Part shown: piece after piece, positions 1 through 64,000 of the stretch | Layout: each line of letters opens with the position of its first letter | Numbering within the stretch: the stretch's first letter is position 1 | Sequence record: MK327931.1 | Length of the DNA: 64,000 nucleotides | DNA from: Escherichia phage vB_EcoM_G17 | Reading direction: 5' to 3' (one strand) | The notes under the pieces: model-generated | What the model saw: only the letters and a program-made list of their open reading frames with translations | Database searches by the model: none | What the model was told of the DNA's origin: nothing | Position numbers and translations under genes: made by a program

Positions 1-341
1 TTTGCAATACAATATATTCTTTCTGTATTAAGTATCTGATAACTATTCCTTGCAAGTAAGTTGTAAACATAAGAACCAGGTTTTGGTACTTTTCGCTGCA
101 ACGAGTAACATGCAATGTTTAGTTGATTTAATATAGAAATATCAGATAGAATATTGGATGGTATTTCTAATATAGTACTTTCATCTACACTATGCTCATG
201 ACCTTTGAATGAAAAATTAATAACTTCAAATCCATTATTTTTTGCATAGATAGAAAAAAGGCGGTCAGCACCTGCTGCCCCGCCACTAAAACATACATTA
301 GATAAACCTTTAATTGCTTCATCTAATTCATTCTTTTTCAT
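1..341 (-). CDS. partial CDS (5' part only; continues past window start); Rossmann-like protein with GGAAGAD motif (SLOG/DprA-like)
   Basis: ATG at 341..339; N-terminus MKKNELDEAIKGLSNVCFSGGAAGADRLF; ORF runs off window edge. Confidence 0.4.
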   Translation of the reverse strand, partial: MKKNELDEAIKGLSNVCFSGGAAGADRLFSIYAKNNGFEVINFSFKGHEHSVDESTILEIPSNILSDISILNQLNIACYSLQRKVPKPGSYVYNLLARNSYQILNTERIYCIA

Positions 342-344
342 ATT

Positions 345-1001
345 TTATTTTGCTTTACGTTCTGCAAATAGTTGTTTTACTTTCTCAATAGCTTTAGTCT
401 GTGAAATACCTTCTGGAATTTCTAGATAAATTGTTTTACTATCTTTCGGTTGTTCAACAACTTGTGTTTGCGGACGCAAGCTTGGCTCTAAATTGTATGC
501 ACGTTCATAATGTTCTTTAGCCAGTTTTTCATATTTTTGTGCATCAGTGAGAAGTTGTTCTACAATAGTAGCTTCTTCTACTTTAGTGTCCGCTTCTTGT
601 GGATTGAATGGGTTAAAGTCTTTTACTTTACCATCTTCTTGTACTTTCGCTTGATTTTCATCTAATGCTTTGTTTAGAACATCAAGAGAAATTTTATTAT
701 TACCACCAGTGTGCATATCAATGTCACAAGTACGAACGCGACGTAGATGCTGCATGTTGTGTAGAACATCTAGCATTTTGCGTCCATCGAGATAACCAAT
801 TTTATGCATTACTTCCCACAAATCAATATTAGATTGACCATGACCCATAACAATATCAGTTACTGCGTGAACATATGCTTCTGGTAGTGAATCACGATAA
901 ACGATAAGGCAGTGTTCAGGATCATCTGGTAGTGAACGCCAAACAACAAAAACACGAGAACCTGTATTACGCATTACACCAACATGACGAATAGCTGCCA
1001 T
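345..1001 (-). CDS. hypothetical protein (218 aa)
   Basis: Long ORF tightly abutting neighbours; no motif recognised. Confidence 0.6.
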   Translation of the reverse strand: MAAIRHVGVMRNTGSRVFVVWRSLPDDPEHCLIVYRDSLPEAYVHAVTDIVMGHGQSNIDLWEVMHKIGYLDGRKMLDVLHNMQHLRRVRTCDIDMHTGGNNKISLDVLNKALDENQAKVQEDGKVKDFNPFNPQEADTKVEEATIVEQLLTDAQKYEKLAKEHYERAYNLEPSLRPQTQVVEQPKDSKTIYLEIPEGISQTKAIEKVKQLFAERKAK

Positions 1002-1003
1002 AA

Positions 1004-1264
1004 TTATTCTCCTTTATCTTCTTGAGTTTCACTATCTTGTGATTCAGCTTCTTCTTTAGCTGCATCTTCTTGTGCTTTAATATCTTCAAGAGCTACATTT
1101 GCAAAAGAAACAAATTTAGATACAACTGGAGCAACCTCAACAAGTTCTTCAACTTTAAAGGTGTTTCGTGCAACAGCAGCTTCCATGATTTTTGCAGCAT
1201 TGATTAGGTCTAGAAGGGTTAGTTGAATTTGATTATTTTCTTGTTCCATTTTAATACTCTCCAT
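1004..1264 (-). CDS. hypothetical small acidic protein (86 aa)
   Basis: ORF 3 nt upstream of next gene; acidic C-terminus. Confidence 0.5.
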   Translation of the reverse strand: MESIKMEQENNQIQLTLLDLINAAKIMEAAVARNTFKVEELVEVAPVVSKFVSFANVALEDIKAQEDAAKEEAESQDSETQEDKGE

Positions 1265-1313
1265 GTATATTGGTACATTAACTATTATATCATATTTTTA
1301 TAAGTTGTCCCAC

Positions 1314-1346
1314 TTATAAAAGAAGAGAACGGAAAATTCCGTTCTC
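1314..1346 (-). terminator. rho-independent terminator after vWA gene
   Basis: Hairpin GAGAACGGAA/TTCCGTTCTC (1325..1346) followed on minus strand by T-rich run. Confidence 0.55.
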
Positions 1347-1358
1347 TTTATTTAGTAC

Positions 1359-2783
1359 TTAACTACGTTGACGCTTTTTATCAGCTTCATATTCGTAGTG
1401 TACAGTCTCACCAAATGGTGCAACTTTATTTGGGTTACTGTGAATCACGAACAGTGTTTTACAGTAGTTTGGATCACCCCATGACTGCCACGGTTCACCA
1501 TCAGTAAACATTACAAGCTGTTTAGGCTTGTAGTTGTCGTTCTTCATATGAACCCATACTGCTTCAAAGTCAGTACCACCACCACCTTTTACTGGATATT
1601 CCAGAATCTTACGTTCTTCGCCAGTTTTGTAATCCTTTACAGTATAAACTTCAGTATCAAAAGTCATGATACGAATCTTAAACTGTTTGAATTGTTTAGT
1701 GATGCCAAGAACTTCACTAATGAAATCACGAAGCATATCTTCAGAAATAGACCCAGAAGCATCTAGTGCAATCGCAATATCAATATCATCATCTGGTTTC
1801 ATCCCTGGGTAAATTGGATTACCATAGAATGAACCATTAGAACCAAAACCAGCACCCCATGAACGACGAGAAGGACTTTGATACGTTGCATCAGACTTCA
1901 ACCAACTACGAAGTGTACGTTGAAGTTTTGAACGCCAGTCAATCTTTGGTTCTTTAAAGTTGTTAATCATACGAGCGATTTCTGCTGGTGTACCACCTGC
2001 ACGTGCAGCATTCATCATTGCTGTTTTGAAATCATCCATATAATCACGTTTTTGCTGTTCACTTGAACCACCTTCTTGACCTTCTTGTGGAACGTCATGC
2101 TGGTCAATGGTAGTACCTTTTGGTTTACCCTTACCATCTTTAATATCGCCAAAAGTACCGCGATTTTTACCTTCACCTTCACCGCCACCACTTTGTGGTT
2201 GACCTTCACCTTCACCATCTTCTTTTTGTTCTTCTTCTTCAAGAAGAATGTAAATCTCTTCTGCGGTCATACCTTCATATTTTTTATCATACAACCATGA
2301 ACTTTGGATTTTTCCAATTTTCTCACGAACGATGATTTGGTTAATGGCATAATCCGCTGCACGGTTATAACGTTGTGGATCACGCATACCACGACGAAGG
2401 AAGTGATCGTAAGCACAGTGTAGAATTTCATGACAAATTACAGCAATAAGGTTTTCATCAGTCAAACCTTCAGTCATTTCTTTTAATTGTTCGTCTGTAA
2501 CTTCAGGATGCTTTTCACGAATAGCTTCTTCATATTCTTTCTTTTTAGATGGGTCTTGAATACCCATTACAAATTCTACGTTGTAGAATAGATGTTTACC
2601 ATCAACTGCTAGAGTACGACACCATGTATTATTAGGAACTGGACGTAAACGTGAAGCGAGTACACCAAAGAATGGTGCAGTTAACATCAAAGATGTACGA
2701 GCCAGAACCAGACGATCTTGACATTCTTTCTGGAGTGCCGGAGATACTTCATTGAATCTGGAAGTAGATTTGTTATCTGACAT
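1359..2783 (-). CDS. vWA domain plus HExxH metallopeptidase-like protein (phage CobT-like, partner of MoxR ATPase)
   Basis: HEILHCAYDH (HExxH) in N-terminal half; MIDAS-like DASGSIS in C-terminal half; G/E-rich linker. Confidence 0.8.
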   Translation of the reverse strand: MSDNKSTSRFNEVSPALQKECQDRLVLARTSLMLTAPFFGVLASRLRPVPNNTWCRTLAVDGKHLFYNVEFVMGIQDPSKKKEYEEAIREKHPEVTDEQLKEMTEGLTDENLIAVICHEILHCAYDHFLRRGMRDPQRYNRAADYAINQIIVREKIGKIQSSWLYDKKYEGMTAEEIYILLEEEEQKEDGEGEGQPQSGGGEGEGKNRGTFGDIKDGKGKPKGTTIDQHDVPQEGQEGGSSEQQKRDYMDDFKTAMMNAARAGGTPAEIARMINNFKEPKIDWRSKLQRTLRSWLKSDATYQSPSRRSWGAGFGSNGSFYGNPIYPGMKPDDDIDIAIALDASGSISEDMLRDFISEVLGITKQFKQFKIRIMTFDTEVYTVKDYKTGEERKILEYPVKGGGGTDFEAVWVHMKNDNYKPKQLVMFTDGEPWQSWGDPNYCKTLFVIHSNPNKVAPFGETVHYEYEADKKRQRS

Positions 2784-2799
2784 GTATATTTCCTCGTTT

Positions 2800-2838
2800 A
2801 GTTAAGATAAAAGAAGGATACCATTAGGCATCCTTCTT
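2800..2838 (-). terminator. weak terminator-like imperfect hairpin after ATPase gene
   Basis: AAGAAGGATACC..GGCATCCTTCTT imperfect stem, T-rich tail on minus strand. Confidence 0.35.
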
Positions 2839-2857
2839 GTCAACAACTCTTTGTTAA

Positions 2858-4183
2858 TTAGCCAAGAGAGCGTGCTTTACGTACAAGTTCAGAGTACTTA
2901 GCGATGAAATCTTTAAACGCTGGTACATCTTTAATGGAAATCGCAACCTTATGAAGCGTGATGGTACGAATTGCCAGTACTGCCAGTTCTGCTTGAGTTG
3001 CAGAGAAGTTATGGTCTAGGAAGGTGATGAAGTTGTTACACAGTTTACCCCATTCTTCCACTGGTAGACGTTGTTCTTGCTTCTCATTGAACAGGTCGAT
3101 AATTTTATAAACCAAGTTCAGAGTGATAAAGTAGTTCGCAGAAATATCCAGCGTTGCGTCGATTTCTTTGATTTCACCAGACAGAATAGACATAGTATCT
3201 GGTAGTTTAGCAACGTTCTCAACGTACTCAATGTATTCAGTTGCAACACCTTCACCAACACGACCAGCAATCATTGCACGGAACACTTCTTTATCAATTG
3301 TCTTAGTTTTCTTGAGATCTTCGTAGCGTGCTACTGCTTCCCATGAACGTGGAGAAGTACCACCACTGTGAGAAGGATCTTGTGGACTAAGTGTGTTAAA
3401 GTACTTAGAACCAGTGTTGTTGATGAACGCAACAGTTGCTGGGTTCAAACGTTTTGCAATCGCATAATCGTTAATCCAATCTTGATGATAAGGAATCATC
3501 TCAATGTGAGTCATACGGTCACGCAGTGGTGTAGCAAGAGAGAAAGTTACACCGCCATCAGTTTCACGGTTACCTGCTGCAAGAATCAGTGCAGTCTTAG
3601 GTAGCTTCATCTCACCAACACAACGGTCGAGGATTAGCTGATAAGACGCTGCCTGAACAATAGGCATTGCAGAGTTAATTTCGTCAAACAGAATAACACC
3701 TTTCCAATCTTCGGACAATTTCAGAACTTTAGGTGCAGCCCATACTACCGCAGTTTCAGCTACATAATCTTTTGCTTCGGCAAGCTCAGATTCTTTCAGA
3801 AGAGAACCGTCAGTTTTACGGAAAAGCTTCTCTGGTACTGGAATACCGCGAAGGTCACTTGGTTCGATTTGAGACAAACGGAAATCGATAAAGTTAGTAT
3901 CTTGGTCGATTAGTTTTGCTTCAAATGCAGCCAGTTCACGGCGTAGCTGATCAGCATTTTCAGGGTCAGCTTCGATTTGTTGTTTCATGAACTCGATTTT
4001 AGCTACGTTATCTTTACGCAGTGGGTAATTTTCATCAGCGTATTGACGAGCGATTGCAGACTTACCGATACCTGGGCTACCCCAAATCATCAGGCTATCT
4101 TGAATCATGTCAGCTAGTGCCATTGCTTCTTTAGCTTTCTTTGGAGTCAGTTTAACGTTCAGGATATCGTTTTGAGTAGTCAT
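2858..4183 (-). CDS. MoxR-like AAA+ ATPase (phage CobS-like)
   Basis: Walker A GSPGIGKS, Walker B ILFDEIN, sensor AAGNRE; visibly GC-richer codons than neighbours. Confidence 0.85.
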   Translation of the reverse strand: MTTQNDILNVKLTPKKAKEAMALADMIQDSLMIWGSPGIGKSAIARQYADENYPLRKDNVAKIEFMKQQIEADPENADQLRRELAAFEAKLIDQDTNFIDFRLSQIEPSDLRGIPVPEKLFRKTDGSLLKESELAEAKDYVAETAVVWAAPKVLKLSEDWKGVILFDEINSAMPIVQAASYQLILDRCVGEMKLPKTALILAAGNRETDGGVTFSLATPLRDRMTHIEMIPYHQDWINDYAIAKRLNPATVAFINNTGSKYFNTLSPQDPSHSGGTSPRSWEAVARYEDLKKTKTIDKEVFRAMIAGRVGEGVATEYIEYVENVAKLPDTMSILSGEIKEIDATLDISANYFITLNLVYKIIDLFNEKQEQRLPVEEWGKLCNNFITFLDHNFSATQAELAVLAIRTITLHKVAISIKDVPAFKDFIAKYSELVRKARSLG

Positions 4184-4352
4184 GTATATATTTCCTTTTG
4201 TTGGATAAAATCGTTTAAGTTTCTATTATAGCCAATCCGTGGGCAAAAGTAAAGGAACTGTGTTAAAATAATTTAACTTATCAGTTCCTTTGTTACTTCA
4301 TGAATCATCCGTGTGTTTAAAAGGTAAATCTCTTTGCTGTCTTGATGTGAAC

Positions 4353-4380
4353 ATTATATCACATCGTTTCAACTTGTCAA
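4353..4380 (-). promoter_or_regulatory. sigma70-type promoter TTGACA-16-TATAAT
   Basis: Minus strand reads TTGACAAGTTGAAACGATGTGATATAAT. Confidence 0.5.
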
Positions 4381-4446
4381 TCACTTTTTTTCTTTTTTTT
4401 TCAAACTCACATCTTGTGTCGCTTGAAAACTTTATGTCTGATGCTT

Positions 4447-4474
4447 ATTGTATCACATCATTCTATCTTGTCAA
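4447..4474 (-). promoter_or_regulatory. sigma70-type promoter TTGACA-16-TACAAT (tandem with previous)
   Basis: Minus strand reads TTGACAAGATAGAATGATGTGATACAAT; shares GATGTGATA spacer core with first copy. Confidence 0.45.
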
Positions 4475-4498
4475 CATTTATTTTTAATTCATTTTTTC

Positions 4499-4879
4499 TT
4501 ACATATGAATAGAAAATAACTGTTTAAAATCGTCACAACACAATGTTAATTCAGTTATTATCATTGCATCTGTCAGATATATGTACTGACCTTCAACATA
4601 ATAAGGTGAAGTACATATTCTGTCAAGTGATGTAAACATTATAGAACTTTTAAATTCTCTTTGCAAGGGGATTTTTGTAAATTCATAAAGATTATTTTCT
4701 TTACAAATTCCATACCCAAACTTGCTAAGACGTAAACCACCGCCAGTTCTGAAATTTTCAAAAATTGACATCAGAAGCATACGGTCTGTTATTTCTGAAT
4801 CTGATTCATGTACTTCCCTAACTTTGGAAAGTACATTATTTTGATATTCAGTACTGTTATGTGATGGTTCTGGAAACAT
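4499..4879 (-). CDS. hypothetical protein (126 aa)
   Basis: ORF on minus strand, 3 nt from next gene. Confidence 0.5.
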   Translation of the reverse strand: MFPEPSHNSTEYQNNVLSKVREVHESDSEITDRMLLMSIFENFRTGGGLRLSKFGYGICKENNLYEFTKIPLQREFKSSIMFTSLDRICTSPYYVEGQYIYLTDAMIITELTLCCDDFKQLFSIHM

Positions 4880-4882
4880 ATA

Positions 4883-5278
4883 TTAGTCTCCAACAAAACC
4901 TTGACGTGCAGCATATGATGGTGCACCAGGCTCATTATAGTGTTGTACGCCTTCTTTGTCAATTGTTGGTCCCATACCTTCAGTTCCAAAACAACCTGCA
5001 ATGGCTTCCAACACTTCTTCATCAGCAACTTCAGTACTTTCATCATTATATCGAATGTCAGACAAAATGTCACAGGCTTTTTGTAGTTTATCTACAATTT
5101 CTTTTTGGTCTTCACCAGATTTAATCTTATCAACAATATCAATAAGACATTTGGTAATATCCTTAAGAACATCAACTGCTACAACATCGGATTCAACTTC
5201 AACTGAAAAACTTTCGTCTTCATCTCTTCCGGTAATTTCGTCTAACGCTTCAACTAGTTCACGATAATTATATTGCAT
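4883..5278 (-). CDS. hypothetical acidic protein (131 aa)
   Basis: ORF tightly packed; D/E-rich. Confidence 0.5.
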   Translation of the reverse strand: MQYNYRELVEALDEITGRDEDESFSVEVESDVVAVDVLKDITKCLIDIVDKIKSGEDQKEIVDKLQKACDILSDIRYNDESTEVADEEVLEAIAGCFGTEGMGPTIDKEGVQHYNEPGAPSYAARQGFVGD

Positions 5279-5279
5279 A

Positions 5280-6260
5280 TTATTTGTCTCCTAAAAATTT
5301 CTTGTATTTTTCTTGGAGACTTTCAAAAATATCTTCTACTTCTTCATCAGAATCATCTTCCAAGTCAATGTTACCTTCAGGTGAATCATCTTCTTCACTT
5401 TCATTAACATTTAGTGGGTTATCTCCTAATGCAGTGCCTGGGAATTTTGGTTCAAATTTATGAACACGATTTTCGTTCCCTTCATTATCATAATACTCAG
5501 GTTCTGGACGATTGTCAAGATCTTCATCTACAACACGTCTCCAATAAAATTGATTGCCTTTTGCAATTACAACAAAATGGTCACCTTCAACACCATTAGT
5601 CTTTAGTTGACCATCACGAACGGCATCAGCTTCTGTATCATATGGACCATAATCAGTACTGTTAGATGGTTCTTCATCTTCAGAGATACTTAGATCTGGT
5701 AGAAATTGGGTATCTTTCATTTCTTTATCGGTAGCAGGATTACCCTCTACTGAAAAATCTTCGTCTTCTTCTTCGTTAATACCAGCAAGAGATAGCATAC
5801 GACTAAAATCGAATTCTTCTTCAATAATTTCTTCTTCTTCCTCATCGTCTTCTTCAACTGATTCTAGTTGAGGTTGACCACTAAGGTCAAGAGAAAAATC
5901 TTCTTCACCTTCTACACCTGGTTCTGAAAATTCAGCATCCATACTAACTTCATCTGTGTCAGCACCAAAATCACCAACATCAGCGGAAAGATCATCAACT
6001 GCCGCTGCTAGTGGGTCTTCAACTGAAGTTTCAATTCCACCAATTTCTTCTTCAGCACCAATAGAATCGAGATCTAGTGGAGCAATAGGTGGAAGAGATG
6101 GAGTCATAGACCCCATAGATGGTACTGGAGCGGCAACTACTGGGTCTTGACGTTCAGCTTGACCAGCAAGAGCTAACATACGTGATAGAGTTTCCAAATC
6201 ATCAGATTCTAAACCTGCGATATCGATTTTAACTTGTGCTTCATTAATTTTTTTAGCCAT
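5280..6260 (-). CDS. highly acidic protein (326 aa), D/E-rich low complexity
   Basis: Long ORF; runs such as EEDDEEEEEIIEEE. Confidence 0.6.
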   Translation of the reverse strand: MAKKINEAQVKIDIAGLESDDLETLSRMLALAGQAERQDPVVAAPVPSMGSMTPSLPPIAPLDLDSIGAEEEIGGIETSVEDPLAAAVDDLSADVGDFGADTDEVSMDAEFSEPGVEGEEDFSLDLSGQPQLESVEEDDEEEEEIIEEEFDFSRMLSLAGINEEEDEDFSVEGNPATDKEMKDTQFLPDLSISEDEEPSNSTDYGPYDTEADAVRDGQLKTNGVEGDHFVVIAKGNQFYWRRVVDEDLDNRPEPEYYDNEGNENRVHKFEPKFPGTALGDNPLNVNESEEDDSPEGNIDLEDDSDEEVEDIFESLQEKYKKFLGDK

Positions 6261-6282
6261 TTTAAATAAATCCTTTTAGTTA

Positions 6283-7800
6283 TCAATCATTATTATTTAA
6301 TGATTTTAAAATTTGCACTGTTTCATCCTTTTTACCTGAAAGTAAAATGTCAGCAGCAAGTAGAGAAACCTCATCACCACGAGTTAGTAGTACTGTGATT
6401 TTTTTAGCATAAGGTGACTCTTTAATTTTAGAAGCTAATGATTGTACATCATCACCAGCAATTGTTTCAGATTTAGTTTCTGGTTCAGAAACTTCGTCTG
6501 GTTTTTGTTCAGATTCTGGTTCTTTCTTAGGTTCTTCTTTTGATTGAATTTGCTCAGTACCAGAGTCTACTTCAGGTGTTTCATCACTTTTAACTTCTTT
6601 ATCTTGTTCATATTTGGCAAGTAATTTAGCAGCAGTTGCTTTTGGTATAAACTTACCATCAGCACTAATGAATCTGTCACCACCAACATACGAATATTCT
6701 TTGCCTTGTTTGGATTTAACTTTTGTACCGATTTTCATAGCACCGGAATTGTTATGACGGAAAATATCACGCTGTGCTGCTCGTTCAACACTTTTAGAAG
6801 CACTTGTGTTAAGTTGCTTTTTACTTTCGATATCATACCACAAGTTATTTTTCTTAGCGTATGTTTTTCCTTTAGAAGAAGTCATTCTATAACCGTCAGG
6901 AACAGTAATGCTTTCAAATTCTTCAATTTCTTCATCTGCTTCATTAATTGATTCTTTAGTTGCAAATACTGGCTGTTTAGCAGGGTGTGAAGCTTTATGT
7001 GGCTTTTCACCTGAACCAAAACGTTGCTCACTATGTTCTTGTTCACCCGTTAATGTAGGAAAATCACTTGGGTTATTCTTAACAAATTGCTGATATGCAT
7101 TAATAATTGCATGTGCATTTTGTTCTGGAATTACTACATTACCATCATTATCACAAAATTCTTTACCATTCCACTCACAACGTGTATTGCCTTGAACTAA
7201 GGTTGATTTGATTGGAATTAGTTTATTTTTAGAAGCTAACTGACGAGCAATACGCATACCTTCATCTGATAGTTTACGGGTCATTGCTGGATCAACTGCT
7301 CGTCCTGATTTCATATCAACAAAACGGTGATTCTTTGGCACAAATTTAAAACCACTTACTTCCATACCTGCTGGAATTGATATATCATCAGCATATGGTG
7401 GAAGAATGTAAAATTTTAATGCATTCCATTCTTTTTGTAGTGTTTCTTTAGAAACATTATATACTCGATGATCATCTGCCATTAATTCAGTGATGAATTC
7501 ACTTTCAGTTAATAGAATTCCATCTTTTGAATTGAAACGGTTTTCACCAATAAATGTACACTCTTTACCTTCAACAATATATTTGTTACCAATCTTATAT
7601 TCATTTGAAGCTAGATTGTGCTCGACAATCTGTTGTCGAGCACTTGCGTACATGGATGGGTATTTTCTAGGGTCTACCATTAACATATTATTGTCATTGA
7701 ACCAGAATCCTTCAAGAAATACATATTTTGCACCAGTATGTGACGTATATACATATCCATTAGGAACTGTGGTAGTTTCAGTACTGAAAAAATTATCCAT
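6283..7800 (-). CDS. hypothetical protein (505 aa)
   Basis: Long ORF, minus strand, no motif recognised. Confidence 0.6.
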   Translation of the reverse strand: MDNFFSTETTTVPNGYVYTSHTGAKYVFLEGFWFNDNNMLMVDPRKYPSMYASARQQIVEHNLASNEYKIGNKYIVEGKECTFIGENRFNSKDGILLTESEFITELMADDHRVYNVSKETLQKEWNALKFYILPPYADDISIPAGMEVSGFKFVPKNHRFVDMKSGRAVDPAMTRKLSDEGMRIARQLASKNKLIPIKSTLVQGNTRCEWNGKEFCDNDGNVVIPEQNAHAIINAYQQFVKNNPSDFPTLTGEQEHSEQRFGSGEKPHKASHPAKQPVFATKESINEADEEIEEFESITVPDGYRMTSSKGKTYAKKNNLWYDIESKKQLNTSASKSVERAAQRDIFRHNNSGAMKIGTKVKSKQGKEYSYVGGDRFISADGKFIPKATAAKLLAKYEQDKEVKSDETPEVDSGTEQIQSKEEPKKEPESEQKPDEVSEPETKSETIAGDDVQSLASKIKESPYAKKITVLLTRGDEVSLLAADILLSGKKDETVQILKSLNNND

Positions 7801-7813
7801 GTGTTGATTCTCC

Positions 7814-8356
7814 TTAAGAAAGCATACGTAACAGTTGGTCGCGTTGCTCTGGACTTAATTTTTGTAGAGCATCAGGGATACTGGAACCTTGTGCTTTTGG
7901 TTGTTCTTGTTGTGCTGGTTGCTCAGTTGAGGTCGATTGTGATGGTTGTGATTCTGAACTTTCTTCGCCACCTTGTTGGTCACGGTAGTCATTCATTATA
8001 TCACGAGCAGCATTTAATAGAGCAGTACCTACATCTTTTGGTGTAAAAGAACGACGAGGATTGTTCCCTAAATGTTTAATATCAAGATTGTTACCTTTAA
8101 AAAACTGTGCCACATCAGCGTAAGGTACTGATGGTTGAGCTTTACCATATTTACGTCCAACATAACGTTTAAACTCTGCCCATAAGCGGTTGGCTTCAGC
8201 ACCAACTTCTTGTGCACCTTGTTCAATCTGTCCACTACCAAAAAAGCCTTTTACTTTTCCTTTTGCACTATCAACTGCACTTTGTGAACGACTATAAGGA
8301 CGAGCTTCATTTAACTCATTGTCTTCATAATCTAACATTTCATTAAGTATACTCAT
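7814..8356 (-). CDS. hypothetical protein (180 aa)
   Basis: ORF, tight spacing. Confidence 0.55.
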   Translation of the reverse strand: MSILNEMLDYEDNELNEARPYSRSQSAVDSAKGKVKGFFGSGQIEQGAQEVGAEANRLWAEFKRYVGRKYGKAQPSVPYADVAQFFKGNNLDIKHLGNNPRRSFTPKDVGTALLNAARDIMNDYRDQQGGEESSESQPSQSTSTEQPAQQEQPKAQGSSIPDALQKLSPEQRDQLLRMLS

Positions 8357-8359
8357 GTG

Positions 8360-8896
8360 TTAATCCTTTTTACCAAAACCAGCACTCATATATTGAGAGT
8401 ATTTATTGTCTTTTTTCGATGCTTCAATTGCATCATCAACGGCAGTGTTTGCACGTTGTTGTCCAGCTAAGTCATAACTGTCTTCTGGTTTACCAAAATC
8501 CACTCCAATAACTGGTTCATCAACATCATCAAAATCGATATCATCTTCCAAATCAGTCATTTCAATTTGACGAGGTTCATCTTTACTACGAACACGAATC
8601 AATGCTTCTGTCATGCTTAGTAAATTGCCAATTTCATACATTAGTACATTTGATTGAACGCCACGATGACATTTAAAGTCAAACATCCAAATTTCACCAC
8701 AATCTAATTCATAGAAATCTAATGGTTTTTCCATAAAAATTGTTTTCTTTAGTGCTCCAATTTCAAACGCATCATAGCGATCCATTAGTCGCTGGGTTAC
8801 TTTACTAAGTTGCTCAGGTGTTGGTTCAACTGCAAACTTAACTCGGTATTCATAAACTGGTTTCTTTTCAGTTAGGATTTGTTGTAATCTATTCAT
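8360..8896 (-). CDS. hypothetical protein (178 aa)
   Basis: ORF, tight spacing. Confidence 0.55.
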   Translation of the reverse strand: MNRLQQILTEKKPVYEYRVKFAVEPTPEQLSKVTQRLMDRYDAFEIGALKKTIFMEKPLDFYELDCGEIWMFDFKCHRGVQSNVLMYEIGNLLSMTEALIRVRSKDEPRQIEMTDLEDDIDFDDVDEPVIGVDFGKPEDSYDLAGQQRANTAVDDAIEASKKDNKYSQYMSAGFGKKD

Positions 8897-8923
8897 TTTA
8901 ATAACTCCATAAGGTCGTTTAAG

Positions 8924-11031
<2,108 letters not shown>

Positions 11032-11042
11032 TCATTATCTCC

Positions 11043-11819
11043 TTAAAATCCTACACTACCAAAAACACGATCAATGATATCTAAACCTTGATTGACATTT
11101 TCAGGTAAAAGTGAATTAATTCTGGTACTATACATTTCTTCAATGTTATCAAATTGTATACAATTATCTGGTTTGATAGTCACTACCATTTCAACTGGAG
11201 AACTTGAACTATAGTCTAATGAATCGTATGATATGTTTTGAATAACACATCCGGTTAAAACAAAGTATTCCATAACACCAGCACTGTTATAAGAAGAACC
11301 ACCAATAAATTGATCTACTGCATTTACTAAGCCAGCATTATTTGTTGCAGCAGTTGCAGCATCTACTAGTGTATCTCTTCCTAGATTTTCTAGTGTATCA
11401 TCTGAGTTACGACCACTCAACATCTGTATAACTAAACCAAATTTATAAGAACCATAATCTTGGTCATTTCTTGAAGTTATTCTGCGTTGAAAGTCCAGTT
11501 GTTTTTGTAGTTGGCGTGATAATGCTTTTGCTGATGCATTTCCAACTGAATCACGTATAGATATAGTAATTGGTTCCCAATCATGACTACCTATATAGGA
11601 AGTATTAGTAGTAAATTGATATAGTTTATGAGTACTAAATGTTACAGTAGGTCTATCAATTTTATCAACATCTAATGCGATGTGATCACGTTCATCTATA
11701 TCAGTACCGAAATTATACACAATAACACGAAACTTGTATTTTGCTTTCGGTTGTAGCATTGAACGATTACGCCCCGATGGTAAAGGAACGCCATATTTAT
11801 TAATCATGTTATTTGCCAT
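11043..11819 (-). CDS. tail tube-like protein, paralog 2
   Basis: Paralogous to 11914..12600 (shared YGVPL, KAKYKFRVI, RDSVGNASAKAL); follows sheath gene. Confidence 0.5.
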   Translation of the reverse strand: MANNMINKYGVPLPSGRNRSMLQPKAKYKFRVIVYNFGTDIDERDHIALDVDKIDRPTVTFSTHKLYQFTTNTSYIGSHDWEPITISIRDSVGNASAKALSRQLQKQLDFQRRITSRNDQDYGSYKFGLVIQMLSGRNSDDTLENLGRDTLVDAATAATNNAGLVNAVDQFIGGSSYNSAGVMEYFVLTGCVIQNISYDSLDYSSSSPVEMVVTIKPDNCIQFDNIEEMYSTRINSLLPENVNQGLDIIDRVFGSVGF

Positions 11820-11862
11820 AGCAACCTCTTTTTATTTTATAAGGCATTATACTTTATTTAGC

Positions 11863-11892
11863 ATAAAAAAAGCCCCGAATAGATTCGAGGCT
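11863..11892 (-). terminator. rho-independent terminator after tube-like gene 1
   Basis: Hairpin GCCTCGAATCTATTCGGGGC followed by TTTTTTT on minus strand. Confidence 0.6.
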
Positions 11893-11913
11893 ATATATTA
11901 AGTTTAAATAAAA

Positions 11914-12600
11914 TTAATTTTCGTAGAAGTTACTATCTGGTAGAGTAGTACTACTAATATTAGTTTGTGCACCAGAAATAGAGGTAGCAGTTGATGGATT
12001 ACCGAAGCCACTAACTTCATCACCGAACGCTTCGCCGTTTGGACCCAATTTAGCACAACCATCTGGTTGAACAGTCATTGAAATAACTTGTGCTTCACTT
12101 GAGGAATAATCCCAATCACCAAAGTTGCTGGATTCAATAAAGCAACCTTGACATACCCAAGTACTCAATGTTCCTTCAAACAAGTTTGTTGTATTTTCAC
12201 TATTAGAACCATCAAGCTCTTGAATCCACATTTCAAATTTAAATTGTGAATCTGTCATGCGAGATTCTTGACTGTAGTAGTTAAATTCTTTACGCATTTG
12301 GTTGTATAGTGCTTTAGCAGAAGCATTACCTACAGAGTCACGGAAAGCAACATCAATTGTATCCCAAGTGTATTTCCCTTTGTAGTGTGCAGAACTGTTG
12401 TAACTATGAACAGTGACGTTTTCATGTGATACAGATACTGCCCCAACTGTATTGGTGTCTAGTGTAATCATATTACCATCATCATTAGTACCAAAACCAA
12501 AGAAAATAACACGAAATTTGTATTTTGCTTTTGGTTGTTTCATAGAGATACGACCACCGCCAGCGAGCGGTACGCCATATCGATCAAGCATTGTAGCCAT
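11914..12600 (-). CDS. tail tube-like protein, paralog 1
   Basis: Directly downstream of sheath; TWDTIDVAFRDSV..ASAKALYNQM resembles tube-protein core; strong AGGAG RBS; terminator follows. Confidence 0.55.
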   Translation of the reverse strand: MATMLDRYGVPLAGGGRISMKQPKAKYKFRVIFFGFGTNDDGNMITLDTNTVGAVSVSHENVTVHSYNSSAHYKGKYTWDTIDVAFRDSVGNASAKALYNQMRKEFNYYSQESRMTDSQFKFEMWIQELDGSNSENTTNLFEGTLSTWVCQGCFIESSNFGDWDYSSSEAQVISMTVQPDGCAKLGPNGEAFGDEVSGFGNPSTATSISGAQTNISSTTLPDSNFYEN

Positions 12601-12961
12601 TTATATTCTCCTATTATGGAATGACATCTTTATATTATTTATCTATCTGGAAGTATATTTTTAATTAACTAAAGTGTCATCAACAGGGAACCAATTAATA
12701 TTAACACAATATAAGTATCTTTTTCGTTTAGTGTGGTCAATATAGTTTACTGATATAGACCATTTTCCATTTGTGTATACTTCGTATTTTTCAATTATAC
12801 CGACAATCTTCTAAATTTTTTAAAAATATATTTAGTATGTGTATTGATTCTAACTGAGTTAAAACTATTTTACTGACATCTTGTATTGTTCTTTTTAGTA
12901 TTTCTTCCATATCCATAATGTCCCTTTATAACATCAATATAAAGGTATTTAATTTTAAACA

Positions 12962-12987
12962 ATAAAAAAGGGAACCAAAAGGTTCCC
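12962..12987 (-). terminator. rho-independent terminator after sheath gene
   Basis: Perfect hairpin GGGAACC-TTTT-GGTTCCC followed by T-run on minus strand. Confidence 0.65.
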
Positions 12988-12995
12988 TTAGTGTT

Positions 12996-15659
12996 TTATT
13001 GAGTTTTTTCGATACGGATTGGTACGTAAATGAAGTTAATACTCTTAGTTGGTTGGATTGCAATATCCATCCAAAGTTCATTACGGTCAATACGCTCTGC
13101 GGTATTGTTACTTTCATCACAAACTACTGCGAAGTTATAAAGACCCTGTTGTTGAACAATTTCAGCCAAGAAACTATTAACTACACCACTAAATTCCTGA
13201 CGAGTACTTGGAGTATTCAAACGGAATAGGAATGGTTCGGAAATAATTTCTAGTTGACGACGAATATAAACAACTAAACGAGCAACGTTAACACGACTTA
13301 GTGCAGAAGTTTGATTAGCAGATAGAGTTTTATCTCCATAAACAAGCAAACCACGGTTAGGACGCATTGCAATTGGGTTAATGTTGTTAGTATACATAAC
13401 GTCACGTTGACCTTGGTTATATACTACTGGTTGATATTCACCTTCGCTGTTGATAAAACCAGTACTTGCAGCGTTTGTTACAACACCACGAGTTGTACCA
13501 GCAGGTGGATACCATACATAACTAACACTATCACTATATGCATATGTACGCATTGCAATAGTACTACCAGGAACTGCAACTTCTTCACCATCAACGTTAG
13601 TACTTAGACACCAACCCATATACTGAGCAGCATAATCATAAGCAGTTGTGCGACCAACTGAACCGTTACTTGGTGCATTGTTAGCATTAGTAGCCCATTG
13701 TTGTACAGCACTACCGTTTCCGGTTGGATTCAAACGTGCTGGAACGTCAGTAACAATAAATGCAGTTTCTTTACGATCAGTGTTTAAAGTTACACATTCA
13801 TCAAGTGTTTCAACGTAACCAGGTACACAAATTAGGTTAAAATCAATAAATTCAGAACGAATGTCATCATTACCAATAATAACAGCAGCTAGTGCTTCAA
13901 CTACTAGTTGACGTTGTGCAGCACGACCAAATAGACCAGCACCATCAAGACTTACACCACTAACAACTTCCCATTGACCATTAACCATTTTCTTAACAAC
14001 ACCTTCAGTGTTACCTAGGTCAACAGCAAGCATACCATTTTGATATAATGCCGCAGCAGGAACTTGGCTTGGGAAATTAAAGTCTTGGAAAATCATACCA
14101 TTTAGTGTACTTTGGTCAGTACTGTCAAGTTTAACCCATTCACCATCAACGTTACGATAGAAATCATAACCATCAATGCCTTGAGACAAAGGACAAACCC
14201 AAATTAAACGGTCAGCCGCTGGTTCATCAACTTGTACATATTTGTTTTCTTCTTGTACTAGATCCCATTCATCATTAGCAACATCAGCAACATACATAGT
14301 TACAGTTAGATTATCGGAGTTCCCGAAATCATACCAGAGAGTTCCTTCTTTTGCTACACTACGTGGTACTGAATAACTAACACGGAAGTTATTAACGTTA
14401 ATTAGAGAGTAGTTGTTACTATCTACAGTTAGTTTTTGTAGTTCAGATTCAGCAAAAATATCATCACCACTTTGTGTGATTTTGAAACTGTAACCTTTTG
14501 TATTGGAAACAACTAAACCACCATTAGTTTCACGTTTAAATTTAAAACCATCGTTAATAATTTCAGCATTTGCATTTAGATTATTGATGATAGTTTGGGT
14601 ATTAATAACACCGCCTTGTGGAACTGCTAGTACTTTAACTGATTTATTCAAATAAACAAAAGTCATATAACTATCAGCACCTGCTTGTTCAATAATAGTT
14701 TCACCAAGTGGCAAAGCAGGAGCACTAATTGTTGTTAGTTTTGCACTTTGAATATAGAAAGAGAAACTCTTACTATCTTCATCAAAACGAGATGCGATAT
14801 AACTATTGTTTAGTACACCACTTTTCGCTTCAATTTCTTGGAATGAATTACCAGTATATGCTGGTACAATATTCCAAACTTGAGTTAGGGATGCATAACG
14901 TTTAATAACAAAACGAGTACCAAAATAGTTTGAACCATTTTGGGTGTAACCATCACGAATCCAAATGTTACCTTTTTCTACAGTTGAGCCAACTGGAACT
15001 TTGTTAATTGGTGATAGATAAGTTTCCATTTGCACTAGCCCAGAAGCAGAACGTTTATACATTAGCATCTGACCATTGCTTGGTTTGTAACGTAGAACTA
15101 AATCATCAACATTTAAACCTACTAGACTTACATCTTCAACTTCTTCAGCACTTACAATAGTTACTGGCTTAAGTTGCCAATCATAAAAACTGCTTGGACT
15201 ATCTTTCTTCGCTACATACGCTTCTACTTGTGATTGTGCGGTATCAAACCACAAAGTACCATTGGATACTGGGCCAGTTGGTGCTTCAGCACTTGGTGCT
15301 AGTTGTGCTAGATCGATATCAGCACGAATTACATATGCACGGTTAGTAATGCCTAGATAAGAATATACTGCATGTAGGCCATATTCGTTTAGTTCATCAC
15401 CTTGAACAACAGAACCGTTATTCATTTGAAAAATTGGTGTACCATAGGTATCAAGTGAACTTTTTTGTGATGTTAGAAGCTGTAGTTTTCCAGCGTTTGC
15501 TTTAGTAGTTCCCGCAGCTATTGCACTGCTTCCTGGGACAAGTTTGTCTTCAGCAGTAGCGATTACAAATAGTGGTACAGTGCCAGGAGCAGCAGCGGTA
15601 CTCATACTTTCATCAGTTACTGAAATGGAAACGCCAGGTGAGAGTAGATCTCCTGCCAT
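12996..15659 (-). CDS. contractile tail sheath protein (T4 gp18 family), 887 aa
   Basis: N-terminal LLSPGVSISVTDES matches gp18 LLSPGIELKETT; C-terminal VVCDESNNTAERIDRNEL..IQPTKSINFI matches gp18 C-terminus; GGAGG RBS. Confidence 0.9.
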   Translation of the reverse strand: MAGDLLSPGVSISVTDESMSTAAAPGTVPLFVIATAEDKLVPGSSAIAAGTTKANAGKLQLLTSQKSSLDTYGTPIFQMNNGSVVQGDELNEYGLHAVYSYLGITNRAYVIRADIDLAQLAPSAEAPTGPVSNGTLWFDTAQSQVEAYVAKKDSPSSFYDWQLKPVTIVSAEEVEDVSLVGLNVDDLVLRYKPSNGQMLMYKRSASGLVQMETYLSPINKVPVGSTVEKGNIWIRDGYTQNGSNYFGTRFVIKRYASLTQVWNIVPAYTGNSFQEIEAKSGVLNNSYIASRFDEDSKSFSFYIQSAKLTTISAPALPLGETIIEQAGADSYMTFVYLNKSVKVLAVPQGGVINTQTIINNLNANAEIINDGFKFKRETNGGLVVSNTKGYSFKITQSGDDIFAESELQKLTVDSNNYSLINVNNFRVSYSVPRSVAKEGTLWYDFGNSDNLTVTMYVADVANDEWDLVQEENKYVQVDEPAADRLIWVCPLSQGIDGYDFYRNVDGEWVKLDSTDQSTLNGMIFQDFNFPSQVPAAALYQNGMLAVDLGNTEGVVKKMVNGQWEVVSGVSLDGAGLFGRAAQRQLVVEALAAVIIGNDDIRSEFIDFNLICVPGYVETLDECVTLNTDRKETAFIVTDVPARLNPTGNGSAVQQWATNANNAPSNGSVGRTTAYDYAAQYMGWCLSTNVDGEEVAVPGSTIAMRTYAYSDSVSYVWYPPAGTTRGVVTNAASTGFINSEGEYQPVVYNQGQRDVMYTNNINPIAMRPNRGLLVYGDKTLSANQTSALSRVNVARLVVYIRRQLEIISEPFLFRLNTPSTRQEFSGVVNSFLAEIVQQQGLYNFAVVCDESNNTAERIDRNELWMDIAIQPTKSINFIYVPIRIEKTQ

Positions 15660-15753
15660 ATTAAATCCTCCAAAAATAATTGGTTATTCGAAATATATTC
15701 GTATAGTCTTATTTATTGAAGGATTTAATTGTCCAGTCCTTATTGTTTATAAT

Positions 15754-16380
15754 TTATGTATTAGAATAAATAATGTCCATTGCTTTTTTATGTAAATCAT
15801 CAATAGTACTGTTATTCTGTACAATTATATCAGGATTGTTTATTCCAATCCAAGCCCACTCAGATTCGTGTACTGATTCAAGTTCAACTGGTTTAATATT
15901 AATATCCCCTTTATTATAAGAGGCAGCCAAACCATACCAATGTGGTAGAACACGTTGAACTTCAATAATAGTCCCATTATTCGATCTAATCATTTTTAAT
16001 TCATTTGGAAAACGGCAATCAGTGATGATGATATTTCCATCTATGTCTTGCATTGATTTTTCTAAACTGAATACCCAAATATCATTATGAAAATACTTAC
16101 GCAAAATATTAGTACCATAATTCTGCAATACCCATCGAGGGGATACATCATTACGACCTAACTTATCACACCAGTACTGATCCGGTTCTTCACGAATCTT
16201 ACGACTTTCCTTAGTTGACCCCTCAAGCATTTCACGGTCCCATCCAAAGATGGCAGAAACTGAATCTTTTAGATTGGTTGCGAATGACATTCGTGTGTAA
16301 CCATTATTAATAAAAGATTCACCAAATGTATCTTTACCACTTCCAATAGTTCCGTTAATTGCAATTATTTGTCTTCCCAT
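15754..16380 (-). CDS. deoxynucleoside monophosphate kinase (T4 gene 1-like)
   Basis: P-loop IAINGTIGSGKDT and ITDCRFPNE matching T4 dNMP kinase motifs. Confidence 0.85.
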   Translation of the reverse strand: MGRQIIAINGTIGSGKDTFGESFINNGYTRMSFATNLKDSVSAIFGWDREMLEGSTKESRKIREEPDQYWCDKLGRNDVSPRWVLQNYGTNILRKYFHNDIWVFSLEKSMQDIDGNIIITDCRFPNELKMIRSNNGTIIEVQRVLPHWYGLAASYNKGDINIKPVELESVHESEWAWIGINNPDIIVQNNSTIDDLHKKAMDIIYSNT

Positions 16381-16398
16381 TATACTACTCCATGTATT

Positions 16399-16668
16399 TT
16401 ATATAATTTCTATTAAATCCTTTCCTACTAAACTTTCAAGTAATCCAAGAATTGACTCATTACCATAATATATAGAAACATAAGTAATAAAAAATGTTTC
16501 CCCATCATCATCACGATATATACTCGCCCATGCATTTATTCGATCTCTACCGATAACATCAATGATTGAATCTTTGATAAATTTCCAGTACTTTTCAGTT
16601 GATTCATAATCAAGCGTTGGTCTACCACAACGATATCTGTTATACGTTACATTTATGTTATTATTCAT
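16399..16668 (-). CDS. hypothetical protein (89 aa)
   Basis: ORF, minus strand. Confidence 0.5.
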   Translation of the reverse strand: MNNNINVTYNRYRCGRPTLDYESTEKYWKFIKDSIIDVIGRDRINAWASIYRDDDGETFFITYVSIYYGNESILGLLESLVGKDLIEII

Positions 16669-16712
16669 GACAAGTTCCTTTAGATTAATATTATCATTAT
16701 ATCACATAATAT

Positions 16713-16737
16713 GAAAAAAGACCCCATATAGGAGTCC
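16713..16737 (-). terminator. terminator-like hairpin with T-run
   Basis: GGACTCCTATATGGGGTC then TTTTTTC on minus strand. Confidence 0.5.
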
Positions 16738-16744
16738 TTTTAAT

Positions 16745-17551
16745 TTAACCAATAATCATACCGAGTGGTTCAGCACCATCTTGATAACGTTTCAAACGCT
16801 CTTTAAGCTGTTCTTGAAGCTGTAAACCTTCATTGCGTAAGGTATCACCATCCATAGAAAACGTTCCCTGTGGTCCAGGAAGCGATGCAAATTTAGCACG
16901 GTTACGACCCAACATAATCATTGCTTCGGATAAAGCCCAATCACGCAACCAAGGATAACTTTGCTGCCTTTGGAACAACAATGGTTCAGGAATATTATGA
17001 TAGACGTGTAATAGTACTTCTTCAGTACCACGAATATCACGATCTATAATTAATTTTTTGGTCATTGGGTTAAATTGAAATATAATATCACGACCAAACA
17101 TACGACCTACCAGTTCTTGGAACTGAAAACTAAAATCATATGTAGTTAGATCATATCCACCAGCATTTCGTGCTGAAGTCAATAAGTAAGTGTTGGTGAA
17201 TGCTAGAGAAAACGGGTCTACTGAGTTCCCACTACCAGAACTTAAGTAACCATTACCATAACGATAAATCTTTTTAACAATTTCAACTTCAGTTGGTAGC
17301 ATATATACAGATTGTGAATCATAAAATTTCATATTTAAAAATGCTTCTTCTTTAGAAGCAGAACTCCACGCTCTGTAATTCGATACCGCATTATCAATTG
17401 CAATTTCTAATTGACCATCAGTAATTTCTACCTCAACGGCCCCAGCACCCAACATTTGAGTGATAACATCTTTCAGTTTTTCACGATGGTCAAAGTTAGG
17501 AGCATCAGGGTTTCCACCCATATAATCGTAAGACATAAAAAAGCACCTCAT
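16745..17551 (-). CDS. hypothetical protein (268 aa), possibly virion or tail associated
   Basis: Long ORF two genes upstream of sheath; followed by terminator. Confidence 0.55.
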   Translation of the reverse strand: MRCFFMSYDYMGGNPDAPNFDHREKLKDVITQMLGAGAVEVEITDGQLEIAIDNAVSNYRAWSSASKEEAFLNMKFYDSQSVYMLPTEVEIVKKIYRYGNGYLSSGSGNSVDPFSLAFTNTYLLTSARNAGGYDLTTYDFSFQFQELVGRMFGRDIIFQFNPMTKKLIIDRDIRGTEEVLLHVYHNIPEPLLFQRQQSYPWLRDWALSEAMIMLGRNRAKFASLPGPQGTFSMDGDTLRNEGLQLQEQLKERLKRYQDGAEPLGMIIG

Positions 17552-17586
17552 TAATGTTTATATACATTATTTAGAGGTGCTAATAG

Positions 17587-17805
17587 TTATTTTGAATTAT
17601 ACAAGCAGTACAGGTATACCAATGGAGTAAAATGTTCGGAATCTATTATATATATTAACTGAGTAACATATATTCCATATAGATCTCGTGATTTATCTCT
17701 GTACATTAACAATGATTTATTTAAGTAAGGATCAACCCAGTACTTAATATCATTGTACTTCAACGTGTTGTTACGGTAACCTGATAGTTTTGAATTTTTA
17801 TTCAA
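17587..17805 (-). CDS. hypothetical protein (72 aa)
   Basis: Short ORF, 8 nt overlap with upstream gene. Confidence 0.4.
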   Translation of the reverse strand: MNKNSKLSGYRNNTLKYNDIKYWVDPYLNKSLLMYRDKSRDLYGIYVTQLIYIIDSEHFTPLVYLYCLYNSK

Positions 17806-18175
17806 TTTTCTTACAATTACTCAGTAAGTGAATGATATCATCAGCAGTGAATGGTCCCAATACCAGAACTTCTTCACCATTACCGAAAATGCTCAATGGC
17901 ACTGATTGTTGACCAGCTAGATATTCAATTTGTTCCAGTTCGAAAATGTCATCAGCAGCATATACTACCTGCTCCATTTCATTATCTTTAATCCATGACT
18001 GCCAATGTTCTTTAAACTTCTTAGCTTCGTATTCTTGAACATAGTTAGGTGATTCAGGGTTGTATTGATGTAACATAGTCATCCCAGCCATTACTAATTC
18101 TTTAGGGGATGGTGTAGAATCTTTCAGTACTACGATAGCTTGGATAGTTTTTACTTTAACGTCATTAGCAGCCAT
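17798..18175 (-). CDS. hypothetical protein (125 aa)
   Basis: ORF, tight spacing. Confidence 0.5.
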   Translation of the reverse strand: MAANDVKVKTIQAIVVLKDSTPSPKELVMAGMTMLHQYNPESPNYVQEYEAKKFKEHWQSWIKDNEMEQVVYAADDIFELEQIEYLAGQQSVPLSIFGNGEEVLVLGPFTADDIIHLLSNCKKIE

Positions 18176-18187
18176 TATATACCTCTA

Positions 18188-18505
18188 TTATAGAATGATT
18201 TTATTCTCAGGAACGAAAACTTTTGGAGTGTTTTCGATTGCTTTAATAGCATCAACATAAGCATCAACTAATGCAGGGTTTGCATCACTAACACTAATAA
18301 TGTTGGATTTATAAAAAATAACATTTTTCTCCATACTAACAAACTCTAGATAATCACGAAGAATGATTTCACCATTTTCGTCAGTCCCTAGTTGTGCTGG
18401 GTAGTTAACTACAACAGCTTCAGCAGAATCGGTTTGAAGAACTGCTAGTACTGGGCCAATGTTATTGATGTTTAGTAGTTTAACGGTCATAGTCATTTTT
18501 GTCAA
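18188..18505 (-). CDS. hypothetical protein (105 aa)
   Basis: ORF, tight spacing. Confidence 0.5.
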   Translation of the reverse strand: MTKMTMTVKLLNINNIGPVLAVLQTDSAEAVVVNYPAQLGTDENGEIILRDYLEFVSMEKNVIFYKSNIISVSDANPALVDAYVDAIKAIENTPKVFVPENKIIL

Positions 18506-18515
18506 GTCCTTTTGT

Positions 18516-18992
18516 TTATTTTAGAATGTATAAGTGTTTTTCTGCATTGACCAGACGGTGATCAATGATTTCTTTGATAACGTTCCAGTTACCGCCGCCC
18601 AAATCGGCTCCAATTTTCGGGAAATGTACATGAACATCTCGATCAACTTTACAAAAATAATTTAGATGTTTGAACACATCGTCAATTGCATCATAACTGA
18701 CATATTTAGCACCGTCATTACCGTACATTTTTTGGGTAATACAGTTTGCAATAATCAAATTATCGTTAATTGCTGAATATGCAATTTGTCCAATTCTAAG
18801 AAATCCCATTTCCTTTTCATATGCTTTATAATCATCATATGCCATTGGGTAGCGATTCCTTAGTTCCTTTGCGAAACCAGAACCCATCTTACCTTGAGCA
18901 TTACATCCGTGAGCAATAATATGTAATGCATTTTGATCATCGGTAACAGTACTGAATAATTCAAACAGATTACCTCGGTGTTCATGAATCAT
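18516..18992 (-). CDS. macro domain protein (ADP-ribose binding or processing)
   Basis: ALHIIAHGCNAQGKMGSGFAKEL and GADLGGG resemble macro-domain phosphate-binding loops. Confidence 0.7.
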   Translation of the reverse strand: MIHEHRGNLFELFSTVTDDQNALHIIAHGCNAQGKMGSGFAKELRNRYPMAYDDYKAYEKEMGFLRIGQIAYSAINDNLIIANCITQKMYGNDGAKYVSYDAIDDVFKHLNYFCKVDRDVHVHFPKIGADLGGGNWNVIKEIIDHRLVNAEKHLYILK

Positions 18993-19041
18993 TATATTCT
19001 CCGAAAAGAAAGGACTCTGTGGTCAGAGTCCTTATTTTAAA

Positions 19042-19299
19042 TTATTCTTCTTCACCGAAACGGATTTTCTTTAATTCTTTTCGATGCTTTCTAGCTATTG
19101 TACTTTTGTGAAGTCTATTACTGCGTTTTGTGTCTTTTGTAATGTACCATGAATCTTCTGGTGCATCATAATCACAAAATCCATCTTCCGTAATTGTTCC
19201 TAAAAATGCAGATTTTTTAGGAATATTAGTTTGAGCTTTAGCCTGAAATTGACCTTTTGCTAATTGTTCACGAAAACTGAGCATAATAGTATCTCCCAA
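19042..19299 (-). CDS. hypothetical basic protein (85 aa)
   Basis: ORF, minus strand. Confidence 0.5.
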   Translation of the reverse strand: MGDTIMLSFREQLAKGQFQAKAQTNIPKKSAFLGTITEDGFCDYDAPEDSWYITKDTKRSNRLHKSTIARKHRKELKKIRFGEEE

Positions 19300-19330
19300 A
19301 TTGTTAAGAAGAACTTTTTGTTCTTCACAT

Positions 19331-19582
19331 TTATTTAGGGTTGCCAGAAACCTTCACATGTTTGATAAATGCCAAAATATCATCTTTACTAAAAGATTTT
19401 ACAATAAATTCTACAGCCGAATCATACTGTTCTTGTTTAGATAGATATTCTTTCATTTTGTTAATTTTAATCTGGGCTTTTTCTTTAGCTATTGAAATAT
19501 CAGGAATTTTAAACTCTACTCCCAACGTATCAGCTAGTTGTTTTGCACGAGATGATACTTTTTCAATATCCATTAGTTCCAA
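19331..19582 (-). CDS. hypothetical protein (83 aa)
   Basis: ORF, minus strand. Confidence 0.5.
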   Translation of the reverse strand: MELMDIEKVSSRAKQLADTLGVEFKIPDISIAKEKAQIKINKMKEYLSKQEQYDSAVEFIVKSFSKDDILAFIKHVKVSGNPK

Positions 19583-19821
19583 CGACCTTCTTTAAGACCT
19601 TCAATAAATCCAGTACAACCACCTGGTACATAAATGTCATTTACGAAAATTTGAGGAACTTGACGAACTGGTTCACCACAAATTTCAGACAGTTTTGAAC
19701 CATCGATACCTTCAGCAACAATATCTACAAACTCCATTTCAAATTTATTTTGTTCACATACAGCTTTTGCAGTGTCGCAAAATTTACAACCAGTCTTGCG
19801 ACCATAAATTTTAACTTTCAT
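19573..19821 (-). CDS. glutaredoxin/thioredoxin-like protein (NrdH/NrdC-like)
   Basis: Redox motif CKFC near N-terminus, ~80 aa, resembles T4 NrdC layout. Confidence 0.7.
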   Translation of the reverse strand: MKVKIYGRKTGCKFCDTAKAVCEQNKFEMEFVDIVAEGIDGSKLSEICGEPVRQVPQIFVNDIYVPGGCTGFIEGLKEGRWN

Positions 19822-19822
19822 G

Positions 19823-20224
19823 TTATTTCCTTCTATTTCTTTGAAAAGCTTTAACAGCTTTAATAATACTGTTACACATTCGTTCAGTCAAATACTTTTG
19901 ACATTCTCGTACATCAATGTACATGAACTTATCCAATTCTGGATGACTCTTACCATATCTATTAGTGTAAGTACTTTTACAAACTAATTCATCTGGTATT
20001 GGTTTGTCTTTGGCAGTATAAAAGAAAAGTACTAACCTTTTTCCCTTTCTATAGGATACATCACCAAGAAACAGAAGATCATCTTCATCGATTTCGTATC
20101 CTGTCTCTTCGAAACATTCACGTACAGCAGCTTCTTTGAAAGTTTCATTACCCTCAGCTTTCCCTTTAGGTAAATCCCAATGATTCTGTCCGTGTTGTAT
20201 GTCCGATAAGTATCTGACCATCAC
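19823..20224 (-). CDS. Nudix hydrolase
   Basis: Nudix box GKAEGNETFKEAAVRECFEETG; GTG/ATG start; short N-terminus. Confidence 0.75.
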   Translation of the reverse strand: MMVRYLSDIQHGQNHWDLPKGKAEGNETFKEAAVRECFEETGYEIDEDDLLFLGDVSYRKGKRLVLFFYTAKDKPIPDELVCKSTYTNRYGKSHPELDKFMYIDVRECQKYLTERMCNSIIKAVKAFQRNRRK

Positions 20225-20296
20225 GATAAAATATTATACCACAACTATAACGCATATCTTATCTCTTTGTCATCAATCGATGTTCAGATACTAATA

Positions 20297-20324
20297 ATTA
20301 TATCAGTTATTGGTTTTTTGTCCC
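20297..20324 (-). promoter_or_regulatory. sigma70-type promoter GGGACA-16-TATAAT
   Basis: Minus strand GGGACAAAAAACCAATAACTGATATAAT between CCA gene and Nudix gene. Confidence 0.45.
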
Positions 20325-20331
20325 ACTATTT

Positions 20332-21444
20332 TTAGAACATTTGTTTGATTGCTTCGTAACGAAGTTCACAAACAAAATCACGAATTTCTGACGTTTCAAG
20401 TTCACCATCTTTGACCATTTGCTGAATATCAGGCAATTCAACATCAGTATAACGATCATAAACTTTAATAATTAGATCTTCAAGTTCTAAATCAATTTCT
20501 TTTCGCAAAATGAAGTATTCCAAAACTTTATAAAGGAATTCTTCACCTCCGTTATTTTTAATATTCATATCCAATAAAATATTACCCATTTCAATAGGGG
20601 TCTTTTTACGGAATGTTTTGATATCATCACGGAAACGTTTGATATAATTACTAAATTTAACATACTTAACTGGAACTTTAATAGCACCGTTAAGTACTGA
20701 ATCATTATTTACTTCTTCATTTTCAAGAAGAATAGACCACAGAAAATATGGTTTATATACATCAGTACAGTTATCTGAAATATAATCAATAAGGTCTAAA
20801 TTCTTTTTGGTCAAAGATGTATTAAACACCTTTTCGTAATAACCAAATTTACTTAGCGTCTTAAGGAACTTTGAAGGCTTTTCTTCAGAAAATGATTTTT
20901 CGAATTCCACAAAAACACGGTCAGGAACAAGATGATTTAGCTCACCACTATTGACCATTCCAATAGCGAGTTCCTCAGTGCTTTCATGGATAGTAAAGTC
21001 TGAATAACGAGTAGCAAATCGAGCAAGACGTAACACGCGTAATGGATCTTCTTTAAAATGGTCAGAAACATGACGTAGTATCTTGTTCTTGATATCAGCT
21101 TTACCACCGTATGGATCGATGTGAATTTGTAGTACTGGATCATACGCAATTGCATTAATTGTAAGGTCACGGCGATACAAATCTTGTTCTAGTGTTACGC
21201 CTTTTGTATCCACTTCAAAGCCACCATATCCAGTACCAGTTTTACGCTCAGTACGGGCTAATGCGTGTTCATTACCTTCTGGACTTAGATATACTGGGAA
21301 ATCCTTACCTACTTGCTTATAGCCAATACTTTGCAAGTACTTAAGATCAGATTCGGATGCACCAACAATGACATAATCTTTGTCTTTTGCACGGATGCCC
21401 ATTAAACGGTCACGGACGTAACCGCCAACCAAATACTTTTTCAT
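20332..21444 (-). CDS. cca: tRNA nucleotidyltransferase (CCA-adding enzyme/poly(A) polymerase family)
   Basis: N-terminal GGYVRD, DKDYVI and RRDLTINAIAY motifs. Confidence 0.85.
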   Translation of the reverse strand: MKKYLVGGYVRDRLMGIRAKDKDYVIVGASESDLKYLQSIGYKQVGKDFPVYLSPEGNEHALARTERKTGTGYGGFEVDTKGVTLEQDLYRRDLTINAIAYDPVLQIHIDPYGGKADIKNKILRHVSDHFKEDPLRVLRLARFATRYSDFTIHESTEELAIGMVNSGELNHLVPDRVFVEFEKSFSEEKPSKFLKTLSKFGYYEKVFNTSLTKKNLDLIDYISDNCTDVYKPYFLWSILLENEEVNNDSVLNGAIKVPVKYVKFSNYIKRFRDDIKTFRKKTPIEMGNILLDMNIKNNGGEEFLYKVLEYFILRKEIDLELEDLIIKVYDRYTDVELPDIQQMVKDGELETSEIRDFVCELRYEAIKQMF

Positions 21445-21579
21445 GTTATTCCCCCATCAACCAATCACGTAGACGTTCCCAGAAGCCTTTTGGTTGGTAT
21501 TCTGGGTATTCATATTCATCTGTGCCTTGCTCGGAAACACCCCAATCTTCTTCTAACATAGCAATCATAATGCCTCCAA

Positions 21580-22002
21580 TTAAATTAATCTATCACGTAG
21601 ACGGTCGTAATATTTTTTGTGTATAGCTAGTATACACTGATATGCAGAATAGTCAATACCAAATGTATCATCAATGAACATGTACTGATCAAGTGTTTCC
21701 GGTCCATTATCATCAACTGGTAATGTCCCTTCTTTTTTTGATAGTGTGTGCCACATCAACTCACTTTCAATATGGTGAGTTGCGTATGTCAATTCTATCT
21801 TACTTTTTCGTAGTAAAATTAACAATTCATCATTGTCGTCGAGTGCATTACGAAATTTAATACGAACTGTACCCTGGAAATTATTAGTGTACATAACACG
21901 ATGATGATTGTATGAAATCAAACCACGTCTTTCAGTACTGATTTCGTGTTCAGCAAAGTACTTTAACGTTTCATTAAATTTTGGAATTTTAGTAACGTCC
22001 AA
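21580..22002 (-). CDS. hypothetical protein, tandem paralog A (140 aa)
   Basis: Shares YMFIDDTFGIDYSAYQ-type motif with 21989..22405. Confidence 0.5.
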   Translation of the reverse strand: MDVTKIPKFNETLKYFAEHEISTERRGLISYNHHRVMYTNNFQGTVRIKFRNALDDNDELLILLRKSKIELTYATHHIESELMWHTLSKKEGTLPVDDNGPETLDQYMFIDDTFGIDYSAYQCILAIHKKYYDRLRDRLI

Positions 22003-22405
22003 TCACATAATCCTCATAAAGTTCGTATACCCTCATTATACTCTGATATGTATCAAAGTCAATACCAAAGGTATCCTCAATGAACTGATATTGCAAAAAC
22101 TCTTCCTCTGTAGCAGCAATAGGAAGAGTCCCGTTTCGTTGTTCTGTGGATTGAACATCCTCAATATACATCAACACTATACCTTCATCCAGATTTATAT
22201 CTATCATAAAAACATCTTCACTATAAAATATGTTATATGTACGGATGAAGAGATTTCCTGTTCTATCATAACTTGACACGTGTGTTTCATAATACATTTT
22301 ATCTAAACTAAAGAACAAACCTGTACTATCTGGCTTTTTAGTATTTTTTAATTTAATTTCGATAGCATCAATAATAGGTTTAATATCAAACTTTTTCATA
22401 GACAA
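21989..22405 (-). CDS. hypothetical protein, tandem paralog B (138 aa)
   Basis: Shares YQFIEDTFGIDFDTYQ motif with 21580..22002. Confidence 0.5.
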   Translation of the reverse strand: MSMKKFDIKPIIDAIEIKLKNTKKPDSTGLFFSLDKMYYETHVSSYDRTGNLFIRTYNIFYSEDVFMIDINLDEGIVLMYIEDVQSTEQRNGTLPIAATEEEFLQYQFIEDTFGIDFDTYQSIMRVYELYEDYVIGRY

Positions 22406-22581
22406 ATCTCATATCGATTAGTGTTTGGATCATAGCAATAATTATCATTAACTTTAACACCAGGTTTAAGTGTTATTGTTGTTCCTACTTCAGTACTGGG
22501 TTCTGCATCACAATAAATCATCACACCAACCCCGACTAGTAAGGATATGATACATATAACTATACATATTGTATATTCCAT
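22396..22581 (-). CDS. small membrane protein (61 aa)
   Basis: Hydrophobic N-terminal segment IVICIISLLVGVGVMIY. Confidence 0.4.
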   Translation of the reverse strand: MEYTICIVICIISLLVGVGVMIYCDAEPSTEVGTTITLKPGVKVNDNYCYDPNTNRYEICL

Positions 22582-22594
22582 ACATTTATCTCCA

Positions 22595-22990
22595 TTATAA
22601 AAAGCAATTATACAGTTTATTGTACAATATAAAAAGGTCTTTCACATTATCATAAGTAATATCAGATACATCATGAATTAATGATAACTGAAAAAATGAA
22701 GCTTCGTCTATTTCTGCTGGAATTATAACATCACCATCTTCTTCGTCCATTTTATTGGTGTAGTATTTTATGTGATCTACATTCAACTCAATAGAGAACG
22801 CAATGTTGGTTTTTGTATAATCTTCAATTAATCCAATATATTGAGATTTTTCATTAATAAAAAATCCAATCCCAACACAACGGTTATCTGGATATGGATA
22901 GTACCATCTATTAATAACTAGGTGTTCAGGTAAGTCCATATCATGTGTTGATATTAGAGATTTTACAATTTCCATCCAGGAATAATTCAT
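22595..22990 (-). CDS. hypothetical protein (131 aa)
   Basis: ORF, minus strand. Confidence 0.5.
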   Translation of the reverse strand: MNYSWMEIVKSLISTHDMDLPEHLVINRWYYPYPDNRCVGIGFFINEKSQYIGLIEDYTKTNIAFSIELNVDHIKYYTNKMDEEDGDVIIPAEIDEASFFQLSLIHDVSDITYDNVKDLFILYNKLYNCFL

Positions 22991-23004
22991 AATTAAAACT
23001 CCAT

Positions 23005-23033
23005 AAGAAAAGGGACAGAATTAATCTGTCCCT
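23005..23033 (-). terminator. rho-independent terminator after HPF-like gene
   Basis: Hairpin GGGACAG-ATTAATT-CTGTCCC followed by T-run on minus strand. Confidence 0.6.
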
Positions 23034-23043
23034 TTAGTATATA

Positions 23044-23376
23044 TTACTCTTCGTTTTCTGTCAAATCATCAAGAACTGGGTGTTCTGGATGGTTTCGGCG
23101 GTGTAATTTAATGCTTTTGTCTTTACTGAATACAGTTTCCATCTTATCAAAAGATTCAACAATTGCTTTATACAAATCAGCATCATCAGCAGTTACTGAT
23201 TTACTACCAGCAGTTAAAGTTACAGCATATTGAGTTTTATGCTCTTTCTTAACATGAACACCAATGTCTAGTACTGAAGAAGTACGGTACTTATCCAGAC
23301 TTTTTGCTTCATTGTAAATAGCATCTTGGATTGCTGGAGTGATATCAACGTTGCCTTGGATATTTAGATTTAGCAT
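23044..23376 (-). CDS. hpf: ribosome hibernation promoting factor homolog (HPF/RaiA/YfiA family)
   Basis: MLNLNIQGNVDITPAIQDAIYNEAKSLDKY aligns to E. coli HPF MQLNITGNNVEITEALREFVTAKFAKLEQY; later DLYKAI..DK as in HPF. Confidence 0.75.
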   Translation of the reverse strand: MLNLNIQGNVDITPAIQDAIYNEAKSLDKYRTSSVLDIGVHVKKEHKTQYAVTLTAGSKSVTADDADLYKAIVESFDKMETVFSKDKSIKLHRRNHPEHPVLDDLTENEE

Positions 23377-23393
23377 ACTTCACCTTCCTTTTT

Positions 23394-24320
23394 TTAGAGT
23401 GAACTTAACAACAAATCTGCTCGGTTTGTAACTTGACGATACCATAAGGAATTCATAATTTCTTTTTTAAATTTCTTAGGGTTATCATTTTTCACACTTT
23501 TCCAAAGTTTATTAAACGTTGCTAATTTATCAACACCCATTGTATAGGACATTTCATAAAGAATACGTTGTTGTTCTTTGGTCAGATTTACTGCTTCTTT
23601 TTTCTGCATCAATAATAAAAAGTCATTATATGTTCTTTTCATATCTTGCATTAAAAGTTTATTGGCTTGAGCTTTGGTAATACCGTTTCTGTACTTAATC
23701 GCATCAGATTCTTTTCTACCCAAATAATGCCCATAACCTATTGTATAATTACCTTTCATGTCCTTGTAGGGATGAAATTTAGAATTGTGGAAAGGAACTC
23801 CGACTTTCCCACCAAGTAAACGGCGTTTGTTCTTGGACTGAAATTCAATTGAACCTTCAGCTTCTTTGATGTGATTGACAATTTCTGGATCATTATAATC
23901 AAACAGTACAGTCACATCTGGTAACAATACGTTCTTCAAATCCTCTTTTGTTGGGATAAAGATACCCTGAGAAGTATGAAGAGTAGCATTTAAATTGATA
24001 TTTTTCAACAAAATAACATACTCTTCAAGTTGTACATTTTTAGGTTTAAACTTTTTAGCAATAGAATAATAACTATCACCAGGTTGAACCGTATAATGCT
24101 TCTCGCCGCGTGGAACATCCTTTGATATTTCTACCTTTGGTAATTCCTGCTTTTGAATTTGCGTAACTTGTGGTTTTAAATTGTGTACCTGACTTTCGTC
24201 CGATGATGATACACGATCATTTTGAGAAAAACCATAAAATCCAATCGCAGCGACAAGTACTGTGCAAACTAGAACACCATAAGTAGTCTTAGTTTTCAGT
24301 GCTTTTTTCGCTTGTTTCAA
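23394..24320 (-). CDS. LysM plus T4-lysozyme-like (GH24-like) domain protein with N-terminal membrane anchor; putative endolysin
   Basis: TM segment VLVCTVLVAAIGFYGF; LysM YTVQPGDSYYSIAKKF; GNYTIGYGHYLG..SLWYRQVTNRA resembles T4 lysozyme; likely TTG start at 24320 after AAGGAGG (ORF extends to 24353). Confidence 0.7.
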   Translation of the reverse strand: MKQAKKALKTKTTYGVLVCTVLVAAIGFYGFSQNDRVSSSDESQVHNLKPQVTQIQKQELPKVEISKDVPRGEKHYTVQPGDSYYSIAKKFKPKNVQLEEYVILLKNINLNATLHTSQGIFIPTKEDLKNVLLPDVTVLFDYNDPEIVNHIKEAEGSIEFQSKNKRRLLGGKVGVPFHNSKFHPYKDMKGNYTIGYGHYLGRKESDAIKYRNGITKAQANKLLMQDMKRTYNDFLLLMQKKEAVNLTKEQQRILYEMSYTMGVDKLATFNKLWKSVKNDNPKKFKKEIMNSLWYRQVTNRADLLLSSL

Positions 24321-24436
24321 AACGCCTCCTTTGTTGATTGTTAAGATGGGCAATCACAAAGATGGCAAAGAGGCCATTTGTAAAAGCCTCATCGGACTTT
24401 CTACAGTACAAAAACGTTCTTTTCAAATGTTTAAGT

Positions 24437-24464
24437 AGTATAGCATATTTTTATTTTATTACAA
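24437..24464 (-). promoter_or_regulatory. candidate promoter TTGTAA-16-TATACT
   Basis: Minus strand TTGTAATAAAATAAAAATATGCTATACT upstream of lysozyme-like gene. Confidence 0.3.
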
Positions 24465-24488
24465 GACATATTTACTGTAAAAACCACA

Positions 24489-24899
24489 TTAATCGTAGTA
24501 GGTTCTACCTACAGTGATGTGATATTTAAAGTACTTGGTTGGTAGTCCTAGTTCATTTCTAATATGTGTGATGAAATCATCTTCAAATTCAATGATAAAG
24601 AATGAACCTGGATTCTTTTTATCTTTTACTATCTCAATACAAGGATTGAACTTTATCTTTACTTTCATTCCATCGTACTTTTTCCAGTACTCTGGATTTG
24701 GTGGCACTTCACCACGAACGATACTGACATGTGCTCCCCATTGTGGGTCTTTAATATCAATATGTAAGTCAGTTCTGATGAAGTACTGGTAGTATCGAAC
24801 CAACTGTAATGGAAGTTGTAGTACTAACCAGAAGTCCTTCTTCTTTTTCATAGTGCCACGTTCTGGATCATACACCAGAGTTCCTTCCATTTCAATCAT
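24489..24899 (-). CDS. 2H phosphoesterase-superfamily-like protein (two H-x-[ST]-x motifs)
   Basis: HVSI and HITV motifs about 70 aa apart; small size (136 aa). Confidence 0.45.
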   Translation of the reverse strand: MIEMEGTLVYDPERGTMKKKKDFWLVLQLPLQLVRYYQYFIRTDLHIDIKDPQWGAHVSIVRGEVPPNPEYWKKYDGMKVKIKFNPCIEIVKDKKNPGSFFIIEFEDDFITHIRNELGLPTKYFKYHITVGRTYYD

Positions 24900-24906
24900 A
24901 TGTTAC

Positions 24907-25110
24907 CTATAAAATTACATATATGTTTTTATTTTCAATACGAACATATGTTTCCAAAACATCTTTCGGAATTTTATTACTTGTTTTGAACCATGTAGTA
25001 TTCTCTACTAAAACAAAAGTTTCACCTTCAGTTTCACCAAATGTACTTAGTGCATAAATGAAGTAATTGGGTGATGCACTACAATATATATCAGCATTAA
25101 TTTCAATCAT
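24907..25110 (-). CDS. hypothetical protein (about 67 aa from ATG at 25110)
   Basis: ORF; first ATG at 25110 (track ORF extends to TTG at 25125). Confidence 0.4.
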   Translation of the reverse strand: MIEINADIYCSASPNYFIYALSTFGETEGETFVLVENTTWFKTSNKIPKDVLETYVRIENKNIYVIL

Positions 25111-25114
25111 ACTT

Positions 25115-25246
25115 TTACACCACAATAAAACTTAATACAACAAGTGTAATAAACACACCCACAATAGCAGTCATTTCTGGGTTTGCATCATATGTATAGC
25201 GTATACATTTTAGAAAATCTTTACCAAATTTCTTTAGTCCATTCAT
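25115..25246 (-). CDS. candidate small membrane protein (43 aa), not in ORF track
   Basis: ATG 12 nt downstream of upstream stop, preceded by AGGAAA; MNGLKKFGKDFLKCIRYTYDANPEMTAIVGVFITLVVLSFIVV with C-terminal hydrophobic helix. Confidence 0.3.
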   Translation of the reverse strand: MNGLKKFGKDFLKCIRYTYDANPEMTAIVGVFITLVVLSFIVV

Positions 25247-25257
25247 ATATTTTCCTT

Positions 25258-25614
25258 TTATTTCTTGTGTAAAGGTTCATCACTTTCATAATAAATTGTA
25301 TCATTATTTCGCTCTATAGTAAAGCTCTTTTGACACAACTCTTCAGCTAAACCCTTTGCATAGTTTAATACATCTCGGTTGAGATATACTTCTTCTTTTG
25401 GAAAGCGTGGGTACTGAATAATACGAGCACACATCCCACTTTCAAGACCGCCAGTGTAGATATATTCACAGGGAATTAATTGTACACAAAAGCCATGCTT
25501 AAACGCAAATTTTCTTGTGTACTCTCTTGCTGTTTGAATATCACCAGCAATATGGATATTCCAGTACTGTGTCTCCACTGTACCTTTATCGATGTATTTC
25601 ATACTCATCTCCAA
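25258..25614 (-). CDS. hypothetical protein (118 aa)
   Basis: ORF, minus strand. Confidence 0.5.
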   Translation of the reverse strand: MEMSMKYIDKGTVETQYWNIHIAGDIQTAREYTRKFAFKHGFCVQLIPCEYIYTGGLESGMCARIIQYPRFPKEEVYLNRDVLNYAKGLAEELCQKSFTIERNNDTIYYESDEPLHKK

Positions 25615-25631
25615 TTATAGCACTAAAAATC

Positions 25632-26021
25632 TCACTTTCCCAACTCTTCTATGATTCTTTTTATTGAATCATGGTTTTCCAGACATAAAGTACTGAAATT
25701 TCTACCTGTTTTTTCATTTAGTTCGCTGATTTCAAGCATAAGATATCCATATGTAATATCTTGAACCCTACTTCGTTTTACCCTTGAGTACAGCTTGATT
25801 GGTACTGATACACGAGTATTCAAAAAGAATTCTGGCAAATCATAACGATATACCAGGTATTCATTCTTGTAACGTTTACGACTGTACGATTCGAAACACT
25901 GCGGATAACGTCTATCAAACATACTACTTCTTAGTTGAAGTATGATTGGATCTAACTTATGTGAGTAATATTTTTTGATTATTTTATCAAATCTTTTTAC
26001 ATGTCGTTTACGCCATCTCAT
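25632..26021 (-). CDS. hypothetical basic protein (129 aa)
   Basis: ORF; basic N-terminus. Confidence 0.5.
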   Translation of the reverse strand: MRWRKRHVKRFDKIIKKYYSHKLDPIILQLRSSMFDRRYPQCFESYSRKRYKNEYLVYRYDLPEFFLNTRVSVPIKLYSRVKRSRVQDITYGYLMLEISELNEKTGRNFSTLCLENHDSIKRIIEELGK

Positions 26022-26515
26022 GTTCTAACTCCTTTCAATAATACAATAGGAAAATACTGTGTATCTGTATCAGAAATACTATTACAGTACTCAATAATTT
26101 CTTGATGGAGTGTGTTTATATAAATGCTAGGATATGGAATTGGTGTTTGTATTAGTCCAGAACTATAAACACAATCAGTTCTTTGACAATCAATATAGTG
26201 TGTTGTTGGTATATCTTTACCACGTTCCTCAACTACAATTGAGTACGAGTCAGCAATAAAAATGAACGCATTGTTAATTGATACATATTGTAGGGAATAC
26301 ACATCATCATGAACTTCAATCAAAGGACCATCAAAATTCATCAATACCGAACGACGATATCCTAACACATCACTCATTGCATCGAACTGTTCTTGTGATG
26401 AAAGATAACAAAAACACGTATCACGACATACGTCAATAAAACGCTTAAATGTTTCTGTTTCTATAAGCATATAATTTTCCTTAAAAAAGACCCCACATAG
26501 TGAGGTCAAATACAT
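26018..26515 (-). CDS. hypothetical protein (165 aa)
   Basis: ORF; 4-nt start/stop overlap with upstream gene. Confidence 0.5.
   Translation of the reverse strand: MYLTSLCGVFFKENYMLIETETFKRFIDVCRDTCFCYLSSQEQFDAMSDVLGYRRSVLMNFDGPLIEVHDDVYSLQYVSINNAFIFIADSYSIVVEERGKDIPTTHYIDCQRTDCVYSSGLIQTPIPYPSIYINTLHQEIIEYCNSISDTDTQYFPIVLLKGVRT
26482..26508 (-). terminator. terminator-like hairpin plus T-run
   Basis: GACCTCACTATGTGGGGTC then TTTTTT on minus strand. Confidence 0.5.
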
Positions 26516-26740
26516 TTAATCGTTATCATCATCCAATGCGTCACGGTAAACATAATAAACATGTGCACCTAGCAGAGCAATAAGTACAATAAAGATTAAC
26601 CAGAATGGTACAAAATGCAGTACTAGTGAAAACGCCAGTACTGTAATAACCATTACAACTGAACTGAAAATAAGACTTACTGCTTTTTCAAATCCAGATA
26701 GTAATTTTTTAAAGATTTTTTTCATAAATGAATCAACCAT
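26516..26740 (-). CDS. small membrane protein (74 aa, two predicted TM helices)
   Basis: Hydrophobic stretches VVMVITVLAFSLVLHFVPFWLIFIVLIALLGA. Confidence 0.5.
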   Translation of the reverse strand: MVDSFMKKIFKKLLSGFEKAVSLIFSSVVMVITVLAFSLVLHFVPFWLIFIVLIALLGAHVYYVYRDALDDDND

Positions 26741-27083
26741 TTTTAATCCTCAAGAAAGTATGCTTACATTTTAGTTTATTACCATAGAATGAAATAGGAA
26801 CATTAAACATTTCAATCTTATCTTCTTTCAACAAACGTAGAATATCAGGATCGTTTTTTGTTTGAATGCAATGAAGACCATTAACCTGAATTTCTAAACC
26901 TTTCTTTAGATATTCATAAATTTTTTGACGACGCATCCCACCATAACTATCATTATGTACCACATCACGTAATTCTTTATATTCTTGCTTCAATGCTCGG
27001 TCTACAAGTGTTCCATCTTTCTTCCTGATCTCTGCAATACATTTATATTGATTTGAACCTCTAAGAGCCATGTTGTACCTCAT
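26733..27083 (-). CDS. hypothetical protein (116 aa)
   Basis: ORF. Confidence 0.5.
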   Translation of the reverse strand: MRYNMALRGSNQYKCIAEIRKKDGTLVDRALKQEYKELRDVVHNDSYGGMRRQKIYEYLKKGLEIQVNGLHCIQTKNDPDILRLLKEDKIEMFNVPISFYGNKLKCKHTFLRIKNG

Positions 27084-27540
27084 TAGGGTATTTTTTCATC
27101 AATTCGTGTAAACGCTGAATCTCTTGTTCTTTTTTTCTATCACTCTCGTATTTTCGAGAAAGTTTCTTTTTTGTATTTGCTTCTTCTAATCTAATATCAG
27201 TACAGAATTTGTCATTTTTAAAAAAATTGATACGCAATGCATCGAAAACAGACTTGAAATCGTTTCCTAATTCTTTAGATGTGTCAGTATGATTATGAAA
27301 ATACATATTATTTGTCATATTTACATGTTCAATTACTGCACCATTGTGCGTTACGATAAACATTATATCTCCATACTGTTCACGTGGTTCTGTACGATAC
27401 AGATATATATGTTGACGTAAATAATCTTTTAATTCATGTTCAATGCCACTTTGTTCATAACTTTGATATACTAAAACCTCACCATCAGTTGAACTGTTGT
27501 CAGATTCATATGGTTCGCGGATAATTATAAGATTATACAT
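27061..27540 (-). CDS. hypothetical protein (159 aa)
   Basis: ORF. Confidence 0.5.
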   Translation of the reverse strand: MYNLIIIREPYESDNSSTDGEVLVYQSYEQSGIEHELKDYLRQHIYLYRTEPREQYGDIMFIVTHNGAVIEHVNMTNNMYFHNHTDTSKELGNDFKSVFDALRINFFKNDKFCTDIRLEEANTKKKLSRKYESDRKKEQEIQRLHELMKKYPNEVQHGS

Positions 27541-27548
27541 ATTACTCC

Positions 27549-27830
27549 TTATACCGGAGATACGGTACTCAACATTAGTAAAGCTGTATTTTCATCAATT
27601 TCATGATAGTTGTCGCATACAAGTGTTTCCAACAAATCAGGATGATAATAATAATGTTCATAATCAGTATCATTAGGAATATGATGATATACAAATACAA
27701 TATCAAAAACATCATCATCATTTTCACACTTGAAACGCTTTAATTCATCGACACTTTCAACAAAGCCATATTCTTCAAAAGCAGTTGTACCATCTGGTAG
27801 TTTCATCCATGCACTTGCAACAATTTTCAT
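27549..27830 (-). CDS. hypothetical protein (93 aa)
   Basis: ORF. Confidence 0.5.
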   Translation of the reverse strand: MKIVASAWMKLPDGTTAFEEYGFVESVDELKRFKCENDDDVFDIVFVYHHIPNDTDYEHYYYHPDLLETLVCDNYHEIDENTALLMLSTVSPV

Positions 27831-27847
27831 AAATTTGTGAATCCTTA

Positions 27848-28432
27848 TTATTTTGTAATGTTTAGTTTAGAAACGAAGTATTCTTTGGCTTCTTCATATG
27901 TCATTGAAGTATACATAGGATTCCATTTATCGTCAATATCGATAAGTACTTTAACTTCCATTACATCTTCTGGTGTATAGAATTGCCATGTATTGTGATC
28001 TGGCTCATAGTTAGGGTCCAGTACAAAAACCGTACCATCCTGACCATAAACTTCTCCATCCTCTAATAGCTCACGGAAGAAATCTTCTCCAGTAGTTGGG
28101 TCTTCGTATGCATTATAAAAACGAAAAACAACATTCTCAACATCTGTTCGGGTAGTACCATCGTCTTCATCATATTCCACCAAACGGTCCTGATGAAATA
28201 CTAGGTCAATTGCACCAATGCGAGGTTTATTATGTGGAGTTTTGATTTCTTGCTGGGAATTGTAATCAATACGTTCAGTACTGATGAATACTCCACTAGG
28301 GGTAATTTCAATACCAGACACATTTTCTGGTGAATAGTAAGCGTCACACATGTCATCAATGTGCATGTGCTCATGATACACTTCCATTTCAGGATTCTGC
28401 AACAACAGTGCTGCTAAGTCTTTTGCTTTCAA
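27848..28432 (-). CDS. hypothetical protein, paralog of 29168..29815
   Basis: Shared N-terminus MKAKDLAALLLQNPEMEVYH vs MKSHELAKLLLSQPNLEIYH. Confidence 0.5.
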   Translation of the reverse strand: MKAKDLAALLLQNPEMEVYHEHMHIDDMCDAYYSPENVSGIEITPSGVFISTERIDYNSQQEIKTPHNKPRIGAIDLVFHQDRLVEYDEDDGTTRTDVENVVFRFYNAYEDPTTGEDFFRELLEDGEVYGQDGTVFVLDPNYEPDHNTWQFYTPEDVMEVKVLIDIDDKWNPMYTSMTYEEAKEYFVSKLNITK

Positions 28433-28821
28433 TCTACAATCTCCATAGAATTATCATCATCATAATCATCACTGGTGTACTTAGTTTTTACCTCAATACC
28501 ATTCTCATGTAGGTATGTGATAAAACCATTACCATAAACGAATTGATTATAATATGTATTTTCTTCTACATGTGCATCATAATCATCTTCATAATATGTG
28601 GGTATTGTAACATCATGACCTACACTTTGCAAGTACTGGAACAATTCTTTCAGTACTACTTCGATATCACCTTCTTCTGTGCCATAACAATATGCAGGTT
28701 CACCGTGAGTGAATTTGAAACCTTTACAGGAAACTGTATAAATGTCACTCATTTGTATACCACAATCATCACATTCATGTATAGAACAATGCTGGTGGAA
28801 TTTAATCTTTTTGATTTGCAT
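28429..28821 (-). CDS. hypothetical Cys/His-containing protein (130 aa)
   Basis: ORF; HQHCSIHECDDCG N-terminal Cys/His cluster. Confidence 0.5.
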   Translation of the reverse strand: MQIKKIKFHQHCSIHECDDCGIQMSDIYTVSCKGFKFTHGEPAYCYGTEEGDIEVVLKELFQYLQSVGHDVTIPTYYEDDYDAHVEENTYYNQFVYGNGFITYLHENGIEVKTKYTSDDYDDDNSMEIVD

Positions 28822-29161
28822 TTAGAAAATCCTGTAAAGATGTAGTAGACATTGGACTATCAGCACCATCATACCACAGTGATGTATATGGCTGAACTGA
28901 ACTAATATCAATACAGAATCCTTCACGCTCACATTTTCGAGCGAATTCTTCAGTAGTTAGTTTGTTACCAAAAGAAATCTCAAATTCATAACTAGACATA
29001 TCAATATCAGTACTGTAAATCAATGCACCATCATATGTAATATGGAGTTTAGAATCTGCGTCAAAAAGACGATCTGAAATAGCTTCATAATCATCTTCAG
29101 GAACTGCTTCAATAAGACGTGCCATTAGTCCAGATGTTACGCGGTAATCACTCATGTTCAA
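28802..29161 (-). CDS. hypothetical protein (119 aa)
   Basis: ORF. Confidence 0.5.
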   Translation of the reverse strand: MNMSDYRVTSGLMARLIEAVPEDDYEAISDRLFDADSKLHITYDGALIYSTDIDMSSYEFEISFGNKLTTEEFARKCEREGFCIDISSVQPYTSLWYDGADSPMSTTSLQDFLNANQKD

Positions 29162-29167
29162 CCTCTT

Positions 29168-29815
29168 TTATTTTTCAATTTTATCAATCATAGAAGGTGA
29201 TACTTTAACATTGAATTCAGAATCAGGAAAATCTTTAGAAAATGATTCATTTTGTTCTTGTGAAAGTTCTTTTTTCGGTGGAAATAACATTTTGGCTAAA
29301 TTTTTACCACATTCAATTGCTTCATCATATGACATATTTTCCCATGTTTCATGCCAAGTATTAGGATCATATTCTGTCAGTACTGAAATGAAATCAATAT
29401 CATCAGATGTATAACAAACAGCATGTTGATTAGAGAATTGTGTTGATTTATTTTTACCTAATAAAACAATTGGCTTTTCATAAGGAATGTTAAATACCAA
29501 CCCATATTCTAAGCTAAGAACAGTTTGAATATGTGAACCCTCCAATTTTGGAGTAATAGTACCATCCTTAAAGAAAATTTGCACATGACCCAAGAGGGGG
29601 GTTTCGTATGGTGTAAGTACATTTTCAGAAACTGATGTAGGTTTTACCGTTGTGAAAATACCAGATGGTGTAACCATTAATCTATTATCAAAATTCTGAT
29701 AATGCAAGTCACTCTCTGCATCATAATGATAAATTTCTAGATTTGGTTGAGATAGTAGTAATTTTGCTAACTCATGCGATTTCATATTATTTCTCCAAAA
29801 GAAAAGGAGAGTCAT
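29168..29815 (-). CDS. hypothetical protein, paralog of 27848..28432
   Basis: Shared N-terminal region; see paralog. Confidence 0.5.
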   Translation of the reverse strand: MTLLFFWRNNMKSHELAKLLLSQPNLEIYHYDAESDLHYQNFDNRLMVTPSGIFTTVKPTSVSENVLTPYETPLLGHVQIFFKDGTITPKLEGSHIQTVLSLEYGLVFNIPYEKPIVLLGKNKSTQFSNQHAVCYTSDDIDFISVLTEYDPNTWHETWENMSYDEAIECGKNLAKMLFPPKKELSQEQNESFSKDFPDSEFNVKVSPSMIDKIEK

Positions 29816-29827
29816 AGCGACTCTCCA
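29796..29827 (-). terminator. rho-independent terminator
   Basis: Perfect hairpin GGAGAGTC-GCTAT-GACTCTCC followed by TTTTCTTTT on minus strand. Confidence 0.65.
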
Positions 29828-29833
29828 TATAGT

Positions 29834-30274
29834 TTATTGTAAAACTTTAAGTTTGTAAAGTGTTCCTTCAACAAAACTCATAATATCTTCTAATGTGTTT
29901 ACACTGCCGTAATCACCCGATTCTTCAAGCATATCATGAATTGCTCTGCATTGCTCAACATATTCTTCAAGAATTGGTACACAATCTTCAATTGGTGTAA
30001 AACGATAACTATTACCAGTCCCAACTTGCAAAGCACCACGATTATTCATGATACCTTCAACAAATGCGTCTACATATTCTGGTAATTCTTTATATAGTTC
30101 ATCTAATTGTAAATGCTTTGTATAAAAATGACATTGTAAGTGCCAGTTATGTGCAGCAGAACTTAAAAACAAACTATTTTCAATAAAAGTTAATAGTACT
30201 TCATCATATGAATTATCTTCTTCAGTACTTCCGATAAAGTCCATTACGTGTCGTAAATCATTAATATCTTCCAT
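29834..30274 (-). CDS. hypothetical protein (146 aa)
   Basis: ORF. Confidence 0.5.
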   Translation of the reverse strand: MEDINDLRHVMDFIGSTEEDNSYDEVLLTFIENSLFLSSAAHNWHLQCHFYTKHLQLDELYKELPEYVDAFVEGIMNNRGALQVGTGNSYRFTPIEDCVPILEEYVEQCRAIHDMLEESGDYGSVNTLEDIMSFVEGTLYKLKVLQ

Positions 30275-30306
30275 AATATCTCTCCTTAGAGTTATTCTCT
30301 TATTAT

Positions 30307-30735
30307 TTAGTTAATAATAAAGGTAATTTCAGGATTCATTTCCGAAACTGCATTGCGTTTACTTCTATCCCATAGTATTCTGTTATTATACAAAGAAGAA
30401 TCACATACTACAAGTAAGCAATTTCTTAATCTACTTACAGTACTTTGATTATTTAAATCAGTTTCTGAAATAAAAAATACATTTTCAGGAACTACTAAAG
30501 GAATAGATTTATCAAAAAACAAAACTACAATAGGTCTTGTTGTATGAACTGATTTAACGAAATCCAAAATACTATTATAAAAATTAGTTTCTTTAGTAAT
30601 TACTGACGGATCTTTAATTCTTTTCAAATATTGCTGTGGTAATTGATGTTCGTCTTTTATCTGAAACTCAAAATATTCTTTGAATAACATTTGTGTTAAT
30701 TCGGATTTATCGGATATTTTCGTTGTGTTACTCAT
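30307..30735 (-). CDS. hypothetical protein (142 aa)
   Basis: ORF. Confidence 0.5.
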   Translation of the reverse strand: MSNTTKISDKSELTQMLFKEYFEFQIKDEHQLPQQYLKRIKDPSVITKETNFYNSILDFVKSVHTTRPIVVLFFDKSIPLVVPENVFFISETDLNNQSTVSRLRNCLLVVCDSSLYNNRILWDRSKRNAVSEMNPEITFIIN

Positions 30736-30873
30736 TCACTTCGTTCTCTCGTAACTCAAGAAGTCACTGCGTTTACTTCGTAAACTAGTTCCTTCTGAAA
30801 ATGATAATGTACTTTAAAAACTTGACGGGATTTGTTGAGGACTATTACATCCCCCCGCAGGGGAATGAAGGTA

Positions 30874-30900
30874 ATAAAAAAGAGACAATTAAGTCTCTCT
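30874..30900 (-). terminator. rho-independent terminator closing the non-coding locus
   Basis: Hairpin AGAGAC-TTAATT-GTCTCT followed by TTTTTTATT on minus strand. Confidence 0.55.
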
Positions 30901-31389
30901 TGACGATGATGGCATCGGATATTATCGAATTGCGAATTTCTCAAATTTTGGACGGATCTTTCTTGTACCAAAATTTAGAGAGCGAAAGCGGGTTGCTCGG
31001 TTTCTCTCTATCGCAGTCATATGCAACGGTCGCTGGTCTTTTCATCAACAGCACTCAGTACTAACTCTATTCGATCAAAGTAGTACTTGTTCTCAAATTT
31101 TGGACGCAACTTTCTTGTAAAAATTGCGTCCGCTATTCTTGAACTCCCTTAGCAAATCTGGTAAGGTGCGAACCTTATACATCTATCTAGGAACTCTCTG
31201 TATGCTTATCGGAGTTCTTTATACAGCCGTGTCGCCGTGATTCGTGGTCTTACATCGTGTTTGTTTGAATGCCAGTACTCTAACAGGTTTCTTCTGCTGT
31301 TCGCTACAACGGTAAAGCTCATCTATCCTTTACATTTTCAAGAGAAGTAGGTTCTCAGTGTCCATTTTTCAATGTCCGTTGTCATTTTC
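30874..31389 (-). ncRNA. candidate structured non-coding transcript (~0.5 kb) between promoter and terminator; function unknown
   Basis: No ORF over 40 codons with credible RBS; GC visibly above flanks; multiple hairpins including CGAAAG tetraloop stem; direct repeat TCTCAAATTTTGGACG at 30946 and 31093; bounded by promoter 31397..31424 and terminator 30874..30900. Confidence 0.3.
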
Positions 31390-31396
31390 TATATAC

Positions 31397-31424
31397 ATTA
31401 TATCATTGGAACATATAATGTCCC
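31397..31424 (-). promoter_or_regulatory. sigma70-type promoter GGGACA-16-TATAAT
   Basis: Minus strand TGGGACATTATATGTTCCAATGATATAATG; near-copy of element at 56614..56642. Confidence 0.5.
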
Positions 31425-31425
31425 A

Positions 31426-31902
31426 TTACATGTATACTTTTTTTAAATCCTTAGAACAACGATCAAAAATTGTGTTTATGAATTCAACATCTTCGATAAT
31501 ATTCGAATCGTTAGCAACATTTTCATTTCTTGTCGTGTTCCTATATGTGTGTTCAGGATGATTGTATACCACCTTGACTACATTATTTAGGTCTATAAAA
31601 TTTGACGTTTTTTGCGTATAGGAAGCCTGAAGCTTGATGAGTTTACCATCATTCTCAAGATTGGTTTTATGAATTAGTTCTTCAATGCCAGTTAAATGGC
31701 TATAGCTATCTTTTTCTTTTACAAAAGTAATAGTAACAAGAACTGCTTTCTCATCTCCCATATCGGAAATGTTTTTTACAGCACTGATAATTTCTAAGTT
31801 TGAAAAATCTAATTCTTTAAGCATTTTACAAATATTTCCACAAAGTTCGATAAGTGATAATTTCTTCTCTGGTAACAGAAACTTCATTGCACTTAACACC
31901 AT
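31426..31902 (-). CDS. hypothetical protein (start uncertain; ATG at 31824 would avoid 77-nt overlap)
   Basis: ORF; alternative in-frame ATG 31824 abuts upstream stop. Confidence 0.45.
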   Translation of the reverse strand: MVLSAMKFLLPEKKLSLIELCGNICKMLKELDFSNLEIISAVKNISDMGDEKAVLVTITFVKEKDSYSHLTGIEELIHKTNLENDGKLIKLQASYTQKTSNFIDLNNVVKVVYNHPEHTYRNTTRNENVANDSNIIEDVEFINTIFDRCSKDLKKVYM

Positions 31903-32182
31903 CAGTTTCAGTACTGAATGGTTGTACTGGTCTATCTTCTGTTAAACCTCGTTCATAAGTACAATGATAAAACTTATTTGTGCTCATGTCAAGAAATACG
32001 AGATCAAATTCTTCAGTCCACCTTCTGTGCCCTTTGCTTTCATTGCAGATGATTTTATATTTTACATCTGGTTTAAAAGTTTCAGTACTGTCATCCCATG
32101 CACCATAGTCAGTATATTCATCATTTTCATCTAACTCTGCTAGATGCCACATTAATTGTGGTAAAAAGATTTTAGATTTCAT
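31826..32182 (-). CDS. hypothetical protein (118 aa)
   Basis: ORF. Confidence 0.5.
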   Translation of the reverse strand: MKSKIFLPQLMWHLAELDENDEYTDYGAWDDSTETFKPDVKYKIICNESKGHRRWTEEFDLVFLDMSTNKFYHCTYERGLTEDRPVQPFSTETDGVKCNEVSVTREEIITYRTLWKYL

Positions 32183-32192
32183 TTATTTTCTC

Positions 32193-32222
32193 CAAAAAAA
32201 AGGACTTGAATACTCAAGTCCC
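32193..32222 (-). terminator. rho-independent terminator after HNH gene
   Basis: Hairpin GGACTTGA-GTAT-TCAAGTCC followed by TTTTTTTT on minus strand. Confidence 0.6.
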
Positions 32223-32234
32223 TATAATATCATA

Positions 32235-32891
32235 TCAATCATGTTTATTCAATTTCTTCTGTTCTTTTTTCAAAGCTTTCATATGACGACCAAACTCTCG
32301 AACATGCCATAGATGATCGGTTTCCCATAATTCTTGACGTAACCTACGTTCTTCTAGTAGTTTCGACTTGTCAATGTTATTTTTCTTTTTTTGTACATTA
32401 AAGAAATTATTCATATGTTCTTGGAGAAGATTACGACCTTTAACTTTCTCAAGAAACTCATCAACTGTTTCAGTTTTATTCGAACGTAGTTGATTACATC
32501 TGGAGCACATAGTATTAAAGTTTGACTCTAAATCAGGTCCACCCTTAGATGCCAGATGATTATGGTCAACTGTCATTAAAACTTCATAAAGACCACATAC
32601 AGCATATACATTTAAATGTGGTTTACCATATACTGGATCAGAACATAATGAACGTTCAATGCGTACTTCAGTAGCTTCAATCCCACATGCCACGCATTTT
32701 GGATTCTTAACAAAAGTAAGAACTTTTTGTGGGAAATATCGAAAAGTAATACCATTTAAAGTGTAGCGTTTCATCTTAGTACTTCGTTGATTTAATTCGT
32801 CAAGAAGTGATAATTTTGTCGTATAGTAAACATGATATTTGTTCATTTTATTCCTTGATATTGATTTTAATATCTTTACCTTGTAAATCAC
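32235..32891 (-). CDS. HNH homing endonuclease
   Basis: HNH core VDHNHLASKGGPDLESNFNTMCSRCNQLRSNK. Confidence 0.8.
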   Translation of the reverse strand: MIYKVKILKSISRNKMNKYHVYYTTKLSLLDELNQRSTKMKRYTLNGITFRYFPQKVLTFVKNPKCVACGIEATEVRIERSLCSDPVYGKPHLNVYAVCGLYEVLMTVDHNHLASKGGPDLESNFNTMCSRCNQLRSNKTETVDEFLEKVKGRNLLQEHMNNFFNVQKKKNNIDKSKLLEERRLRQELWETDHLWHVREFGRHMKALKKEQKKLNKHD

Positions 32892-33156
32892 GAATAGTTT
32901 TAATCAATGCGTCGTGTTTTAAAGCACATTCATTGTAGACTGCATCCCAACGAGTAAGTACTTTAAGAATTTCTGCACCATCATAACCTTTAAAACCATT
33001 TTTGTCAATCATAATTTTTTGTGGTAGAGGTGTATCATCATCACATCTTTCTAACAGAATTTCTTGTTTAATTGGTGCGGGGGATTGTAGTTTTACTTGC
33101 TCGGCACACCCACTTATAATTAAAAAAGAAATCATTGGAACTAATAATTTTTTCAT
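32848..33156 (-). CDS. lipoprotein, putative o-spanin (outer membrane spanin)
   Basis: Signal peptide with lipobox IISGC; immediately downstream of TM plus coiled-coil i-spanin-like gene, 4-nt overlap. Confidence 0.5.
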   Translation of the reverse strand: MKKLLVPMISFLIISGCAEQVKLQSPAPIKQEILLERCDDDTPLPQKIMIDKNGFKGYDGAEILKVLTRWDAVYNECALKHDALIKTIRDLQGKDIKINIKE

Positions 33157-33527
33157 TTGAATTTATTCCTCGCTGCTTGAGAATTTTGTTTTAGTTCATT
33201 CAGTACTTTTACACCATCTTCATCTAAACATACATTCTTATAAACTTCACGTTCTACAATAAAAGGAACCTTTGTTTCAATAACTTTAGCATTATCTTCC
33301 ATGATTTTTTTAGTTTCAAGGTAATTTTTTGCATTTTCTTGTTGCATTTTATCCAAGGCGGTATCAACTTTTTTAGCTATTTGTTGCTCTATGCTTTGTT
33401 GATATCCACTGTAATAAGTATTAGCTTCCCAACCAGCATAAGCTGAACCGCCAATTAATAATACAAAAGAAATTGGTTTCCAAAATGGAATAAGAATTTT
33501 TGAAACAATTATTTCTAACATACTCAT
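33153..33527 (-). CDS. putative i-spanin (N-terminal TM helix plus periplasmic coiled coil)
   Basis: TM segment ISFVLLIGGSAYAGW then charged helical region; paired with lipoprotein. Confidence 0.5.
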   Translation of the reverse strand: MSMLEIIVSKILIPFWKPISFVLLIGGSAYAGWEANTYYSGYQQSIEQQIAKKVDTALDKMQQENAKNYLETKKIMEDNAKVIETKVPFIVEREVYKNVCLDEDGVKVLNELKQNSQAARNKFK

Positions 33528-33580
33528 AATAATATCTCCTATAGTTGATGATATTATTTAGAGTATACAATTGTATAGTT

Positions 33581-34000
33581 TTACAACATTTTTTGAATAT
33601 GTTCTACTAGTTCATACAGCTTCGTTTCATTATTCTCGAACTTTTCATCAACTTCAACATTGAATTTTTCTTCTAGTTCCATGACCATTTCAATCCAATC
33701 AAGCCAATCAAAATTGAATTTTTCTTCGACTTCCAATTTAGTAAGATTGAAGTTCGCTGATACCTCATTCTCTGATGTATCACAGTAACGAGTAGTGATG
33801 AATTTGACAATTTCTTTTTCAACATCGTTTAATTCACGAGTTTGATATTCGGGCTGAAGATACCACCATTCTCCCTTATTAATAGATTCCAATTCTTGTT
33901 TGATTTCATGCATTACTTTATAACGGTCAGTACTTTTATCAATAGAATTTACTTCTTGGTTCAATACATGTAGTGCATTTTTAATACGTTCATTTAACAT
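33581..34000 (-). CDS. hypothetical protein (139 aa)
   Basis: ORF. Confidence 0.5.
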   Translation of the reverse strand: MLNERIKNALHVLNQEVNSIDKSTDRYKVMHEIKQELESINKGEWWYLQPEYQTRELNDVEKEIVKFITTRYCDTSENEVSANFNLTKLEVEEKFNFDWLDWIEMVMELEEKFNVEVDEKFENNETKLYELVEHIQKML

Positions 34001-34011
34001 TTTATCACCTT

Positions 34012-34043
34012 ATAAAAAAAGAGAACTCCATATGAAGTTCTCT
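34012..34043 (-). terminator. rho-independent terminator after large depolymerase-like gene
   Basis: Hairpin AGAGAACT-TCATATGG-AGTTCTCT followed by TTTTTTTAT on minus strand. Confidence 0.6.
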
Positions 34044-34074
34044 GATTATACATAATTACTTTTTCTATGTCAAG

Positions 34075-36864
34075 TTATAAATCACGGAAACGATTTGGTG
34101 TGTTTAAGCGGTACATTGAGTATAATCCCAATCCACGCATAATCTCACCTGCCCAGAAACCAAAAAACATACCATTATCAGTACCTTCTCTAACTGCTGG
34201 ACTCCATGAACCATTCATTGGAGAACCTGGACTTACAATAACATAGTTCTTTTGAAGTTCGAGAACTAAGTTATCAGCGAGTGTTGTTAGACCTTCTATT
34301 TTACATCCAGCCAATCCAGCAGCACAAGCCCCAGCTAACCACAACCCACACATATGACCTGTAAAGTCCCAATCTGGACCTTCAACTGTGCCATCTTTAT
34401 TGAAGATTGTTGGTGAACGACCATCATTATCTTTTTGAAATTGAATTAAAAAGTGAATCCAATTCTCACAAAATTCAACAAGATCTGCTGGTGGTTCAAT
34501 TCCTCTCTCTGCGAGTTCTTGCCATGCTCTGGCAGCCCCAAAGAACGCACGTGGTTCATACCCACTCCATGCTTGATCACCCCAATGTAGCATAGTAAAT
34601 GTATCTGGTTCACCATATTTTAAGTTATCCCAGCGGTTCCAAACATATGCTTGTGCACATGGACCAACAGTACCGAATTGTTGAGTAAACCATGTTTGAG
34701 AATCTTTCATAAAGCTTAACATGTTGCCTAAACGTGTGTTATCAACTGGTTGGTCTTTAAAACAATATATCACAGGATATTGATAACCTGGATACGGTAA
34801 ACCACGCCATCCTGAATACTGGTTCGCATACGGGTCAGTGATGTTAGAAAATGGTATTGTTCCTGGTGTGTAATGCAATGAGTTTAACAAATAATCCTTG
34901 ATTACACAATCCCCTAACTGTGCAGTATATGGTGATTCACCTGCAATTGTTATTGAAAATGTCATAGTATAGTCATCACCGTCAGCATCCGTGTATAATT
35001 CTGGAATGTCATTAATACAATACCAATCAATTATTGCAGCAACACCATCTACTGGGGTTGTATCAGGTAAAATAGTAATATCTTCTAGTTCACTATAAAC
35101 TGGTGCATCTGGTCTTGGGTCAGAACTTGGATGATTTGGCTGATACCCAGATAAACGTAATGTATCGGAACTTAGTGTGATTGTAGTCCATTCCCCGTGT
35201 GTTGCAGGAATCATCCACCACCATCTCCAACCATTATCATCTACAATTCTTATATTGTAATCATCTTCATATGAACGATAGGTAAAAGATTTAACTTCAG
35301 ACTTATTTGTTGCTAATAGCCAAAATCCAATAACAGCACCATCATCTTCACCACAAACTAACTGATTAATGGTATCGCGGCGTGTAACTAATATATCAGT
35401 ACTATATATCATTTCGGACGTAGCTGCACCATAAGGAACAACAATTCTACTATCAGCAATTATATAAGGGGAACCATCTGCTTTCTTTTCTCTAACAAAT
35501 GCACTTAAAGGTGTTAATGAATGTGTGATATTTTGGTCTTTACTTTCCGGTAAGCCACAACGATAACGAACAACATCATGGTCATTTTTTGTTTTTGACA
35601 ATTCCAGTACTGGTTTAAATGATAACGGCTTACCATCATCACATACACCACCATAGTCTACAAGTAATTTAGAATCAGCATTGACCCTGAACCAAATAGC
35701 TTGTTGTTCCATAGTACTTTGTGCACTTTGGTCTTGCCTGATAGTAATATATCCTAGAGAATTTCTACCAAACTTAGCAATAGCATCACTAGGATAAAAA
35801 TATTCATAGGAAATACCATCAGTGAATGGTGTGGTTACAATTGTACTTTGTCTGAAAAATTTATCTCTGGAGTCAATATCACCATAAGCATAACACGTTA
35901 GTAGTGAACATTTCCAACCCAAATAATGTTTTCTTTCTTTTGTTATTTTATATAACAAATAAGAAGCATCACTAAACCATAATTCTGCATCTGATGCGTT
36001 ATCAGCAAATTCCAAATCAATTGGAACATGAAGAGGGCGGTTGTGTTGCATTTCATTTCGTTGAATTATCACACCACCATATTCTACTGGTTGACGATTT
36101 GCAAAATTTAATTTATATACACCATTAATTGTTGTATTCTTTAATTGAACAGTTCCTTTTTCCGATTCGTCAAAACCTTCTGCTAAAATATTACCATCCC
36201 AGTCGATTTTTCTACCCATGAAATCGATAATCCAGTCAACATCATATTGTTCACCTGGTGTATCCCAATCAACACTACCATCTGGTAATAATGCTTTTAC
36301 TGACGCATTTATTTGGTTCCATGCTAAAGCACCTTTGAATGCAAATGTTACTTTATCCAAGAACTGACCATAATAAGGTGCACCATGTGGTATTTTACAT
36401 TGTCCATTTGTAAATGTAAATTCTACACCCTTGAAACCACCATGTGTAGGCCATCCATCATCAGCTAAAGGCCAGTTAGCCAATATAGGTTCTTTGGCAT
36501 TAACTATCCAGTTACATTGTAGTGGTGTAGGTGGATCTGGTAATTCACGTCCAGCATAAAAGTACTGATGATATGCGTCCCAATACCACTTTGCCTTATC
36601 TAAAAACATTGGATCATTTGTTGCCAGATACGCATAAATGTATCCTAAAATTAATAGACTTTGACCTTCTGTTGTCCCGTCACCGTTTGGTTGACCTTCC
36701 ATTGCAGAATAGTTAATAAAATGACGGTTGTTCGCCAAAACACCCTGATTATTCACCACATAATGTTGTACTGTTGGATCTATAGTATCACCAGTATTTC
36801 TTTCAATAAACTTATGATGCCCATAAAGAAGTTGTACTATATTATCAATATTATTGTTTAACAT
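34075..36864 (-). CDS. large Trp/aromatic-rich protein (929 aa), candidate carbohydrate-active tailspike/depolymerase
   Basis: Long ORF; Trp, Tyr, Gly and Pro enriched; composition unlike neighbours; last gene of nucleotidyltransferase operon. Confidence 0.45.
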   Translation of the reverse strand: MLNNNIDNIVQLLYGHHKFIERNTGDTIDPTVQHYVVNNQGVLANNRHFINYSAMEGQPNGDGTTEGQSLLILGYIYAYLATNDPMFLDKAKWYWDAYHQYFYAGRELPDPPTPLQCNWIVNAKEPILANWPLADDGWPTHGGFKGVEFTFTNGQCKIPHGAPYYGQFLDKVTFAFKGALAWNQINASVKALLPDGSVDWDTPGEQYDVDWIIDFMGRKIDWDGNILAEGFDESEKGTVQLKNTTINGVYKLNFANRQPVEYGGVIIQRNEMQHNRPLHVPIDLEFADNASDAELWFSDASYLLYKITKERKHYLGWKCSLLTCYAYGDIDSRDKFFRQSTIVTTPFTDGISYEYFYPSDAIAKFGRNSLGYITIRQDQSAQSTMEQQAIWFRVNADSKLLVDYGGVCDDGKPLSFKPVLELSKTKNDHDVVRYRCGLPESKDQNITHSLTPLSAFVREKKADGSPYIIADSRIVVPYGAATSEMIYSTDILVTRRDTINQLVCGEDDGAVIGFWLLATNKSEVKSFTYRSYEDDYNIRIVDDNGWRWWWMIPATHGEWTTITLSSDTLRLSGYQPNHPSSDPRPDAPVYSELEDITILPDTTPVDGVAAIIDWYCINDIPELYTDADGDDYTMTFSITIAGESPYTAQLGDCVIKDYLLNSLHYTPGTIPFSNITDPYANQYSGWRGLPYPGYQYPVIYCFKDQPVDNTRLGNMLSFMKDSQTWFTQQFGTVGPCAQAYVWNRWDNLKYGEPDTFTMLHWGDQAWSGYEPRAFFGAARAWQELAERGIEPPADLVEFCENWIHFLIQFQKDNDGRSPTIFNKDGTVEGPDWDFTGHMCGLWLAGACAAGLAGCKIEGLTTLADNLVLELQKNYVIVSPGSPMNGSWSPAVREGTDNGMFFGFWAGEIMRGLGLYSMYRLNTPNRFRDL

Positions 36865-36865
36865 G

Positions 36866-37402
36866 TCATACTCCTGCTCTAATCAATGCACCGTACCATG
36901 TAACTCCTTTATCGTATGTTTCTAATGAAATAATATCTTTTTCACCAATTTCATAAGAAAGAACAACTGGTCTATTATATGACCATTTAACATTAGATCC
37001 CCAATTAACGAGGTTAGACCCTGTTTGCTGAGTTAATAGGATAGTAATTGAATAAACTTCAGTAGGAGCAGCACCAATAGCAATAGTGGTATTTCTGTCA
37101 GATAAATTAATATTAAAAACTGTATTACCTGATAGGGGATTAATTAAAATATTATTAGAACTCAATACATTATATAATTTGTTACTAGCACTATCATACA
37201 ATGTTACCCATTCTGTTTCATGATTCTCATTAGTAGCTTTAGCTTTTATTTTTACATTATTTTCGGAAGAAGTCATTCCAGTCCAGCCAGAAATAATAAA
37301 AGAACTGTTTTTATTTGTTCCAAATGATGCAATTACTGAATCACTAAGAGAACTATCTTCACCGTCAATAGATCCGAGTACTGACAATGTTAAAACCATC
37401 AT
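36866..37402 (-). CDS. hypothetical protein (178 aa), possibly the C-terminal part of a frameshift-split gene
   Basis: Overlaps 37365..37565 in another frame across an A5 run. Confidence 0.4.
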   Translation of the reverse strand: MMVLTLSVLGSIDGEDSSLSDSVIASFGTNKNSSFIISGWTGMTSSENNVKIKAKATNENHETEWVTLYDSASNKLYNVLSSNNILINPLSGNTVFNINLSDRNTTIAIGAAPTEVYSITILLTQQTGSNLVNWGSNVKWSYNRPVVLSYEIGEKDIISLETYDKGVTWYGALIRAGV

Positions 37403-37565
37403 TTTTAATGTCTACACCAGTTGCACCTGAAAAATTATTTTGAAATTTAATAACTCCGGTAGTGTGGATATCTGTGAAAATTTGTTGTGCCATACTTAAT
37501 CCTTGCGTTAATTTATATTGAGTATTTATTGAGTATAATGGCATTTTTAGTACCATTATACTCAT
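37365..37565 (-). CDS. hypothetical protein (66 aa), possibly the N-terminal part of a frameshift-split gene
   Basis: Starts just after nucleotidyltransferase stop; ends inside overlap with 36866..37402. Confidence 0.35.
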   Translation of the reverse strand: MSIMVLKMPLYSINTQYKLTQGLSMAQQIFTDIHTTGVIKFQNNFSGATGVDIKNDGFNIVSTRIY

Positions 37566-37570
37566 GTATG

Positions 37571-38803
37571 TTACTTATACCATTGCATTTCTCTGATATC
37601 AATGATAATTTTTGATGCTAATTTAATGTTTGGTTTTTTGGGAAGTACTGATTTCTTATATAGAACATCACGAATGTATTGTACTTTATCATCGAAATAT
37701 TCTAATACTTCTTCATACTTCCACTTACCATTACGAATATCCATCAACATTTGTGCATCAGGTCGTTTAACTTGAATAATTCCACTCTGTAAAGCTTCTT
37801 CTGCACTATTCAAAAGTCTAATTGTGTGCATAGCATGTTTACAATCGTATCCGTGTTGTGATTCTAAAACAGCACGTTTGGCATTACGATTTTCTTTCCA
37901 TTTATGATAACTTTTCCTATTCTCACTATTCTCCTGATATTCTTTTTCGTTAAATTTTACAATTAGTTCTGGTTTGGTTTTCAACTCTTCAGTACTACGT
38001 TCTTTTGAAAAATAACGCAATGAACCATCATGGTTAATAGTGCTTTCATTAGGATTCTTAACAATCGCAAAAATGTTTTCTCCGTAATGAATTAGTTCAT
38101 AACCATTATTAAAATTCAATAAATTGAAATCACGATCAAGAATTTTTTCAGTAGTGTAGTTATGCACTAATCTTACGAAATGATATTGCTTTAATGGATT
38201 TTTCGAAACTAACTGCAATGATGTATCACGCATATATTTTTCAAAATCAATCTTTTTAGCATTAAATGGATGTAAGTTGGATGTATCTAAACGTTCAACA
38301 AGATACTGTGGGAATGAATCATACATCCACGCAAGAACCTCATCGACAGGGTGTTCTTCTAAAATCTCATTTAATCGTTTTTCAGCAATACGCTCTTTAT
38401 CCATCCAACCGTGATGATTTGTCATACGCTTAATCTGATTATATGCATATCCAGTGTATGAAAATGCAATCTTGGAACTAAGAAGTTTTTGGTTAAATGA
38501 ACGAAGATAGTCATAAATTTCAGTACTTTCCACAATGTGTTCAGGTTCAACCCAAAGTGATTCAAGAATATTAGGGTTAGCTTCAGTGTATAATTTTAAA
38601 TACTGATTCAACTCATAGAATTTAGTATCTTCTTCGCTTTTGTCAGCTACCTCTTTGACCTTATAGAAGGGTGTAAGAATAAATTCTTTATTAGCAAGAA
38701 AAATACCACGATAATCAGTATCACTTTCCGGTGTACTGGTTCCGTAGGCTTGTGACCCAGCCAAGTGTTTCACTATTGTTTGTTCAATATATTGGTTATT
38801 CAT
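37571..38803 (-). CDS. Pol-beta-superfamily nucleotidyltransferase (predicted NTase of RNA-repair-associated type)
   Basis: N-terminal hGSxAYGxxxxxSDxDxRGIF signature: LAGSQAYGTSTPESDTDYRGIF. Confidence 0.65.
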   Translation of the reverse strand: MNNQYIEQTIVKHLAGSQAYGTSTPESDTDYRGIFLANKEFILTPFYKVKEVADKSEEDTKFYELNQYLKLYTEANPNILESLWVEPEHIVESTEIYDYLRSFNQKLLSSKIAFSYTGYAYNQIKRMTNHHGWMDKERIAEKRLNEILEEHPVDEVLAWMYDSFPQYLVERLDTSNLHPFNAKKIDFEKYMRDTSLQLVSKNPLKQYHFVRLVHNYTTEKILDRDFNLLNFNNGYELIHYGENIFAIVKNPNESTINHDGSLRYFSKERSTEELKTKPELIVKFNEKEYQENSENRKSYHKWKENRNAKRAVLESQHGYDCKHAMHTIRLLNSAEEALQSGIIQVKRPDAQMLMDIRNGKWKYEEVLEYFDDKVQYIRDVLYKKSVLPKKPNIKLASKIIIDIREMQWYK

Positions 38804-39201
38804 AGATAAATTGTTAACTCCTTTAAGAAACCATTATAATAACGATTAAAGTCATGTTCTAATGTTTTATAATCATCAAAACTAAAACCTAAATTGATAA
38901 TTGTATCTTCTTGAAAGAAAGTTTCTTCATTCATACATTCAATAGGTTCGTAATTAATTCCACCTTTGAAAACTTTTGTAAAAAACATTCCATCATTATT
39001 AATTTCAACATACATAAAATTATTTTCTGGGTCACGAGGACAGACGATATTCAGTGAACTATTTCCACTTGTATTGTACTCATAAGAAATTATATCAAAA
39101 GAATCAATACCATAACACTTAGATTTTTCTTTATCGCCAAATACTTTTCTATCTGTACTCATATTGCGTATAGTGCTATAGATATCATCAACTGTAGTCA
39201 T
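38800..39201 (-). CDS. hypothetical protein (133 aa)
   Basis: ORF; 4-nt coupling overlaps on both sides. Confidence 0.5.
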   Translation of the reverse strand: MTTVDDIYSTIRNMSTDRKVFGDKEKSKCYGIDSFDIISYEYNTSGNSSLNIVCPRDPENNFMYVEINNDGMFFTKVFKGGINYEPIECMNEETFFQEDTIINLGFSFDDYKTLEHDFNRYYNGFLKELTIYL

Positions 39202-39203
39202 AG

Positions 39204-39713
39204 TTAACCACCATACTTTGACTTGTATGTTTCAAGTGATAAAGATATACGATTTTGCTTTTTAATTCTTTCATCAATATCCTTTGAATTCTTCACACTT
39301 CGGTATACGTCAGCTAATAAATTATAATCTTCTTTATTTGAGCTATGCTGTGTCCAACCTATGTCTGTTTTAATACGAACATTTGCTTTATTTGACGAGT
39401 AAAAGAAACTGAAACCATTTGACCCATCAAAAATATCAAAAGTATCTACCCAATCACCATAAGGAAAACTCATCGGGACTGACTCGTGGTCGATTGTGAT
39501 ATCCGATAAATTTTTTGAACAGTACTTCGCAAAGTGATAAACAATTGGATCACATTTAGATAATTCATATTTGTATTCAATGATAGTTTTTCTATTAGCA
39601 TCATTGATAGCATATTCTTTCATCAATGGGCTTTTTTTGATGATAAGAGTCCACAGAAACGATTCTAATCCGGTTTCATCAACTTTTTGTTTCTTTTTGA
39701 AAAATGAAATCAT
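39204..39713 (-). CDS. hypothetical protein, tandem paralog 3 of 3
   Basis: Shared motif DANRKTIIEYKYELSK with two upstream genes. Confidence 0.55.
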   Translation of the reverse strand: MISFFKKKQKVDETGLESFLWTLIIKKSPLMKEYAINDANRKTIIEYKYELSKCDPIVYHFAKYCSKNLSDITIDHESVPMSFPYGDWVDTFDIFDGSNGFSFFYSSNKANVRIKTDIGWTQHSSNKEDYNLLADVYRSVKNSKDIDERIKKQNRISLSLETYKSKYGG

Positions 39714-40231
39714 TTATATAAACCCTTAATTTTCTGTCTATTATGTATATCATTTTGCTGGATTTTCAATTTAGTAAGGTTGTTTCTTACACCTTCAACT
39801 CCACGCATTATTTGTAACATAATTAGTGATTCGTCATATGTTAGTACATTGCTATTATTATCGATATATACTTTCACTCCACTTTCAAGATAATCATTTT
39901 CTTTGGAGTTAAAGTTTCTAATAGCAAACTTAACGCCATTTGATGTATCACTGAAAACATATCGTTCCGCACCGTAGAATGTTTTTCCACGAAATAAACC
40001 GCCGTCTTCCCACTTCCAACGACTAGATTCATAATCATTAACGTAATCAATGATTAAAGAAAGTAAAGGGTGTTTGCTCAATTTATATTTTGCATCTAAC
40101 AGGATACGTCTATCATTATCTGTGGTGATAATATCCTTTAGTGAGTAGCTTTTAGATATAATTTTAAAGATAATTTCATGCCAAATTAAAGTACTGTTTT
40201 GTTTTCCAACTGATCCAAAAAACATATCCAT
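39710..40231 (-). CDS. hypothetical protein, tandem paralog 2 of 3
   Basis: Shared motif DNDRRILLDAKYKLSK. Confidence 0.55.
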   Translation of the reverse strand: MDMFFGSVGKQNSTLIWHEIIFKIISKSYSLKDIITTDNDRRILLDAKYKLSKHPLLSLIIDYVNDYESSRWKWEDGGLFRGKTFYGAERYVFSDTSNGVKFAIRNFNSKENDYLESGVKVYIDNNSNVLTYDESLIMLQIMRGVEGVRNNLTKLKIQQNDIHNRQKIKGLYK

Positions 40232-40237
40232 TCCTCA

Positions 40238-40804
40238 TTAGTATAAATCAGTAATGTCTTTGTATGCATTAATCTGTTTTTGTTGTAATGAAAGTTCATT
40301 GAGTTTAGTTACCATTTTATCTACACCAACACGTGTATAGAAAATAATAAATGAATCTAAATTGCCTAGAGTAATTCTTGAACTGAAATTTGAAAGTTTT
40401 CTTGCATAAACATAAATTTCTTCTTCACTTGGTAAACGTTTCTCAATCGGCCAGCTTTCCACACCATTCGGCTCATAATCGATTTCAAATTCAACTCCCA
40501 TCACTGTGTCTTGAATGAGATCCGTATATGAACCACCGTAAAAATACTCTCTTGGTTTGGCTCTCCAACGAGGACTAAATGGGTCAGATGCGTATTCTTT
40601 TACAAATTTGTAAAAGGACATTTTACTGAGCATATACTTCATCTCAATTAGTGCTTTGCGGTCATCATCAGTTTTAAACTCTGCTTTGAGCGATGGACTT
40701 TTACACAGTAACTTAACTAAATTGATGTACATCTTTAATGTACGTTGTTCTTTCATTTCTTTGATTTTGTGACGTTTTGGTGGCGGTAATAAAGATTTGA
40801 CCAT
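40238..40804 (-). CDS. hypothetical protein, tandem paralog 1 of 3
   Basis: Shared motif DDDRKALIEMKYMLSK; AGGAGG RBS. Confidence 0.55.
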   Translation of the reverse strand: MVKSLLPPPKRHKIKEMKEQRTLKMYINLVKLLCKSPSLKAEFKTDDDRKALIEMKYMLSKMSFYKFVKEYASDPFSPRWRAKPREYFYGGSYTDLIQDTVMGVEFEIDYEPNGVESWPIEKRLPSEEEIYVYARKLSNFSSRITLGNLDSFIIFYTRVGVDKMVTKLNELSLQQKQINAYKDITDLY

Positions 40805-40826
40805 AATTTCCTCCTATTTTTATTCA

Positions 40827-40855
40827 ATTATACACATAAAAGAAAAGCCCGTCAA
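40827..40855 (-). promoter_or_regulatory. sigma70-type promoter TTGACG-17-TATAAT driving the paralog/NTase/depolymerase operon
   Basis: Minus strand TTGACGGGCTTTTCTTTTATGTGTATAAT, then AGGAGG RBS and ATG at 40804. Confidence 0.5.
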
Positions 40856-40867
40856 TAGACGAGCTTT
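40837..40867 (-). terminator. terminator-like hairpin after tail-fibre-like gene (overlaps -35 of next promoter)
   Basis: GCTCGTCTATTGACGGGC then TTTTCTTTT on minus strand. Confidence 0.45.
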
Positions 40868-40871
40868 AAAT

Positions 40872-43601
40872 TTATTTCCAACGTGTACCTGGACCTGATG
40901 GTACACCAGTACTGGCAGGTATCGCTGAACCACGTTTCGTTGTACTTGGACGATATGTCAAAAAACGAGTTACTTTTTCTGTATCAATTGAAGTTATTCC
41001 TGAAGTTCCAGTAACTATCTTACCAATGTAAGTGCTAGTTAAAGATTCATCAATTGTTTCAGTACTAATAACATATGACGCTTTCTTAGTATTCCTGTTC
41101 ATTTGTATATACAAATAGAACGTAGTATTAGCTGGGTTACTTTTTACAGTACTTAAATCAACACTTTGTATAGGTAGTCTGTCGAAAATTCCACCTAAAA
41201 ACACCGGAACTTCACGTGTAAAGTACACTGAGAATCCTTGTGCAACGTCTTGTGATACTACCACAATCTTTTCTTTAACGCTACCATTTCCACTAATTAA
41301 ACCATCCATTTCAGCAGATGTTGTACCAAAAACGCTGAATACAGATTTGGTTTGATAGTCAGAATCTTGAAAATTGTAATATCCAAAACCAACACCAGGA
41401 ATAACACCATGTTGATATGCTGCACCAAGTTGGATGTAACTAGATGATAAAAAACGATTTGATGTTATGACACCATCTACTGTTTTAGCTATCATCATCT
41501 TAAATTGTGCATTACCTGGTTGTGAAAATTGATGAACAGCATCAACACCAATGTAACCAAATCCTGAATATTTTGCAACTGTTAGACCAGTACAACGTTT
41601 CATATATGCTTCAGTAATAATTCCTGTAACAGAACTAAGTGTCTCATATCTAGTACTTACCAATGTAGCTGAAGTTATGTTAGATCCAGATAATACAACA
41701 TCAACTTCGGCATAGATTGCATAACCTTGGTTATTGTTAAGATTATATGCTGAAACTACTGCAATGGATTTAGAAAAAGTATTATCAGGTACATAATATA
41801 ATACAATTTGTCCAGATAGTGTACCAACAATGCCAGAGTTTCCTAGATTAGCAAAAATATCTTGTTTTAATGATTCTAATACCGTTGGTTCTATTGTATA
41901 TGTTTCATCAAATTCTAAAGTATCTGGGTTTAATAATCCACCACTTGTTTTATATACACCTTCAATGAATGATGTTCCATAACATCTAACACTACCATCG
42001 GTATCAACAAGAGAAATCATAGCAGTGTATGTAAAATCATCACCTATTTGTTTACGATTAGATTGTGGTGCAAAACCATTTAATGTAGTATTATTTTGAA
42101 CTGAGTTATATTGATATGTTGGTTGTGAGCCTATTTCAGAAAAAACAGTATTATTATAATTATATGTTACATCATCATACGTACCAGAACATGCTAATAA
42201 TATTTTTCTATTATCGATGAAACGTACACCTAATAGGTTTGCACCAACAGCACTACCAAAAACTGGTAAAACGTTTGCATTTATAACGTTACTTGCGGAT
42301 CTAGTACTAGCAACCCATGAATCAAACGGTGTACCACTAACCTTATATCGTTGTAGACCATAAAATTCAGTTGAACTCCATCTAAATTTAGATGCAAATA
42401 CTAAACCATCTTTGGTTTGACATAAACCACCTGCGTTTCCTAATACACCAGCAGCAGTTGTCCCAGTAAAGTTGACCATATTGATTTCAAATGGGTTAGA
42501 AACTTGAAATCCATTATCATATGAAACTGTAGCAGGAGCACGAGCAGAACCATCTAGTGACATAGATTTTGAGTTTATATTATAAACAAAACTGATACCA
42601 GTACCATACACTGTTGAAATATATAAAGGTGTAACCATTCTATGGGTTGGGTATAAAGTTACACGTATTTTGGATAAATCAGTACTAACGTTTGCTTGTA
42701 TATTAAAGTCTGTATAATCCGAAAATTCTACACGTGAGACTGGTGATGTAACTTCGAATAATGAATCCGAGCTAGTACCAACACTATATAATCTATCAAA
42801 CACTCTTATGTTATTAGATGCAGAATAACTTGTATTTCGAACAGTTTGCCCTGATAATCCAGTAACTTTTGTTAATGATGCCATTGAGCTTGCTTTCACA
42901 TCACTTAGCTCTACTGTATAAATTGAAAGTGCTAATCCTAAATTAGAAACACTTTTATCTTTACACCAAATATATACTTTTGTTCCAACAATATGAGTAT
43001 ATATAGGCATATCATTACCAAAAGAAGTACTTGGTACTTTAGCATGAATATGTGATACTTCGTTGAATGTACCATTAGTTATAGTAAAAATATAATTATC
43101 TTCTGTACTTAAACATCCAAGCATTTCATAACCATTAGAGCCAATAAAATACTTAATATTCTCTGTACTACTCATAATTGAAGGTTTATACATTGAATTG
43201 GTTGAAATAACACTTTCTTGTGAAATCATGGTTATATTTCTGATTTCTCGTATAAATGAATAATAAAAACCTTTAGTACTACCATTGGTTCCGCTACGCA
43301 GAACAACGGCGGTTCCATCATCTTCAATAATTGTTGGCTGAACTACTTGGTCACTTGACATAGGTGTAGCACCTTCATACGACCCACTTACGTTTAATGG
43401 CAAGTAATCCATTTCTCCTACACGTGATATAGGCAACATATCTAAAATACTTTGAACTTCTGAACGCTTATATATTGGATATTGAACAATTCCAGTATTG
43501 GCATTCGGTGAGGTTCCATTAAAAGTACGCATAGCGTACCTTTGTCCAATTGCCAAGTTCCCAAGGATCTCGGCACTTCCTATAATTCGTTTTGATGACA
43601 T
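40872..43601 (-). CDS. large tail-fibre-like structural protein (about 909 aa from ATG at 43601), paralog of 44217..46913
   Basis: S/T/N/G-rich; N-terminal and C-terminal regions paralogous to 898-aa gene; start chosen by paralog alignment (ORF extends to 43691). Confidence 0.55.
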   Translation of the reverse strand: MSSKRIIGSAEILGNLAIGQRYAMRTFNGTSPNANTGIVQYPIYKRSEVQSILDMLPISRVGEMDYLPLNVSGSYEGATPMSSDQVVQPTIIEDDGTAVVLRSGTNGSTKGFYYSFIREIRNITMISQESVISTNSMYKPSIMSSTENIKYFIGSNGYEMLGCLSTEDNYIFTITNGTFNEVSHIHAKVPSTSFGNDMPIYTHIVGTKVYIWCKDKSVSNLGLALSIYTVELSDVKASSMASLTKVTGLSGQTVRNTSYSASNNIRVFDRLYSVGTSSDSLFEVTSPVSRVEFSDYTDFNIQANVSTDLSKIRVTLYPTHRMVTPLYISTVYGTGISFVYNINSKSMSLDGSARAPATVSYDNGFQVSNPFEINMVNFTGTTAAGVLGNAGGLCQTKDGLVFASKFRWSSTEFYGLQRYKVSGTPFDSWVASTRSASNVINANVLPVFGSAVGANLLGVRFIDNRKILLACSGTYDDVTYNYNNTVFSEIGSQPTYQYNSVQNNTTLNGFAPQSNRKQIGDDFTYTAMISLVDTDGSVRCYGTSFIEGVYKTSGGLLNPDTLEFDETYTIEPTVLESLKQDIFANLGNSGIVGTLSGQIVLYYVPDNTFSKSIAVVSAYNLNNNQGYAIYAEVDVVLSGSNITSATLVSTRYETLSSVTGIITEAYMKRCTGLTVAKYSGFGYIGVDAVHQFSQPGNAQFKMMIAKTVDGVITSNRFLSSSYIQLGAAYQHGVIPGVGFGYYNFQDSDYQTKSVFSVFGTTSAEMDGLISGNGSVKEKIVVVSQDVAQGFSVYFTREVPVFLGGIFDRLPIQSVDLSTVKSNPANTTFYLYIQMNRNTKKASYVISTETIDESLTSTYIGKIVTGTSGITSIDTEKVTRFLTYRPSTTKRGSAIPASTGVPSGPGTRWK

Positions 43602-43617
43602 CTTTCTTTTCCTTAAT

Positions 43618-44205
43618 TTACCAACCAATTGTACCAGTTTCTGATGGTTTTCCAGTACTGACTGGGAATGAAGAACCTTTTTGTGTAACACTAGGTCTAT
43701 ATGTACTAAATCTGGATACTTTATTAATGTTTATATTTGTAATACCACTTGTACCAACGGTCAGTGTTCCAATAAACATTATAATTTCAGATTCTTGTAT
43801 TTGTGTTGGTGATATTTTATAAATTGGTTCACCGAGAACTAACGTTGCATATACATATTGTGTTTGTGTTCCAGATGAAACAGTTGAAGCAAAAATAGAA
43901 ACTGCTGGAAATTTATAAAGATAACCACCAATAAATGATGGTATCTGTCTATTAAATGTAAGACTATAGCCTGATGAAGTAATATTTAGACTAGCGTCAT
44001 CATACAATTCTCCGTATTGTGTAAGTGGTAATCCATTGACAATAAAGTTAACTTCATCTTTGGTAATAGAGGGGAATGTACATTCCCCATTTGAATTTGT
44101 TGGGTAATAAGTCATATTATTACCTAATACACCAAGTCCAGTACTTTTACCCTGTACTGTAACTTGTTGCATTGCCTTAAGGTCTGCTCTTATTTTAAAT
44201 GCCAT
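43618..44205 (-). CDS. small structural protein carrying the shared C-terminal module alone (195 aa)
   Basis: C-terminus TVGTSGITNININKVSRFSTYRPSVTQKGSSFPVSTGKPSETGTIGW matches C-termini of both flanking large proteins. Confidence 0.55.
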   Translation of the reverse strand: MAFKIRADLKAMQQVTVQGKSTGLGVLGNNMTYYPTNSNGECTFPSITKDEVNFIVNGLPLTQYGELYDDASLNITSSGYSLTFNRQIPSFIGGYLYKFPAVSIFASTVSSGTQTQYVYATLVLGEPIYKISPTQIQESEIIMFIGTLTVGTSGITNININKVSRFSTYRPSVTQKGSSFPVSTGKPSETGTIGW

Positions 44206-44216
44206 TATGTAATCCT

Positions 44217-46913
44217 TTACCAGTTTATGGTTCCTGTTTGTGATGGTAGACCGTAGCTAACTGGGAACGATGAACCTGCTGATTCAAGTGAAGCACCAAA
44301 TATATCTAAACGTGAACGTTTTTGTATATTAATAGTTTCGATTTGAATTGCGTTAGTTTGAATAGTACCTATCCAAAAAATATTATATGCAGTTGTTCCT
44401 GTTTCGGAAATAACATCAGTAGTTATGTAGTAGTTTGCCAACCCTTGTTCTAATTTAACATATACATAAAATGTTGTATTTGCTGGATTAGATTTTATAG
44501 TTCTCAAATCAATATTTGAAACTGGTAGTGTAAAAGACTTACCTGATAGTATAACTGGTGTTTCCTCTGTAAAATAAACAATAAACCCTTGAGCAACGTC
44601 TTGTGATACTACGTTAATTGGGCTACCTTGTGGAGTCCAGTTATTATAGTCGGCTATCGTTGTTCCATATTTTTGAAATGACATTTTATTTGTATAATCC
44701 AGTGGATCAAAAATACCAAATCCAATACCAGGCAACGCAGTGGGTTGTCTTCCTTGTTCATAACTGGCATGAGAACCAGTAATAACAAAACTTGTAAATT
44801 GTGCAGTTGATTTAGTTACATATGCTCTAAATTGATGAGTTGCTGTATTTCCTATTGTTGGATGTGTTAATGGGTCAGAACCACCAATGAAGTAGAATGA
44901 ACCACCATCATAAATTGTTAACCCAACAGAAGAAGATGCAATCGAACCATTACCATTAGGTGTAAAGTTTTCACCATATGTATTTTCTAGTACTAAACGC
45001 TTAAAGGTAATAGATGTTATATTTCCAACTCTAGTATTAACGTTAACTTCAGCAATTCTAATATAGTTTTTATAGTCATTTGTTATAGTACTCAACATAA
45101 CAAAAGCCGGAATGTCAGTTTGTTGTGGAACAAATAATGTCATATCACGATAAGCTTGTGAAGATAAGTTCCAGTCACTTAGAACTTTAGCATATTCTGT
45201 ATTTCTAAAGTTATCTAGAACTGATTGTGTAACACTAATAACACCAGTACCATTTAAGTTTTTATCATATGAAAATGATTGTGAATAACGTTGACCAACC
45301 ATAAAAATACCGCCATTAGTTGTTACAGTTGAACCTGAAATACTACTAATGAAAATTCTATTATTGGCATTATCATCTACATAACCACGTTCAGTTGTAG
45401 GTTCATAACCTTGTATGGTTCCTAAAGATAATGATTTAAATGTAAAATTAGGAGTACTTTTATGAACTGCATATGATGGTCTAAACCCACCACTACCAGA
45501 CGCACGTGAATATTGTTTAGTACTATTATCTGGTAACAACTCCACACCATTAATAAATGAACCAACTGCTGAACCAAAGGATGGTCTAACAACTCCACCT
45601 TTAAAATCAGTTGATTGTACTGCACGAACGTTAATCATACTATAAACAATTTGTATAGGAAACTTTGCTTTTTGCATAAGTAATGGTTCTGCTAAGTTTG
45701 GACACACAGTACAAAAAGCTTCACCTGAACTTAAGTAAAAATAAGAACTATAAATGTTTCTTGCATTAGCATGATTATATAATGGATCATTATTTAAAAC
45801 GTTACCTGTAGGCACTAATGCAGAACCAGTATTGGTTATAACCAATGGTGCTTGATATGAACCTATGTCATTCCCAGCGTCTAGGGTGCATTGTTTAGTA
45901 CTCATATTAAATGCAAAGCTGTAGCTATGTTGTGGTCGGGCATTATATGTCGCCATTGTAAACCATGCATCACCATTCATTCTAAAACGAAAGTTCTGTG
46001 TTCCTGGTTGCTGTGCAACATACAAATCAATGGATGTCATATAAATCCCAATACCACGTAGGTTTTGTGGTACATACACATAAGGCTTATCTGCTATATT
46101 AGTTGAAGTTACTTGATTAGTAATAACCATGTTATTCTGTGCAGAATAAGTTGTATTATAGAATGTTTTTGTAGTCCATCCTGTAATACGAGTTGCCGTA
46201 TATGTTCCATTGCTAATATTATATACAACTCGGACAACAACTAACTGTAGTTGGTTATTTTCATTAAGAACACTAAAGACATAGATTGAACCATCTTCAG
46301 CCATCATTGCAAATTCTATACCACCTTCAGGGCAAATATCTGCTTGATTTACAAAAAAACCAGTATGTAATTTATCATCTAATGTACCATTAGTAATAGA
46401 AATAAACAATCCATTAGTACTGTTAGAAGTGTCTACATATCTACCGAGTAAAATATTTGGATCAGTATTGTATAAGCCAATTGCGACGCGATTTGAACCG
46501 AAAAAACCAGGCTTGTATTGACGACTGGTGTTAATTGTACGGCTCATGTCATCAACTGATAATGCGTTAGCCAAATATGAATAATATAATCCCTCAACAC
46601 TACCGTTTGTACCACTACGTAATAATACGAGTGTACCATCGTTTTCTAATAAAATTTTATTTCTACGTTGGGACTGGTTTTCAGATGCACCATTGAAATC
46701 ACCAGATACACCAGCAGGAAGATAGTTTTGTGACCCATAATGGGAAATTGGCATCATACTGACGATATCTAGTACTTCATCTCTTGAATAAGTATCTAGC
46801 TCCATATTGCCATTAGCATCAAATACTTGATCATTGATACCTTGTATTGTTCTTTTACCATTAACTGTCACATTATGTGTGACATCCAAGCCACCATATA
46901 TTTTCTTTGACAT
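44217..46913 (-). CDS. large tail-fibre-like structural protein (898 aa), paralog of 40872..43601
   Basis: Shared segments VVSQDVAQGF, TIKSNPANTTFY, PISHYG..YLP; TATAAATA motif upstream. Confidence 0.55.
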   Translation of the reverse strand: MSKKIYGGLDVTHNVTVNGKRTIQGINDQVFDANGNMELDTYSRDEVLDIVSMMPISHYGSQNYLPAGVSGDFNGASENQSQRRNKILLENDGTLVLLRSGTNGSVEGLYYSYLANALSVDDMSRTINTSRQYKPGFFGSNRVAIGLYNTDPNILLGRYVDTSNSTNGLFISITNGTLDDKLHTGFFVNQADICPEGGIEFAMMAEDGSIYVFSVLNENNQLQLVVVRVVYNISNGTYTATRITGWTTKTFYNTTYSAQNNMVITNQVTSTNIADKPYVYVPQNLRGIGIYMTSIDLYVAQQPGTQNFRFRMNGDAWFTMATYNARPQHSYSFAFNMSTKQCTLDAGNDIGSYQAPLVITNTGSALVPTGNVLNNDPLYNHANARNIYSSYFYLSSGEAFCTVCPNLAEPLLMQKAKFPIQIVYSMINVRAVQSTDFKGGVVRPSFGSAVGSFINGVELLPDNSTKQYSRASGSGGFRPSYAVHKSTPNFTFKSLSLGTIQGYEPTTERGYVDDNANNRIFISSISGSTVTTNGGIFMVGQRYSQSFSYDKNLNGTGVISVTQSVLDNFRNTEYAKVLSDWNLSSQAYRDMTLFVPQQTDIPAFVMLSTITNDYKNYIRIAEVNVNTRVGNITSITFKRLVLENTYGENFTPNGNGSIASSSVGLTIYDGGSFYFIGGSDPLTHPTIGNTATHQFRAYVTKSTAQFTSFVITGSHASYEQGRQPTALPGIGFGIFDPLDYTNKMSFQKYGTTIADYNNWTPQGSPINVVSQDVAQGFIVYFTEETPVILSGKSFTLPVSNIDLRTIKSNPANTTFYVYVKLEQGLANYYITTDVISETGTTAYNIFWIGTIQTNAIQIETINIQKRSRLDIFGASLESAGSSFPVSYGLPSQTGTINW

Positions 46914-46947
46914 TATATATCCCTTATAAATTAGATATTAGTTAATG

Positions 46948-46955
46948 TATTTATA
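46948..46955 (-). promoter_or_regulatory. T4-type late promoter motif TATAAATA
   Basis: Exact TATAAATA on minus strand about 35 nt upstream of tail-fibre-like gene start. Confidence 0.4.
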
Positions 46956-46962
46956 TACATAA

Positions 46963-46986
46963 CAAAAAAGCACCCAATGGGTGCTT
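46963..46986 (-). terminator. rho-independent terminator after nrdG
   Basis: Hairpin AGCACCC-ATT-GGGTGCT followed by TTTTTTG on minus strand. Confidence 0.6.
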
Positions 46987-46989
46987 ATG

Positions 46990-47460
46990 TTAAAAATCTT
47001 TATTTTTATATAGTATTCTTTGATTATTTGAACCACGGAAAGGTAATTTTAAATTCTTTTCGGACTCGATAAACTTACCATCAACTAATACATCTAAGTA
47101 CTGAAGTATATCTTTAGCATGATTTTTCATAATCTCATCTAAAGTATACCCACTCCAGCACCAAATAGTTTTACTAGGATAAGTTTCTTTAACTACTTTG
47201 CATAGATTTAAAACTTCATCTATATTCTTTTTCATTAATGGATCGCCGCCTAGAAGTGACAAACCACTAACATATGGTTTTTTTAGTTCCTGTAGTATAA
47301 TCTCAACTGTTTCAGTACTGAACTCTTGTCCACTTCGGTAGTCCCATGCTTCTTCATTGAAGCAACCATCACATCCGTGCGAACACCCACTAACAAATAA
47401 AGAGCAGCGAACGCCCTCTCCATTTACTAAATCATCCTTGATTATCGTCTGGTAATTCAT
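46990..47460 (-). CDS. nrdG: anaerobic ribonucleotide reductase activating protein (radical SAM)
   Basis: Radical SAM cluster motif CSHGCDGC; 156 aa; adjacent to nrdD. Confidence 0.85.
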   Translation of the reverse strand: MNYQTIIKDDLVNGEGVRCSLFVSGCSHGCDGCFNEEAWDYRSGQEFSTETVEIILQELKKPYVSGLSLLGGDPLMKKNIDEVLNLCKVVKETYPSKTIWCWSGYTLDEIMKNHAKDILQYLDVLVDGKFIESEKNLKLPFRGSNNQRILYKNKDF

Positions 47461-47764
47461 CTAATATTGCACTCACTATTTCGACAAGAACATCGCCGTG
47501 ACATGATTTTGGTTTACAGAAACAACCAAGGCGTTTCCCTGCGAGTTCAAGTAATTCATCAATCTTAACTTCTCCACAAGAAATACGTTCAATAATGTAT
47601 TCTCTGAATTTTTCAATTGATTCTTCTCTTGTACTAACAATGAATTCGGCTTTAGTTTGTTTATCTTTAATATGGGTAAATGGGTTTCCCCATTTAGACC
47701 CACGTCCAATATACACATCATACGGTTCTTTGTATTTGTTAACCACAATTGGCTTTAAATCCAT
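47432..47764 (-). CDS. DUF4326-like protein (110 aa)
   Basis: YIGRGSKWGNPF and LGCFCKPKSCHGDVL motifs as recalled for DUF4326. Confidence 0.55.
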   Translation of the reverse strand: MDLKPIVVNKYKEPYDVYIGRGSKWGNPFTHIKDKQTKAEFIVSTREESIEKFREYIIERISCGEVKIDELLELAGKRLGCFCKPKSCHGDVLVEIVSAILDELPDDNQG

Positions 47765-47772
47765 AATTTACC

Positions 47773-49578
47773 TTATTTGTGCTGAATACGCTCACAACAC
47801 TCTTGTTGTTTGCCTTTATTGAATCCACGCGAAGAAGGATTACCCAAGTAACCAGAAACACGACGAATCACTGAGATTGTCTTCTCATTACGATTATCAC
47901 ATACCGGACAGTGGAAACCATGTTTATCTACACTGAACTCACCCTGGAAGCCACATTCATAACAATGGTCAACTGGTTGGTTAATACCAAAATATGGTAT
48001 CTTAGTGTACGCATAGTTAACTAATGTTTCAAGTGCTTGAATGTTGTTTGCTAAGTTTGGAGATTCAACATAACTGATGTTTCCACCGTTACTTAGGTAA
48101 GCAAACCCTTCTTCATAACTCCATTTATCAAATGGAGAACTTTCTACCCATACTGGTTGATGGAAGGAATTTGTGATGTAATCACGTTTTAGTACTGAAG
48201 GATATTTTGCTTCAATGCAACGTGCAAATTTATAACAAAGCGACTCTGCTGGAGTTCCATATAGACTAAAAGCAATATTACTTTCTTTTTTGAACTCATC
48301 ACATTTTACTTTCATATAATTCAGTACTGACATACAAAACTCCTTACTGATAGAACCAGTGAGGATTTCTGAACATTCAACAAGACCAACATAACCAATA
48401 CTAATACTAGCATAACCATTGTAAAATAGCTTGTCAATGGTTTCTTCTGCACCTAAACGTGCTAATGCACCTTCCATGAACAAAATTGGATTCTGCTTCG
48501 CTTTAGTGCCTTTTAAACGCTCCACACGGTTCATCTGAGCACGATATGCAATATTCATGTGCTCGTCTATCTTATCAAAAAACTCTCCATCAGAAGCACT
48601 CTCAAGAGCAATTAGAGGTAAATTGATAGAAACTACGCCTAAATTGAAACGACCGTTGTATTGTTCATTTCCATTTGAATCTTCCCATTTTCCTAAGAAT
48701 GAACGACAGCCCATCGGTGTTACAGCAGTACTACTACTTCCAGTCACTTTGTGATTTAATGGAACTGAAACAAAGTCTGGGTAGATTCGTTTTGATGCAC
48801 AACGCATAGCTAACTGTTTAAGGTCATAATTACTATCATTGGTATTCATGTTTATACCATCTTGTAAAAAGAAAATTACTTTAGGAAACACTGGAGTAAT
48901 CTTATCTTTACCTAAACCATTCTCATGAACTTTTAAGTACTGTTCAGTGATTAATTTACCAAATTTAGAAGTATTAAGCCCTAAACTAAGAGAAATGAAT
49001 GCAGCTTGTCCATTAGTGCTAATCATTGAATTAGTCTGGTAAAGTAATGTTTGACATCCATCGTATACTTCTTTTCGTAATTCTTCTTCAATGAACTCAT
49101 CACTTAGATTATATTTCTTTTGTTTTTCTAACAGCTTATCCCATGACTTTTGGACGTAAGGTTCAAGACCAACGTCAATATGAGCCAACGATTGTCCACC
49201 GTACTGGGAACTGGCAACAGCTTGGACAATTTGTGTCAGTACTGTGCAAGCTACACTGAAACTTTTTGGTTCTTCAATTTTAGCACAACCAATAGTGAAG
49301 CCGTTTTTAAGCATATCAGGATAGTTAACCAAGCAACAATTGGTCAATGGGCTAATATAGTAATCTAAATCATGAATATGACCATATCCATCATTATGCC
49401 ATTGCATTAACTCGGTGGGAATAACATCTTGTGAATAATGCTTAGATAGAATACCTGCTAGTAAATCTCTATGTGTATTGACGCATTTTGCATCTTTATT
49501 AGCGTTTTCATTAGTAAGATCAGTATTACTCTGATTTAGGAAATTTGTTACATCGGTATATAATTTATCTAATTGCAT
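47773..49578 (-). CDS. nrdD: anaerobic ribonucleoside-triphosphate reductase (class III)
   Basis: C-terminal glycyl-radical motif RRVSGYLG with Cys cluster; N-terminal NENANKD..RDLLAGILSKHY matches T4 NrdD; start set at ATG 49578 after AGGAA (ORF extends to 49641). Confidence 0.9.
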   Translation of the reverse strand: MQLDKLYTDVTNFLNQSNTDLTNENANKDAKCVNTHRDLLAGILSKHYSQDVIPTELMQWHNDGYGHIHDLDYYISPLTNCCLVNYPDMLKNGFTIGCAKIEEPKSFSVACTVLTQIVQAVASSQYGGQSLAHIDVGLEPYVQKSWDKLLEKQKKYNLSDEFIEEELRKEVYDGCQTLLYQTNSMISTNGQAAFISLSLGLNTSKFGKLITEQYLKVHENGLGKDKITPVFPKVIFFLQDGINMNTNDSNYDLKQLAMRCASKRIYPDFVSVPLNHKVTGSSSTAVTPMGCRSFLGKWEDSNGNEQYNGRFNLGVVSINLPLIALESASDGEFFDKIDEHMNIAYRAQMNRVERLKGTKAKQNPILFMEGALARLGAEETIDKLFYNGYASISIGYVGLVECSEILTGSISKEFCMSVLNYMKVKCDEFKKESNIAFSLYGTPAESLCYKFARCIEAKYPSVLKRDYITNSFHQPVWVESSPFDKWSYEEGFAYLSNGGNISYVESPNLANNIQALETLVNYAYTKIPYFGINQPVDHCYECGFQGEFSVDKHGFHCPVCDNRNEKTISVIRRVSGYLGNPSSRGFNKGKQQECCERIQHK

Positions 49579-49713
49579 TGTACATTCCTTGTATTTTGAA
49601 ATCATCTGGGGGTGAAGATATTTAATATCACCAGACAACATTATAGCGTCAGAACAGGTTATTTCTCTTGACCTATATCAAGGAAAAGTCACATTGCTTT
49701 TTATTTGCACAAA

Positions 49714-49738
49714 TAGAAAAAGCACCACAAGGGTGCTT
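49714..49738 (-). terminator. terminator-like hairpin plus T-run
   Basis: AGCACCC-TTGTG-GTGCT then TTTTTC on minus strand. Confidence 0.5.
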
Positions 49739-49841
49739 TTAAAGTACTGCTAATATAACAACTGCCCAAATTAGCAGTAATACATTGGTTGGTGCGGAAA
49801 AAAGCATATATGCAGCAAGTGCACTGCAACCTATGACAAGT

Positions 49842-50078
49842 TTAGCTAGTCTCATCTGGACTCCATGTAATAGTTACTGTGAACGTCCCTTCTTGAAAAC
49901 CAAACTCATCTTGTGGGATTTGTTCAGCTAATGGGTTAAATCTTGAATCGAAGGCTTCATGCACATCTCTCTGAATATCATAGAGACTTTCACCATCGTA
50001 TTCTTTTTTAAAGATTTCATTCTGCATTGATACGTAACGACCCTCGTATTCTGTCTGGATAGCCATCAAATAGTTCAA
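49842..50078 (-). CDS. hypothetical protein (start uncertain)
   Basis: ORF overlapping upstream ORF end; in-frame ATGs at 50066 and 50027. Confidence 0.4.
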   Translation of the reverse strand: MNYLMAIQTEYEGRYVSMQNEIFKKEYDGESLYDIQRDVHEAFDSRFNPLAEQIPQDEFGFQEGTFTVTITWSPDETS

Positions 50079-50427
50079 TAAGTTGGTTTAACGCATAAGA
50101 ACTGAAGAATGGATTATTCTTTGCAATTTCTATTCGTTTTTCAATATCCATTAATATAATCTCTGGTCTACTGAAATTACCTTTACGTCTATATGTTAGT
50201 AAACGCTCTTTGTGTCCGTTGAACTGAAATTCAAAATATGTTGATGATGTATAATCACTTCCATCAGGAATCGGAATTGAGAAATCAACATTGTACTTAT
50301 AACCAAATGCAAAAAAATAACCACCATCTTCGAACGGTATAGTTGTATCATTTAGGTGGAAATCTATTTCATCTCCTAATATATCAAATATCTTGGTACT
50401 TAGAGACATAAAATCATCGGCTAACAT
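50017..50427 (-). CDS. hypothetical protein (136 aa)
   Basis: ORF. Confidence 0.5.
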   Translation of the reverse strand: MLADDFMSLSTKIFDILGDEIDFHLNDTTIPFEDGGYFFAFGYKYNVDFSIPIPDGSDYTSSTYFEFQFNGHKERLLTYRRKGNFSRPEIILMDIEKRIEIAKNNPFFSSYALNQLIELFDGYPDRIRGSLRINAE

Positions 50428-50437
50428 TTTTTTTACC

Positions 50438-50656
50438 TTATTTTATAACTCGACAGTAGTACTGAATAATGTAAGGAAATAATGGATTATTCACGTATGT
50501 AGCGAAATTAGCTATTGTAACTTTTTTATAGTACGAATTATGAATTGTTATAAGAGTGTGGGGATCTATTGATTCTCTATTAGAGAGTTCAACATAACGC
50601 CCACACTTCATATAAGCCTTACCATAATAATCGTAAATTATGTCATATTTTTCCAT
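50438..50656 (-). CDS. hypothetical protein (72 aa)
   Basis: ORF, abuts next gene. Confidence 0.45.
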   Translation of the reverse strand: MEKYDIIYDYYGKAYMKCGRYVELSNRESIDPHTLITIHNSYYKKVTIANFATYVNNPLFPYIIQYYCRVIK

Positions 50657-51016
50657 TTATTCTGGATCTTTGTTTTTATCAACTGTGTTGTTTTTATTTA
50701 AATCAATTTGTAAAGCCATTGCAGCTTCAGCATTTTCTTCATGTGTGCCATTGAATTTATACCCATTCTTAATGAGATTCACTGTGTAGTACTTATTGTA
50801 AAGAAATGCCCACACGACCATTGCAATTGTACCCACAATCCAAAATGACACTGCGTTGAGGATGAAGTAAATTACAAATGCACCGATGAACGTAATAAAG
50901 TCACCACGAAACAATGCAGGGAATGGTCCAAAGAATAGTGTTGTCCATGAGAATCCAAAGAAACCATCTTTGCGTTGTCCTACATTTTCATTTTTTAAAG
51001 AAATAGTTTTAGCCAT
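50657..51016 (-). CDS. membrane protein (119 aa, two hydrophobic helices)
   Basis: FFGFSWTTLFFGPFPALFRG and VIYFILNAVSFWIVGTIAMVVWAFL. Confidence 0.55.
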   Translation of the reverse strand: MAKTISLKNENVGQRKDGFFGFSWTTLFFGPFPALFRGDFITFIGAFVIYFILNAVSFWIVGTIAMVVWAFLYNKYYTVNLIKNGYKFNGTHEENAEAAMALQIDLNKNNTVDKNKDPE

Positions 51017-51025
51017 TTTAATCTC

Positions 51026-51250
51026 CTACTTATTATTTGGGTTTGGTATACAGTACACATATACTAGATTACTAAAGTGTTCAGTACTGGAATATTTTGC
51101 TAACTCAGTAATGTGAAAGTTCTTGTCATAAAACCTTCCACTATTGAATGTTGTTATTTGGCAACAATGTATAGGTCTGAAAATATAATAATAAAATATA
51201 TCATTTTCAACTACAACAGTATGGTTTGTATAACGCTCGATTTTCTTCAT
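51026..51250 (-). CDS. hypothetical protein (74 aa)
   Basis: ORF; 4-nt overlap with upstream deaminase-like gene. Confidence 0.4.
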   Translation of the reverse strand: MKKIERYTNHTVVVENDIFYYYIFRPIHCCQITTFNSGRFYDKNFHITELAKYSSTEHFSNLVYVYCIPNPNNK

Positions 51251-51615
51251 GTGTGGATAATTTCCTTAACCCCGTATTCCATAATTGCTAATGTGCAAAT
51301 TTCACATGGTTTGGCAGGTACAGGAATTCCATCTTTACTTATCCGTGCAATCAGTAAAGTATGAACATCAGCACGAGCAGCCAGTAAACATGAAATTTCA
51401 GCATGAAGAAACTCACCTTGCGGTCGCCCAGCACGAATGGCGAAACCCTTCTGTACTGGGTGAGTCTGTGTATAAGAATTTGTGCGAGTTGCCAGTACTC
51501 GACCTTTTTTATCCAGTGCACGAGCAATCACACGATACCGCTTGTAGTTCCCTACTTGCTCAATAGGTGGCATCCGGCGTAATTCTTCAACAAGTTTCTC
51601 CAATTTACTATTCAT
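51247..51615 (-). CDS. CDA-fold zinc-dependent deaminase-like protein (HAE...PCxxC), substrate unknown
   Basis: LHAEISCL and PCEICTLAI about 30 aa apart; Arg-rich; GC-richer codons than neighbours. Confidence 0.6.
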   Translation of the reverse strand: MNSKLEKLVEELRRMPPIEQVGNYKRYRVIARALDKKGRVLATRTNSYTQTHPVQKGFAIRAGRPQGEFLHAEISCLLAARADVHTLLIARISKDGIPVPAKPCEICTLAIMEYGVKEIIHT

Positions 51616-52238
51616 AAGTCTAAGTCTATACCCTTTTCAAGTGATTTTTCTAGAACCCAAAGTTTACATTCTTCACTCTCCAAATGTATCTTTGCCTCTT
51701 GCTGTTCTCCTATTGTACAAGACTTTATGAATGCACGCAAGGCTTGGATTGTATTTTTTAAATTTTTTATGTCATCGATGATTTTTTCTTTGGTTTCTTC
51801 ATCGATTACACATGAACTCCAACTGTGTCGTTCCTCCCAAACTGTTTTAGCGGGATTATATATTGATTGTGATGCATTGAATGAATGTATTTTATGAAAT
51901 TTATCATCTGCTTCCTGTTGGGTATAATCCCCATATGTGTTCAGAACATTTTTGTATAATTCATCAATGGCCTCTTCATACGTATCACCACCACAATCCA
52001 ATTGATAATCATGTGCTTGTACCCATTCGTCGTCTTGCTCAATATACATTGGTGAAAGAAATTCTACCCAAAATTGAGTCTTTGTATTCAATGCTTTGAA
52101 ATCTTCAATTCGATTTGTCATTGGACACACATCATGAGGTTCAATATCAATCCTAGCTGGAACCATATCTTTGTTTATGAATTTAGGATGACCCAAAATC
52201 CACCAGTACTTTTCCGATGTAGTCATAGTAATCTCCAA
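51612..52238 (-). CDS. hypothetical protein (208 aa)
   Basis: ORF. Confidence 0.5.
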   Translation of the reverse strand: MEITMTTSEKYWWILGHPKFINKDMVPARIDIEPHDVCPMTNRIEDFKALNTKTQFWVEFLSPMYIEQDDEWVQAHDYQLDCGGDTYEEAIDELYKNVLNTYGDYTQQEADDKFHKIHSFNASQSIYNPAKTVWEERHSWSSCVIDEETKEKIIDDIKNLKNTIQALRAFIKSCTIGEQQEAKIHLESEECKLWVLEKSLEKGIDLDL

Positions 52239-52272
52239 TTAAAAAGTACTGCACACGATGGCAGTACTGATG

Positions 52273-52632
52273 TTAAACGTAACGTTTCTTTTTATAATCA
52301 TACCCTACTGCTTTGTAAAAGTCAAACAAAGAAGCATGTTCAAATGTAGGTAATAGATCATATGGGTGCTGATAGTTCGCAATACCAACAATAGCCATCA
52401 TTGATTCAGCAGTTCTTACGTTATCACTATCCCATTCATCTAAACGCCAAAGTGAGCAAAGTACCTCTCGTTCATGTTGCTTACCCAGAAAGAATCCAGC
52501 TTCACGGTCACGAAATGCACCTACACTGACAGTACTTTTGTACCAGTCTTTTTCACCATATAATGGCATACGGATAATATGTTTTTCTTTAGCTTCTCCA
52601 AAGCGATGAAGAAATGCTACATAATCACTCAT
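52273..52632 (-). CDS. hypothetical protein (119 aa)
   Basis: ORF. Confidence 0.5.
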   Translation of the reverse strand: MSDYVAFLHRFGEAKEKHIIRMPLYGEKDWYKSTVSVGAFRDREAGFFLGKQHEREVLCSLWRLDEWDSDNVRTAESMMAIVGIANYQHPYDLLPTFEHASLFDFYKAVGYDYKKKRYV

Positions 52633-52799
52633 AATTTATAACCCATTACAGGTTTGGTATGATCCGGTTCGTAAGACTTTTCAGTACTGAACCCTCTGAA
52701 ATTTCCACGTCCTGGATTTGGACAAGCCATCCCTTGTATTGAATGCTTACCCTTATCTTTGCCACAATTTTTACATTTGTAGCCAATTACTTCTTTCAT
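52629..52799 (-). CDS. candidate small Cys-containing (zinc-ribbon-like) protein, 56 aa, not in ORF track
   Basis: ATGA start/stop overlaps with both neighbours; MKEVIGYKCKNCGKDKGKHSIQGMACPNPGRG... Confidence 0.4.
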   Translation of the reverse strand: MKEVIGYKCKNCGKDKGKHSIQGMACPNPGRGNFRGFSTEKSYEPDHTKPVMGYKL

Positions 52800-53044
52800 T
52801 GTGCATCCTTCGGAACAGTATTAAGACGTTTGCGATTCACAATCTTCCTGCACATGAGGTTAAGATCTTGCCCATGACGCATAGTATGACATGCGTATAG
52901 TGTTCCTTGATGATTTAGTTTTGTTAAACCTTGACGGATGATTTCAGCATCCATCTCATCAACTTTAGGAGCACAACCACAGAGAATAATGGATACAAAT
53001 ATTGTTAATGTAATGAATATATTTTTCATGATATTTTTTCTCAT
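52796..53044 (-). CDS. putative lipoprotein (82 aa)
   Basis: Signal peptide with lipobox ILCGC. Confidence 0.5.
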   Translation of the reverse strand: MRKNIMKNIFITLTIFVSIILCGCAPKVDEMDAEIIRQGLTKLNHQGTLYACHTMRHGQDLNLMCRKIVNRKRLNTVPKDAQ

Positions 53045-53421
53045 TTAGTAAAACACGAATTATTACTGATAAGTTCATCAAGTACTTTTTGTACTTCGAT
53101 AGAATTAATATCAACTTTGTAATAATTATAGTTTTTAACTCTAAAATGTTCTTTTGATATATCAACTTTAAATTCAATAATATCAAGATTACCAATAAAA
53201 TCAGACTTATCAGTTCTTAAATCCAAAATACCTAATTCCGGTTTTTGTGGTTTACATAAAATCAAACCAAATTTATTTTCTTCAAATGCCTGATTAAACA
53301 TATCATAATAATCACTAATAACAAATCTAATATTATCAGTGCTTAACTTTCCTGATTTTCCTTTTTTATAAACAGAAACAATGTTTAGTTCAAAGGTTTT
53401 ACCAAAGCGTGTGATTTTCAT
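53041..53421 (-). CDS. hypothetical protein (126 aa)
   Basis: ORF. Confidence 0.5.
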   Translation of the reverse strand: MKITRFGKTFELNIVSVYKKGKSGKLSTDNIRFVISDYYDMFNQAFEENKFGLILCKPQKPELGILDLRTDKSDFIGNLDIIEFKVDISKEHFRVKNYNYYKVDINSIEVQKVLDELISNNSCFTK

Positions 53422-54389
53422 TTTGGGCTATAACCACTTTTAATTTTAGAAATTACTTTCTTCTCGAAGAACTTACGTGCTTCTTCAATAGTTTCGAATT
53501 CTTCACCATCTGTAGTACTGGTTTTACCAATAGCACCGTACTCAATAATTACTTCACACACTGGAGCATTCAATTCAATATTATAGAATTTGTTTGAAGA
53601 ACCGTGAACATATTCCAAATGTACATTATCAGGAATGTTCTGTACATAATCATAGTTCTTGAAGATAATATCAATCATATTTTCTTCGCCGCGATCAGGA
53701 AATAGTTCAGTATTATTCAGTACTAAACGCTGTGCAGCACGGAACATATCAAAATATTGTTCGCCTTTTTTCAGTTCTTTTGTATCAGAACAGAAATGAC
53801 CATAGTATTCTACATAATCATTCCAAGGATAAATTCCTTCATCAGCAGTTTCAGACACGTAAGTTTCATCTTGTGGAACTTTAAAACCACGAGTTTTTGG
53901 ATGAGAAATTAAGCACAGTGAAATATTATGACCGATATCTGAATCATCAGTAATACTACCACCAACCATATGAACAACATTTTTAATACTTTCAAAATCT
54001 ACATCTTCAATTTCATGATACATTAAATGTTCTTCAATATTACTTACTAGTAATGAATTACCATTTCCGGCATCGAATTCAAAAATGAAAAGTTCTACAC
54101 AATCTTCTTCTTTCATTTCAATAGTATCACTGAGTTTAATATACTCATTTTTTAATTGTTCAATATTTTCATGAGAACCAAAACTATAACGTGAACTGAT
54201 ATAACTACTACCGTCCAACCATCCCATATCCCAAGGTTCTTCTGACATGTATTCTGAGCTATAGAAATCAGTCAAATCATCTCTCTGAGTACAAACCGTA
54301 AGAGAACGAACATTACTAAGACCTTGAACTTCAAGATTCAGTACTGTAGTATTGCCAATTTTTTGTTCAGAAATAATTTTAGTTTTCAT
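53418..54389 (-). CDS. WGR-domain-containing protein (323 aa)
   Basis: C-terminal KFYNIELNAPVCEVIIEYGAIGKTSTTDGEEFETIEEARKFFEKKVISKIKSGY fits WGR pattern. Confidence 0.5.
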   Translation of the reverse strand: MKTKIISEQKIGNTTVLNLEVQGLSNVRSLTVCTQRDDLTDFYSSEYMSEEPWDMGWLDGSSYISSRYSFGSHENIEQLKNEYIKLSDTIEMKEEDCVELFIFEFDAGNGNSLLVSNIEEHLMYHEIEDVDFESIKNVVHMVGGSITDDSDIGHNISLCLISHPKTRGFKVPQDETYVSETADEGIYPWNDYVEYYGHFCSDTKELKKGEQYFDMFRAAQRLVLNNTELFPDRGEENMIDIIFKNYDYVQNIPDNVHLEYVHGSSNKFYNIELNAPVCEVIIEYGAIGKTSTTDGEEFETIEEARKFFEKKVISKIKSGYSPK

Positions 54390-54602
54390 TTAAAATACCT
54401 ATTGAATTGATTTACGCCATTTGGCTAGTTTAACATTCATGTAAGTAACTCACGTTCCATCTCTTCTGAACTCATATTATCGCATTACAAAGCGAACATG
54501 TCAAGTGCACAAATGCAAAGATCTACAGCTTCACCTTTGACACCATCTTTACCTGCTTCTTTATATGATAACCCATCACGGATGTTCATATTTCATATCA
54601 TC

Positions 54603-55253
54603 CTACTTTTTCGATTGGAACAATGCAATCTGTACGCGTGTAATGAACTCACGCTCTACTTCTTCAGCACTGTGTCCTTCATATTGTGTCTTGAAAAGTT
54701 CCATTGCTTTTAGTGCCATCTGTACAGAAATGTCTGTAATACTTTCAGTACTGGTACTTTCAAATACATTTTTGAGGCTTAGTTCATCATCACTAACATC
54801 ATCAACTTCAACTGGGTTGTTGTTTTGTTCATCAATGTAACGTAAAGCTTTGTACTCTGCTTTTGTTAGATTTTCATACCAACGTGGGTGGTGGAACAAA
54901 TCATGCATTGTAACTTTTGCTGCTTCCATGAGAAGTAATAGCTCTTCATTTCTGCGAATATGTTTTTCTTCACCTTTATGATTTTTGTAAGTATATGCAC
55001 AACGCATAATGGCTAATCGAACTTCACCTGCTTTGGTGATAGTGTATGAATGTATTGCATTATCATAATCACTTTCCCATTTCTGACCAGCATATTCGTA
55101 CCAAAGTTCATTAGTTTCCCATTTAATGAAATCAAATTCTAACAAACTGTCAATCAACTTAGCCAAATTACCACTGTACTCACGGCTAATGATATTGAAA
55201 CCACCATTGTACTTTGCAAGGTACAGAATCTTTTCTTGAGTTACATTTTTCAT
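54603..55253 (-). CDS. hypothetical protein (216 aa)
   Basis: ORF. Confidence 0.5.
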   Translation of the reverse strand: MKNVTQEKILYLAKYNGGFNIISREYSGNLAKLIDSLLEFDFIKWETNELWYEYAGQKWESDYDNAIHSYTITKAGEVRLAIMRCAYTYKNHKGEEKHIRRNEELLLLMEAAKVTMHDLFHHPRWYENLTKAEYKALRYIDEQNNNPVEVDDVSDDELSLKNVFESTSTESITDISVQMALKAMELFKTQYEGHSAEEVEREFITRVQIALFQSKK

Positions 55254-55591
55254 TACATGTAATCCTTGATGTATTTTAGCAGTTTAGATTTCTCTTCGGT
55301 ACTTAATGATTTCTTGTTCATTAAGTGTTTCATTTCTTGACGTTCAATTTCTTCACATCTTTTAGATTCAGCTTCAATTCGTGTATTATATTCTTCGTCA
55401 GTTTCTTCTCTGGTCCAAATTACATTGTATCCATGAAAACCGCCGTAACCACTGTCTGGTGAAAGACTAATGTGACCGTTATATTCAGCACGATACTTAT
55501 TAAGAGTGTCAATAAAGGTATCAATGCCACACGGTTCAATTTCAATATAACCAATCACTACAGTAACGTCAATTTTGTTCATAAAGTTCAC
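55253..55591 (-). CDS. hypothetical protein (112 aa)
   Basis: ORF. Confidence 0.5.
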   Translation of the reverse strand: MNFMNKIDVTVVIGYIEIEPCGIDTFIDTLNKYRAEYNGHISLSPDSGYGGFHGYNVIWTREETDEEYNTRIEAESKRCEEIERQEMKHLMNKKSLSTEEKSKLLKYIKDYM

Positions 55592-55609
55592 CTATAAAAT
55601 TAGGGAGCA

Positions 55610-56167
55610 TTAGCTCCCTTTGTATTGATGTTTACGTTTAGTACTGTATTTCCAGCCAGTACTATGTCTTGTTCTGATATCGTCCCAATACGATGGTAAT
55701 GAACGCATCTTACGTCTTCCACGTATATCAGGTTCCCCCTCATCCTTCAGTACTGCACAAGCCATACGACGCTCTTGTTGTGTCTTAGGACGCTTGTATC
55801 GGGAGTGGTTATGTTTGTACATATACGAACGCTTATGTCGCCATTCCGTATCACGAGCTTTACGTTTATGTTCCCAGTACTCATTATAGAGTATCATGTA
55901 TTCACCCATAAGTAAATCAGGAGATACAAGTAATCCTTTTTCAGTACAAAGATAATAACCCACAAACTTTTCTGGAAACATTTCGTAATAGAAACGGTTC
56001 TTCCAAAATGTTTCACGATTCTTTTTGTTGAATTCAGCTAAATCGAATTTCATCTTACTGTGGAAACGGTCTATACCGTCATGTTCCGCAATGTACTCTA
56101 ACAGATTATCAATAATCTCAACTTTACCAGAATCGTGATACAACGTAAATGTTTGGTCAAAAAACAT
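55610..56167 (-). CDS. hypothetical protein with highly basic C-terminus (185 aa)
   Basis: ORF; R/K-rich tail. Confidence 0.5.
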   Translation of the reverse strand: MFFDQTFTLYHDSGKVEIIDNLLEYIAEHDGIDRFHSKMKFDLAEFNKKNRETFWKNRFYYEMFPEKFVGYYLCTEKGLLVSPDLLMGEYMILYNEYWEHKRKARDTEWRHKRSYMYKHNHSRYKRPKTQQERRMACAVLKDEGEPDIRGRRKMRSLPSYWDDIRTRHSTGWKYSTKRKHQYKGS

Positions 56168-56262
56168 ATGAAATCTCCTTTAAGTTAAAATAACCTAATG
56201 GAAAGTCATTCTTCCTTTAATACATGTTCTCATGATTTGTTCCTTTTGTCAAGATATAGATA

Positions 56263-56290
56263 TAAAAAATCCCTGCCAAAAGACAGGGAC
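56263..56290 (-). terminator. terminator-like hairpin plus T-run
   Basis: GTCCCTGTC-TTTTGG-CAGGGAT then TTTTTTAT on minus strand. Confidence 0.45.
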
Positions 56291-56393
56291 GAAAAACTGA
56301 AATAACACATGGAGTTCTTTTTAATTTAATAAAAAGTATTATTATTCTTATAAAAGTATTTATTAAGAACTCCACAATATGTCTTCAAATGAA

Positions 56394-56582
56394 TCAAAAA
56401 CCTTTCTGAGCTACTAGTTCACGGTACTGTGCACGAGTTAGTACACCTTGTTTGCGTAGAGCTTGAAGACCGGATAGGGTTTCACTCTTACGTTGTTCGT
56501 ACATACGTTGTTCTTTAGATTGAATAACTTTCTCTTTCTTAACTTTTGCTACTGGTTCTTTTTTCTTAGGTTGTTTAGCCAT
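56394..56582 (-). CDS. small highly basic protein (62 aa)
   Basis: ORF with GGAG RBS; K/R-rich; directly downstream of promoter/palindrome. Confidence 0.5.
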   Translation of the reverse strand: MAKQPKKKEPVAKVKKEKVIQSKEQRMYEQRKSETLSGLQALRKQGVLTRAQYRELVAQKGF

Positions 56583-56613
56583 TTTATATCTCCTTCTGTA
56601 TTATGATAACAAC

Positions 56614-56646
56614 ATTATATCATGTATGGGACATAATGTCCCATAC
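56614..56646 (-). promoter_or_regulatory. sigma70-type promoter GGGACA-17-TATAAT overlapping a 22-bp perfect palindrome
   Basis: Minus strand GTATGGGACATTATGTCCCATACATGATATAATG; palindrome GTATGGGACAT/ATGTCCCATAC. Confidence 0.5.
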
Positions 56647-56650
56647 AATA

Positions 56651-58090
56651 TTACATATTTTCTTCAGCAAATTCTGCAAGTGGTGAACGAACAACACCTT
56701 CTAGTTCGATGACACGACAACCTGCCCAATCTTTAAACTTCTCAGTTACATATGTCAAACCACTGTTAACAGGACTAATAAACTTACTGTCAATCTGACT
56801 CAAGTTACCCATAATTACTACTTTACAGTTTAATCCTGCTCGTGTCAAGATTGTTTTGGCTTGTGCAGGTGTAATGTTTTGGAATTCATCAACTACTAGA
56901 ATAGTGTTGGTGAATGAACGTCCACGTACAAAGTTTAGTGCTTTAAATTGAATAACATTACGTTTCATAATCTCTTCAATACTACCTTGAGGGTTAGCAT
57001 CATCTTTATGAAGAAACTCTAACGCGTCAATTGCGGCTCCACAGAATGGAATCACTTTTTCTGCTTCTGAACCTGGCAAGAAACCAATATCTTCAAACTG
57101 TGAGTCTTGAGTTTTAGAGAAGATGATTCGGTCGTATTTACGTTTTTCCAGTACTAATTCTAATGCAGTCGCAATCGTAATTAGTGTTTTACCAGTACCA
57201 GCAGAACCTAGCAGTACTGTTAGATGTACATCAGGATCGAGAATACTGTTGATGGCGAGTGCTTGTTGGATATTCTTTGCTTTAATATCCCATACTTTAG
57301 CACGTAAAGCTACTGATTGTCCAATATCTTGGAATACCAAAATATCTTCTGGTGTTAGTGTTCCATCATCTTCCTCAATTGCTGATTGACCTTCGTACAC
57401 AAATAATACGTCTGCATCATCATATAGATAATCCCCGATGCATAGATTTTGTGGGAGCAAATGCTCAATCAAGCTTTTGGAAATGTAATGATACAAACGA
57501 CGACCAACTTGTTCGGATTGAATATTAGTATTGGTTAAGTTGCTATATACTTCCCAAAAATTGATTTCCAAATGGTGTTGACCAATGTGAATCAAATCAC
57601 TATCACCAATAACAATATCATGGCGATAATCTTGTACCTCGACACCATAACTTAGTGCTTTGATACGCATGTTGATATCACGAGTTACCAGTACTGATTC
57701 TGTTGCTAAAGCTACCAGAATGATTTTATCATCAGGTACTGTGCTTTTGAGAAGGGTTTGAACTTTCTCTTCTGAACCTTTAGTACGAATTAGTGCTTCA
57801 GCTTCTTCGTTTGTAATAACAAACAATTTGCTATCAGGATTCATATTGGTATGAACATCAGCAATATTAACACCAGTACTACTAATCTCATCATGTGATG
57901 CATCTGCAATAATTGCTTCAATGTTACGAATAGCAACACGAGCATCGCGTGAAACATCTACATTACGACTCTTAATTGAATCCAATTCTTCCAGTACTGT
58001 AAATGGTAGAATGATTGCAGCACCATCAAAAGCAATAGATGCATTAGGGTCAGATAGTAGTACGTTTGTGTCAATTGTATATTTTTTCAT
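56651..58090 (-). CDS. phoH: PIN-domain/PhoH-like ATPase fusion protein
   Basis: N-terminal PIN (IDTNVLL); Walker A LLGSAGTGKT; Walker B VVDEFQN. Confidence 0.85.
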   Translation of the reverse strand: MKKYTIDTNVLLSDPNASIAFDGAAIILPFTVLEELDSIKSRNVDVSRDARVAIRNIEAIIADASHDEISSTGVNIADVHTNMNPDSKLFVITNEEAEALIRTKGSEEKVQTLLKSTVPDDKIILVALATESVLVTRDINMRIKALSYGVEVQDYRHDIVIGDSDLIHIGQHHLEINFWEVYSNLTNTNIQSEQVGRRLYHYISKSLIEHLLPQNLCIGDYLYDDADVLFVYEGQSAIEEDDGTLTPEDILVFQDIGQSVALRAKVWDIKAKNIQQALAINSILDPDVHLTVLLGSAGTGKTLITIATALELVLEKRKYDRIIFSKTQDSQFEDIGFLPGSEAEKVIPFCGAAIDALEFLHKDDANPQGSIEEIMKRNVIQFKALNFVRGRSFTNTILVVDEFQNITPAQAKTILTRAGLNCKVVIMGNLSQIDSKFISPVNSGLTYVTEKFKDWAGCRVIELEGVVRSPLAEFAEENM

Positions 58091-58150
58091 AAAACATCCT
58101 TGAGTTATGAGTACATCCTTGTACTCGACTAATGTTATTGACTCGGATTA

Positions 58151-58453
58151 TTACATATTTGGTTCGTATTCAACATAGCAACGTGAACCTCGAACCTTTT
58201 CTTCCCAGCACTCCTGGTAAACAAGTTGACCAATTGAAACTGGTTCTCTTGATAGTCCATTACGTACTTCACCATTTTGGGTTTTATACATAAATGAACA
58301 TTTGGACTCGCTACATTGTCCTAAACTAACAACTTCTGCGGTATTGTAGTGAATGTTGGTACGCTTAGTGTTCTCGTGATACTGTCCGAACCAAAGAACT
58401 CCTGCACCTAACAGAACAGTACAAATAAGACTTTTGATGTGTGTTTGAATCAT
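58151..58453 (-). CDS. small secreted or membrane-anchored Cys-containing protein (100 aa)
   Basis: N-terminal hydrophobic segment LICTVLLGAGVLWF; paired cysteines. Confidence 0.5.
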   Translation of the reverse strand: MIQTHIKSLICTVLLGAGVLWFGQYHENTKRTNIHYNTAEVVSLGQCSESKCSFMYKTQNGEVRNGLSREPVSIGQLVYQECWEEKVRGSRCYVEYEPNM

Positions 58454-58770
58454 AATGAGTTAAATCCATTGTTTAAGTATGTTTCAATATTAATTTTACC
58501 AACAGGATTACTACTGTGAACAAAGTACTCAAACGGTTCTTTAATATTATTATCAAACATATAATCAATAAGAAACTTAGCAAAAGAATATCCAGTCTTT
58601 TCGTCTTCGCTCACATCACCCAAGTCATGGTCGAATGATACAAATGCTGGAATTCCATTTTCAATAACATATTCACATGCACTTTTAAAGTCACGACATA
58701 CCACCATATCTTGGTTTGGATAATATAGATTTGCATCACGAATATCATCCAAAAACATTGAGTAAGACAT
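58450..58770 (-). CDS. receiver-like small protein, possibly CPR (cyclic-phosphate processing receiver) domain
   Basis: MFLDDIRD, SFDHDLGD and HSSNPVG recalled as CPR-like; recalled from memory only. Confidence 0.4.
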   Translation of the reverse strand: MSYSMFLDDIRDANLYYPNQDMVVCRDFKSACEYVIENGIPAFVSFDHDLGDVSEDEKTGYSFAKFLIDYMFDNNIKEPFEYFVHSSNPVGKINIETYLNNGFNSL

Positions 58771-58779
58771 GTTAAACTC

Positions 58780-59331
58780 CTATAGATAACTAATTAGTAA
58801 GTTTTCTTTTTGAACCAGATACTCCAATTCTTGTTTTGCTGTACCGATGAAGTTCTGTGTCATAAGATTATTATATCCCGCTTCTCGATTTTGTCCCTTA
58901 GAATAACGAGAAATATGACATAAATTTACACCAGCAACTTCTGCACTTGCATGTTTAGCATTAGTGTATCCATCTCTAATGTGTTTCAACTCGTCATAGG
59001 TTACTTCATAGCTAAAACTGTGACTGTTTGCACCTGGGTAAATTTCAAAAGTTTTGAGTGGTCGAAGATGGGAAACAAAAATATTGTAATCCATTTCTTC
59101 TTGAACTTCACGACGCAACGCATCTTCTAGTGAGATATCAGTACTTTCTACGGTTCCACCACATCCACCAAGAAGACCATCCCATCGTAATTGCAGTAAT
59201 ACTAAATTTACTTCTGGTATATCATTCAACTCATAGTTTTTGTAAGGGTTGCATTTTCTTGCAAAGAAATAACAAAATACAAAATTTGCACGTGTGCCAT
59301 ATTCACCAAAGGGAACTTCTTTAACACTCAT
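58780..59331 (-). CDS. Nudix-like hydrolase
   Basis: Nudix-box-like GGCGGTVESTDISLEDALRREVQEEMD. Confidence 0.5.
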   Translation of the reverse strand: MSVKEVPFGEYGTRANFVFCYFFARKCNPYKNYELNDIPEVNLVLLQLRWDGLLGGCGGTVESTDISLEDALRREVQEEMDYNIFVSHLRPLKTFEIYPGANSHSFSYEVTYDELKHIRDGYTNAKHASAEVAGVNLCHISRYSKGQNREAGYNNLMTQNFIGTAKQELEYLVQKENLLISYL

Positions 59332-60086
59332 TTCATACGTTCCTTAATTATAGTCTCTAGATGCGGTATTGCTTTGGTTGCTGGCTTGATAACTTTTTCA
59401 TTAAACAAAAAATCATTATCATTTTTACGAATGTTAACATTAACACTATAACATGGTAATGCTGCTGCTAATCTCGACCATACCAGTACTGTATCGCTAC
59501 TACCAATTACAATAACTGTATCATTTTCATTAAGAGATTTCAACACATTATTTCGTTCTTCGTAAATTGGTAAGCGAATACCATCAACATAACGATGATA
59601 TTCTCCAATCATTACTACATTTGGTTTAGCAAAAACATCATGTTTTGGTATGTATGGTTCGTATCCGCAGTTAATAACATTATAATCATCGGAATTGATA
59701 CTATAATTTTCAATAACTTCGCACAAGTTTCCATGAAGTTTAAGCTCATGACCACCAATACGAGTATAAAGATCGTCCATGTTAGAAGTCATATGAAGGA
59801 AGCAATCACCATATTGATCTTCTAACGATTTTATAAAATAATGCATTGCATTCGGTTCGCATTGTCCCAATTTTACACGTAATGTATTATAGAAAGAATG
59901 AACAACATGATATTTTGTAGTTAAACTAGCAATGTTACATACATCATTAATTTTAAATGTATCCCACAAACCATCATCAAATCGAAAAGGTTCCATACCA
60001 CTTTCAACAGAAAGTCCTGCACCTGATATAATCAGTAATCGCTTTTTACCTTCATTGCTTATAAATTTTTCTGATATCATATTCAA
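59328..60086 (-). CDS. Sir2 (sirtuin) family protein, no obvious zinc ribbon
   Basis: Rossmann motif GAGLSVESGMEPFRFDDGLW, TSNMDDL, catalytic-His region KLHGNL, VIGSSDTV. Confidence 0.7.
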   Translation of the reverse strand: MNMISEKFISNEGKKRLLIISGAGLSVESGMEPFRFDDGLWDTFKINDVCNIASLTTKYHVVHSFYNTLRVKLGQCEPNAMHYFIKSLEDQYGDCFLHMTSNMDDLYTRIGGHELKLHGNLCEVIENYSINSDDYNVINCGYEPYIPKHDVFAKPNVVMIGEYHRYVDGIRLPIYEERNNVLKSLNENDTVIVIGSSDTVLVWSRLAAALPCYSVNVNIRKNDNDFLFNEKVIKPATKAIPHLETIIKERMK

Positions 60087-60283
60087 TCCTTATAAAAAAC
60101 AATTAAATATATTGATAATAACAGAATGATTCCAATATGATAGGCATACATAAAATTATTATCTTTGTGATAACCATTGGATTTCAAGTCCCTATATAAG
60201 CATTTAGCATTGTTATAAATTACAACAATAGAAAAAACTATAAAAAAACTCAAAACCCATTCATAAATTGTGTATGCCATCAT
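60083..60283 (-). CDS. small membrane protein (66 aa)
   Basis: Two hydrophobic helices. Confidence 0.4.
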   Translation of the reverse strand: MMAYTIYEWVLSFFIVFSIVVIYNNAKCLYRDLKSNGYHKDNNFMYAYHIGIILLLSIYLIVFYKD

Positions 60284-60310
60284 CTATTCTCTCTTATAAT
60301 ATTAGTACTT

Positions 60311-60904
60311 TTAATATTTTAAAACATCAAACTCTTCGCTTACGCTTGTTACATTATCACTAACAATTTTAAAAATTGATTTGATACGTTCGTGTAGTGG
60401 TTTTTTAGATTCGTTCTCAACTTCAATATATGCTTGCATTGCTGCAATTGCATGATATGTCCCACTACCTACTGCGGTAATTCTTGTTTTAGGTTGTAGT
60501 ACTGAAAAGTCTTCTTGAACTTCATAGATTGTATGATTGTGGAGAATGATAAATTGTCCACCTCCTACATCTTGTGATGCATCTCGTGCACCCCATTCTT
60601 CTTTAAACATTTGACGAATAATTGGAATAACTTTAAGAACCAAATATTGTGAAAATGTTTGACTAGCATCTTGTTCAGGTAAATTAAGGTTATAATTTAA
60701 CAACTGACCCATACGAAATGATGTAGTATAACCCAATGCCATTACTTCTTTAGTTCTAGTTAGTCCATCATCATGTAACTTGATAAATTCTTTCTCGAAT
60801 ACCTTTGGCTCAGTTTGAACAGTTTTTGTAAATCCATTGCTTCCTAACTTATCCCCAGCAATAAAAGAACTTACTCCGTCAGTGTGTGCAATAATACAGG
60901 TCAT
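60311..60904 (-). CDS. HslV/proteasome-beta-like Ntn peptidase homolog (about 197 aa from ATG at 60904)
   Basis: MTCIIAHTDGVSSFIAGDKLGSNG aligns to HslV [24 protein letters not shown] with Thr after Met; ITAVGSGTYHAIAA aligns to HslV IAIGSGGPYAQAAA; ATGA overlap with upstream gene. Confidence 0.6.
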   Translation of the reverse strand: MTCIIAHTDGVSSFIAGDKLGSNGFTKTVQTEPKVFEKEFIKLHDDGLTRTKEVMALGYTTSFRMGQLLNYNLNLPEQDASQTFSQYLVLKVIPIIRQMFKEEWGARDASQDVGGGQFIILHNHTIYEVQEDFSVLQPKTRITAVGSGTYHAIAAMQAYIEVENESKKPLHERIKSIFKIVSDNVTSVSEEFDVLKY

Positions 60905-61161
60905 AAAATAGCTCCAATTGCAAATAATGTTGTGTATAAGATATAAATTAGTGCTCCTAACAACATTAGGCACACCAAGTATGAAGTTGATAGTACATAA
61001 TAAATTATTGCTTCGAATTTTGAATTGAACTTCATTGTAGTTGAATCAATAAAGCCATTACGATAATCTTTGTAAATGAAAACTGTTAGAAAAATAACTG
61101 TAGCATACATTACTACAGTAGCATAAAAAATAATAGATGTCAAGTTTTGGATGTTTGTCAT
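60901..61161 (-). CDS. small membrane protein (86 aa)
   Basis: Multiple hydrophobic helices. Confidence 0.5.
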   Translation of the reverse strand: MTNIQNLTSIIFYATVVMYATVIFLTVFIYKDYRNGFIDSTTMKFNSKFEAIIYYVLSTSYLVCLMLLGALIYILYTTLFAIGAIL

Positions 61162-61231
61162 AGTTATATAATCTCAATATAATTAATAACAAAGGAAGTA
61201 CATCATAATCATCCTGTTATTTTAATTATTT

Positions 61232-61855
61232 TTATTGTTTGACTGAACCGTAAAAAACCAGTTCTGGTTTTGTTAATATTACAACATCTTCACCACGAGA
61301 ACGACTAACTCTAAATAGAACTTCTGGTGGGATTCCATTTGCTGCATATAGTGAAAAAAGGAAACCTACCTTTGTTGCCATTTCTTCGGTAAAAGTTGAT
61401 AACTGTCTTACAGACACAAATGAATTATCACCATCAGTAACATTACTTTTAATCGAAATGTTATGAAGACCCAGTACTGAGCGATTTGTCATATATCGCT
61501 TTTCGGGAGATACACTAAAGAATACCACAGTACATGCTGAATTGCAATACCTAGAAACAATTAAATTTATCCCATTGTCTCTAACAAAGTTTGCCATTCG
61601 AATACCTGCATCAAAATCACCACCAGGAGATGTAATTGTGATGGTATCATAGTGTTCTTTATCATACAACTCTATCATACGCTTGAGTGACCCATCTGTA
61701 ATATCTGATATGAAATATACATTTCGGGTTTCAGGATTATACTTTATCACATTTTTACTTTCAATACCAGCACTGGCTGGAAAATTTATTAACAATAGAA
61801 ACATTGCTGCTTGTATCACTTCAAGCCATAGTCTTTTCATATAACAAGTCCTCAA
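61232..61855 (-). CDS. secreted ClpP/S49-like serine-protease-fold protein
   Basis: Signal peptide LLLINFPASAG; ITITSPGGDFDAGIRMANFV resembles ClpP INSPGG..AG motif; candidate Ser in CNSAC. Confidence 0.5.
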   Translation of the reverse strand: MRTCYMKRLWLEVIQAAMFLLLINFPASAGIESKNVIKYNPETRNVYFISDITDGSLKRMIELYDKEHYDTITITSPGGDFDAGIRMANFVRDNGINLIVSRYCNSACTVVFFSVSPEKRYMTNRSVLGLHNISIKSNVTDGDNSFVSVRQLSTFTEEMATKVGFLFSLYAANGIPPEVLFRVSRSRGEDVVILTKPELVFYGSVKQ

Positions 61856-62065
61856 TTTTGTTTAGGAAGATATAAATAATATAGTACTTAAACACTTAAG
61901 TCAAACTTTTTCTGTACTTAACTCAAATTTTTAAAAATAAAACTTAAGGTGTACAGTTTATAACAGATCATATCATACCACTGATGTTTTGTCAACTAGT
62001 TCATGGTGCATCTGATGTAAAAAACAAATATATTTCATACTTATATTTAAAAAAGGAAATAAAAT

Positions 62066-62443
62066 ATGAAAGCTATCGCAGCACAAGGTAAACTACCATT
62101 CAATATCGGCGGGTTTTGTGTAACCGCAGCTAATATAAACGGTGAATTGAAATATAACTTGAACATCTTTAATCAACGTTCTAGTTGTGTTTACGATCTC
62201 ATTGATACTGATTTTAATGTTTATCGTTTTGTAACTATCACTAGTTATGATAAAGATAAAATTAGATTAGATGCATCTAAAACAGCATTGGAAATTGCAC
62301 CAACTCTAGCCAAAAATACTTTTTGTATTAAGATTGACGATAGTGCATTTGCTGAATCATTCCAGTTTCATAAAATTAAATTGAGTACTGGGGCGATGAA
62401 ATATCACCCTTGGGATTTGTATTATTGCAACCTCCCAGGTTAA
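62066..62443 (+). CDS. hypothetical protein (125 aa), the only convincing plus-strand gene
   Basis: AAGGAA RBS 9 nt upstream of ATG; followed by bidirectional terminator. Confidence 0.5.
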   Translation: MKAIAAQGKLPFNIGGFCVTAANINGELKYNLNIFNQRSSCVYDLIDTDFNVYRFVTITSYDKDKIRLDASKTALEIAPTLAKNTFCIKIDDSAFAESFQFHKIKLSTGAMKYHPWDLYYCNLPG

Positions 62444-62474
62444 CAAAAAAGGAGCCTTGTGGCTCCTTTTTTTA
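62444..62474. terminator. bidirectional rho-independent terminator
   Basis: AAAAAA-GGAGCC-TTGT-GGCTCC-TTTTTTT between convergent genes. Confidence 0.7.
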
Positions 62475-62729
62475 TTCTACAGTATTAAGCTTCTGACAAA
62501 TCATATCAGCTTCTACTCGGTCTTTATAATAAATGGTAAATCCAAATCTACTTGTTACCCTTTTCTCACTACGGTGTATACAGTTTACAATATAGTACTT
62601 ATTATTTTGTGCAGAAAAACGAACTTCATAATTTCGAAAAGAAGTATTAGGTTCATCCATAGCAACTATATATAACATAAAAATAAAAAACACTGTTATT
62701 AGAAAAGCAATAATAATTATTACTGTCAT
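62472..62729 (-). CDS. small protein with N-terminal TM helix (85 aa)
   Basis: MTVIIIIAFLITVFFIFMLYIVAM; 4-nt overlap with dCMP deaminase gene. Confidence 0.45.
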   Translation of the reverse strand: MTVIIIIAFLITVFFIFMLYIVAMDEPNTSFRNYEVRFSAQNNKYYIVNCIHRSEKRVTSRFGFTIYYKDRVEADMICQKLNTVE

Positions 62730-63217
62730 TTATCAAGACCCTTATCATAAATGCAATTAACAATAATTCCAGCATCTTCCAGTACTTTAATAGCTTCTGG
62801 TGGTGTACGAGGATAATTTTTGAGATAAATTACACGTGAAATCCCACTACCTGCGATCAACTTAGAACAAGTATAACATGGTTGTAGTGTTGTGTAAAGA
62901 GTAGCACCTTGACGTTCAGTAGGAGAACTATAGAGTAAAGCGTTCATTTCAGCATGGATTTCATGAATATTACTCCACTCATGATGTTCATGCTTTGCTT
63001 CATCACTAACCCAGTCTTGAAAACGTCCATCATTGACTAAGTGTTGATTCACATCACAACAATTTGGTTGTTTTGATGGAGTACCATTGTATCCAGTACT
63101 CAATACTCGGTTATTTTTAACAATAACACAACCAACTTTTTGTGAAATACATTTACTTTCCTCAGCAACTACTTCTGCTATCTTCAACCAAGTCGTATGT
63201 TTCATTATAAGCTCCAA
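62726..63217 (-). CDS. cd: dCMP deaminase (T4 cd-like)
   Basis: HAEMNAL and PCYTCSKLI zinc motifs; N-terminal AEVVAEESKC..KVGCVIVKNNRVLSTGYNG matches T4 Cd. Confidence 0.85.
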   Translation of the reverse strand: MELIMKHTTWLKIAEVVAEESKCISQKVGCVIVKNNRVLSTGYNGTPSKQPNCCDVNQHLVNDGRFQDWVSDEAKHEHHEWSNIHEIHAEMNALLYSSPTERQGATLYTTLQPCYTCSKLIAGSGISRVIYLKNYPRTPPEAIKVLEDAGIIVNCIYDKGLDK

Positions 63218-63686
63218 TACTTAACAATGCGTTTTTACACAAATCATGAATTTTCATAACTCGAATATAGTTTAACACATCTGTTTCATTAATTTCAAAT
63301 GGTTTATCTGCATATGTAGACCACGTTTGATTTAATTCAATAACAAATGTAATTTTATCTGTATCCATAATATTATCACAAAATCTACGAAAATCTTGCT
63401 CTTCATCGGAAAGTCTGAAATTTAAATCATTTTTTAAACCATTAACTGTGAAGCAAATACCAGTACTGTAACCGATGCAAATATCTTCAATATCATATAA
63501 TCCATAAATTAATTTAGAGATAAACGTGCTATATTTGTTTCTATGATAATAGTTTAATATTTCTTGTTTAATATTAATTTCAATATCAGTAGTTTTTTGT
63601 AATGTAAGTTTAATTAATTCTAATGTCTTGATTATGTTATCTAACCAGATATTAGTATCATCTATACTTAGGTGTGTGTATTTCAT
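63162..63686 (-). CDS. hypothetical protein (174 aa)
   Basis: ORF. Confidence 0.5.
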   Translation of the reverse strand: MKYTHLSIDDTNIWLDNIIKTLELIKLTLQKTTDIEINIKQEILNYYHRNKYSTFISKLIYGLYDIEDICIGYSTGICFTVNGLKNDLNFRLSDEEQDFRRFCDNIMDTDKITFVIELNQTWSTYADKPFEINETDVLNYIRVMKIHDLCKNALLSIGAYNETYDLVEDSRSSC

Positions 63687-63945
63687 TATGTCCCTCTAGA
63701 TTCCAATCATCAACGAGTTTAGAACAAACTTCCATATGATTATAGTACTTTTCATCCAATACATACGGTTTATTATGATATTGTCGTACATCAGTGAATA
63801 TATCATAATTTCTATATATGAATGACATATTTTTATGCATTAATTCTATAGTTTTCCAAATTTTCTCAATATCATATAGAATTGTTTCTAATGACAAACC
63901 TGTTAACTTGGAAATTCTTTCAACTTTAAACCCTGATAACATCAT
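63658..63945 (-). CDS. hypothetical protein (95 aa)
   Basis: ORF. Confidence 0.5.
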   Translation of the reverse strand: MMLSGFKVERISKLTGLSLETILYDIEKIWKTIELMHKNMSFIYRNYDIFTDVRQYHNKPYVLDEKYYNHMEVCSKLVDDWNLEGHNEIHTPKYR

Positions 63946-64000
63946 AGTACTGTTGTGTTTAGTTAAGTAACTATATCCAATAGAACTATGTATTAACTCA

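Follow-up and report, generated by a model that had tools for sequence, protein, structure and literature searches.

The 929-aa protein encoded at 34075..36864 (minus strand; start ATG, stop TAA) of the window, by which we mean the whole 64,000-nucleotide stretch of Asteriusvirus jumbo coliphage DNA that was analysed, is probably a virion tail appendage of the phi92 gp141 family. We favor the scenario, at a probability of roughly 60%, that this protein docks on an adaptor and binds, and most likely cleaves, a surface or matrix polysaccharide. We would describe it as a tail-borne candidate glycanase from a known family and not as a classical tailspike. The scenario builds on the family membership, fold, residue conservation and cassette architecture described below and, by analogy, on the presence of a homolog, S144 ORF17, in virions. 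The gene itself is not a discovery or a new kind of system; it is an ordinary gene with an interesting modular design, it already has a GenBank annotation, and its 'tail protein' family is a recognised one. What is new is a domain map in which β-rich insertions, the larger of them CBM-like, split a six-hairpin barrel, a catalytic hypothesis built around E66, D292 and E294 that can be put to the test, and a modular attachment rule in which either the C-domain of an adaptor or a fused gpI domain would connect the protein to the tail.

In mechanistic terms, the 929-aa protein, which carries no virion anchor of its own, would be co-made with the small protein encoded directly upstream. The conserved C-terminal domain of ~90 residues in this adaptor would dock the 929-aa protein, and the lineage-specific adaptor N-terminus would plug into the tail. 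Once on the particle, the 929-aa protein would bind a polysaccharide of the bacterial surface or matrix and, most likely, cleave it, cutting by means of an acid/base centre around E66, D292 and E294 and so helping the phage to reach the outer membrane. Docking, catalytic activity and substrate are the parts of this scenario that we infer.

Composition and predicted fold

A preliminary description of this DNA had singled out the gene for an atypical composition rich in Trp, Tyr, Gly and Pro and for noticeably more GC, and had read both as typical of a horizontally acquired module. Measured against the other 75 window ORFs of at least 100 aa, Trp (3.3% vs a mean of 1.0%; z 2.6, rank 3/76), Gly (8.2%, rank 8/76) and Pro (5.7%, rank 6/76) are indeed enriched, the W+Y+G+P sum is the highest of the 76 ORFs (22.8%, z 2.7) and K+N+I is low (rank 68/76), but Tyr is not enriched (5.6% vs 5.3%, rank 34). 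The claim about GC was overstated; the rise is modest (0.370 vs 0.337; z 0.94, rank 13/76), lies wholly at codon position 2 (0.41 vs 0.32) and is due to amino-acid composition alone. At 0.217, GC3 is lower than the mean of the window (0.234), and the codon-usage comparison that the same description had proposed found synonymous choice to be typical (z +1.2, atypicality rank 61/75). The argument from composition to horizontal acquisition does not hold, since GC3 and codon choice match the resident genome, and the typical codon choice means that there is no sign of recent transfer by either measure.

An AF2 model of the protein (pLDDT 90.1, pTM 0.84) predicts a six-hairpin (α/α)6 glycosidase-type barrel as the core, built from three stretches of sequence that are not contiguous, with two β-rich insertions within it. 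The parts, all on the minus strand, are as follows.

34075..36864, minus: 929-aa tail-associated six-hairpin glycosidase-like protein, ortholog of 121Q gp509 and phi92 gp141 (ORF, homology, PHROG 2871, AF2 model)
36529..36864, minus: barrel segment 1, residues 1-112, with an N-terminal helix (2-22) and a helix hairpin (65-102) (model secondary structure)
36661-36675, minus: putative catalytic-acid motif T64-T-E66-G-Q68 in barrel segment 1 (conservation; aligns with BcsZ TSE55GQS)
36016..36528, minus: β-rich insertion 1, residues 113-283 (β strands at 120-274 in the model)
35860..36015, minus: barrel segment 2, residues 284-335, with a helix hairpin at 291-328 (model)
35983-35997, minus: A290-S-D292-A-E294 at the start of hairpin 291-328, resembling the BcsZ GH8 signature ASDGD (alignment, conservation)
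34795..35859, minus: β-rich insertion 2, residues 336-690, with predicted CBM-like β-jelly-roll domains
35188-35232, minus: Trp-rich motif GWRWWWMIPATHGEW (residues 545-559) in β-rich insertion 2, where D542 and W548 are invariant
34078..34794, minus: barrel segment 3, residues 691-929, whose six helices (709-920) complete the (α/α)6 toroid (model, conservation)

Barrel segment 3 also holds the conserved W742-N-R744-W-D746 and E907. The modelled core has the (α/α)6 toroid fold and residues 336-690 have the β-jelly-roll fold of a β-sandwich CBM, so that the larger insertion resembles carbohydrate-binding modules, at least in the model. We found no β-helix or trimeric spike architecture in the model, no anchor domain of the kind that would bind the particle at the N-terminus, no match to Tail_P2_I (PF09684), and neither a signal peptide nor a lysin domain in the protein.

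Family members and their proposed attachment to the tail

The 929-aa protein is 100% identical to a Sharanji protein and 99.8% identical to 121Q gp509, matches PHROG 2871 "tail protein" at E = 0 over residues 2-926, and has a full-length homolog in phi92 gp141 (57% identity over 99% of the length). Its orthologs phi92 gp141 (Justusliebigvirus), 121Q gp509, PVP-SE1 gp050 and S144 ORF17 all fall in PHROG 2871. Of the 530 phage records matched by tblastn, 519 match over nearly the full length, and 181 representatives were recovered at E <= 1e-30 among 1.84 billion proteins, the family amounting to a few hundred clusters at 50% identity. The protein is nearly invariant (99.7-100% identity) across 18 Asteriusvirus-type records with E. 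coli and Salmonella as listed hosts, and family members from phages of very different hosts are 45-57% identical. Such strong cross-host conservation is unusual for depolymerases and would suit a structural role equally well.

There is precedent in the literature for placing a family member in the tail. A 2017 review (citing Schwarzer 2012) entered phi92 gp141 as a 'glycosidase' tail protein, and S144 ORF17, which its GenBank entry calls a homolog of phi92 gp141, was detected by ESI-MS/MS in virions (25 peptides, 33% coverage) together with the 21-kDa ORF16. The 2026 cryo-EM study of phi92 neither mentions gp141 nor places it in the particle. No enzymatic activity of any gp141 family member is reported in the literature that we searched; the Sharanji and BASEL-2025 papers say nothing on the 929-aa gene, and the papers on phages ES17 and φ80-18 were set aside as their subjects are unrelated β-helix or fibre proteins.

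The immediate surroundings of the gene are as follows.

36866..37402, minus: adaptor 'tail fiber' gene, 178 aa, 121Q gp508 and phi92 gp140 homolog, with a conserved C-terminal domain of ~90 aa (PHROG 32568, E 1e-118)
37365..37493, minus: 42-aa ORF homologous to the N-terminus of the intact phage A4 adaptor, one frame off the 178-aa ORF
34045..34073, minus: perfect sigma-70 consensus (TTGACA-17-TATAAT, 12/12) between the stop codon and the hairpin
34020..34043, minus: terminator-like hairpin with a 10-bp stem followed by U7, 31 nt past the stop (-13.8 kcal/mol, z -4.15 vs shuffles)

The preliminary description had also called the gene the distal member of a nucleotidyltransferase operon with its own terminator. 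The hairpin bears out the terminator, and the sigma-70 consensus beside it is probably the promoter of the next gene. Strand and spacing are all that makes the operon plausible, and the real partner is the small ORF upstream, which is 36% identical to phi92 gp140 with the C-domain conserved. The TGA stop of this ORF lies 1 nt from the ATG of the 929-aa gene, with AGGAG upstream, an arrangement that points to translational coupling of the two genes. The adaptor gene in the window appears to be split by a change of frame, which could be either a true split or a +1 frameshift.

The same pairing is found well beyond this genome. An abutting upstream ORF with the conserved C-terminal domain of ~90 aa is present at 65 of the 74 IMG/VR loci, and the N-termini of these ORFs are lineage-specific virion anchors, among them a T7 tail-fibre N-domain (podovirus ISAO8), Tail_spike_N (a 148-kb myovirus) and a tail-tube-like domain (a sipho-type prophage). 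At the other 9 loci a P2 gpI baseplate domain (Tail_P2_I) is fused N-terminally to the enzyme instead; the 1097-aa relatives start with this domain (E 7e-52), and a P2-like prophage has the fused form at the place of gpI, between J and H. Among distant relatives the fusion partners are Prophage_tail, Tail Collar, Phage-tail_3 and NCTSP domains. We also considered the possibility that the adaptor is a detached gpI and rejected it, as a Tail_P2_I-fused relative and the small ORF in the window share no similarity.

The candidate catalytic centre and alternative explanations

E66, Q68, D292 and E294 are invariant in 14 diverse family members, down to 33% identity, and E66, D292 and E294 sit at helix N-termini in the model. 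The motifs TTE66GQS and ASD292AE294 are colinear with TSE55GQS and ASD116GD118 of the GH8 enzyme BcsZ, in an alignment that is not significant as a whole. (α/α)6 barrels occur also in lyases, epimerases and non-enzymes. Our attempts at an enzyme-family assignment gave the following: (i) direct searches of the 929-aa protein against Pfam, NCBIfam and PDB sequences returned no enzyme family, with no match to PF01270 (GH8) and no Pfam match at E <= 1; (ii) hhalign against the GH8 (BcsZ) profile gave probabilities of 0.7-4.3% (E 0.01-0.08), and the full-length profile-profile comparison aligned the TTEGQS motif alone; (iii) with the β insertions removed, the alignment with the GH8 profile became colinear but non-significant (E 0.034, probability 1.5%) and (iv) a barrel-only profile run against PDB sequences matched GH76 at E 9e-5 and cellobiose 2-epimerases at E 6e-3, and none of the GH8 entries. 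Because the profile-profile alignment with BcsZ is non-significant, we do not claim GH8 membership. Nor was a convincing counterpart of the BcsZ catalytic base (D243) found; at position 770, which aligns weakly with it, this protein has E and the family consensus Q. The CAZy search proposed in the preliminary description thus matched no family significantly by sequence, and no clear homology of the protein to a non-enzymatic, non-structural family was found.

It is possible, though we consider it doubtful, that the protein is a non-catalytic structural or receptor-binding tail protein, its barrel and β domains forming just a scaffold or a lectin, there to hold other fibres or to bind, without cutting, a conserved surface glycan. 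Identities of this order across such different phages and hosts are typical of structural parts, some relatives are fused to baseplate gpI, and the S144 authors found that ORF17 resembles neither a fibre nor a spike; the lack of a sequence-level CAZy assignment and of an identifiable catalytic base would also fit. Against this, the acidic triad lies in GH8-like motifs and is invariant across the range given above, CBM-like modules are normally appended to enzymes, and one distant relative additionally bears a second, canonical GH8 domain.

We regard as improbable the idea that the gene encodes a recently acquired, host-specific tailspike depolymerase that sets host range through capsule or O-antigen and gives plaque halos. 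Tail association combined with a glycosidase fold would be consistent with such a role, as would the occurrence of the cassette in unrelated phage lineages and at the sole tail-fibre position of podovirus ISAO8. However, neither GC3 nor codon choice stands out from the genome, the protein hardly differs among the 18 Asteriusvirus-type records despite their E. coli and Salmonella hosts, the family varies little in comparison with true depolymerases, and the model has neither a β-helix nor a trimeric spike. The conservation across hosts is in fact the opposite of what a fast-evolving, host-specific depolymerase would show. Of the earlier depolymerase/tailspike proposal, then, the tail-borne candidate glycanase stands and the classical tailspike, with its β-helix and its own particle-binding N-domain, does not.

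That the protein is a core baseplate wedge component (P2 gpI or 'tail formation protein I') is very improbable. The suggestion comes from GenBank, where the proteins of A4, JNE01 and SD-1_S14 are named 'tail protein I' or 'tail formation protein GpI', and from the Tail_P2_I start of the 1097-aa relatives, but the window protein lacks that domain, an extra N-terminal part in those relatives, the module also occurs in podoviruses and sipho-type prophages without such baseplates, and in phi92 the wedge consists of gp145 and gp146. A role as a lysis or peptidoglycan-degrading enzyme, suggested by the glycosidase fold and by an Rz-like spanin (33153..33527) and a lipoprotein-like ORF (32848..33156) ~0.6 kb downstream, is hardly credible and we reject it on gene context and virion evidence, as the terminator and a new promoter lie between the 929-aa gene and the spanin genes, the homologs belong to the virion and are either fused to tail anchors or coupled with them, and the protein has no signal peptide or lysin domain.

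Wider meaning and comparison with known systems

A broader and more tentative idea is that the gp141 family constitutes an unrecognised glycoside-hydrolase or lyase family that travels as a two-gene, adaptor-plus-enzyme 'plug-in' cassette in all three tail morphotypes, and whose high conservation would point to a widely shared envelope or biofilm glycan as its target and not to a strain-specific capsule. If so, cellulose-type β-glucan, the LPS core region and a common antigen would be candidates. In phages like phi92, fibre density that is still unassigned ('fiber II' or the arm of fiber I) could be explained by the adaptor-enzyme pair, and a +1 frameshift may complete the adaptor in Asteriusvirus. 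The 530 phage genomes that carry the family include therapeutic candidates (phi92-, rV5-, PVP-SE1- and S144-like phages); an enzyme acting on a broadly conserved glycan could help to explain broad host ranges and might serve as a general antibiofilm enzyme.

Among known systems the closest is phi92 itself, where the likeness extends from full-length homology to the same gp140-like partner gene upstream. Unlike in phi92, where the gp141 gene lies within the baseplate and fibre module, the jumbo-phage pair lies at a distance from the other baseplate genes, flanked by a nucleotidyltransferase gene and by ACP-like, spanin and HNH genes, and it is in the jumbo phage, unlike in the phi92 family relatives, that the adaptor gene appears split. 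Relative to the GH8 proteins (C. perfringens CPF_2247, 3ren, and E. coli BcsZ), the barrel differs in being interrupted by β insertions of ~170 aa and ~355 aa. The match to GH76 α-1,6-mannanases, GH105/GH88 and AGE-type epimerases covers ~95 columns of a generic hairpin motif at 8-13% identity, a level at which no family-level assignment is possible.

There is also precedent for a small anchor-bearing protein carrying an enzymatic distal protein, as in the fibres with a T7 gp17 N-domain, the Tail_spike_N branching of CBA120 and G7C and the adaptor of K1E and K1-5, and the anchors of these systems (PF03906 and PF18668) occur on adaptors of the gp141-type cassette. In contrast to known adaptor-mediated tailspikes, the predicted cargo of the gp141-type cassette is an (α/α)6 barrel and not a trimeric β-helix, the putative docking element is a distinct conserved C-terminal domain of ~90 aa, and tails of the myo, podo and sipho type all use one cassette, whose adaptor is in some cases replaced by direct fusion to gpI.

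A widespread tail protein family

The 929-aa protein, whose ORF lies exactly where the preliminary description of this DNA had placed it (34075..36864, minus strand, 929 codons, ATG to TAA), belongs to a tail protein family that is known, widespread and uncharacterised, and is already annotated as such. The preliminary observation was largely right. The window comes from an Asteriusvirus jumbo coliphage and its local gene order is that of 121Q gp496-gp537. The Sharanji counterpart of the protein is 100% identical, and those of 121Q (gp509, 'tail protein'), PBECO4 and a further 15 records reach 99.7-99.9%; the protein matches PHROG 2871 ('tail protein', E = 0). Full-length homologs are found in 530 phage records. 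Homologs include phi92 gp141 (57% identity) and proteins of phAPEC8-like and PVP-SE1-like phages, Seoulvirus jumbo phages, Rosemountvirus, Loughboroughvirus, Kolesnikvirus, rV5-like phages (31%), Vibrio phages (33%) and Autographiviridae podoviruses (e.g. Yersinia phage ISAO8, 46%). When 1.84 billion representative proteins were searched exhaustively with a profile, 386 relatives came up at E <= 1e-3, 181 of them at E <= 1e-30. No match was found among Pfam models, NCBIfam models or PDB sequences. Two 'Campylobacter phage' records, MG065639 (A150) and MG065672 (A141), carry gp141 homologs whose identity to the query equals that of phi92-like (56.7%) and rV5-like (31%) coliphages, and their genome sizes are those usual for such coliphages; it may be that the hosts are wrongly labelled.

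A 2017 review, citing Schwarzer 2012, placed phi92 gp141 among five tail spike/fibre proteins and tagged gp141 'glycosidase'. ORF17 (111 kDa) of phage S144, which GenBank labels a homolog of phi92 gp141, was seen by ESI-MS/MS of virions (25 peptides, 33% coverage), as was the 21-kDa ORF16; hydrolase activity was suggested by HHpred, and the authors found ORF17 unlike a spike and unlike a fibre. The BASEL paper treated the assignment of genes to lateral fibres as uncertain for these phages. In the 2026 cryo-EM paper on phi92, gp141 goes unmentioned, and fiber II and the arm of fiber I have no assigned protein. Literature and PDB sequence searches turned up neither a measured activity nor a solved structure for the family. 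A classical tailspike architecture and a host-specific character of the protein were not supported.

Proposed mounting through an adaptor

Immediately upstream of the large gene, 121Q, phi92, ISAO8, yarpen, Erwinia Kolesnikvirus, rV5, Vibrio D528 and Seoulvirus all have a small one. The encoded proteins, which we call adaptors, differ at their N-termini and have in common a C-terminal domain of about 90 residues. When an HMM of this domain was run on 80 IMG/VR loci encoding relatives (74 with sufficient upstream sequence), the domain stood at the end of an upstream ORF that abuts or overlaps the large gene in 65 of the 74 (E 1e-19 to 1e-43), and the other nine were exactly those encoding the 1097-aa version of the large protein, which has a Tail_P2_I domain of its own at the N-terminus (E 7e-52). 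The two arrangements are mutually exclusive solutions. The N-terminal parts of the adaptors can be recognised as anchors that differ by lineage: the N-terminal domain of T7 tail fibres in podovirus ISAO8, Tail_spike_N in a 148-kb myovirus and, in a sipho-type prophage, a domain resembling major tail proteins; in that prophage the cassette has the head genes on one side and the genes for tail tube and tape measure on the other. The fused form of a P2-like prophage fills the gpI slot, with J and H on either side. In more remote relatives the fusion partner is a Prophage_tail/Gp58, Tail Collar, Phage-tail_3 or NCTSP domain, and one of these proteins has a canonical GH8 domain as well. Taken together, the adaptor rule, the lineage anchors and the tail-domain fusions indicate that the 929-aa protein is a peripheral tail appendage, which would be docked by the conserved C-domain of the adaptor. 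The GH8-bearing relative is the metagenomic protein P0283 (1349 aa): besides its gp141-type module it has a distinct Glyco_hydro_8 domain (canonical Pfam match, residues 1033-1344, E 7e-44), and so two six-hairpin barrels within one tail protein.

In the window the adaptor appears to be in two pieces, one frame apart, whereas Asteriusvirus phage A4 has one intact 209-aa ORF:

37493..37365, minus strand: N-terminal piece, 42-aa ORF, MAQQIFTDIHTTGVIKF…RIY*, homologous to the N-terminus of the A4 adaptor
37402..36866, minus strand: second piece, 178-aa ORF, continuing in the +1 frame from the 42-aa ORF

The split recurs in phage JNE01, where ORF1 is intact, of the same length and likewise TGA-ended. 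Judging from these sequences, it could reflect programmed +1 frameshifting, a gene that is truly split, or an adaptor that has lost its N-terminal anchor.

Composition and transcriptional setting

Composition was compared with that of 75 other non-overlapping window ORFs of at least 100 aa. Trp, Tyr, Gly and Pro together make up 22.8% of the protein, the highest value among the ORFs compared, whose mean is 14.8% (z 2.7). The richness claimed for these residues holds for Trp (3.3% versus 1.0%, rank 3), Gly (rank 8) and Pro (rank 6) but not for Tyr, which at 5.6% is average; the motif quoted as an example, GWRWWWMIPATHGEW, is present at residues 545-559. The reportedly higher GC is a weak effect (0.370 versus 0.337, z 0.94, rank 13/76), with the surplus at codon position 2. 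Since GC3 (0.217) is slightly under the window mean and synonymous codon choice is among the window's most typical (likelihood test, z +1.2, atypicality rank 61/75), the odd composition belongs to the protein itself and is not a mark of foreign DNA; the case for recent horizontal acquisition made from composition is not supported.

The gene was also described as the distal member of the NTase operon. It does end a packed same-strand run that includes the RlaP-type NTase gene, but its immediate partner is the 178-aa ORF (36866..37402), whose TGA lies one base from the large-gene ATG, with AGGAG upstream. The terminator ascribed to it is present: 31 nt past the stop, a 10-bp hairpin is followed by U7 (34043-34020, -13.8 kcal/mol, z -4.15). 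A perfect TTGACA-17-TATAAT lies between stop codon and hairpin, and a similar composite occurs elsewhere:

34020..34073, minus strand: promoter with terminator-like hairpin, (near-)perfect sigma-70 consensus abutting the hairpin
40827..40867, minus strand: promoter with hairpin, upstream of the NTase gene run, hairpin overlapping the promoter

As the predicted start site of the first promoter (34073-34045) falls inside the hairpin, read-through transcripts would terminate and new transcripts would not.

Several neighbours deserve mention. Just upstream of the NTase gene (37571..38803), three tandem paralogs of 169-188 aa (PHROGs 18641 and 7868, function not known) and then a 133-aa gene occupy 39204..40804 (minus strand). 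Two larger paralogous ORFs rich in Ser, Thr and Gly, 40872..43691 and 44217..46913 (both minus; 939 and 898 aa; PHROG 3573, function not known), correspond to 121Q gp501 and gp499 and are possibly additional proteins of the virion or its fibres. Directly past the terminator, 33581..34000 (minus) is acyl-carrier-protein-like (PHROG 5934 / 4154 'acyl carrier protein', E 1e-7 / 3e-6; Pfam PP-binding_2 match under its cut-off). The block 32235..33527 (minus) holds an Rz-like spanin (33153..33527), a lipoprotein-like ORF (32848..33156, N-terminus MKKLLVPMISFLIISGC) that is probably the outer-membrane spanin, and an HNH endonuclease (32235..32891).

Fold and likeness to six-hairpin glycosidases

An AlphaFold2 model built from 63 homologs is confident (pLDDT 90.1, pTM 0.84). 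Its 11-12 long helices form three groups (residues 2-102, 291-328 and 709-920) parted by two β-rich insertions (about 113-283 and 336-690). Two nearly invariant motifs resemble active-site motifs of the GH8 enzyme BcsZ of E. coli (translated from MG1655): T64-T-E66-G-Q68-S corresponds to T-S-E55-G-Q-S, which holds the catalytic acid of BcsZ, and A290-S-D292-A-E294 to A-S-D116-G-D118 in the GH8 signature region. E66, Q68, D292 and E294 are unchanged across 14 members, down to 33% identity.

Membership of GH8 itself found no statistical backing: Pfam PF01270 did not match, hhalign of the family against the BcsZ alignment aligned the TTEGQS motif alone, and omitting the β insertions gave a colinear alignment at E 0.034 and a probability of 1.5%. 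A barrel-only profile searched against PDB sequences reached GH76 α-mannanases best (E 9.3e-5) and cellobiose 2-epimerases next (E 6e-3), both via generic hairpin motifs, and no residue could be assigned as the catalytic base. The proposal of a candidate depolymerase is backed by the fold, by the conserved residues (E66, D292 and E294 being putative catalytic ones), by the domains present and by the link to the tail. The gene would gain in importance only if the gp141 family turned out to be glycanases of a new family whose target is a glycan conserved across many bacteria. Given the lack of statistical GH8 membership, the generic nature of the GH76 and epimerase matches and the missing base, we file the protein as a separate family inside the six-hairpin glycosidase superfamily, a putative hydrolase or lyase; its nearest structural likeness is to GH8, followed by more than 50 other six-hairpin enzymes.

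Follow-up and report, generated by a model that had tools for sequence, protein, structure and literature searches.

Which function unites three homologous small genes, a gene for a 133-aa acidic protein and a nucleotidyltransferase gene that together lie between two tail-fibre gene clusters of a jumbo coliphage? These genes form a five-gene block (named Sharanji gp456–gp452) on the minus strand of an Asteriusvirus, a RaK2-like jumbo coliphage, and we analyzed them within a 64,000-nt stretch of its DNA (the window). In the direction of transcription, the block and its borders comprise the following features:

40844..40867, minus strand: intrinsic terminator hairpin (10-bp stem, then UUUUCUUUU; dG −14.4 kcal/mol, z −7.0)
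40827..40855, minus strand: sigma-70-type promoter, TTGACG-17-TATAAT, 11/12 consensus matches
40238..40804, minus strand: paralog 1 (gp456, 188 aa, pI 9.2; PHROG 18641)
39710..40225, minus strand: paralog 2 (gp455, 171 aa from the second ATG, reading frame open from 40231; PHROG 18641)
39204..39713, minus strand: paralog 3 (gp454, 169 aa, pI 8.7; PHROG 7868), ATGA overlap with paralog 2
38800..39201, minus strand: 133-aa acidic protein (gp453, pI 4.4; PHROG 22376)
37571..38803, minus strand: predicted RlaP-family (PF10127; T4 NrdC.11-like) Pol-beta nucleotidyltransferase (gp452, 410 aa), ATGA overlap with the 133-aa gene
37530..37564, minus strand: 14-bp hairpin without a U-tract, just past the nucleotidyltransferase stop codon (dG −17.8 kcal/mol, z −6.1)
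37510..37529, minus strand: late-promoter-like motifs (ATAAATA, 37529-37523; TATAAATT, 37517-37510)

Promoter, terminator and borders of the block

The promoter and the 133-aa reading frame that the original prediction placed in this block are both present. Downstream of the promoter an AGGAGG ribosome-binding site precedes the ATG at 40804, with 22 nt from the end of the −10 hexamer to the start codon. The TTGACG-17-TATAAT site is kept in eight phages, distant relatives among them, and we observed it in 121Q, phAPEC6, Turkey3, A4, Turkey5 (with TATACT as −10 hexamer), Hallingskeid and 7t3. Across the window, 18 sites match at least 11 of 12 sigma-70 positions where shuffled sequence gives 4.9 ± 2.3; of these 18, 16 fall on the coding strand. 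The genes behind the promoter are tightly packed, but the 4-nt overlaps first described for all of them are found at only two of the four junctions (paralogs 2/3 and 133-aa/nucleotidyltransferase), the others being gaps: 2 nt between paralog 3 and the 133-aa gene, and 6 nt between paralogs 1 and 2, or 12 nt if paralog 2 starts at its second ATG. This ATG, at 40225, has a correctly spaced GAGGA ribosome-binding site, is the better spaced of the two and is used by GenBank. These features support a separate sigma-70-type transcription unit, and from the type of its promoter we infer that it would be expressed early. Our literature search found no transcriptome data for any Asteriusvirus, and scanning the window for Rfam families and tRNAs gave no hits.

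The −35 hexamer sits in the loop and 3′ arm of the terminator hairpin with which the late tail-fibre-like unit upstream ends. This hairpin covaries among six phages, with 93% of cells paired and both sides changed in 4 of 10 pairs, and the placement of the −35 hexamer within it is kept across genera with compensatory changes, making for a neat, conserved means by which a late unit gives way to one read by host polymerase. As with the T4-type temporal promoters of RaK2-like phages, which in CBB are RpoD-like for early genes and ATAAATA for late ones, the non-structural genes here follow a consensus sigma-70 promoter and the virion genes follow TATAAATA-like motifs, whereas the location of the −35 hexamer inside the terminator of the preceding late unit departs from the CBB-type organization.

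At the other end of the block, the 14-bp hairpin shows compensatory changes in 121Q, A4 and Turkey5, as judged by eye rather than by formal count; where a phage has the tail-fibre insertion, this hairpin probably marks the 3′ limit of the early unit. The late-promoter-like motifs that follow, of a type described for the relative CBB (PMC5259590), mark the operon boundary and precede a 42-aa virion-protein ORF and a tail-fibre cassette; TATAAATA is also found ahead of the upstream fibre gene. In phAPEC6, gp315c and gp314c are virion proteins, and its virion proteome contains the products of both flanking genes but neither the nucleotidyltransferase nor the 133-aa protein nor any paralog. The operon had initially been tied to a co-oriented ‘depolymerase-like’ gene, but this tie is incidental, as the downstream cassette has its own late-promoter-like motifs and is missing at the same site in Turkey3, RaK2, 7t3 and Hallingskeid.

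The nucleotidyltransferase and its 133-aa companion

gp452 matches Pfam family PF10127 at 59.6 bits (cut-off 23, E 4.9e-16) and phrog_388 over its full length (residues 4-409, E 1e-76), and its metagenomic orthologues are precomputed as PF10127. The nucleotidyltransferase signature hGSxAYGxxxxxSDxDxRG, noted originally, holds on proper alignment as A15-G-S-x-A-Y-G...S27-D28-x-D30-x-R-G33. Specifically, seven aligned sequences including RaK2, PVP-SE1 and T4-type NrdC.11 homologues all have G16, S17, D28, D30 and, as third acidic residue, D59; RlaP needs three aspartates, and T4 NrdC.11 has been placed in the same family (PMC12776372). The PF10127 alignment covers profile positions 24-144 of 249, the N-terminal half only, and a T4-type NrdC.11 homologue matches this same part. 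In RlaP, a helical domain at the C-terminus forms the cleft for the substrate. The C-terminal 110 residues of gp452 are conserved with NrdC.11 homologues (W302, R310, E314, G318, D320, K322, H326, R329), and gp452 shares with T4 NrdC.11 and PVP-SE1 gp166 both the hGS...DxD motif with a third Asp and a C-terminal G-x-D-x-K-x-x-x-H-x-x-R region. Homology to PVP-SE1 gp166 extends over the full length and that to T4/Aeromonas NrdC.11 over the N-terminal domain, and RaK2-type enzymes differ from NrdC.11 by an additional stretch of roughly 150 residues in mid-protein, between the catalytic and C-terminal regions. A profile search against PDB sequences gave no match and did not retrieve the PfRlaP crystal structure. 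We accordingly assign gp452, on its sequence, to the known RlaP/NrdC.11 RNA-repair family, as an enzyme that is not new but already annotated and reviewed. The original suggestion of a signalling function gives way to this assignment, since RlaP is the only Pfam match and PADLOC, including its defence and CD-NTase profiles, yielded none.

RlaP adds 1-2 NMP to RNA 3′-OH ends, has no activity on DNA and rescues tRNA aminoacylation, biochemistry that was established for Pseudomonas enzymes only (PMC12776372), and it is the most prevalent RNA-end nucleotidyltransferase of jumbo phages, where it tracks RNA ligases (PMC7824862). As in the closest known RlaP systems, the phage also encodes an RNA ligase 1, but unlike in the neighbourhood that gave the family its name, no RNA ligase gene lies next to that of gp452. 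A search for RnlA and PseT homologues revealed no RNA ligase, kinase or phosphatase in the operon or the 64-kb window; the nearest ligase, the Sharanji RnlA homologue at 316,885-318,024, is 38 kb away on the same strand, and RaK2 encodes both rnlA and pseT. T4 NrdC.11 is presumably likewise not adjacent to its ligase. The gp452 gene differs from NrdC.11 systems in sharing an operon with lineage-specific small proteins. The order paralogs, 133-aa gene, RlaP, with or without a DUF4326 gene before the 133-aa gene and a gene of about 150 aa after it, recurs in RaK2, 7t3, Hallingskeid, A4, Turkey5 and three metagenomic contigs. For DUF4326, a function as ribose-phosphate phosphatase has been predicted (PMC9503650), and this would match a theme of end healing; in relatives the RlaP gene adjoins tRNA enzymes, namely the CCA-adding enzyme in PVP-SE1 and Thg1 in XaC1.

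The gp453 gene adjoins or is near the nucleotidyltransferase gene in every RaK2-like phage examined. Apart from its full-length match to PHROG 22376 (E 1.5e-83), the protein has no meaningful match in Pfam, NCBIfam or PADLOC and no detectable homology to anything functionally known, and profile-profile comparison found its family and the paralogs to be unrelated. Its AF2 model is confident (pLDDT 92.3) and has no significant structural match; a possible fold relative is Mam33/p32 (gC1qBP), a family whose members are acidic trimers. Because a confidently modelled domain without a significant match among solved structures is at hand, gp453 lends itself to inexpensive structure determination.

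The paralog family and the apparent exchange of its genes

The three adjacent genes are homologous, as had been proposed. Paralogs 1 and 2 are 29.5% identical over their full length (E 5e-15), while BLAST alignment of paralog 3 with either is limited to an N-terminal motif; the PHROG profiles of the paralogs nevertheless cross-match over full length (E 6e-12). All three are basic proteins with full-length matches (E 3e-85, 6e-80 and 6e-58) to PHROG 18641 or 7868, which, like PHROG 22376, are families of unknown function. The family had been called unrecognizable, and it stays so: we found no match in Pfam, NCBIfam, PADLOC or the PDB (profile searches against PDB sequences), and no similarity to known chaperone families or any anti-defence-related family. 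An exhaustive HMMER search recovered about 31 cluster representatives among 1.84 billion proteins, whereas word-indexed homologue searches gave just 12-13 relatives. These relatives are single-domain proteins of similar size except for one repetitive 2278-aa protein, which we judged spurious. The paralogs are, then, lineage-specific orphans. Two weak matches were discarded because the other copies did not share them: paralog 3 matched an HNH-endonuclease PHROG in its C-terminal part (E 0.005), and paralog 1 matched DUF2290 (E 0.003). We also rejected an ADP-ribosyltransferase of the kind formed by the ModA/ModB-like tandem paralogs, given that the conserved D/R/K/Y/S residues lie in predicted helices, no more than 15 residues apart, and that a conserved glutamate is lacking. 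An AF2 model of paralog 1, built on 12 sequences, was unusable (pLDDT 51).

The triplication is old: orthologous triplets occur throughout Asteriusvirus, the 7t3 group has three copies and RaK2 has two. Close comparisons give dN/dS of 0.09-0.22, indicating purifying selection, so the tandem triplication does not carry the sign of diversifying selection originally read from it. The idea of an arms race draws support only from the much faster long-term divergence of the paralogs and from the signs of cassette exchange. Between Sharanji and A4, the paralogs are 32-39% identical and the nucleotidyltransferase 86%. Between Sharanji and Turkey3, the DNA of the paralog block is 86-98% identical and both flanks 68-82%, with synonymous divergence rising from 0.14 to saturation across the boundary between paralog 3 and the 133-aa gene. 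At its other end this recombination block stops at the terminator, where the adjacent fibre 3′ end is 73% identical against 91-98% within, and the paralog alleles therefore do not co-vary with that fibre end. The paralog block thus appears to be exchanged as a cassette. Because it and the nucleotidyltransferase have differing recombination histories, and because XaC1 has the nucleotidyltransferase and a 133-aa homologue with no detectable paralogs, the paralogs are not obligate partners of the enzyme.

What the operon may do

We favor, with modest confidence, an account in which the operon as a whole is an early module for RNA-end repair and counter-defence. Host RNA polymerase with sigma-70 would transcribe the block, probably early, between two late tail-fibre units. 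gp452 would act as a template-independent nucleotidyltransferase of the RlaP/NrdC.11 type, with RNA as its likely substrate, and the RNA ligase 1 and polynucleotide kinase that the phage encodes elsewhere in its genome could then reseal the RNA so that translation continues. gp453, constant companion of the nucleotidyltransferase and translationally coupled to it here, may be an accessory or partner protein, and the basic paralogs, which share the promoter, may act in the same early phase of host interaction and counter-defence.

Alternatively, the paralogs and perhaps gp453 could be stand-alone host-takeover or anti-defence effectors that merely share the promoter of the nucleotidyltransferase, a reading to which we give perhaps half the weight. 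Their targets would vary between host strains, which would account for the fast divergence and swapping of the cassette; the divergence from A4, the sharply bounded Turkey3 block, the tiny, lineage-restricted family and the XaC1 enzyme without detectable paralogs all agree with this. It sits less well with the lack of PADLOC and anti-defence matches, with dN/dS values that give no sign of positive selection and with the retention of the paralogs directly upstream of the 133-aa and RlaP genes in every lineage that has them. A more adventurous and rather improbable proposal would make gp453 and the paralogs unrecognized RlaP partners, gp453 being a hub or chaperone (Mam33-like or of a wholly new fold) and the paralogs fast-diversifying, cassette-exchanged target-recognition or inhibitor subunits that steer the nucleotidyltransferase to certain damaged tRNAs or neutralize host anticodon nucleases.

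The enzyme itself might act on something other than damaged RNA ends, in second messenger synthesis, protein nucleotidylylation or modification of phage DNA. Pol-beta nucleotidyltransferases are functionally very diverse, and the enzymes of this phage clade contain a large insertion found only in them and match the Pfam model in the catalytic half only. We nonetheless regard such a role as unlikely, considering that the sole family match is RlaP, with no CD-NTase or defence matches, that the characterized RlaPs act on RNA but on neither DNA nor protein (PMC12776372), and that tRNA enzymes adjoin the gene in PVP-SE1 and XaC1. Least probable by our estimate is a role of the paralogs as chaperones or adaptors in tail-fibre assembly or host range for the neighbouring fibre genes, which they resemble in hypervariability and which flank them on both sides; chaperones, too, would be missing from a virion proteome. 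However, a conserved terminator separates the upstream fibre gene, the promoter is of sigma-70 and not late type, the Sharanji/Turkey3 block ends at that terminator, Turkey3, RaK2 and 7t3 keep the paralogs without the downstream cassette, and no known chaperone family is similar.

If the favored account of an early RNA-end-repair and counter-defence module is true, a host-type promoter in RaK2-like jumbo phages drives expression of four orphan proteins along with an enzyme that repairs RNA 3′ ends, and a partnership of gp453 and the paralogs with that enzyme would be a new type of phage module for RNA repair and counter-defence. The operon would then be a concrete place to seek new factors against tRNA-cleaving bacterial defences.

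Operon layout and transcriptional boundaries

The original prediction of a promoter followed by three tandem paralogs, a 133-aa ORF and a 410-aa nucleotidyltransferase describes a real arrangement and gets most of the structure right. The minus-strand TTGACG-17 nt-TATAAT element is present at 40855-40827 (record position minus 239,630 gives window position), followed by an AGGAGG site and then an ATG at 40804. The three ORFs behind it (gp456, gp455 and gp454, here paralogs 1-3) are homologous, with copies 1 and 2 sharing 29.5% identity over their full length; copy 3 gives a BLAST match to both in a KS..LK...D..RK.LI..KY.LSK segment, and the PHROG profiles cross-match over their full length. 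The 133-aa ORF (gp453) and the 410-aa ORF (gp452) both lie 3′ of the paralogs. Linkage of all five genes by 4-nt overlaps held for two of the four junctions, paralog 2/paralog 3 and 133-aa/nucleotidyltransferase (ATGA); the other two pairs are separated by 2 nt and by 6 or 12 nt. Sharanji (OR545507.1, 350 kb, genus Asteriusvirus) matches the 3.6-kb region at 100% identity, and 121Q, PBECO4, phAPEC6 and some 30 further RaK2-like jumbo coliphages match it at 97–99%. GenBank labels four of the products ‘hypothetical protein’ and gp452 ‘putative nucleotidyltransferase’.

Features flanking the operon (window coordinates)
46955-46948, minus: T4-type late promoter TATAAATA, ahead of gp459
37530-37564, minus: 14-bp hairpin with no U-tract, directly 3′ of the nucleotidyltransferase stop codon
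34075-37565, minus: tail-fibre cassette of a 42-aa virion ORF and two fibre genes (178 aa and 929 aa), headed by late-promoter-like motifs
34073-34020, minus: perfect TTGACA-17-TATAAT promoter, then a 10-bp hairpin and T-run (dG -13.8 kcal/mol)

The window holds 18 sigma-70-type sites with at least 11 of 12 matches against 4.9 expected, and 16 are on the coding strand, making a chance occurrence of the operon promoter improbable. The element also lies 5′ of the first paralog in Turkey3, A4, Turkey5, Erwinia phage Hallingskeid and Salmonella phage 7t3, where the flanking genes are only 20–65% identical. In every phage compared, a GC-rich hairpin has TTGAC(A/G) as its loop and 3′ arm, and the T-run 3′ of this hairpin doubles as the promoter spacer. 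The hairpin (-14.4 kcal/mol, z -7.0) has 93% paired cells across six phages and two-sided changes in 4 of its 10 pairs, and this conserved fold with its two-sided changes marks it as the terminator of the upstream unit, which encodes the fibre-like proteins gp459, gp458 and gp457 behind the TATAAATA promoter. Within this unit (40872-46913, minus), the C-terminal tails of gp458 and gp457 are near-identical (TYRPS..(K/R)GS..P.STG.PS..GT..W), and homologues in distant phages end similarly. Elsewhere, three near-consensus sigma-70 promoters stand in tandem within 270 nt (4353-4626, minus), two with A-rich tracts 5′ of them, an arrangement suggestive of a strong early control region.

At the other end of the operon, the 37530-37564 hairpin shows what appear to be compensatory changes in 121Q, A4 and Turkey5; candidate roles are a terminator lacking the U-tract, a processing site or a structure that stabilises the 3′ end. 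It is followed by ATAAATA and TATAAATT motifs, then the 42-aa ORF, and then the 178-aa and 929-aa tail-fibre genes. Virions of phAPEC6 yielded the 42-aa, 929-aa and upstream 898-aa proteins but not the nucleotidyltransferase, the 133-aa protein or the paralogs; together with the boundary motifs, this indicates that the five genes form a separate host-polymerase unit lying between two late structural units. From the promoter type and descriptions of the relatives CBB and PA5oct, we infer that the operon is early.

The ‘depolymerase-like’ tail-fibre neighbour is incidental, as the fibre cassette is missing from Turkey3, RaK2, Hallingskeid and 7t3, where other small genes begin 13-20 nt after the nucleotidyltransferase (in Turkey3, an acyl-carrier-like gene comes directly after it). 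The cassette occupies this site in 121Q, phAPEC6, A4 and Turkey5. The 34073-34020 promoter, located after the 929-aa fibre gene and before the acyl-carrier-like gene, is immediately followed by its hairpin, the reverse of the order at 40827-40867; in Sharanji it would restart transcription of the acyl-carrier-like gene. Sharanji gp451 (37365-37565, minus) is annotated as 66 aa, but the conserved family, phrog_29689, corresponds to the 42-aa C-terminal part from the ATG at 37493, and the Sharanji start was probably called too far upstream; members include 121Q gp507 and phAPEC6 gp315c, the latter detected in virions at 69% peptide coverage. A few genes 3′ of the operon and close to an HNH endonuclease, Sharanji gp443 (31426-31887, minus; 3027-3488 of locus L001) strongly matches Pfam DUF7325 (E 1e-54).

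An RlaP-family nucleotidyltransferase

The most informative gene of the operon is gp452, whose family is already known and reviewed. It matches Pfam PF10127 (RlaP) with 59.6 bits (cut-off 23), and residues 4-409 match phrog_388 ‘nucleotidyltransferase’ (1e-76). Searches with tblastn returned homologues in 658 phage records, full-length in RaK2-like and PVP-SE1-like phages and confined to the N-terminal domain in T4-type NrdC.11. Compared with NrdC.11 homologues, the RaK2-type enzymes carry ~150 additional mid-protein residues, and like them align only to the first half of the PF10127 profile. The predicted nucleotidyltransferase signature was borne out in a seven-sequence alignment, where G16, S17, Y20, G21, S27, D28, D30, G33 and D59 are invariant, as is a C-terminal W...R...E...G.D.K...H..R set.

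RlaP owes its name to its association with RNA ligases and has been described as the most prevalent RNA-end nucleotidyltransferase of jumbo phages (PMC7824862). RlaPs from Pseudomonas extend RNA 3′-OH ends by one or two NMPs, use neither DNA nor protein, require three aspartates, and restore aminoacylation of a tRNA missing a nucleotide; T4 NrdC.11 is listed among the members (PMC12776372, 2025 preprint). The 64-kb window contains neither of the RNA-ligase/kinase genes rnlA and pseT; an RnlA homologue lies 38 kb from the operon on the same strand in Sharanji, and RaK2 has both genes. The nucleotidyltransferase is near a CCA-adding enzyme in PVP-SE1 and near Thg1 in XaC1. A signalling role, also proposed originally, is unsupported, since gp452 belongs to the RlaP family and matches no defence-type or signalling nucleotidyltransferase. 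The most likely function is RNA 3′-end repair while phage and host compete early on for the translation machinery.

A DUF4326 gene, absent from this position in Sharanji, separates the paralogs from the 133-aa gene in the 7t3-like lineage and on three metagenomic contigs.

DUF4326 genes in 7t3-like phages and metagenomic relatives (locus coordinates)
L005, 4703-5011
L014, 5495-5803
L015, 5494-5814

The predicted activity of DUF4326 is that of a rhodanese-type phosphatase for ribose-linked phosphates (PMC9503650), which would fit a nucleotidyltransferase needing 3′-OH ends. In the Xanthomonas phage XaC1 (locus L012, 3179-5008), four consecutive genes of ~145-178 aa lie 5′ of the nucleotidyltransferase: XaC1_217 is a member of the 133-aa family, and the remaining three are mutually alike and end in EYG. 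This run may have arisen by independent tandem expansion at the matching operon position.

The 133-aa protein and the paralog block

The acidic 133-aa protein (pI 4.4) was found at 27–100% identity in 51 phage records, exclusively from RaK2-like phages, and is always encoded just 5′ of the nucleotidyltransferase, at times with one ~150-aa gene intervening. AlphaFold2 modelled it confidently from a 29-sequence alignment (pLDDT 92.3, pTM 0.85) as an N-terminal helix, seven strands, two helices and a last strand, and this model has no significant structural match.

The paralogs are basic (pI 8.7-9.2) and, as the original prediction had it, of no recognised family: searches of Pfam, NCBIfam, PADLOC and PDB sequences gave no match. 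Among 1.84 billion representatives, searched exhaustively with HMMER, there were 31 relatives; leaving aside fragments and one spurious repeat protein, each is a single-domain protein of 150-197 aa. AlphaFold2 gave no usable model of the paralogs (pLDDT 51). Iterative searches within the loci compared recovered three copies in every Asteriusvirus and also in 7t3; RaK2 has two and Hallingskeid at least one, and none turned up in XaC1. The duplication is therefore old.

Between Sharanji and A4, of one genus, identity is 86% for the nucleotidyltransferase, 60% for the 133-aa protein and 32–39% for the paralogs. Against Turkey3 the pattern is reversed: the paralog-block DNA is 86–98% identical and both flanks 68–82%, with synonymous divergence rising from 0.14 in paralog 1 to saturation in the 133-aa and nucleotidyltransferase genes. 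The block seems to have been swapped as a cassette, with the terminator-promoter as one boundary and the paralog 3/133-aa junction as the other. Values of dN/dS of 0.09-0.22 indicate purifying selection. A fibre-chaperone role for the paralogs was also considered; the cassette and the adjacent fibre gene do not co-vary, which argues against it.

Both gp453 and the three paralogs stay orphans. The remaining interest lies in the apparent cassette exchange and quick divergence of the paralogs, the confident model of the 133-aa protein with its lack of a significant structural match, and the promoter embedded in a terminator.

Follow-up and report, generated by a model that had tools for sequence, protein, structure and literature searches.

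Three consecutive minus-strand genes of Escherichia phage vB_EcoM_G17 (MK327931.1), here called A, B, and C and located in the 64,000-nucleotide stretch that we analyzed (the window), encode paralogous proteins, and on balance we think it probable that these are baseplate-attached host-recognition proteins accompanied by a body-less derivative, B. The proteins of the cassette would be peripheral components of the tail or baseplate and belong to a family that is widespread in jumbo phages and absent from Pfam and NCBIfam, the long members of which would be built in three parts, an N-terminal segment, a propeller body of ~700 aa, and a C-terminal sandwich with a tail of ~35 aa. To our knowledge, host recognition in the 350-kb Rak2-like coliphages (121Q, PBECO4, phAPEC6, and Sharanji) is essentially uncharacterized; the SHEFM2K study is said to have suggested flagella as a receptor. 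Therapeutic use is being proposed for several Rak2-like coliphages. As a host-range cassette the trio is a clean candidate, being hypervariable, apparently bounded by terminators, and placed in the slot of the RaK2 depolymerase spikes. The features of the locus are collected in Table 1.

Table 1. Coordinates of the A-B-C locus and its putative boundaries in the 64-kb window
Feature	Positions	Strand	Description
Intrinsic-terminator-like hairpin with T-run	46968-46986	minus	8-bp stem, 5 GC pairs, then TTTTGTT
TATAAATA, T4-type late-promoter-like motif	46948-46955	minus	~30 nt upstream of the A ATG
Gene A	44217-46913	minus	898 aa; full-length paralog; 121Q gp499; orthologs phAPEC6 gp323c, CBB_147, fHe-Yen9-04 g137
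A N-terminal segment, residues 1-75	46689-46913	minus	Conserved; short strands, helix 44-53, PISHYG motif
A center, residues 76-770	44604-46688	minus	Variable, all-beta, ~51 strands; predicted beta-propeller type, probably two propellers
A C-terminal module, residues 771-898	44217-44603	minus	Beta-sandwich and ~35-aa conserved tail ending in W
Gene B	43618-44205	minus	195 aa; 121Q gp500; N-terminal segment (residues 1-75) fused directly to module (residues 76-195)
Gene C	40872-43601	minus	909 aa from ATG at 43601; full-length paralog; 121Q gp501; orthologs CBB_149, GAP32_145, fHe-Yen9-04 g139
C N-terminal segment	43368-43601	minus	
C center, residues 79-785	41247-43367	minus	
C module, residues 786-909	40872-41246	minus	
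Strong intrinsic-terminator-like hairpin	40844-40867	minus	10-bp stem, 5 GC pairs, then T-run

Read from a GTG, the open reading frame of C covers 40872-43691. The true start is likely the ATG at 43601: it comes with an AAGGAAA Shine-Dalgarno sequence, and a protein starting there lines up with the N termini of A and CBB_149. The GTG at 43691 is unsupported and would make C overlap B, and with the start at 43532, as annotated in 121Q, 23 residues alignable with the paralogs would be lost.

A first-pass annotation of this DNA had described a C-terminal module common to these three genes, whose open reading frames do lie at the positions that it gave, and the module was borne out by BLASTP, with similarity over ~120 aa that is far beyond chance (E values of 1e-16 to 7e-24). 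The modules of B and C are 43% identical over 120 aa (E of 7e-24) and those of B and A are 36% identical over 125 aa (E of 1e-16), while the consensus string quoted in that annotation fits B and C well and A only in part. The N-terminal regions, which had been taken to have diverged, still align between A and C, the two proteins showing 27% identity from residue 2 to the last residue (E of 2e-61), with residues 91 to 120 among the best conserved between paralogs. The first ~70 to 85 residues of B also match the N termini of CBB_148 (E of 1e-9), A (E of 7e-7), and C (E of 1e-3). Both termini are conserved and the center is variable, the C-terminal tail being the most conserved part of all, and the reversed polarity that had been proposed, with a conserved C terminus and a variable N terminus, is probably only apparent. 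The duplication suggested earlier is supported: A, B, and C are paralogs. Recent gene conversion between the modules was rejected because only stretches of 23 to 70 nt at 70 to 86% identity are left at the DNA level and because the sequences of orthologs resemble each other more than those of paralogs do.

Because B matches both ends of its paralogs, it consists of an N-terminal segment followed by the C-terminal module with the center missing and is not essentially the module alone, as had been thought. From these comparisons, B is the middle paralog minus ~700 to 730 central residues by in-frame loss. Its best match at both ends is CBB_148, and in a neighbor-joining tree of the module, which comprises three orthologous clades, the B sequences group with CBB_148. 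The direct orthologs CBB_147/148/149, GAP32_143-145, and fHe-Yen9-04 g137-139 occupy the same position after nrdG, carry labels such as "structural protein" or "minor tail protein," and are all full length, whereas the middle gene has the 195-aa form in Asteriusvirus and in Salmonella phage 7t3. This difference between genera, long-long-long versus long-mini-long, provides a natural contrast for the separate contributions of body and anchor. The paralogy of CBB_147/148/149 is already listed in the supplement of the CBB paper. No fold or function is assigned in the literature on the CBB, GAP32, and fHe-Yen9-04 orthologs, and none is given for the trio genes in the literature on Sharanji, phAPEC6, CBB, JP4/fEgEco12, Eneladusvirus, and Agricanvirus.

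A and C match phrog_3573 with E values of 1e-274 and 2e-266, B matches phrog_26864 with an E value of 4e-115, and all three cross-match each other's PHROG family (3573, 7449, or 26864) via the C-terminal module. These PHROGs consist of jumbo-phage proteins without an assigned function. The family numbers at least 549 clusters at 50% identity, and scans of Pfam and NCBIfam with the trio, eight unusual architectures, and distant homologs returned no family.

Compared with ph0011, the flanking genes are 81 to 98% identical while A, B, and C fall to 54, 44, and 51%, respectively; judged by these identities, the trio is a hypervariable cassette between close relatives. The diversification of host range proposed earlier is consistent with such variability between otherwise near-identical genomes, the function itself being something that we infer. 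In RaK2, a related jumbo phage, the same slot directly after nrdD/nrdG holds the tailspike cluster ORF525-534. Like the trio in its proposed role, that cluster is a multi-gene host-recognition set, but its proteins are annotated as tail fiber, tailspike, or lyase-like and not as propellers, and a profile search of the RaK2 tailspike region with the trio family found nothing.

The AF2 model of A has a mean pLDDT of 84.6, and residues 70 to 770, mostly above 90, are all-beta. Structural neighbors of the modeled center are the AAL fucose lectin, GH130, GH43/32/62, sialidases, ulvan lyases, and the propeller of the phi11 receptor-binding protein, and the center is predicted to be a beta-propeller body, most simply of two propellers. 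The label "tail-fiber-like" does not suit these proteins, in which the ~700-aa center is predicted as one or more globular propellers; in place of the elongated, trimeric fibrous shaft (beta-helix or coiled coil) of a classical tail fiber, whose N-terminal anchor is conserved and whose C-terminal tip varies, the models show a compact propeller-type body. The propellers would form the outward-facing, rapidly evolving portion, which would bind a host surface glycan and might also cleave it. Several of the neighbors listed above (GH130, GH43/32/62, sialidases, and ulvan lyases) would also suit bodies that are enzymes, that is, glycosidase, lyase, or phosphorylase-like depolymerases, and not passive lectin-like binders, in which case the cassette would correspond in function to the RaK2 depolymerase tailspikes. 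The shared genomic slot and a set of polar center residues conserved across the paralogs (E90, D92, R99, Y111, H183, R309, R509, and D739) agree with this idea, which we nevertheless hold to be rather unlikely. A search for Asp-boxes (S-x-D-x-G-x-T-W) found none, even with a loose pattern, which leaves a sialidase reading unsupported; A, B, and C have no match to a Pfam GH family, and no carbohydrate-binding or catalytic site was identified in the trio.

The shoulder domain consists of two four-stranded sheets and a long helix and docks on Dit or TssG (PMC7291167), and the shoulder of the A-1(L) long tail fiber anchors to wedge proteins (PMC10966104). The only strong structural matches of the modeled C-terminal module are to the trimeric shoulder domains of phage receptor-binding proteins, tail fibers, and T6SS TssK, and, together with the N-terminal segment, it is predicted to share the fold of two four-stranded antiparallel sheets and a long helix; the basis of this assignment is a monomeric AF2 model for which 15 sequences were aligned. 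In the known shoulder proteins, such as TssK and the receptor-binding proteins of the lactococcal phages p2 and 1358, the shoulder is N-terminal and leads through a neck into a receptor-binding head at the C terminus; SPP1 gp22 is a stand-alone shoulder-fold protein. The module studied here does not have this position: of the 147 best profile hits, 136 (~93%) carry it at the C terminus, and in A and C the shoulder-like domain is apparently split by the ~700-aa insertion. Similarity to known shoulder proteins is undetectable in sequence, the sandwich of the trio is followed only by the ~35-aa conserved tail, and A, B, two distant homologs, and the profile of the family gave nothing meaningful in sequence searches of all PDB chains. 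The long tail fiber gp34 of the Anabaena myophage A-1(L) binds its receptor with a fibrous arm at the C terminus, whereas the would-be receptor-binding part of the trio is predicted to consist of globular propellers inside, or N-terminal to, the shoulder-like domain.

The N-terminal segment of the family carries the motif P-[IL]-S-x-[YV]-G. In short relatives, an N-terminal helix and an LPxS(R/Q)(F/Y)G motif stand immediately beside the C-terminal sandwich, whereas ~700 residues separate the helix segment from the sandwich in A and C. Because helix and motif adjoin the sandwich in the short relatives, the propellers look like an insertion within one conserved domain, and the N-terminal segment together with the sandwich and tail would resemble a shoulder domain. 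As both AF2 models are of low confidence in the N-terminal segment and in the C-terminal tail, we infer the packing of segment and sandwich into one domain. Such low-confidence termini in monomer models are compatible with partner-dependent folding.

We tentatively suggest, as a possibility well short of an even chance, that the conserved ends form one shoulder of the RBP/TssK type split by a double-propeller insertion; in that case, the family would constitute a hitherto unrecognized set of receptor-binding proteins at the baseplate periphery of Rak2-like and phiKZ-like jumbo phages. In the model that we favor, it is the conserved ends that would keep the trimer attached to the particle. Because longer relatives have an extra fiber-like region N-terminal to the unit, the N terminus and not the module could be the anchor. 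If correct, the predicted fold would connect the shoulder domain of the RBP/TssK type with a large jumbo-phage family that lacks annotation and would be the first structural reading of this widespread family; a C-terminal or split arrangement with a nested propeller body is undescribed for the shoulder domain. The proteins gp131-135 of phiKZ are a baseplate-periphery propeller family. A link to them was not supported, since the trio profiles found nothing in phiKZ 120-170 kb, a region that holds gp131-135 and gp145/146, and there was no PDB sequence match either.

That these are structural genes, as first proposed, is supported by mass spectrometry of related virions, in which phAPEC6 gp323c, the ortholog of A, was detected with 4 peptides and 5.6% coverage and GAP32_144 and GAP32_145, the middle and third paralogs, were found in GAP32 particles; CBB virions gave no signal for CBB_147-149. 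The signals for orthologs of the trio are weak, and the B and C open reading frames are missing from the phAPEC6 annotation. Both phAPEC6 and CBB bear hair-like fibers, with hairs at three annular tail positions and, in CBB, with small globules at their ends. The genes for these hairs are still unassigned in both phages, and the trio could in principle form the base or the terminal knob of such "hairy" appendages (whiskers of the sheath, collar, or capsid), the three positions and the terminal globules offering a match and the low abundance of the A ortholog being compatible with either location. We consider this improbable. A globular propeller protein of ~100 kDa cannot make a hair shaft of 119 nm, GAP32 has the trio and yet no hairs in its description, and the module resembles baseplate-docking shoulder domains. 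Moreover, in phiKZ-like and other jumbo phages, homologs form tandem arrays of module-bearing "tail proteins" beside a baseplate assembly gene.

If the trio is indeed attached to the baseplate, B would retain the docking and trimerization domain and probably still fills its own structural site. In a more radical version of the split-shoulder idea, the three paralogs, each having long maintained its own form of the shared domain, would assemble as one A:B:C heterotrimer, in which B would be the propeller-less subunit in Asteriusvirus. B could also act in trans in the assembly of A and C, in the manner of a tail-fiber assembly protein, or as a mixed-trimer partner, its copy of the shared domain templating or capping their trimerization without a site of its own. 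A length of 195 aa and a place between two large genes are typical of fiber assembly genes, B co-varies with A and C on cassette exchange, and in the tree its module shows faster evolution than the A and C modules. We find this distinctly unlikely, as B lacks similarity to known Tfa and intramolecular-chaperone families (Caudo_TAP and Peptidase_S74 gave no Pfam match for A, B, or C at E values up to 1), GAP32_144, from its full-length ortholog lineage, is a virion protein, and the paralog modules have stayed distinct from a time before the divergence of the genera, which is at least as compatible with separate sites. Finally, although ~80% of the ancestral gene was lost when B arose, a decaying, functionless remnant is very improbable and already disfavored, since B has its own Shine-Dalgarno sequence and an open reading frame that is intact in phAPEC6, ph0011, and 7t3 and stays at ~195 aa in orthologs down to 44 to 45% identity, with a dN/dS of 0.10 against phAPEC6 (0.04 to 0.10 across A, B, and C), pN below pS against distant orthologs, and 21 B-like cluster representatives among the best 147 profile hits.

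We propose from the flanking signals that A, B, and C form one late-transcribed cassette bounded by terminators. At the sequence level the arrangement is that of a T4-type late unit, with a TATAAATA motif of the -10 type upstream of the first gene. This motif occurs in 2 copies in the 64 kb against 10.5 expected, and its core, ATAAATA, occurs 10 times in the window against 41 expected, mostly 30 to 50 nt upstream of start codons. The upstream hairpin sits just after nrdG and would mark the upstream boundary of the unit; the downstream hairpin begins 5 nt past the stop codon of C and would mark the other. In the CBB paper, ATAAATA was reported upstream of structural genes.

The 6-kb region that holds the neighbouring minus-strand paralogs A, B and C is 100% identical to that of Escherichia phage Sharanji and 99.8% identical to that of phage 121Q, both of them Asteriusvirus members, 'Rak2-like' myoviruses of roughly 350 kb. 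The 121Q counterparts (gp499, gp500 and gp501, respectively) are every one annotated as hypothetical, and the family is without a Pfam or NCBIfam model, being covered only by PHROGs of 'unknown function'. Three versions of the start of C were considered. The GTG at 43691 obtained by ORF calling was rejected because it makes the reading run into the end of B, and the 121Q start at 43532 was rejected because it drops residues that can be aligned with the paralogs; the ATG at 43601 is preferred on the strength of the paralog alignment and of its Shine-Dalgarno sequence, AAGGAAA. The C-type gene is likewise given a long overlapping start in the record of Salmonella phage 7t3. The phAPEC6 GenBank record (MK817115; sequence L002, 3001-6345, corresponding to window 40872-44216) lacks a CDS for the B and C orthologs and annotates a spurious 114-nt ORF only.

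Features of the trio region and of other units in the window
Feature	Coordinates	Strand	Length	Remark
A	44217-46913	-	898 aa	
B	43618-44205	-	195 aa	
C	40872-43601	-	909 aa	from ATG
gp502-504	39204-40804		188, 173, 169 aa	three tandem small paralogs directly downstream of the trio
nrdG	46990-47460			
DUF4326-type gene	47432-47764		110 aa	between nrdD and nrdG
second late-type unit	34075-37529			contains gp507-gp509
gp508			178 aa	tail-fibre PHROGs
gp509			929 aa	tail PHROG 2871; phAPEC6 virions contain gp314c counterpart
ATAAATA	8400, 8925, 11794, 12636, 15710, 37523, 46948, 56357	-		

The C-terminal module that the first-pass annotation ascribed to all three proteins is real (~120 aa; B versus C, 43% over 120 aa, E = 7e-24; B versus A, 36% identity over 125 aa, E = 1e-16), but the feature was partly misdescribed. 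The large N-terminal regions have not diverged beyond recognition, A and C being homologous over their full length (27%, E = 2e-61, residue 2 to the end), and B is not the module alone, as its first ~70-85 residues match the N-termini of the long paralogs (E = 7e-7 with A, 1e-3 with C and, at best, 1e-9 with CBB_148). Since B matches both ends of the long paralogs, it consists of an N-terminal segment joined to the C-terminal module, and what it lacks of the long form is roughly residues 75-773. In their DNA, the paralogs are still similar only in short stretches of 70-86% identity, at the most conserved motifs, showing that the duplication is old and that no recent gene conversion has taken place.

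An AlphaFold2 monomer model of A, built from 39 sequences, had a mean pLDDT of 84.6. Residues ~70-770 form an all-beta body of about 51 strands with pLDDT mostly >90, residues 770-868 are of intermediate confidence, and both termini (residues 1-69 and 869-898) have no structure in the monomer. The number of strands suggests some twelve blades, which two propellers would account for most simply, and Foldseek matched the model to tandem-propeller and propeller proteins at the fold level only (5-12% identity). The proteins are therefore not classical fibres, as 'tail-fibre-like' had implied. Asp-boxes were not found in the trio, nor was a family-level sequence match for the bodies. The propeller bodies of A and C would be the exchangeable host-binding part, possibly cleaving host glycans; that they are enzymes rather than lectins seems unlikely.

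The conserved C-terminus had also been read as a reversal of the usual polarity. The conservation stands, but the reversal is probably only apparent, as both ends are conserved and the centre is variable. Among A orthologs, conservation is 0.60-0.75 at residues 1-120 and 750-898 and 0.34-0.60, mostly <0.5, in the centre; the same pattern is seen between paralogs, and across lineages the last ~38 residues are best conserved (0.71-0.89 identity) and the centre least (0.32-0.54). Structural matches of the module include the HFTV1 fibre gp42, TssK (three entries), a phi812 baseplate protein and Mtd, which have in common a shoulder domain of two four-stranded sheets and a long helix. This domain makes the trimer and attaches it to a projecting part of a baseplate protein, which is Dit in p2 and 1358 and TssG in the case of TssK (PMC7291167); the A-1(L) shoulder docks on wedge proteins (PMC10966104). 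The trio module would resemble the shoulder of receptor-binding proteins (RBPs) and TssK in predicted fold and in working. That shoulder, however, is N-terminal and followed by a neck and head, an arrangement from which the trio module departs, and a search for sequence homology between the two detected none; on these two grounds we do not assign the module to the RBP/TssK shoulder family.

In short relatives (225-245 aa) from other phage lineages, as in Erwinia phage RAY gp18, a helix and an LPxS(R/Q)(F/Y)G motif directly precede the sandwich, whereas A and C have this helix and motif at residues ~44-60, some 700 residues before the sandwich. We infer from this that the propeller body may be an insertion into one conserved domain, with B corresponding to the domain minus the insertion; the N-terminal segment is of low confidence in the monomer models of both A and B, which keeps this reading provisional. 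Such an insertion would account for the apparent reverse polarity. Five short proteins (P0083, P0091, P0117, P0141 and P0171) and longer relatives (L008, from phage RAY, 1929-5420) carry an 'NPH..T..Q.G' motif upstream of the helix, and RAY gp19 has a weak match, over residues 128-157, to a solved chain named 'tail collar fibre gp4' (9d93, E = 7e-4), so that a fibre-like N-terminal anchor may precede the shoulder-like unit in those lineages.

In the best-supported interpretation, A and C would be trimeric proteins at the tail or baseplate periphery held by a shoulder-like domain. The phAPEC6 ortholog of A, gp323c (98.6 kDa), was reported in purified virions (4 peptides, 5.6% coverage; PMC7247149). 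The phAPEC6 B and C ORFs are intact (99.5% and 99.2% amino acid identity), but given that they lack a CDS in the annotation, they were probably out of reach of the published mass spectrometry. GAP32_144 and GAP32_145, orthologs of the middle and third paralogs, are present in GAP32 virions, while none of CBB_147-149 was detected in CBB (CBB paper, supplement S5, for GAP32). That the trio instead belongs to the unassigned 'hairs' of these phages is decidedly unlikely. A profile of B matched 549 cluster representatives (331 with E <= 1e-10); among the best 147 matches, 52 have <=260 aa and 73 have 701-1050 aa, and the module is C-terminal in 136 (about 93%) and internal in a few longer proteins. 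Tandem arrays of module-bearing 'tail proteins' occur in phiKZ-like and other jumbo phages (Erwinia RAY gp18-20, an EL-like Pseudomonas phage, Klebsiella Miami gp56-58 and N1M2 gp116-117), the first three adjoining a baseplate or baseplate assembly gene, and mass spectrometry detected RAY gp18 and the Deimos-Minion gp19 homolog. Trio profiles run against the phiKZ gp131-135 region found no link.

In the slot just after nrdG, Pectobacterium phage CBB (Mimasvirus) has three full-length paralogs, CBB_147, 148 and 149 (902, 916 and 916 aa), and Yersinia phage fHe-Yen9-04 (Eneladusvirus) has g137-139 (928, 895 and 946 aa), labelled 'minor tail protein'. The best reciprocal matches are CBB_147 for A (46% identity), CBB_149 for C (36% identity, E = 2e-172) and, at both ends, CBB_148 for B, and a neighbour-joining tree of the module, without bootstrap, gave three clades with the B sequences beside CBB_148. 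The long-mini-long order recurs in Asteriusvirus ph0011 and in 7t3. The most parsimonious history is a full-length gene triplet followed by an in-frame internal deletion in the middle gene, and B would be a body-less derivative retaining the docking and trimerisation domain. It is quite improbable that B is an assembly factor or a partner in a mixed trimer. The sequences indicate that B is not a wreck: its orthologs keep a length of 190-202 aa down to 45% identity, its ORF is intact in phAPEC6, ph0011 and 7t3, and dN/dS against phAPEC6 is 0.10 (A, 0.04; C, 0.05). A non-functional B, disfavoured by this conservation, is hardly tenable.

Between Sharanji and ph0011, the flanking proteins (nrdD, gp497, nrdG and gp502-506) share 81-98% identity and A, B and C 54%, 44% and 51%. 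Synonymous divergence from phAPEC6 is far from even: A has a dS of 0.51 (its C-terminal module, 0.20), B one of 0.02 and C one of 0.085. The contrast suggests that a recombination breakpoint lies close to the A/B junction, by the 3' end of A, and that A alleles are exchanged among Asteriusviruses. In RaK2, a tailspike and tail-fibre cluster (ORF525-534) sits directly after nrdD/nrdG; no trio homolog was found in that region. Already known are the paralogy of the CBB genes (CBB paper supplement), mass-spectrometric detection in relatives and the 'minor tail protein' labels in some genomes. In the searchable literature, several points seem to be new: the assignment of a fold, the reading as a split domain, the origin of the 195-aa form by deletion and its conservation, the hypervariability of the trio as a cassette, and its position matching that of the RaK2 spike cluster. 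The trio would be a version of a known host-recognition protein type.

The gp502-504 paralogs (PHROG 18641/7868, function unknown) have 87-96% identity in ph0011 and only 23-28% in 7t3. The 110-aa gene, DUF4326-type by the ph0011 annotation, overlaps the nrdG start by 29 nt. An extra small 'pyruvate formate-lyase' gene (about 120 aa) lies in the nrdD-nrdG interval of ph0011, 7t3 and fHe-Yen9-04 and is apparently absent from the window.

A terminator follows nrdG, and TATAAATA comes next, about 30 nt upstream of the start codon (ATG) of A. The genes of the trio are spaced by 11-16 nt and have a Shine-Dalgarno sequence each; 5 nt past the end of C there is a strong terminator. ATAAATA was proposed by the CBB authors as the late promoter for structural genes. 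The window has 10 copies where 41 would be expected, an about four-fold depletion; most lie 30-50 nt upstream of start codons and 8 of the 10 are on the coding strand, a pattern that fits a T4-like late-promoter motif avoided elsewhere. In the second late-type unit, the order is a hairpin behind the nucleotidyltransferase gene, ATAAATA (37523-37529) and gp507-gp509. The gp510 homolog of ph0011 directly follows its nucleotidyltransferase gene; ph0011 being without gp507-gp509, some Asteriusvirus genomes carry this tail-gene cassette and others lack it.

Follow-up and report, generated by a model that had tools for sequence, protein, structure and literature searches.

Why a phage equipped with a regular dCMP deaminase keeps a second protein with the zinc-binding motifs of a deaminase is the question raised by a gene at positions 51247..51615 of the DNA studied here, a stretch of 64,000 nucleotides from Escherichia phage vB_EcoM_G17 (MK327931.1), hereafter called the window. 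The gene lies on the minus strand, is the sole long ORF at this place and encodes 122 amino acids. From position 50000 to 53500 the window is 100% identical to Escherichia phage Sharanji (OR545507.1), where the ORF is annotated as Sharanji_gp468, a 'hypothetical protein'; the identical protein of phage 121Q, gp490, bears the annotation 'dCMP deaminase'. Sharanji is a 350-kb Asteriusvirus with the relatives 121Q and PBECO4 and, more distantly, Klebsiella phage RaK2. We use the name gp468 for the protein.

The initial annotation had described a 122-aa protein with HAE and PCxxC motifs at 51247-51615, and both motifs were indeed read in the minus-strand ORF. The codons of H71-A72-E73 (51397..51405, minus strand) specify a zinc ligand and the catalytic Glu, those of P103-C104-E-I-C107 (51295..51309, minus strand) two Cys zinc ligands, the spacing being HAE-x29-PCxxC. 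As far as can be read from the sequence, the full catalytic set is kept, comprising the His and two Cys zinc ligands and the proton-shuttling Glu. The protein passed the gathering cut-off of Pfam PF00383 (29.4 bits against 25), and structure prediction gave a confident deaminase-fold model. Its N-terminal part is predicted to consist of α1 (residues 3-14), β1 (28-34), β2 (40-45) and an insert helix (53-61), followed by α2 with HAE (72-80), β3 (86-92) and a hairpin, and finally by α3 with PCxxC (105-114) and β4 (118-121). The predicted fold has neither α4 nor β5; the chain stops after the fourth strand. With intact zinc and catalytic motifs, a passed Pfam threshold and a confident model, the proposal of a deaminase-fold gene was upheld. 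A split gene whose α4 and β5 are supplied by the downstream ORF was ruled out, as a stop after β4 is normal in 56 lineages and the downstream genes are unrelated. Compared with phages WPEC5 and EC.P1, gp468 shows 94% protein identity, and 37% of the codons for identical residues carry synonymous changes, which indicates a real coding gene under strong purifying selection.

The separate canonical dCMP deaminase, which had been placed from position 62726 onwards, was confirmed. The ORF 62726..63205 (minus strand; Sharanji_gp491) matches the T4 enzyme 1VQ2 over its full length at E 5.9e-35. In the Sharanji record and paper gp491 is labelled 'tRNA-specific adenosine deaminase', which is a mis-annotation. 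Since the genome thus contains a true T4-type dCMP deaminase (Cd), gp468 is its second deaminase. Sharanji and all its relatives carry both the mini enzyme and the T4-type Cd, and at least 10 of 110 unrelated viral loci with a mini-deaminase harbor a canonical dCMP deaminase within 15 kb or less. A related situation is met in phage phiKZ, whose protein gp260 (PHIKZ260) is 32% identical to gp468 over 95% of the query and belongs to the same family, matching its HMM at E 1.8e-28. Apart from gp260, phiKZ contains no cytidine-deaminase-fold gene and, unlike Sharanji, lacks a canonical dCMP deaminase of the zinc type; annotated at other places in its record are a Dcd-type dCTP deaminase and a thymidylate synthase. 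Because the mini enzyme is kept beside a regular dCMP or dCTP deaminase, it probably does something beyond the textbook pyrimidine pathway.

The family to which gp468 belongs proved to be large. When 1.84 billion cluster representatives were searched with the profile, 4,579 clusters were matched at E <= 1e-3 and 1,096 at the stricter limit of 1e-10 (about 4,600 clusters defined at 50% identity). The best 150 of the 4,579 matches were without exception single-domain proteins, about 100-166 aa long. Scanning for the family signature at codon level detected at least 120 loci in IMG/VR, whereas the same scan of 596 Gb of prokaryotic genomes gave 13 matches, 12 of them true and all on MAG contigs. 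An 880-aa match that looked like a domain fusion turned out to be a chance motif in a large unrelated protein lacking PCxxC. Judged by these searches, the family is nearly confined to viruses. In INPHARED it occurs in Rak2-like jumbo phages, phiKZ-like phages (PHIKZ260), T4-like cyanophages, Aeromonas Plateaulakevirus and others. The members encoded at 110 viral and MAG loci have a median length of 103 aa; at least 75% of them stop within two residues of β4, and most are devoid of the N-terminal helix of the Rak2-like versions.

We defined the family by a length of about 100-125 aa, the signature N-S-Y-x-K-T-H-P-x-Q-x14-L-H-A-E ... R-x(9-12)-P-C-x-x-C, an end about 20 residues after PC and a basic pI. 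In gp468 the first part of the signature reads N46-S-Y-T-Q-T-H52-P53-V-Q55, the usual K being replaced by Q; its codons (51451..51480, minus strand) cover the stretch of loop and helix that leads from β2 to the HAE helix. L70-HAE and R91-x11-P103 follow, the protein ends 20 residues past P103, its pI is 9.7 and it matches the family HMM at E 1.3e-44. The zinc-ligand motifs, which according to the initial annotation should be alignable to deaminase families, were found to be so: in 67 diverse aligned members H71, E73, P103, C104 and C107 are invariant, N46, H52, P53, Q55, R91 and G96 are conserved in at least 90%, and all 67 match PF00383. Basicity is a property of the whole family, 98% of 237 members having a pI above 8.5 (median pI 9.71, median net charge +10 on about 105 aa), compared with 6.6-8.6 in canonical phage dCMP deaminases. 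Lys or Arg is conserved by position in about 14 alignment columns, several of which presumably sit on loops facing away from the active site.

With the family profile as query, dCMP deaminases ranked first among the PDB sequences. The cyanophage S-TIM5 enzyme 4P9C was matched at 1.3e-10 over nearly the full length and with the same N-to-HAE spacing, followed by the Streptococcus mutans dCMP deaminase (5.7e-8), the Mycoplasma capricolum tRNA-specific deaminase 6L2M/6L2L in third place (3.5-4e-7), human DCTD (6.9e-7) and T4 Cd (1.2e-6), while the remaining TadA entries reached 2e-4 or weaker. Using hhalign, the family was aligned to canonical phage dCMP deaminases with a probability of 98.4% and an E value of 5.5e-15. 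In this alignment the mini protein stops at template column 119 of 153, the last 35-40 residues (α4, β5 and tail) are missing, and a 10-residue insertion before PCxxC is new in the mini family. A search with the single sequence of gp468 against the PDB gave base deaminases and CDA, at an E of only about 1, and in the BFVD fold search the close matches were exclusively phage proteins without names.

Curated family models gave weak matches for parts of the family. In NCBIfam, 48 of the 67 members weakly matched the anti-phage dCTP deaminase, 28 CDA, 21 ComEB and 11 TadA. For gp468 itself the ComEB/dCMP deaminase model TIGR02571 (cut-off 219 bits) gave no match at E up to 10, the best E among the 21 weakly matching members being 1.1e-6. 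The TadA model NF008113 (cut-off 150 bits) did not match gp468 either, and the scores were 13.8 bits with TIGR01354 (tetrameric CDA; cut-off 113.65) and 11.6 bits with NF041025 (anti-phage dCTP deaminase; cut-off 400), the latter covering the deaminase core only. Within gp468 the GYNG motif of dCMP deaminases is replaced by T-N-S-Y, and neither a Cys in the β2-α2 loop nor α4-β5 was found. The description 'CDA/TadA-like' is therefore imprecise; the nearest profiles are dCMP deaminases, and no CDA, TadA or ComEB threshold was reached. Likewise, the profile-HMM classification into clades, which had been recommended, placed the protein in PF00383 and below every curated equivalog cut-off.

From these comparisons we concluded that the family is most probably a distinct, derived offshoot of the dCMP-deaminase branch outside every characterized family, and that gp468 is to be regarded as a zinc-dependent hydrolytic deaminase of this virus-restricted minimal clade. 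The clade seems to have lost the allosteric or second-zinc loop, helix α4 and strand β5, and to have gained the K-T-H-P-x-Q helix after β2, the invariant Arg at the end of β3 and the 10-residue hairpin before PCxxC. The gene is already present in databases under inconsistent labels ('hypothetical', 'dCMP deaminase', 'TadA'). The definition of the clade by its minimal four-strand fold, KTHPxQ, basicity, virus restriction and coexistence with Cd or Dcd is absent from the literature that was searched. A literature search found no paper characterizing PHIKZ260/gp260, 121Q gp490 or the mini-deaminase family, and a comparative review of jumbo phages does not mention deaminases.

The surroundings of the gene were inspected for hints at its function. 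Upstream lies gp469 (51612..52226, minus strand; 204 aa, PHROG 16370), the stop of which overlaps the deaminase start by ATGA (51612-51615), and the two genes appear to be translationally coupled through this overlap. Downstream, the start of the 74-aa ORF Sharanji_gp467 (51026..51250, minus strand) overlaps the deaminase stop by another ATGA (51247-51250); a family search with gp467 gave no match. An anaerobic ribonucleotide reductase cluster (46990..49641) is situated 1.6 kb downstream of the deaminase and consists of nrdD (47773-49641), nrdG (46990-47460) and, between them, a DUF4326 gene (47432-47764), all on the minus strand. Terminator-like hairpins, both of them consensus matches only, are located just upstream of gp469 (52245..52268, minus strand) and at 49718-49740, and possibly bracket a unit of seven genes from gp469 to gp463. 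The window contains no tRNA genes.

The pair of gp469 and the deaminase is kept in RaK2 (ORF517/518) and in phage CBB (CBB_134/135). In Sharanji, RaK2 and CBB the order is the same, an overlapping gene of about 204-218 aa being followed by the deaminase and, further downstream, by nrdD and nrdG, and the deaminases of RaK2 and CBB share 74.6% and 55.8% amino acid identity with gp468, respectively. Distant homologs of the N-terminal domain of gp469 were found on other viral contigs directly 5' of a dUTPase-fold gene or a PolyA_pol-type nucleotidyltransferase, and in one metagenomic phage an RNR operon is located 3 kb from the mini-deaminase. Across 56 lineages BLAST clustering of 1,040 neighbors revealed no conserved neighbor. 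Recurrent ones were a COOH-NH2 ligase, Peptidase_C26/GATase, an ATP-grasp protein, the canonical dCMP deaminase, DUF6433 and RNase H, a set that resembles the common stock of early regions more than a system.

According to the initial annotation the substrate could be either the free nucleotide pool or a nucleic acid, and both proposals stand. Our best guess, which we hold tentatively, is a non-allosteric cytosine-nucleotide deaminase. The enzyme would deaminate cytosine in a free phosphorylated (deoxy)cytidine nucleotide and, as the allosteric loop is gone, would be unregulated. It would work in parallel to the regulated T4-type dCMP deaminase without duplicating it. The phosphorylation level of the substrate may differ, e.g., dCTP made by the neighboring NrdD, or the substrate may be a 5-modified dC nucleotide. 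Phosphate binding would fall to the conserved basic residues that surround the pocket, and C would be channelled into the U/T branch for the benefit of the AT-rich genome. If the protein does act on nucleotides, the dNTP supply of the phage gains a C-to-U branch free of regulation.

Several observations speak for this best guess. Strong purifying selection and the invariance of H71, E73, P103, C104 and C107 go together with the leading rank of dCMP deaminases in the profile search, the hhalign result and the preference of the weak NCBIfam matches for enzymes acting on cytosine nucleotides or nucleosides. The linkage to nrdD/nrdG in three phages and to an RNR operon in a fourth, the canonical dCMP deaminases in the same loci and the gp469 homolog directly 5' of a dUTPase-fold gene in another phage point in the same direction, and the conserved K/T/H/R residues are phosphate-friendly. 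Moreover, mSCD and PBS1 provide precedents for the fold readily shifting its specificity for phosphorylation level or C5. However, a complete T4-type dCMP deaminase is already encoded by this phage, and with this enzyme here and the Dcd-type dCTP deaminase annotated in phiKZ, a role in supplying dUMP is not obviously needed. The missing C-terminal 35-40 residues also count against a cytosine-nucleotide deaminase, since this region helps canonical dCMP deaminases to close the nucleotide pocket and to build the hexamer. So does the lack of a neighbor conserved across the 56 lineages, and the charge of the family (pI 9.7, +10) goes beyond the needs of a mononucleotide enzyme and is typical of nucleic-acid binders.

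This charge speaks for the second reading, the main rival, which we consider possible but rather unlikely, namely that the small, open, basic domain binds ssDNA or RNA, possibly tRNA, and deaminates C (or A) there. Such a polynucleotide deaminase could serve host takeover or counter-defence. The basicity throughout the family, the position-conserved Lys and Arg residues and the active site, which should be open after loss of α4, β5 and the C-terminus, all fit this reading. For phage enzymes of the dCMP-deaminase family, activity on ssDNA in addition to nucleotides has been demonstrated (bioRxiv 10.1101/2024.12.05.627091). The carrier loci are AT-rich, their median GC of 41% being a figure without a baseline. 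On the other hand, the highest profile similarity is to mononucleotide deaminases, the C-terminal tRNA-binding helices of TadA are absent, and no domain fusion, including one with a nucleic-acid-binding domain, was seen in 110 viral loci. The window is free of tRNA genes, and an unregulated DNA deaminase would strike the phage's own genome, too.

Action on another small molecule, either a free base or nucleoside (cytosine, cytidine, guanine) or a cytosine-containing immune signal such as cCMP, appears improbable to us. It is suggested by the base deaminases and CDA found in the single-sequence PDB search at E of about 1, and by the restriction of the family to viruses, where it belongs to the early or accessory genes. 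The gp260 gene of phiKZ, for example, has a primary transcription start site in a dRNA-seq map of early infection (PMC8244752).

The GC-rich codons of the gene had also been taken as a sign of horizontal acquisition. Composition was ranked among the 77 ORFs of at least 100 aa in the window, which has an overall GC content of 34%. With a GC of 0.431 the gp468 gene indeed ranks first of the 77 (mean 0.337, sd 0.034). The protein is Arg-rich as described (9.0% against a mean of 4.1%), and its pI ranks third. The excess of GC resides mainly in codon positions 1 (0.577) and 2 (0.423), whereas GC3, for which a deviation from the mean had been expected of a foreign gene, was 0.293 against 0.231 +/- 0.050, i.e., about +1.1 to +1.2 SD and no outlier. 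From the amino acid sequence and the codon usage of the window a GC of 0.389 and a GC3 of 0.196 are expected. Hence, approximately half of the excess is due to amino acid composition (Ala, Arg, Gly, Pro), and as the observed GC3 exceeds the expected one, synonymous choice contributes as well. Indeed, the log-likelihood of codon usage gave z = -3.0 to -3.6 (rank 1-2 in the window), and this gene contains three of the only four CGG Arg codons found among all ORFs of the window. An element overlapping the gene at the nucleotide level was ruled out as the source of the unusual codons, because synonymous sites diverge freely and no credible Rfam match was obtained.

The highest GC of the 77 ORFs and the most atypical synonymous usage in the window speak for a foreign origin. 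However, the RaK2 ortholog displays the same codon oddity (z -2.1, with both CGG codons present in its 30-kb locus), which is therefore no mark of recent transfer; in the orthologs of CBB and phiKZ it is weak. Orthologs with the same flanking genes exist in Asteriusvirus, RaK2 and CBB, their identities track the relatedness of the phages, and the synteny kept in RaK2 and CBB indicates that the gene is ancestral to the Rak2-like jumbo phages. For these reasons, i.e., GC3, the correction for amino acid composition and the conserved synteny, recent horizontal transfer was rejected and a recently acquired foreign gene is very unlikely; we regard the gene as vertically inherited in this group. Least probable of all is a catalytically dead protein that keeps the fold as a binder (regulatory subunit or sponge), to which the truncated four-strand fold without elements normally thought necessary might point, whereas the invariance of all four catalytic and zinc residues in 67 members argues strongly for retained chemistry.

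No curated definition fits gp468, and the gene marks a very large, strongly conserved clade of deaminases of about 100 residues. One may go further and suppose that the family is the smallest natural nucleic-acid deaminase, a virus-only, four-stranded zinc protein of about 100 aa with a charge of about +10, active during infection as an editor of ssDNA or RNA (or tRNA), a proposal we regard as doubtful. Were it true, an unrecognized editing or mutator activity would be present in thousands of virulent phages, phiKZ and the Rak2-like jumbo phages among them, and could aid host shut-off, counter-defence or the AT-richness of their genomes. The proteins would then form a new class of viral editors and an attractive scaffold for ultra-compact base editors.

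Compared with known systems, the mini family differs from tetrameric CDAs in its first zinc ligand, which is His in gp468 and Cys in those enzymes. TadA/ADAT2 possess C-terminal tRNA-binding helices and a DPTAHAE motif, both of which are absent from gp468. AvcD, whose NF041025 domain was the commonest weak NCBIfam match (48 of 67 members, best E 7.7e-9), is a zinc-type deaminase acting on a triphosphate. However, AvcD is a host-encoded two-domain protein with an N-terminal P-loop domain, while gp468 is phage-encoded and consists of a single domain of 122 aa with no P-loop domain.

The closest resemblance is to the dCMP deaminases (T4 Cd 1VQ2, 4P9C, S. mutans 2HVW, ComEB/DCTD), which have in common with the mini family the zinc site HAE...PCxxC, a conserved Asn with which β2 ends and the distance between this Asn and HAE, and which are likewise phage-borne and found near genes of nucleotide metabolism. 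These enzymes turn dCMP into dUMP under the control of dCTP and dTTP. They are longer (138-193 aa versus about 100-122 aa) and have GYNG, a Cys/His second-zinc or allosteric loop, α4, β5 and a C-terminal Tyr-containing segment, all of which the mini family lacks. Conversely, they are without its KTHPxQ helix, β3-end Arg, 10-aa hairpin and strong basicity. A bona fide Cd coexists with the mini enzyme, and the mini family stays far below the ComEB cut-off.

That the superfamily permits substrates other than dCMP is illustrated by phage PBS1, which has a zinc-type dCTP deaminase (PMC12697855), and by the mSCD enzymes, which act on 5mC and 5hmC nucleotides (bioRxiv 10.1101/2024.12.05.627091). Unlike the mini family, mSCD-B5 has the prototypical dCMP-deaminase fold of 154 aa (bioRxiv 10.1101/2024.12.05.627091), and mSCD genes lie within 3 kb or less of a homolog of thymidylate synthase that methylates dCMP, whereas Pfam and PHROGs gave no thymidylate-synthase match within about 3 kb on either side of gp468. 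Nevertheless, the mSCD proteins are phage-borne members of the same superfamily that are routinely labelled 'dCMP deaminase', and their real substrates are other than dCMP and include ssDNA.

The gene gp469 (PHROG 16370; 51612-52226, minus strand), which overlaps the start of the mini-deaminase gene by ATGA, encodes an N-terminal beta-rich domain followed by a helical hairpin. The N-terminal domain is conserved, its invariant residues being H13, N47, T48, W53, E55, H72, D77, G79, G80 and E85. A fold search performed with gp469 gave no informative match. Distant homologs were located on other viral contigs (L156, 3327-3770; L160, 26-598), where each overlaps another gene at its start, one encoding a dUTPase-fold protein and the other a PolyA_pol/CCA-type nucleotidyltransferase. 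These overlaps suggest that gp469 is an accessory module serving nucleotide-handling enzymes.

Two terminator-like hairpins on the minus strand (52245-52268 and 49718-49740), both identified as consensus matches, bracket the genes gp469 to gp463. Within 3.9 kb, six terminator-like sites were counted, compared with 1.3 expected from shuffled sequences. Together, the data hint at a discrete seven-gene transcription unit which includes the mini-deaminase gene. The latter (51247-51615) also contains three of the four CGG arginine codons present in all 77-88 ORFs of the window, and in the 30-kb locus of RaK2 the two CGG codons both lie in the ortholog. Translation rate, regulation or the history of the gene are candidate causes of this concentration.

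In the IMG/VR database, the contigs encoding a mini-deaminase were AT-rich to moderate in GC content: the 101 loci among the matches listed (L030-L149) had a median of 41%, 80% of them lying below 45% and 1% above 55%, values which are given without a database baseline. Among the prokaryotic genomes, one match to the deaminase DNA signature, at 3797-3874 of a Methylococcaceae MAG (L024), was rejected as a family member. It resides within an 880-aa protein lacking PCxxC and agrees with the signature by chance (YPSTHPLQQ...FHAE); thus, the motif scan requires confirmation by PCxxC. Near the mini-deaminase gene of several unrelated lineages (viral loci L019, L083, L124 and others) we also observed genes for a phiEco32-like COOH-NH2 ligase, a Peptidase_C26/GATase and a RimK-like ATP-grasp protein, a recurrent phage amidoligase trio.

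The second deaminase gene, gp491 (62726-63205, minus strand), is labelled 'tRNA-specific adenosine deaminase' in both the Sharanji record and the Sharanji paper, which treats its product as a translation factor. The protein is a T4-type dCMP deaminase over its full length, matching 1VQ2 at E 5.9e-35; ComEB-type matches were weak, and TadA scored just 30 bits. Judged by these similarities, the label looks like a mis-annotation.

Between nrdD and nrdG a DUF4326 gene was detected (47432-47764, minus strand; 85 bits), at the position of which RaK2 carries small 'vs.6' and 'nrdA.1'-like genes. Upstream of the mini-deaminase gene, the minus strand encodes WGR-domain (53418-54389), PhoH-like (56651-58090) and Sir2/CobB deacylase (59328-60080) proteins. 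In the relatives RaK2 and CBB (L011 and L012) this block runs on into genes for nicotinamide phosphoribosyltransferase, NMN adenylyltransferase/ADP-ribose pyrophosphatase and Nudix proteins. These genes make up an NAD+-salvage set, and sets of this kind have been reported as phage counter-defence.
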